This document shows, piece by piece, positions 1 to 5,820 of a DNA stretch of 5,820 bases; position 1 is the first letter of the stretch; each line of letters starts with the position of its first letter. This DNA comes from Promethearchaeota archaeon. GTDB lineage: Archaea > Asgardarchaeota > Thorarchaeia > Thorarchaeales > Thorarchaeaceae. The notes below the pieces were generated by a model. That model was not told the DNA's origin. It saw only the letters and a list, made by a program, of their open reading frames with translations, and made no database searches. Location of the stretch: positions 6,810-12,629 of the forward strand of contig JALVPN010000124.1 of NCBI GenBank assembly GCA_027031765.1, given 5' to 3'. Both the position numbers and the translations under genes were made by a program.

Positions 1-275
1 CGGAACAACTTGAACGCGTTCACACCATACCTGTGGCTCGTGTCGCTGTCGAGCTCCTCTGGCAGGTTGACTATCCTTATGACCCCGTAGGGACACTTCT
101 TCACGCAGATCCCCTCTCCTGAGCACAGTGCCTCCACTATGACCGGGGGCTTTGTCGGCCCCTCTGGGAAGACTACGGTCTCATCGCCGGTCCTCACCCT
201 TGGACAGAACCTCTGACACTCGTGGGCACAGTCCTTTGGTCGGCACCTGTCACGGTCAACAATGGCAATCCGCAT
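1..275 (-). CDS. ABCE1: Ribosome recycling/biogenesis ATPase ABCE1 (RNase L inhibitor homolog), N-terminal Fe-S domain; runs off the left edge
   Basis: Manual minus-strand translation from ATG at 275: MRIAIVDRDRCRPKDCAHECQRFCPRVRTGDETVVFPEGPTKPPVIVEALCSGEGICVKKCPYGVIRIVNLPEELDSDTSHRYGVNAFKLF. It has the ABCE1 signatures RIAIV..D.C.P..C...C..FCP, ICVKKCP, I.IVNLP..L and HRYG.N.FKL, plus an upstream SD motif. Confidence 0.97.
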   Translation of the reverse strand, partial: MRIAIVDRDRCRPKDCAHECQRFCPRVRTGDETVVFPEGPTKPPVIVEALCSGEGICVKKCPYGVIRIVNLPEELDSDTSHRYGVNAFKLF

Positions 276-280
276 CTATA

Positions 281-290
281 TCACCTCACC
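281..290 (-). promoter_or_regulatory. Shine-Dalgarno motif for ABCE1
   Basis: Minus strand reads GGTGAGGTGA, then 5 nt (TATAG), then the ATG at 275. Matches the archaeal GGAGGTGA consensus. Confidence 0.8.
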
Positions 291-321
291 TGCCAGGGAT
301 GGCCACCCTCTCCAGTGACTG

Positions 322-328
322 CTTATAG
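322..328 (-). promoter_or_regulatory. Possible TATA box for ABCE1
   Basis: Minus strand CTATAAG, 47 nt upstream of the start codon, consistent with a short leader containing the SD. Motif match only. Confidence 0.35.
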
Positions 329-462
329 CGGTTCCTCTACCCCCCGTCGTGGTCGTGAGTAGGTGCCTTGGGACATGCCACATGTTGTACTGTGTCATCC
401 CTACAGACAGGGATACTTGAATAGTCTGGCTGCCACAATGAGATGTGGTGGCATGACATAGG

Positions 463-627
463 ATGACTCGACACATTACTGCTTTCGATGCCAAGTCATT
501 TCGTCGAGGGATACCTCCTGCTGGTATGGCCGGCCAGCAGTCGAAGAGGATCTGTGATACTCTCAGCGACGGGTTTGATGTGGAAGTGTTCCGTGCCAAG
601 GACTTGAAAAAGAAAGTAGGGACATGA
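463..627 (+). CDS. Possible small hypothetical ORF (54 aa) or gene remnant
   Basis: ATG463 to TGA625-627: MTRHITAFDAKSFRRGIPPAGMAGQQSKRICDTLSDGFDVEVFRAKDLKKKVGT. Divergent from ABCE1 with protein-like composition, but no family recognised and only a weak SD. Confidence 0.2.
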   Translation: MTRHITAFDAKSFRRGIPPAGMAGQQSKRICDTLSDGFDVEVFRAKDLKKKVGT

Positions 628-971
628 CTGCAATCCAGTCATGGACTTATATACGTACACTGGAGCACCATTCCTTTGGGAGAACAGTGCTCATTGTTCT
701 TCTCATAACACTCCGTAATAAAGACTTTGGATATACTGTTTCTGAAGGCCCTGTCCAGACATTGCCCCAGATGTCCTGTGGCTCCGTCCGTGCAGACAGC
801 GTCCCCAGCCAGTGACTGGGCGGGGTATGTCCTGACTGACCAAGTCCTAGACACTACGTATGCATCAGCCCTCGCGCCTTAGTACTCGACATGCTGGCCA
901 TGGCCGCCGTCCTCGTTGGTCTCAGTCATGCGTCACCATTGGCTGGACTGGAGCTGGCCCCATAGCCCCAT

Positions 972-1265
972 TTGGAAAAGCTTTTGTTACCTGCTGATGA
1001 CGGGGTGCTGGGTCTGTTGGCAATGGACTTGCTGAAACGTTTCCTGGGCATCTGGGGTTGGCGGAGGGACTACACAGTTGATGTAATGAGGTCGCAGAGT
1101 CCACTGAGTGACCTGCTCCGCCTTGTACGGGCCGCCACGTTCCTGAAGATCACCGGTCGCGACCTTGGTGTCTCGACTGTCACAGACCCCGACACACCGG
1201 GCACATCACATACCGCAGGCCGATTCTCACCACTTGCCCGTCTTGCGCGACGGCGGTGCGAATGA
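972..1265 (+). CDS. Uncertain hypothetical ORF (97 aa from TTG972, or from ATG1023); may be a pseudogene fragment
   Basis: Open frame with plausible codon usage but no recognisable motif. The same frame is open upstream (840-962) beyond a single TAG at 963. Confidence 0.25.
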   Translation: MEKLLLPADDGVLGLLAMDLLKRFLGIWGWRRDYTVDVMRSQSPLSDLLRLVRAATFLKITGRDLGVSTVTDPDTPGTSHTAGRFSPLARLARRRCE

Positions 1266-1296
1266 GTGATAAGTACAGACTGCTCTTAGGGTCTGT

Positions 1297-1370
1297 TGGC
1301 GGGATGATGATGCCCCTTTGGCGAGTGTTTCGTCAGCACGATGACCCTCTAAACCGCAATCTGACCGCCA
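1297..1370 (+). ncRNA. Box C/D 2'-O-methylation guide sRNA (archaeal snoRNA-like)
   Basis: Perfect C box ATGATGA at 1304-1310 and perfect D box CTGA at 1361-1364. Perfect 6-bp terminal stem TGGCGG(1297-1302)/CCGCCA(1365-1370) in kink-turn register (3-nt bulge GAT before the GA pair). Internal degenerate D' (GCGA 1321-1324) and C' (ACGATGA 1338-1344) flank a small hairpin GTGTT/AGCAC. Intergenic location, 74 nt. Confidence 0.82.
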
Positions 1371-1404
1371 CCCCGGACTGTGCACTCATTCCACCTGTGT
1401 GCGA

Positions 1405-1707
1405 CTAGCCGGTACGCTTGATGATGTGGTAGCCGAACTGGGTCTTGACAGGGTCTCTTGTGACCTGGCCGACCTCGAGGGCTAGCACGGCCCGCTCGAA
1501 CTCGGGCACCATCTGTCCACGTGTGAACCAGCCCAGGTCACCACCCTTCTTCTTTGAAGGGCACGAGCTGTACTCACGCGCAAGCCTCGCGAAGTCCTCG
1601 CCCTCCTCTGTAATCCTACGGATGAGCTCCACGGCCTGACTGTGCTTCTCTACAAGGATGTGGCTCGCACGCATCTTGCCACCTGATGCCTTCTTCTTCT
1701 TTCCCAT
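1405..1707 (-). CDS. ppiC: Single-domain parvulin-type peptidyl-prolyl cis-trans isomerase (rotamase; PpiC/PinA/Par14-like)
   Basis: Motifs [32 protein letters not shown]...L and [18 protein letters not shown] at 1716-1712, 4 nt before the ATG. Confidence 0.96.
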
Positions 1708-1756
1708 GTTCTCACCATCTTGTCATGGTCAGGTGCACCCACTGCCCCCCCGGAGT

Positions 1757-1762
1757 CTTAAA
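1757..1762 (-). promoter_or_regulatory. Possible TATA box for the parvulin gene
   Basis: Minus strand TTTAAG preceded by purine-rich GGGCAGAG, about 50 nt upstream of the ATG at 1707. Confidence 0.35.
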
Positions 1763-1765
1763 CTC

Positions 1766-1795
1766 TGCCCCCACATACCTCTCTTGCCCCCACAT
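1766..1795. repeat. Direct repeat TGCCCCCACAT x2 (19-nt period) in the divergent promoter region
   Basis: Exact 11-mers at 1766-1776 and 1785-1795, plus a partial TGCCCCC at 1743-1749. Confidence 0.7.
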
Positions 1796-1894
1796 CCCCT
1801 GTGCGAGTAGTGTCCAGTGAGTAATATCCCTGTGGGCACCACAATCAGACACTGTTTCTTTACTCGGGGTCACGGTGTGCCCAGTGGTGACGTC

Positions 1895-2149
1895 ATGAGA
1901 GTCGTGACAATCTGCATGCCCGAGTCGTACATTGAGGGCGTGGACAGACTGATTGAACGTGGGATGTACCCCAACCGTTCTGAGGTGATCCGGATTGCAA
2001 TCCGCGACCTGCTCTTGGAGGAGCTCTGGGGTACTGATAGGCGTGTGCGGTCGCTCCCGGTGGCGTCTGCTGACAGTGGTGCCCCCATAGGGGTGCATCA
2101 CCGGCTGGGGCAGCGTCCACTGCCGTCCTGTACCGGGCAACGCGACTAG
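1895..2149 (+). CDS. Ribbon-helix-helix (CopG/Arc/MetJ, CdrS-like) transcriptional regulator, 84 aa
   Basis: MRVVTICMPESYIEGVDRLIERGMYPNRSEVIRIAIRDLLLEELW shows an N-terminal beta-ribbon and the G.YPNRSE.IR.AIR.LL helix motif of archaeal RHH proteins. SD GGTGA at 1886-1890 supports ATG1895 over the track's GTG1817. Confidence 0.88.
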   Translation: MRVVTICMPESYIEGVDRLIERGMYPNRSEVIRIAIRDLLLEELWGTDRRVRSLPVASADSGAPIGVHHRLGQRPLPSCTGQRD

Positions 2150-2162
2150 ACACAAGCTACGC

Positions 2163-2168
2163 TTTTTT
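2163..2168 (+). terminator. Oligo-T tract, candidate archaeal terminator for the RHH gene
   Basis: TTTTTT 14 nt after the RHH stop codon, in otherwise GC-rich DNA. Confidence 0.45.
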
Positions 2169-2266
2169 AGGTCTGCGTACAGATGTAGTGCCGGAAGTCA
2201 GGTCGTCCAGCGTGTTGCACTGGTCGGCCCGGGGACCGTATTGAAGCCAAAGGAGTCCACCGTAAC

Positions 2267-2971
2267 ATGGGGATCATGAGATTCTTCGGTCGAAAGAAGA
2301 AAGAAGAAAAACCTGACGAGGAAGCCGAAACGGCGGCGGCTGGAGCAGATGCCGCTGCTGAGGGGGCCGGGCCCGCAGAGTCTGAGGCTGTAGCCCCAGG
2401 AGTGGCTGAGGAGGCCGCTGAGACCGGCGCTGTAGAGGTTACTGCAGCCGAAGTGGAAATTGAACCCGCCCCAGCCGCTACCGAGGAGGCTGCTGCCCCA
2501 GCCGAAGAAACGCTTGAATACGACCTCTCTGAGGTCGAGGAGGCCGAGGCCAGACGGGCACCATTAGGGGACACGATTCCCTACCACTCCACACTGCAGG
2601 ACCGGTTGATATACCTGTTCGGTGACGCGGAGGTCGCGCGGGGAATCGAGGCGCCCGACTCGTTCTGTATTGAGTTCATGGCCATGGGCGAGCGGTTCCG
2701 TCTAGAAAAACCGTCAATGGGCGATGTGCAGGTCAAGACCGGGGCTGCCCGTGACAGCGACGTCTTCATACGTATTGCGAACGAGGTCGTATCCGAACTC
2801 CTATCGGCATCGGACTTCTCGGAGTTCTCGGATATATTCATGCGCTACTACCGGAGTCCTGAGCCAGACCGTTACGTCAAGGTCGAACTGCGGAAGGATA
2901 TCACGGACATGAACCGTCGGGGCTACGCGCGCGTCCCAATCCTGAAGCTCCTTGCGGGCTCTCTCAGGTGA
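2267..2971 (+). CDS. Hypothetical protein with basic N-terminus, Ala/Glu-rich disordered region and possible SCP2-like lipid-binding C-terminal domain
   Basis: 234-aa ORF with strongly coding-like codon usage and AGGAG at 2251-2255. The segment FCIEF..GERFRLEK..GDVQVKTG...DSDVFIRIANEVVSELLS resembles the SCP2 strand-strand-strand-helix pattern. Confidence is for the CDS; the domain call is weaker (about 0.45). Confidence 0.85.
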   Translation: MGIMRFFGRKKKEEKPDEEAETAAAGADAAAEGAGPAESEAVAPGVAEEAAETGAVEVTAAEVEIEPAPAATEEAAAPAEETLEYDLSEVEEAEARRAPLGDTIPYHSTLQDRLIYLFGDAEVARGIEAPDSFCIEFMAMGERFRLEKPSMGDVQVKTGAARDSDVFIRIANEVVSELLSASDFSEFSDIFMRYYRSPEPDRYVKVELRKDITDMNRRGYARVPILKLLAGSLR

Positions 2972-3064
2972 GCACGACCCTACCATGACCCTGTGTCAGC
3001 AGGGCGTGAAGGGGCGGCTGAGCACAGTCCCTGTTGCCAGGGTTCCCGCAGACGTGTCGTAGCC

Positions 3065-3071
3065 TTTTTAA
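3065..3071 (+). promoter_or_regulatory. Possible TATA box for tpiA and DUF89
   Basis: TTTTTAA about 65 nt upstream of the tpiA ATG; the only strongly AT-rich patch in this intergenic region on the + strand. Confidence 0.4.
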
Positions 3072-3135
3072 CAGGCGTTTGCAGCCGCCCCGTCCGCCAG
3101 GACTTGACCAGTCCATTTTCCTGGAGTTGTGCTAG

Positions 3136-3822
<687 letters not shown>

Positions 3823-3861
3823 GAGCCCTCCCGCGGCCGAGTGACCTGAGGTGCTAGCACC

Positions 3862-4764
3862 ATGAAGGTCTCCCTTGAGTGCGCCCACTGTCTGCTAGCG
3901 CGTGCTGTGAACCAGATACGTCTTGCAACTGATGACCCTGACCTCCAGATGCGCGTGGTCACAGCAATGCTGCAGTTCCTCGCAGACAACTTCAGTCCGG
4001 GAGCTGTCCCCAGTCACATCGGCACTGGCAGGGATTTGCTGGTGCAGGAGATGACGGGTAAGGACCCGTATGCGGAGCTGAAGAGGGAGTCAAATGCCAT
4101 GGCGCTGGAAATCCTACCAGAACTCATGGCACTGGTCGCAGATGCTGATGACGAGCGCATGAGGTTCAGGCGTGCAGCCCTCACTGCAGCAGCGGCCAAT
4201 GCAATCGAGTTTGATGTGTCCGGCCGGCACTTCAGCCTGGACGAACTCAGGCACATCCTTGACAATGTTGAACATGACCTCGCAGTCGACCAGGTGGACG
4301 AGCTGATGGCCCTATGTCGTGATGTCCCCAGTGTCCTGTACCTGCTGGACAACGCCGGGGAGATTGTCCTCGACATAGTGCTGATCTCTGAGATAAGACG
4401 CCTCGGTCCTCGTGTGACTGCGGTGGTCAAGGGTGGCCCCGTGCTCAATGATGCGACCATGGAAGATGCCCGTGAGGTCGGCCTCCACGACTATGTGGAC
4501 GAGGTCATAGACACTGGTGCCCAGTCCATTGGTGTGGACCTTGGACGCTCCTCCGAGGCCTTCAGGAGGCGTCTGGCCTCGGCCCCGCTTGTTGTGGCGA
4601 AGGGAATGGGCAACTACGAGTCTCTCACAGAGGTCGAGCTGGGCTGCCCGGTCGTCCACATCCTGCGTACCAAGTGCATCCCGGTCGCAGAACACATTGG
4701 TGTCCCACGTAACTGCAATGTGATACTGGTGCGGTACCCGGCAAGAAATCCTAGCCCGGACTGA
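3862..4764 (+). CDS. DUF89/ARMT1-like damage-control metal-dependent phosphatase (PH1575-like subfamily)
   Basis: N-terminal CAHC, DPY..LK..SN, LYLLDNAGEIVLD, VKGGPVLNDAT..DA, AKGMGNYESL and TKC. SD GAGGTG at 3848-3853. Confidence 0.94.
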   Translation: MKVSLECAHCLLARAVNQIRLATDDPDLQMRVVTAMLQFLADNFSPGAVPSHIGTGRDLLVQEMTGKDPYAELKRESNAMALEILPELMALVADADDERMRFRRAALTAAAANAIEFDVSGRHFSLDELRHILDNVEHDLAVDQVDELMALCRDVPSVLYLLDNAGEIVLDIVLISEIRRLGPRVTAVVKGGPVLNDATMEDAREVGLHDYVDEVIDTGAQSIGVDLGRSSEAFRRRLASAPLVVAKGMGNYESLTEVELGCPVVHILRTKCIPVAEHIGVPRNCNVILVRYPARNPSPD

Positions 4765-5581
4765 GGGCCCGCGTTGGGGGCCTCGACTCGGCGAACTCCA
4801 CGGCCAGCTCTGGGAACTCAAGTCCCATTCTCAGCTCCAGCCGCTTCATCCCGGGCTCTTCAGTCACAAAACGGCCGAGTTCAAGGGTGTTCACTTTCAG
4901 TTCGTGAGCTGCCAGTCGGGCCGTGGGTGTCAGTTCACCCGTGATGAGGGCCCTGATATCATCGGAATGCATCCTGACAATGTCGTCCTGTGTCAGGTGG
5001 CTGCCTGGCAGGACAAGCACCTGCTCGACCTGCTCGTCAAGCGTCCCTGTGAACTGTACCGATTCAAGGCCGAGGCCTCTCATTGTCCTGTCTGCAAGCA
5101 TTGCATGGCTGACTGGGCGCGCCAGGTCACAGAGCCGCCCTGCGGGCACTGGGCCCTGTGACCCCCCATGCGTAAAGTAGTCCTTATGGTGTCGCACATC
5201 TATGCCGATGGCCTTGACAAGTGCATCTGCAATACCATCGCGGGCACCAATGTATGCAGTCCCGATGACATACACTGTGATGTAGTTCTTTACGAGGAGC
5301 CTGGTCCTGATTAGGCTGCTGCCACCAAGGCGGGCACCACCCACCCCAAGTACAGGCCAGTGTGTGACGATGAGGTTGCTGTGCTTCTGTGTCGCCTGCG
5401 TGATTGCACGCCCGGACGGATATGTGACGACCAGGACACGGTTGACCCGGGTCTTGTGCTGCTCGAGCTCGCTCTGAGGTCCTATCTCAACGTAGCTGTC
5501 GCGGCCATGGACTGTCAGTTCCGGCGGGGCAACTGTTTCAAGGAACTTGACTATCTCTCTCAGGGTCGTCACAAGTGTCAC
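4751..5581 (-). CDS. NIF3/YbgI-family (GTP cyclohydrolase I type 2 homolog) protein with a degenerate metal site
   Basis: NIF3 layout: L.EIV..LE..AP, V.RVLV, NLIVTHWP, I.VY....G..DAL, GR...L, V.QV.V.PGS, LITGE and LG...TEEPG. GTG start with GGAG upstream. The 3' end overlaps the DUF89 3' end by 14 nt (4751-4764). Confidence 0.88.
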   Translation of the reverse strand: MTLVTTLREIVKFLETVAPPELTVHGRDSYVEIGPQSELEQHKTRVNRVLVVTYPSGRAITQATQKHSNLIVTHWPVLGVGGARLGGSSLIRTRLLVKNYITVYVIGTAYIGARDGIADALVKAIGIDVRHHKDYFTHGGSQGPVPAGRLCDLARPVSHAMLADRTMRGLGLESVQFTGTLDEQVEQVLVLPGSHLTQDDIVRMHSDDIRALITGELTPTARLAAHELKVNTLELGRFVTEEPGMKRLELRMGLEFPELAVEFAESRPPTRALSPG

Positions 5582-5690
5582 CCACTAGCTCCAGCTGGGG
5601 GGCCGGGATACACTGCACTATGCCAACAACAGCACGGAGAACCAGTGTGTCCATGCAGTCTTATTCTTTGTTGTCCATGCGTCCGCTAGC

Positions 5691-5820
5691 TCACCCGGTC
5701 TCAGGAGCGTCCGCTGCTCGTTCTACTTCTTCCTCTTCCTCTACTTCTTCCTCTTCCTCTACTTCTTCCTCTTCCTCTACTTCTTCCTCTTCCTCTACTT
5801 CTTCCTCTTCCTCTACTTCT
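5691..5820 (-). CDS. Probable 3' end of an upstream gene with a low-complexity tail; frame ambiguous
   Basis: Two minus-strand frames are open from the window edge: EV(EEEEEV)x5-ERAADAPETG-stop (TGA at 5693-5691) and (RSRGRG)x5-RSRTSSGRS-stop (TGA at 5703-5701). The third frame has a TAG in every repeat unit. Confidence 0.55.
   Translation of the reverse strand, partial: EVEEEEEVEEEEEVEEEEEVEEEEEVEEEEEVERAADAPETG
5722..5820. repeat. Perfect 18-bp tandem repeat, at least 5.5 copies, running off the right edge
   Basis: Unit CTACTTCTTCCTCTTCCT starts at 5723, 5741, 5759, 5777 and 5795, with a partial copy at 5813. No mismatches. Confidence 0.98.

Follow-up and report, generated by a model that had tools for sequence, protein, structure and literature searches.

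Glutamate at the sixth cluster-cysteine position of a thorarchaeal ABCE1, and recurrent replacement of the same cysteine among Asgard archaea

In this work, we describe the 5′ part of an ABCE1/Rli1 gene and its surroundings in a window (the whole stretch of DNA analysed) of 5,820 nucleotides from a member of the Asgard phylum, whose genome assembly is MAG-like (2.95 Mb in 229 contigs, 59% GC, 95% complete). The features of the window are listed in Table 1. The ATG of ABCE1 lies at window positions 275-273 on the minus strand and the gene continues past the left window edge; on the contig, C124, the full open reading frame (5267-7084; 605 aa) is intact, with three masked codons just beyond the edge of the window. 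The neighbours are ordinary housekeeping genes, and we saw no link in the window between them and the ABCE1 variant described below.

Table 1. Features of the window, with positions counted from its first nucleotide
Feature	Position	Strand	Basis
ABCE1/Rli1, 5′ part (residues 1-91 of 605)	1..275	minus	open reading frame and translation
Second Fe-S motif, C51-S-G-E54-G-I-C57-V-K-K-C61-P62	90..125	minus	translation and gap-free alignment to ABCE1 structures
Codon GAG of Glu54, at the yeast/human C58 position (sixth cluster cysteine, a cluster II ligand)	114..116	minus	translation, alignment
First Fe-S motif, CX4CX3CX3CP (C11, C16, C20, C24, P25), complete	201..245	minus	translation
107-aa open reading frame without a match in Pfam, on the strand of ABCE1 and immediately upstream of it	276-599	minus	
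Parvulin-type PPIase	1405-1707	minus	
Triosephosphate isomerase	3136-3822	plus	
ARMT1-like damage-control phosphatase	3862-4764	plus	
NIF3 homologue	4751-5581	minus	

Several lines of comparison identify the protein as ABCE1. The Pfam family Fer4_RLI (PF04068) matches residues 1-32 (E = 8.9e-12, scoring 45 bits where 23 is the cutoff) and is followed, within a single 605-aa chain that has no membrane domain, by two ABC_tran domains (E = 2e-42). When residues 1-91 were compared with PDB chains by phmmer, matches were obtained to 3bk7_A and 3j15_B (E about 3e-27) and to the mammalian and yeast ABCE1 structures (E about 1e-24), and its closest relatives in the database bear the name RLI/ABCE1 and come from Candidatus Thorarchaeota. 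The protein shares its domain order (Fer4_RLI and two ABC nucleotide-binding domains) and length with the canonical forms of ABCE1/Rli1 (P. abyssi 3BK7, S. solfataricus, yeast and human), its Fe-S domain is 53-62% identical to those of archaeal and eukaryotic proteins, and seven of the eight cluster cysteines are in register; the difference lies in the sixth cysteine (C58), which is present in the canonical proteins and is glutamate in the thorarchaeal one. The source genome, at 95% completeness, yielded one ABCE1 match and no canonical paralogue, so the protein with Glu54 must do the job of ribosome recycling. Judged by these matches it is a variant ABCE1 and not a separate family, orthologous to known members except in the eight-cysteine signature.

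Eight conserved cysteines have been described for ABCE1, and in the human protein C16, C21, C25 and C65 form cluster I while C29, C55, C58 and C61 form cluster II (PMC13255074). In the translation of window positions 275..3 (minus strand), we found cysteines at residues 11, 16, 20, 24, 51, 57 and 61 and a second motif that reads LCSGEGICVKKCP, as the first-pass annotation of this DNA had noted. Set against the signature CX4CX3CX3CP ... CX2CX2CX3CP, seven of eight cysteines are present and position six is Glu54; the second motif has the ferredoxin-type form CxxCxxCxxxCP with its second cysteine replaced by Glu54, and C24 is also kept. The stretch containing Glu54 aligns without gaps (phmmer) to CTGCGIC of P. 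abyssi and P. furiosus and to CIGCGIC of mammalian ABCE1, and this gap-free alignment to solved structures places Glu54 at the yeast and human C58 position, an equivalence that the first-pass annotation had proposed for yeast Rli1. In ferredoxin-type wiring, the first three cysteines of one motif and the last cysteine of the other hold one cubane. By the standard wiring of ABCE1, C11, C16, C20 and C61 are assigned to cluster I and C24 to cluster II.

An unexpected residue in a MAG-like assembly of 229 contigs, with three masked codons close by, could reflect an artefact of sequencing or assembly, or a pseudogene. The reading frame of 605 codons is, however, intact, and the codon (GAG, 116-114) differs from TGY in all three bases, which lies beyond a single-base error, as had been argued at the outset. 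Among the 120 homologues closest to it, which stem from independent assemblies of Thorarchaeota, the site is occupied by Glu in 112, by Ala in 6 and by Cys in 2. The 112 occurrences of Glu rule out a sequencing or assembly error and render raw reads unnecessary, and with the same residue in more than 100 independent assemblies the artefact reading is refuted by cross-assembly conservation. At the level of GTDB species representatives, the sixth cysteine (hereafter Cys-6) is absent from 15 of the 16 genera sampled in the family of the source (f1), and the Glu codons of its loci in Thorarchaeia are GAA in 12 cases and GAG in 11. The use of both codons indicates that the amino acid is held while the codon drifts.

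To place the change within Thorarchaeia, we used an IQ-TREE phylogeny from which the motif columns had been removed. In this tree a genus with Cys (g13) is basal and the remainder of f1 is ancestrally Glu, so that Cys changed to Glu once and Glu then changed to Ala three times (in g2, in g4 and in part of g3), four changes in total. Forcing all Glu sequences into one clade cost 61.7 log-likelihood units (AU p = 0.0007). A path from Cys over Ala to Glu had at first been entertained, on the grounds that Ala is a mutational intermediate and that the Ala-types, like the basal Cys-type genus, have Met ahead of Cys-7, and was rejected by the motif-free tree together with the AU test (p = 0.0007).

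Each change from Glu to Ala was accompanied by a change from Ile to Met two residues on (CSGE[GA]IC to CSGA[AG]MC). Met instead of Ile before Cys-7 is found in all Ala-types of Thorarchaeia (L020-L023, L112-L115 and L119-L121), and likewise in an Ala-type Loki genus (L181). The Ala-linked Met may represent packing compensation, the events being too few to test this. At the residue directly after Cys-6, Gly is found in 60 of 61 Cys-type Asgard ABCE1 and Ala in 27 of the 52 without Cys-6; a change from Gly to Ala would fit an altered cluster corner, as a descriptive statement only. Neither the association of Cys-6 loss with Gly-to-Ala at +1 nor that of Ala with Met at +2 was significant, given too few independent contrasts.

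Beyond Thorarchaeia, our Asgard sample comprised about 115 ABCE1 genes from 82 genera and 32 families, to which we added an extra sample of 80 named ABCE1 loci from GTDB genomes. In the alignment, 52 of 113 Asgard orthologues have one of the residues E, A, T, V, I or S in the sixth ligand column. The other seven ligand columns are Cys throughout, with Cys-2 in one small family (f29, genus g81) as the sole exception and the only other variable ligand column. All 52 proteins without Cys-6 have Cys at the three other cluster II ligands and at the four cluster I ligands, and no compensating Cys was found elsewhere in any of them. A phylogeny of 123 sequences requires a minimum of 15 state changes at the sixth column, and loss of Cys-6 amounts to 8 independent contrasts on well-supported branches, or 11 when all branches are counted. 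On this tree, Cys-6 is replaced in at least eight independent Asgard lineages, and Glu is reconstructed to have arisen at least four separate times, in the Thorarchaeia crown, in families f7 and f13 and in genus g24. The first-pass annotation had viewed the substitution as the trait of a lineage; this holds in so far as it is conserved in Thorarchaeia, but it is not the property of one lineage, since E, A, T, V, I or S is found in many.

The replacements differ from family to family. Cys-6 is replaced by Glu in the Thorarchaeia crown (with Ala in three subgroups), in f7, which contains a record named Jordarchaeales, and in f13; by Thr in f21, which matches a Freyarchaeota record, and in f32; and by Ala in f33, a Heimdallarchaeota record. 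Some families are mixed: f5, which includes Heimdallarchaeota AB_125, has Val or Ile in two genera and Cys in two others, f14 has one genus with Ser, f26 has one genus with Ala and another member (L178) that keeps Cys-6, and the large, Loki-like f9 has three genera without Cys-6, carrying Glu, Thr and Thr. In the Loki-like genus g24, Glu is present in 42 of 46 rows, encoded by both GAA and GAG, and Cys in the remaining 4.

Several further variants of the Fe-S domain were seen in the same material. The record JAPDJY010000025.1 (L058), titled 'Thermoproteota archaeon', falls in the Asgard family f7 beside the Jordarchaeales record and shares the motif C-E-G-E-G-I-C; its public name is probably outdated. 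In genus g81 (L197 and L200), the first ~25 residues of ABCE1 lack the second cluster Cys, with C-K-P-E-K-S or C-R-P-D-K-T in place of C-x4-C. The Heimdall-like families f18 (L162, L163) and f20 (L169-L171) have an additional ABCE1-like paralogue, highly divergent and about 590 aa long; these paralogues have all eight Cys and form a long-branched clade of their own in the tree, and in that of f18 the second motif is expanded to C-L-M-A-K-K-G-T-C-G-I-C. Insertions between Cys-5 and Cys-6 that keep the four motif-2 Cys occur in L144 of f4 (C-S-G-E-K-S-C-G-I-C) and in the haloarchaeon-like fragment P0232 (C-L-G-E-T-C-G-I-C), both of which have Glu at +3 after Cys-5, as in the ABCE1 of the window. 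In three genera of f14 (g38, g39 and g41; L154-L156), motif 2 ends in C-N-P-W or C-H-P-W instead of C-P, and the eight Cys are kept.

Outside Asgard archaea, we searched with a DNA pattern for C-x-G-x-x-x-C-x-x-K-C-P-x9-P in which the critical codon is unconstrained and which recovers the Glu forms. Matches were obtained in 93 of 141 Thermoproteota genomes and in 87 of 111 Halobacteriota genomes, and none of the ABCE1-like rows (about 91 and about 88, respectively) had a non-Cys residue at the site, the codon being TGY in all. Likewise, no non-Cys residue was found in 46 named non-Asgard archaeal ABCE1 loci from GTDB genomes, which span Bathyarchaeia, Methanomicrobia, Methanophagales, Archaeoglobus, Hydrothermarchaeales, Micrarchaeota and others. 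Loss of Cys-6 was thus not found in the about 225 non-Asgard archaeal ABCE1 sampled, a sample that is not systematic for Thermoplasmatota, GTDB Methanobacteriota, most DPANN and eukaryotes. Of the 150 best representatives at 50% identity, eukaryote-like ones included, 143 are readable at the site, and 141 of these have Cys, besides one Ser fragment and one His, in a set that is coarse here, ABCE1 being very conserved and Thorarchaeia having no representative of their own. The representative with His at Cys-6 (P0219; C-V-G-H-G-I-C) is a 77-aa fragment with an archaeal-looking ABCE1 N-terminus, and His is another potential non-Cys ligand. The presence of Cys in the non-Asgard samples indicates a strong constraint on the site outside Asgard archaea. 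As to whether CxxExxC is clade-specific, a question raised along with the first observation, the motif is missing from these about 225 other archaeal proteins and, within Asgard archaea, is shared by several lineages.

This distribution can be set beside yeast genetics. In yeast Rli1, the mutant C58A, in which the same ligand is removed, is viable and its protein still works, its cluster is presumed to be [3Fe-4S]+, and the cells show sensitivity towards H2O2 and Cu (Barthelme et al. 2007, cited in PMC3442406); the statement in the first-pass annotation that mutation of this residue is tolerated was therefore sound. C58A is a laboratory Ala mutant, sensitised to H2O2 and Cu, whereas the Asgard change is natural, mostly to Glu, and fixed over many genera. 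The viability of C58A, the six different residues found at the site and the repeated change from Glu to Ala would all be expected if the ligand were dispensable in any ABCE1 and drifted neutrally, the identity of the residue, Glu included, being without function. Under such drift, however, one would not expect Cys in every sampled Thermoproteota and Halobacteriota row, in all 46 named non-Asgard loci and in 141 of 143 readable representatives, nor the persistence of Glu through turnover between GAA and GAG, and we consider this explanation improbable.

With one ligand missing, cluster II might also be gone entirely, the domain being stabilised by other means. Nothing direct speaks for this, and the invariance of C24, C51 and C57 in 52 of 52 sequences without Cys-6 would be unexpected for an empty site; loss of the cluster is very improbable, and even jointly with an artefact it accounts for hardly any of the probability. 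Given that the three other ligands are invariant in all sequences without Cys-6, and that no substitute Cys is found, cluster II appears to be kept.

In ferredoxin-type sites, loss of the second Cys yields either a [3Fe-4S] cluster or a [4Fe-4S] cluster whose fourth ligand is not Cys. The first-pass annotation had proposed a Glu-ligated [4Fe-4S] or a [3Fe-4S] cluster, and either might change how strongly ribosome recycling responds to redox state or oxygen. Our preferred reading, to which we give a rough probability of 0.45 and which is tentative, is that this thorarchaeal ABCE1 has a Glu-ligated, labile [4Fe-4S] cluster II. A single functional ABCE1, the ribosome-splitting twin ATPase, would still bind two cubane clusters in its N-terminal ferredoxin-like domain, with cluster I on four Cys (C11, C16, C20 and C61) and cluster II on three only (C24, C51 and C57), the fourth corner of the latter being occupied, most likely, by a carboxylate oxygen of Glu54 as a ligand. 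From these features we infer the nuclearity, the Glu ligation and the lability of the cluster, which would resemble the CxxDxxC type of P. furiosus ferredoxin with its Asp14, in that the unique Fe would be easily lost and the cluster would interconvert with [3Fe-4S]. The Fe-S domain of ABCE1 has been described as a mechanical wedge in ribosome splitting (PMC13255074), and if it acts in this way and not as a redox centre, a three-Cys cluster would be enough for ribosome recycling.

Counted in favour of Glu ligation are the equivalence of Glu54 to C58, the retention of the other seven ligands, the viability of yeast C58A and precedents for carboxylate ligands. Glu, His, Arg and Thr are among the known Fe-S ligands (PMC8053098), and P. 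furiosus ferredoxin carries Asp14 at the same position of the motif, interconverts between 4Fe and 3Fe forms and becomes all-cysteinyl in the D14C variant (references in PMC11040638). The second Cys is likewise replaced by a carboxylate residue in P. furiosus ferredoxin and in 7Fe ferredoxins, and the former has three Cys and one O ligand (PMC11040638 and PMC8053098). P. furiosus ferredoxin is, in contrast, an electron carrier with Asp, whereas Thorarchaeota ABCE1 has Glu, one methylene longer, in the structural domain of a translation factor, where ligation is putative; where the ferredoxin has Asp as a ligand, the ABCE1 of the window has Glu, and Ala, Val, Ile, Thr or Ser is found in sister lineages. 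Glu lies three mutations from Cys, was reached at least four times and persists in two large clades while its codon changes synonymously, which suggests that it has been selected, and a selected Glu argues most simply for a carboxylate ligand or an electrostatic stand-in. We know of no solved ferredoxin-type site of the form CxxExxC.

What weighs against Glu ligation is the variety of the replacements. Glu has changed to Ala three times in Thorarchaeia, and V, I, T, S and A occur elsewhere in Asgard archaea, most of which are unable to ligate iron; a fourth protein ligand thus seems dispensable, Glu ligation cannot be essential, and Glu54 may simply adjoin a 3Fe cluster. If cluster II were natively [3Fe-4S], in a domain resembling a 7Fe ferredoxin, Glu54 would not bind iron and would instead fill or electrostatically balance the vacant corner, or gate protonation in the manner of Asp15 of Azotobacter ferredoxin I, which reportedly adjoins the 3Fe cluster and has this role. 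That precedent, the loss of the second Cys from CxxCxxCxxxCP as the classical route to 3Fe clusters, the description of yeast C58A as [3Fe-4S]+ cited above, and the non-ligating V, I and A of other Asgard lineages together with the three changes from Glu to Ala, for which no fourth ligand would be needed, are all in keeping with such a cluster. It leaves unexplained, however, why Glu, mutationally the most distant from Cys, was arrived at four times and was then retained through synonymous change in two clades, and we regard a native 3Fe cluster as possible but rather unlikely.

The first-pass annotation had allowed that the substitution might turn out to be already common and characterised. 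Common it is, among Asgard archaea, while no paper characterising it was found. In the literature searched, outside which most subscription journals lie, no paper combined ABCE1, Asgard archaea and iron-sulfur, and among the matches listed for ABCE1 with 3Fe-4S, none dealt with natural variants by title or abstract opening. We found no description of natural Cys-6 loss in Asgard ABCE1, of which there may have been prior notice.

Asgard archaea, taken to be mostly anaerobic, are the closest prokaryotic relatives of eukaryotes, and few proteins of archaea and eukaryotes are as conserved as ABCE1, whose eight cluster cysteines are treated as invariant. Returning to a Glu-ligated cluster II, it is conceivable, though quite doubtful, that in the Glu clades (Thorarchaeia and the Loki-like genus) the carboxylate-ligated cluster serves as a labile 4Fe/3Fe switch that couples ribosome recycling to iron or oxidants. 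If so, global translation would be tied to iron supply or oxidant exposure, in a natural, regulatory version of the accidental effect of C58A in yeast. Natural variants with E, A, T, V, I, S or C at this site offer a way to ask whether the clusters of ABCE1 act purely as a scaffold or sense iron or oxidants. In practice, genuine Asgard ABCE1 would be mis-scored by annotation rules and Fe-S predictors relying on eight Cys. The ligand that is dispensable in yeast genetics is the one replaced in nature, and within our sample almost only in Asgard archaea. This apparent restriction suggests that, on an Asgard-specific background, a ligand conserved elsewhere, including in eukaryotes, has been freed from constraint or put to new use.

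Follow-up and report, generated by a model that had tools for sequence, protein, structure and literature searches.

A conserved box C/D guide sRNA of the Thorarchaeaceae with a predicted 16S rRNA target in helix 30 and a D' half that very probably lacks the ancestral guide of the family

Archaeal box C/D sRNAs are bound by L7Ae, Nop5 and fibrillarin, and the base that they target pairs with the fifth nucleotide upstream of box D or box D' (the N+5 rule). In other archaea, the linker between boxes D' and C' is typically a shorter, unpaired K-loop than the one described below. No known group is more closely related to eukaryotes than the Asgard archaea. The first-pass annotation of the DNA studied here described the C/D sRNAs of this group as poorly catalogued, and we indeed found no catalogue of them in Rfam or in the literature searched, nor any study of Asgard or Thorarchaeota C/D sRNAs in that literature.

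The closest described counterparts of the RNA reported here are the sR families of Sulfolobus, Pyrococcus and Pyrobaculum (PMC7994747, PMC4644070, PMC6009581), which share with it the order of the boxes, a terminal K-turn stem and a length of about 70 nt. In addition, both possess a guide complementary to rRNA by the N+5 rule, occur where fibrillarin, Nop5 and L7Ae are encoded, have their own promoter or a place at the 3' end of an ORF, and show one guide that turns over fast while the other persists. Guides of 10-12 nt are typical (PMC4644070). The Thorarchaeial RNAs differ in several respects: their D'-C' linker is 13 nt long (12-17 nt in homologues) and contains a covarying stem; their box D' reads G[U/C]GA, and in the favoured register their box C' would read AUGA[A/C]CC, which would invert the G-C pair usually found in the non-canonical stem; and their D' and D spacers measure, respectively, 13 and 12-13 nt among relatives but 10 and 13 nt in the sequence studied here. 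They also differ from the catalogued archaeal sRNAs in their Asgard host and in having no match to an Rfam C/D sequence. Eukaryotic C/D snoRNAs resemble the present RNA in the RNP logic (Snu13/L7Ae, Nop56/58/Nop5 and fibrillarin) and in the N+5 rule, and they often have one functional guide, a degenerate C'/D' motif and a longer, sometimes paired linker. However, they are mostly intron-encoded or polycistronic, and nucleolar.

The window, which is the whole stretch of DNA analysed (5,820 nt), corresponds to positions 6810-12629 of contig C124 in a MAG of the Thorarchaeia (Asgard), the host genome G000, which comprises 229 contigs and is 95% complete. The closest relatives of its parvulin gene come from Candidatus Thorarchaeota MAGs (83% identity). 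Among the sequencing runs listed, a single one contained the locus, a DNA run from a hydrothermal-vent metagenome that is probably the source sample. The window contains the following genes, together with genes for triosephosphate isomerase, an ARMT1-like phosphatase and a NIF3 protein.

3-275, minus strand: N-terminus of ABCE1 (full gene at C124:5267-7084)
972-1265, plus strand: orf97, an uncharacterised small protein with no Pfam match
1405-1707, minus strand: parvulin PPIase

ABCE1 and orf97 are both conserved as upstream neighbours of the sRNA and make up a conserved neighbourhood. The orf97 protein itself is weakly conserved (28-37% identity), and in many Thorarchaeial genomes its gene immediately precedes the sRNA. 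A Pfam search returned nothing for orf97 and the neighbouring ORFs, and a tRNA scan of the window returned no tRNA. We also observed that the roughly 700 nt between the ABCE1 start and orf97 (window 276-971) are without a credible ORF, with G+C down to 47%, and contain a perfect 8-bp hairpin at about 625-645; this segment is without a homologue in the fetched loci of relatives and without a second copy in the host genome, and in the few relatives in which both genes were located their spacing is roughly 100-600 nt. Three further sizeable ORFs, at 1712-2155 (minus strand), 2167-2574 (minus strand) and 2267-2971 (plus strand), likewise lack a Pfam match. Because the second and third of these overlap each other on opposite strands, probably no more than one of the two is real.

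Judged by its sequence, window 1297-1370 (plus strand) is a genuine box C/D sRNA of about 74 nt that is conserved in the family Thorarchaeaceae. Its parts, including two registers for box C' and the spacer that follows it, are as follows.

1266-1275, plus strand: TATA-like element GTGATAAGTA, directly after the orf97 stop codon
1297-1302, plus strand: TGGCGG, the 5' half of the terminal stem, which pairs perfectly with 1365-1370 over 6 bp
1303, plus strand: K-turn bulge base G
1304-1310, plus strand: box C, ATGATGA
1311-1320, plus strand: D' spacer or guide TGCCCCTTTG, 10 nt
1321-1324, plus strand: box D', GCGA, a variant of CUGA
1325-1337, plus strand: D'-C' linker, 13 nt, which forms an internal stem-loop
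1325-1339, plus strand: internal stem-loop (G1325-C1339, U1326-A1338, G1327-C1337 and U1328.G1336; loop 1329-1335)
1338-1344, plus strand: ACGATGA, box C' in the register of the first-pass annotation
1338-1347, plus strand: box C' region; in the favoured register, bulge G1340-A1341-U1342, sheared G1343/A1344, and C1345-C1347 opposite C1322, G1321 and G1320
1345-1360, plus strand: D spacer CCCTCTAAACCGCAAT, 16 nt in the register of the first-pass annotation
1348-1360, plus strand: D guide in the favoured register, 13 nt
1361-1364, plus strand: box D, CTGA
1365-1370, plus strand: 3' strand of the terminal stem, CCGCCA

All of the boxes, stems and coordinates given by the first-pass annotation, including G1356 and C1316 as the fifth bases upstream of D and D', were found in the sequence. 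That annotation named conservation of the boxes and the terminal stem in relatives as a check on its reading, and the alignments revealed such conservation. ATGATGA (columns 10-16) is invariant in 38/38 aligned homologues, while column 9 is G in 31/38 and A in 7/38; box D CTGA is likewise invariant across all homologues in this alignment; and pair 4 of the terminal stem covaries in an alignment of 14 sequences (GC 5, UA 3, AU 2). The terminal stem is followed by a 3-nt bulge, G-A-U, and then by GA, which we read as K-turn geometry because this is the established box C/D fold. An extension of the stem through GTCTG (1291-1295) and CGGAC (1374-1378) was also proposed. These strands can pair through 4 Watson-Crick pairs and 1 G.U pair, with an internal loop between them and the main stem, but no counterpart was evident by eye in the flanks of the relatives compared.

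Both strands of the 2.95-Mb genome were scanned for boxes C and D combined with a C'-like box and a terminal stem of 3 bp or more; this site alone matched, and reversed-sequence controls gave 0 matches. A relaxed scan, which combined a C box, a D box and a 9-mer complementary to rRNA, gave too much noise to be of use (61 matches vs 20 in the control). The minimum free energy fold of 1285-1385 is not the C/D fold and is unremarkable (z = -1.47), as is expected for a K-turn RNA that depends on protein.

Blastn searches with window 1250-1420 against 40 relatives revealed matches in 13 of the 24 genomes of the same family, centred on box C', the D guide and box D, and the homologues of all 13 share one layout. 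A covariance model, R1, was built from 14 homologues. With it, a single copy was located in each of 59 of the 86 family genomes, belonging to 11 of 16 genera (E = 1e-12 to 1e-22). The other 27 of the 86 gave no match to R1, and because several of them are 95-99% complete, the RNA is not universal in the family; guide-pattern matches in family genomes without an R1 match were without a box C and were treated as chance. R1 found nothing in the single genome of the sister family, and in the host genome no other match was better than E = 1.8. In the 14-sequence alignment, the proposed pairs are paired in 81% of cases, vs 23-49% when the partners are slid, and 6 of the 10 pairs change on both sides. 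A search of the whole window against Rfam with cmscan (E up to 10) gave three chance matches elsewhere and none overlapping 1291-1378. Such an absence is expected for lineage-specific guides, and at the level of sequence the RNA is therefore a new family rather than part of a catalogued one.

In the D guide, positions 2-11 counted upstream from box D (bases 1359 to 1350) form 10 contiguous Watson-Crick pairs with the 16S rRNA of the host. The target reads GGAGCUUG[C]GGUUUAAUUG (G000, C48:6179-6188); the paired segment 5'-UUGCGGUUUA-3' lies within GGAGCUUGCGGUUUAAUUG, and the core of the guide complement, UUGCGGUUU, was found at C48:6179-6187. This 10-pair match is unique among the available rRNA pieces and the 35 tRNAs of the host, the reverse complement of the guide as an 11-mer occurs nowhere else in the host genome, and shuffled guides gave a chance probability of 0.012 (1.2%). 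The host rRNA is incomplete, the 16S contig ending 4 nt past the target site, and the target sequence is shared with five relatives. Across the 38 homologues, guide positions 3-11 are invariant, position 2 alternates between A and G, either of which can pair with U, and positions 12-16 vary freely. Hence the conserved stretch of the guide (positions 2-11) is exactly the stretch that is paired.

By the N+5 rule, G1356 is predicted to face the methylated cytidine, which would be the C of UUG[C]GG. We take this cytidine to correspond to about position 952 of E. coli, in the 5' strand of helix 30; this numbering was assigned by eye against the E. coli sequence, with the 907-926 primer site and m2G966/m5C967 as presumed anchors. 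The first-pass annotation predicted a Cm paired to G1356, and a conserved target in the host's own 16S with a C at N+5 now agrees with this prediction. The search of the genome's rRNA and tRNAs that it proposed for the guides was also performed, and the D guide matched 16S only.

The proteins of the expected RNP are encoded in the host genome. Fibrillarin and Nop5 are adjacent at C217:19313-20796 (PF01269, 295.6 bits; PF01798, 221.8 bits), and L7Ae lies at C40:41361-41639 (PF01248, 94.9 bits). From the established archaeal C/D RNP, we infer that the RNA is expressed and assembled with these proteins and directs methylation. L7Ae would bind the terminal C/D K-turn and the internal, stem-closed C'/D' K-turn, and a Nop5 dimer and two fibrillarins would then assemble on the sRNA. 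The D guide (1350-1359) would pair with nascent 16S rRNA at UUGCGGUUUA, and fibrillarin would 2'-O-methylate the cytidine opposite G1356, which would sit in the small-subunit head, in the 5' strand of helix 30. The first-pass reading of this locus as an archaeal box C/D guide sRNA is supported by family-wide covariation, the protein genes and the conserved 16S target.

The RNA is probably transcribed from a TATA-like box of its own, which lies at 1266-1275, some 22 nt ahead of the stem. As the first-pass annotation stated, GATAAGTA is present at 1268-1275, and when the sequences are aligned at box C, the element shares columns with the clear TATA boxes of relatives (TTTATAG, ATATTTAG and TATATAAC). 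These lie about 30-37 nt upstream of box C, the same distance as in the window, and are preceded by purine-rich, BRE-like runs, which suggests that 1266-1275 is a promoter element. In the window and in many relatives, orf97 ends just before the TATA-like box, and read-through from this upstream gene, with co-transcription followed by processing, is possible.

The proximity of orf97 also bears on the idea that the motif does not act as a free-standing guide and is instead a cis-acting, L7Ae-binding K-turn of the orf97 3' UTR, or else that it arose by chance or is decaying and has no function here. The gene is a conserved neighbour on the same strand and ends 31 nt upstream, L7Ae is known to bind K-turns in mRNAs (PMC5539422), and the D' guide has degenerated in the window. 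However, an mRNA element needs no 10-nt complement to rRNA placed exactly by the N+5 rule. In addition, the boxes are present in the full order C, D', C', D; the conserved extent of the guide equals its pairing with 16S; the RNA is single-copy and kept in 11 genera; compensatory changes occur in both stems, one of them specific to this lineage; and the TATA-like box stands at a fixed distance. We therefore consider a non-guide element highly improbable, and it is very probable, on the comparative evidence, that the locus encodes a box C/D sRNA whose D guide directs a Cm in helix 30 of 16S rRNA and whose D' half is without the ancestral guide of the family, that is, a single-guide RNA.

Helix 30 is also targeted in Nanoarchaeum equitans, where its strands are the targets of sR15 (Dennis et al. 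2015, PMC4644070). In sR15 both guides act, on opposite strands of helix 30 at about G930 and G1218 (own numbering), whereas in the window a target could be assigned to the D guide only. There is no sequence homology between the two RNAs, and the likeness is seen at the level of the helix. A closer counterpart came from our search of about 314 Asgard genomes outside the Thorarchaeaceae, in which a single genome from another Asgard family, G375, was found to contain a C/D sRNA with the D-guide core AAACCGCA (locus L161, about 1440-1530; G375:C195). In that RNA, AAACCGCA is followed by two bases and then by CUGA, so that the predicted N+5 cytidine in 16S is the same. In contrast to the window, its layout is compact and canonical, with a 10-nt D' spacer, a CUGA box D', a 6-nt linker, an AUGAUGA box C' and a 12-nt D spacer, and its D' guide is unrelated to that of the window. 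The shared guide core could reflect either homology or convergence. In eukaryotic 18S rRNA, the corresponding cytidine (C1177 in yeast, C1234 in human) is not known to be an Nm site, and uridines near it are pseudouridylated.

The internal boxes D' and C' deviate from the consensus and are joined by a covarying stem of 3-4 bp. In the 14-sequence alignment, the outer pair of this stem covaries (AU 6, GC 4, GU 4), and the middle pair is CG in 13 sequences, comprising all of the relatives, and UA in the window only. This compensatory double change from CG to UA shows that the fold is under selection in the host lineage. Box D' is GTGA or GCGA in most relatives and differs in G015, G001/G016, G007 and G008, and its GA is conserved in 33 of 38 sequences. 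In the same alignment, a GG before D' and a CC after GAUGA[A/C] are invariant in 36-38 of the 38 sequences, although they fall outside any pairing with rRNA, and in two relatives a G-to-U change in D' is accompanied by an A-to-G change in C'.

The first-pass annotation placed box C' at 1338-1344 (ACGATGA). This sequence is present, but the conserved GG/CC and the co-occurring D'/C' changes favour a register 3 nt downstream. In this register, the linker stem would act as the canonical stem of an internal K-turn, G1343.A1324 and A1344.G1323 would be sheared pairs, and C1346-G1321 and C1347-G1320 would be pairs of the non-canonical stem. The D spacer would then be 13 nt long, rather than the 16 nt of the earlier register, and in relatives it is 12-13 nt; both values exceed the 10-12 nt usual for guides (PMC4644070), though 13 nt comes close. 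The C-D' spacer, expected to be 12-13 nt long, is 10 nt in the window vs 13 nt in relatives. The choice of register leaves both predicted targets unchanged.

In contrast to the D guide, the D' guide has changed in this lineage. Most relatives have a 13-nt D' spacer with the conserved core GAAG[T/C]AGGGATG, the best target of which in their own 16S is GGUC[C]CUGCUUA, at about 558-569. The T/C alternation stands opposite a G, and in G009 the guide and the target show a compensatory change. The D' half is lost or changed in genus g2 and in G015. The D' guide of the window is shorter by 3 nt than that of the relatives, and the two sequences are unrelated, although the host's own 16S retains the ancestral site. 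The first-pass annotation predicted that this guide directs a Gm paired to C1316. No significant target was found: searches of the host's own rRNA pieces, its 35 tRNAs and the full-length rRNAs of relatives gave nothing above chance. Exact 10-mers complementary to the guide occur 9 times elsewhere in the genome, vs about 5.6 expected, and none of them lies in a tRNA or rRNA gene. A target may possibly lie in the rRNA that is missing from the host assembly, namely about 540 nt of 23S and 34 nt of 16S (about 2157-2700 and about 930-963, respectively, as numbered in relatives).

Alternatively, the RNA could be a genuine dual guide, with a D' guide that is particular to this lineage, functions and has acquired a new target. 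In favour of this, the K-turn formed by C' and D' is preserved, and the change that sets its stem apart in this lineage is compensatory, so this half is under selection. Three candidate sites were considered. The first, 16S G939 (E. coli numbering), lies 13 nt upstream of the D target and offers 8 pairs with ACAAGGGGUG (6 Watson-Crick and 2 G.U). The two guides of an archaeal sRNA usually target sites less than 100 nt apart (PMC7994747), and with G939 as the target, the RNA could also clamp two nearby 16S segments as a folding chaperone. The second, at about 16S position 198 (own numbering) in a variable helix, offers 8 Watson-Crick pairs with AAAGGGGC (about 194-202), in a genome-specific stretch. 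The third is G23 of tRNA-Leu (CAG/GAG/UAG), a molecule whose resemblance to the D' guide had been noted in the first-pass annotation. The resemblance is real, in that the host tRNA-Leu CAG and GAG carry CAAAGGCGCA, matching the guide at 9 of 10 bases, and UAG carries CAAAGGCGCU. However, a C.C mismatch lies only two bases away from the target, and an equally good score was reached by 145 of 300 shuffled guides, so that tRNA-Leu is not supported as a target. The rRNA sites are also at the level of chance by shuffled guides: P = 0.19 for G939, which adjoins the D target, and P = 0.39, genome-wide, for the site near 198. In addition, the 10-nt D' spacer is under the usual length, and the D' variant was found in no other genome or JGI metagenome contig, the 4 matches there being unrelated. 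A functional, re-targeted D' guide thus seems improbable to us. Rather, the D' half has kept its K-turn while losing the ancestral guide of the family, and is most likely structural only; the D' guide of the window is an orphan and probably vestigial.

Two further C/D sRNA candidates were observed in the host genome, on the plus strands of contigs C40 (about 159700-159810) and C144 (about 47400-47510). These candidates have TATA boxes, terminal stems, CGAUGA C' boxes, D'-C' linkers of 11-12 nt and D spacers of 15 nt, and one of them has AUGA as box D. One guide is complementary to the anticodon loop of tRNA-Leu(CAA), and the other to the motif UAACUAUGAC. Thermophilic archaea have many more C/D sRNAs than mesophiles, M. 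maripaludis having seven (PMC7994747), and a small set of sRNAs in the host genome would fit this pattern.

The rRNA genes of this group showed peculiarities of their own. In the host they are fragmented, with 16S across contigs C48 and C110 and 23S across C103 and C143. The relatives have their 16S and 23S on separate contigs, and several of them contain large insertions, with a 16S of 2411 nt in G009 and a 23S of 3539 nt in G003. The host 16S has an insertion of about 40 nt after GGCUGAAA (C48:6093-6131; L001:2373-2411), at what we take to be about E. coli position 908, and this insertion, possibly the remnant of a mini-intron or an expansion segment, forms a stable hairpin (z = -3.45). In G009, about 843 nt are inserted at this site.

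The mechanism proposed for this RNA is a textbook one and is not new. What sets the RNA apart, to a modest degree, is that its host is an Asgard archaeon, that its internal K-turn is closed by a stem and that one guide has turned over. The sRNA is an annotation overlooked by ORF-based pipelines. It yields a family-wide covariance model and a predicted, testable ribose methylation at the equivalent of 16S C952 in helix 30, as well as a second predicted site in relatives, at about 16S position 560, and it presents a clear case in which one guide was kept and the other replaced. It also offers a start for comparing the layout of Asgard sRNAs with that of eukaryotic snoRNAs. We would suggest, tentatively and as a rather unlikely generalisation, that the C/D sRNAs of Thorarchaeia might have an architecture between the compact archaeal and the eukaryotic ones, with a stem-closed C'/D' K-turn containing a flipped G-C pair, a long linker, and one guide frozen throughout the class while the other turns over or decays. 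If this were true, the freezing of one guide and the decay of the other would represent a route to the single-guide snoRNAs of eukaryotes.
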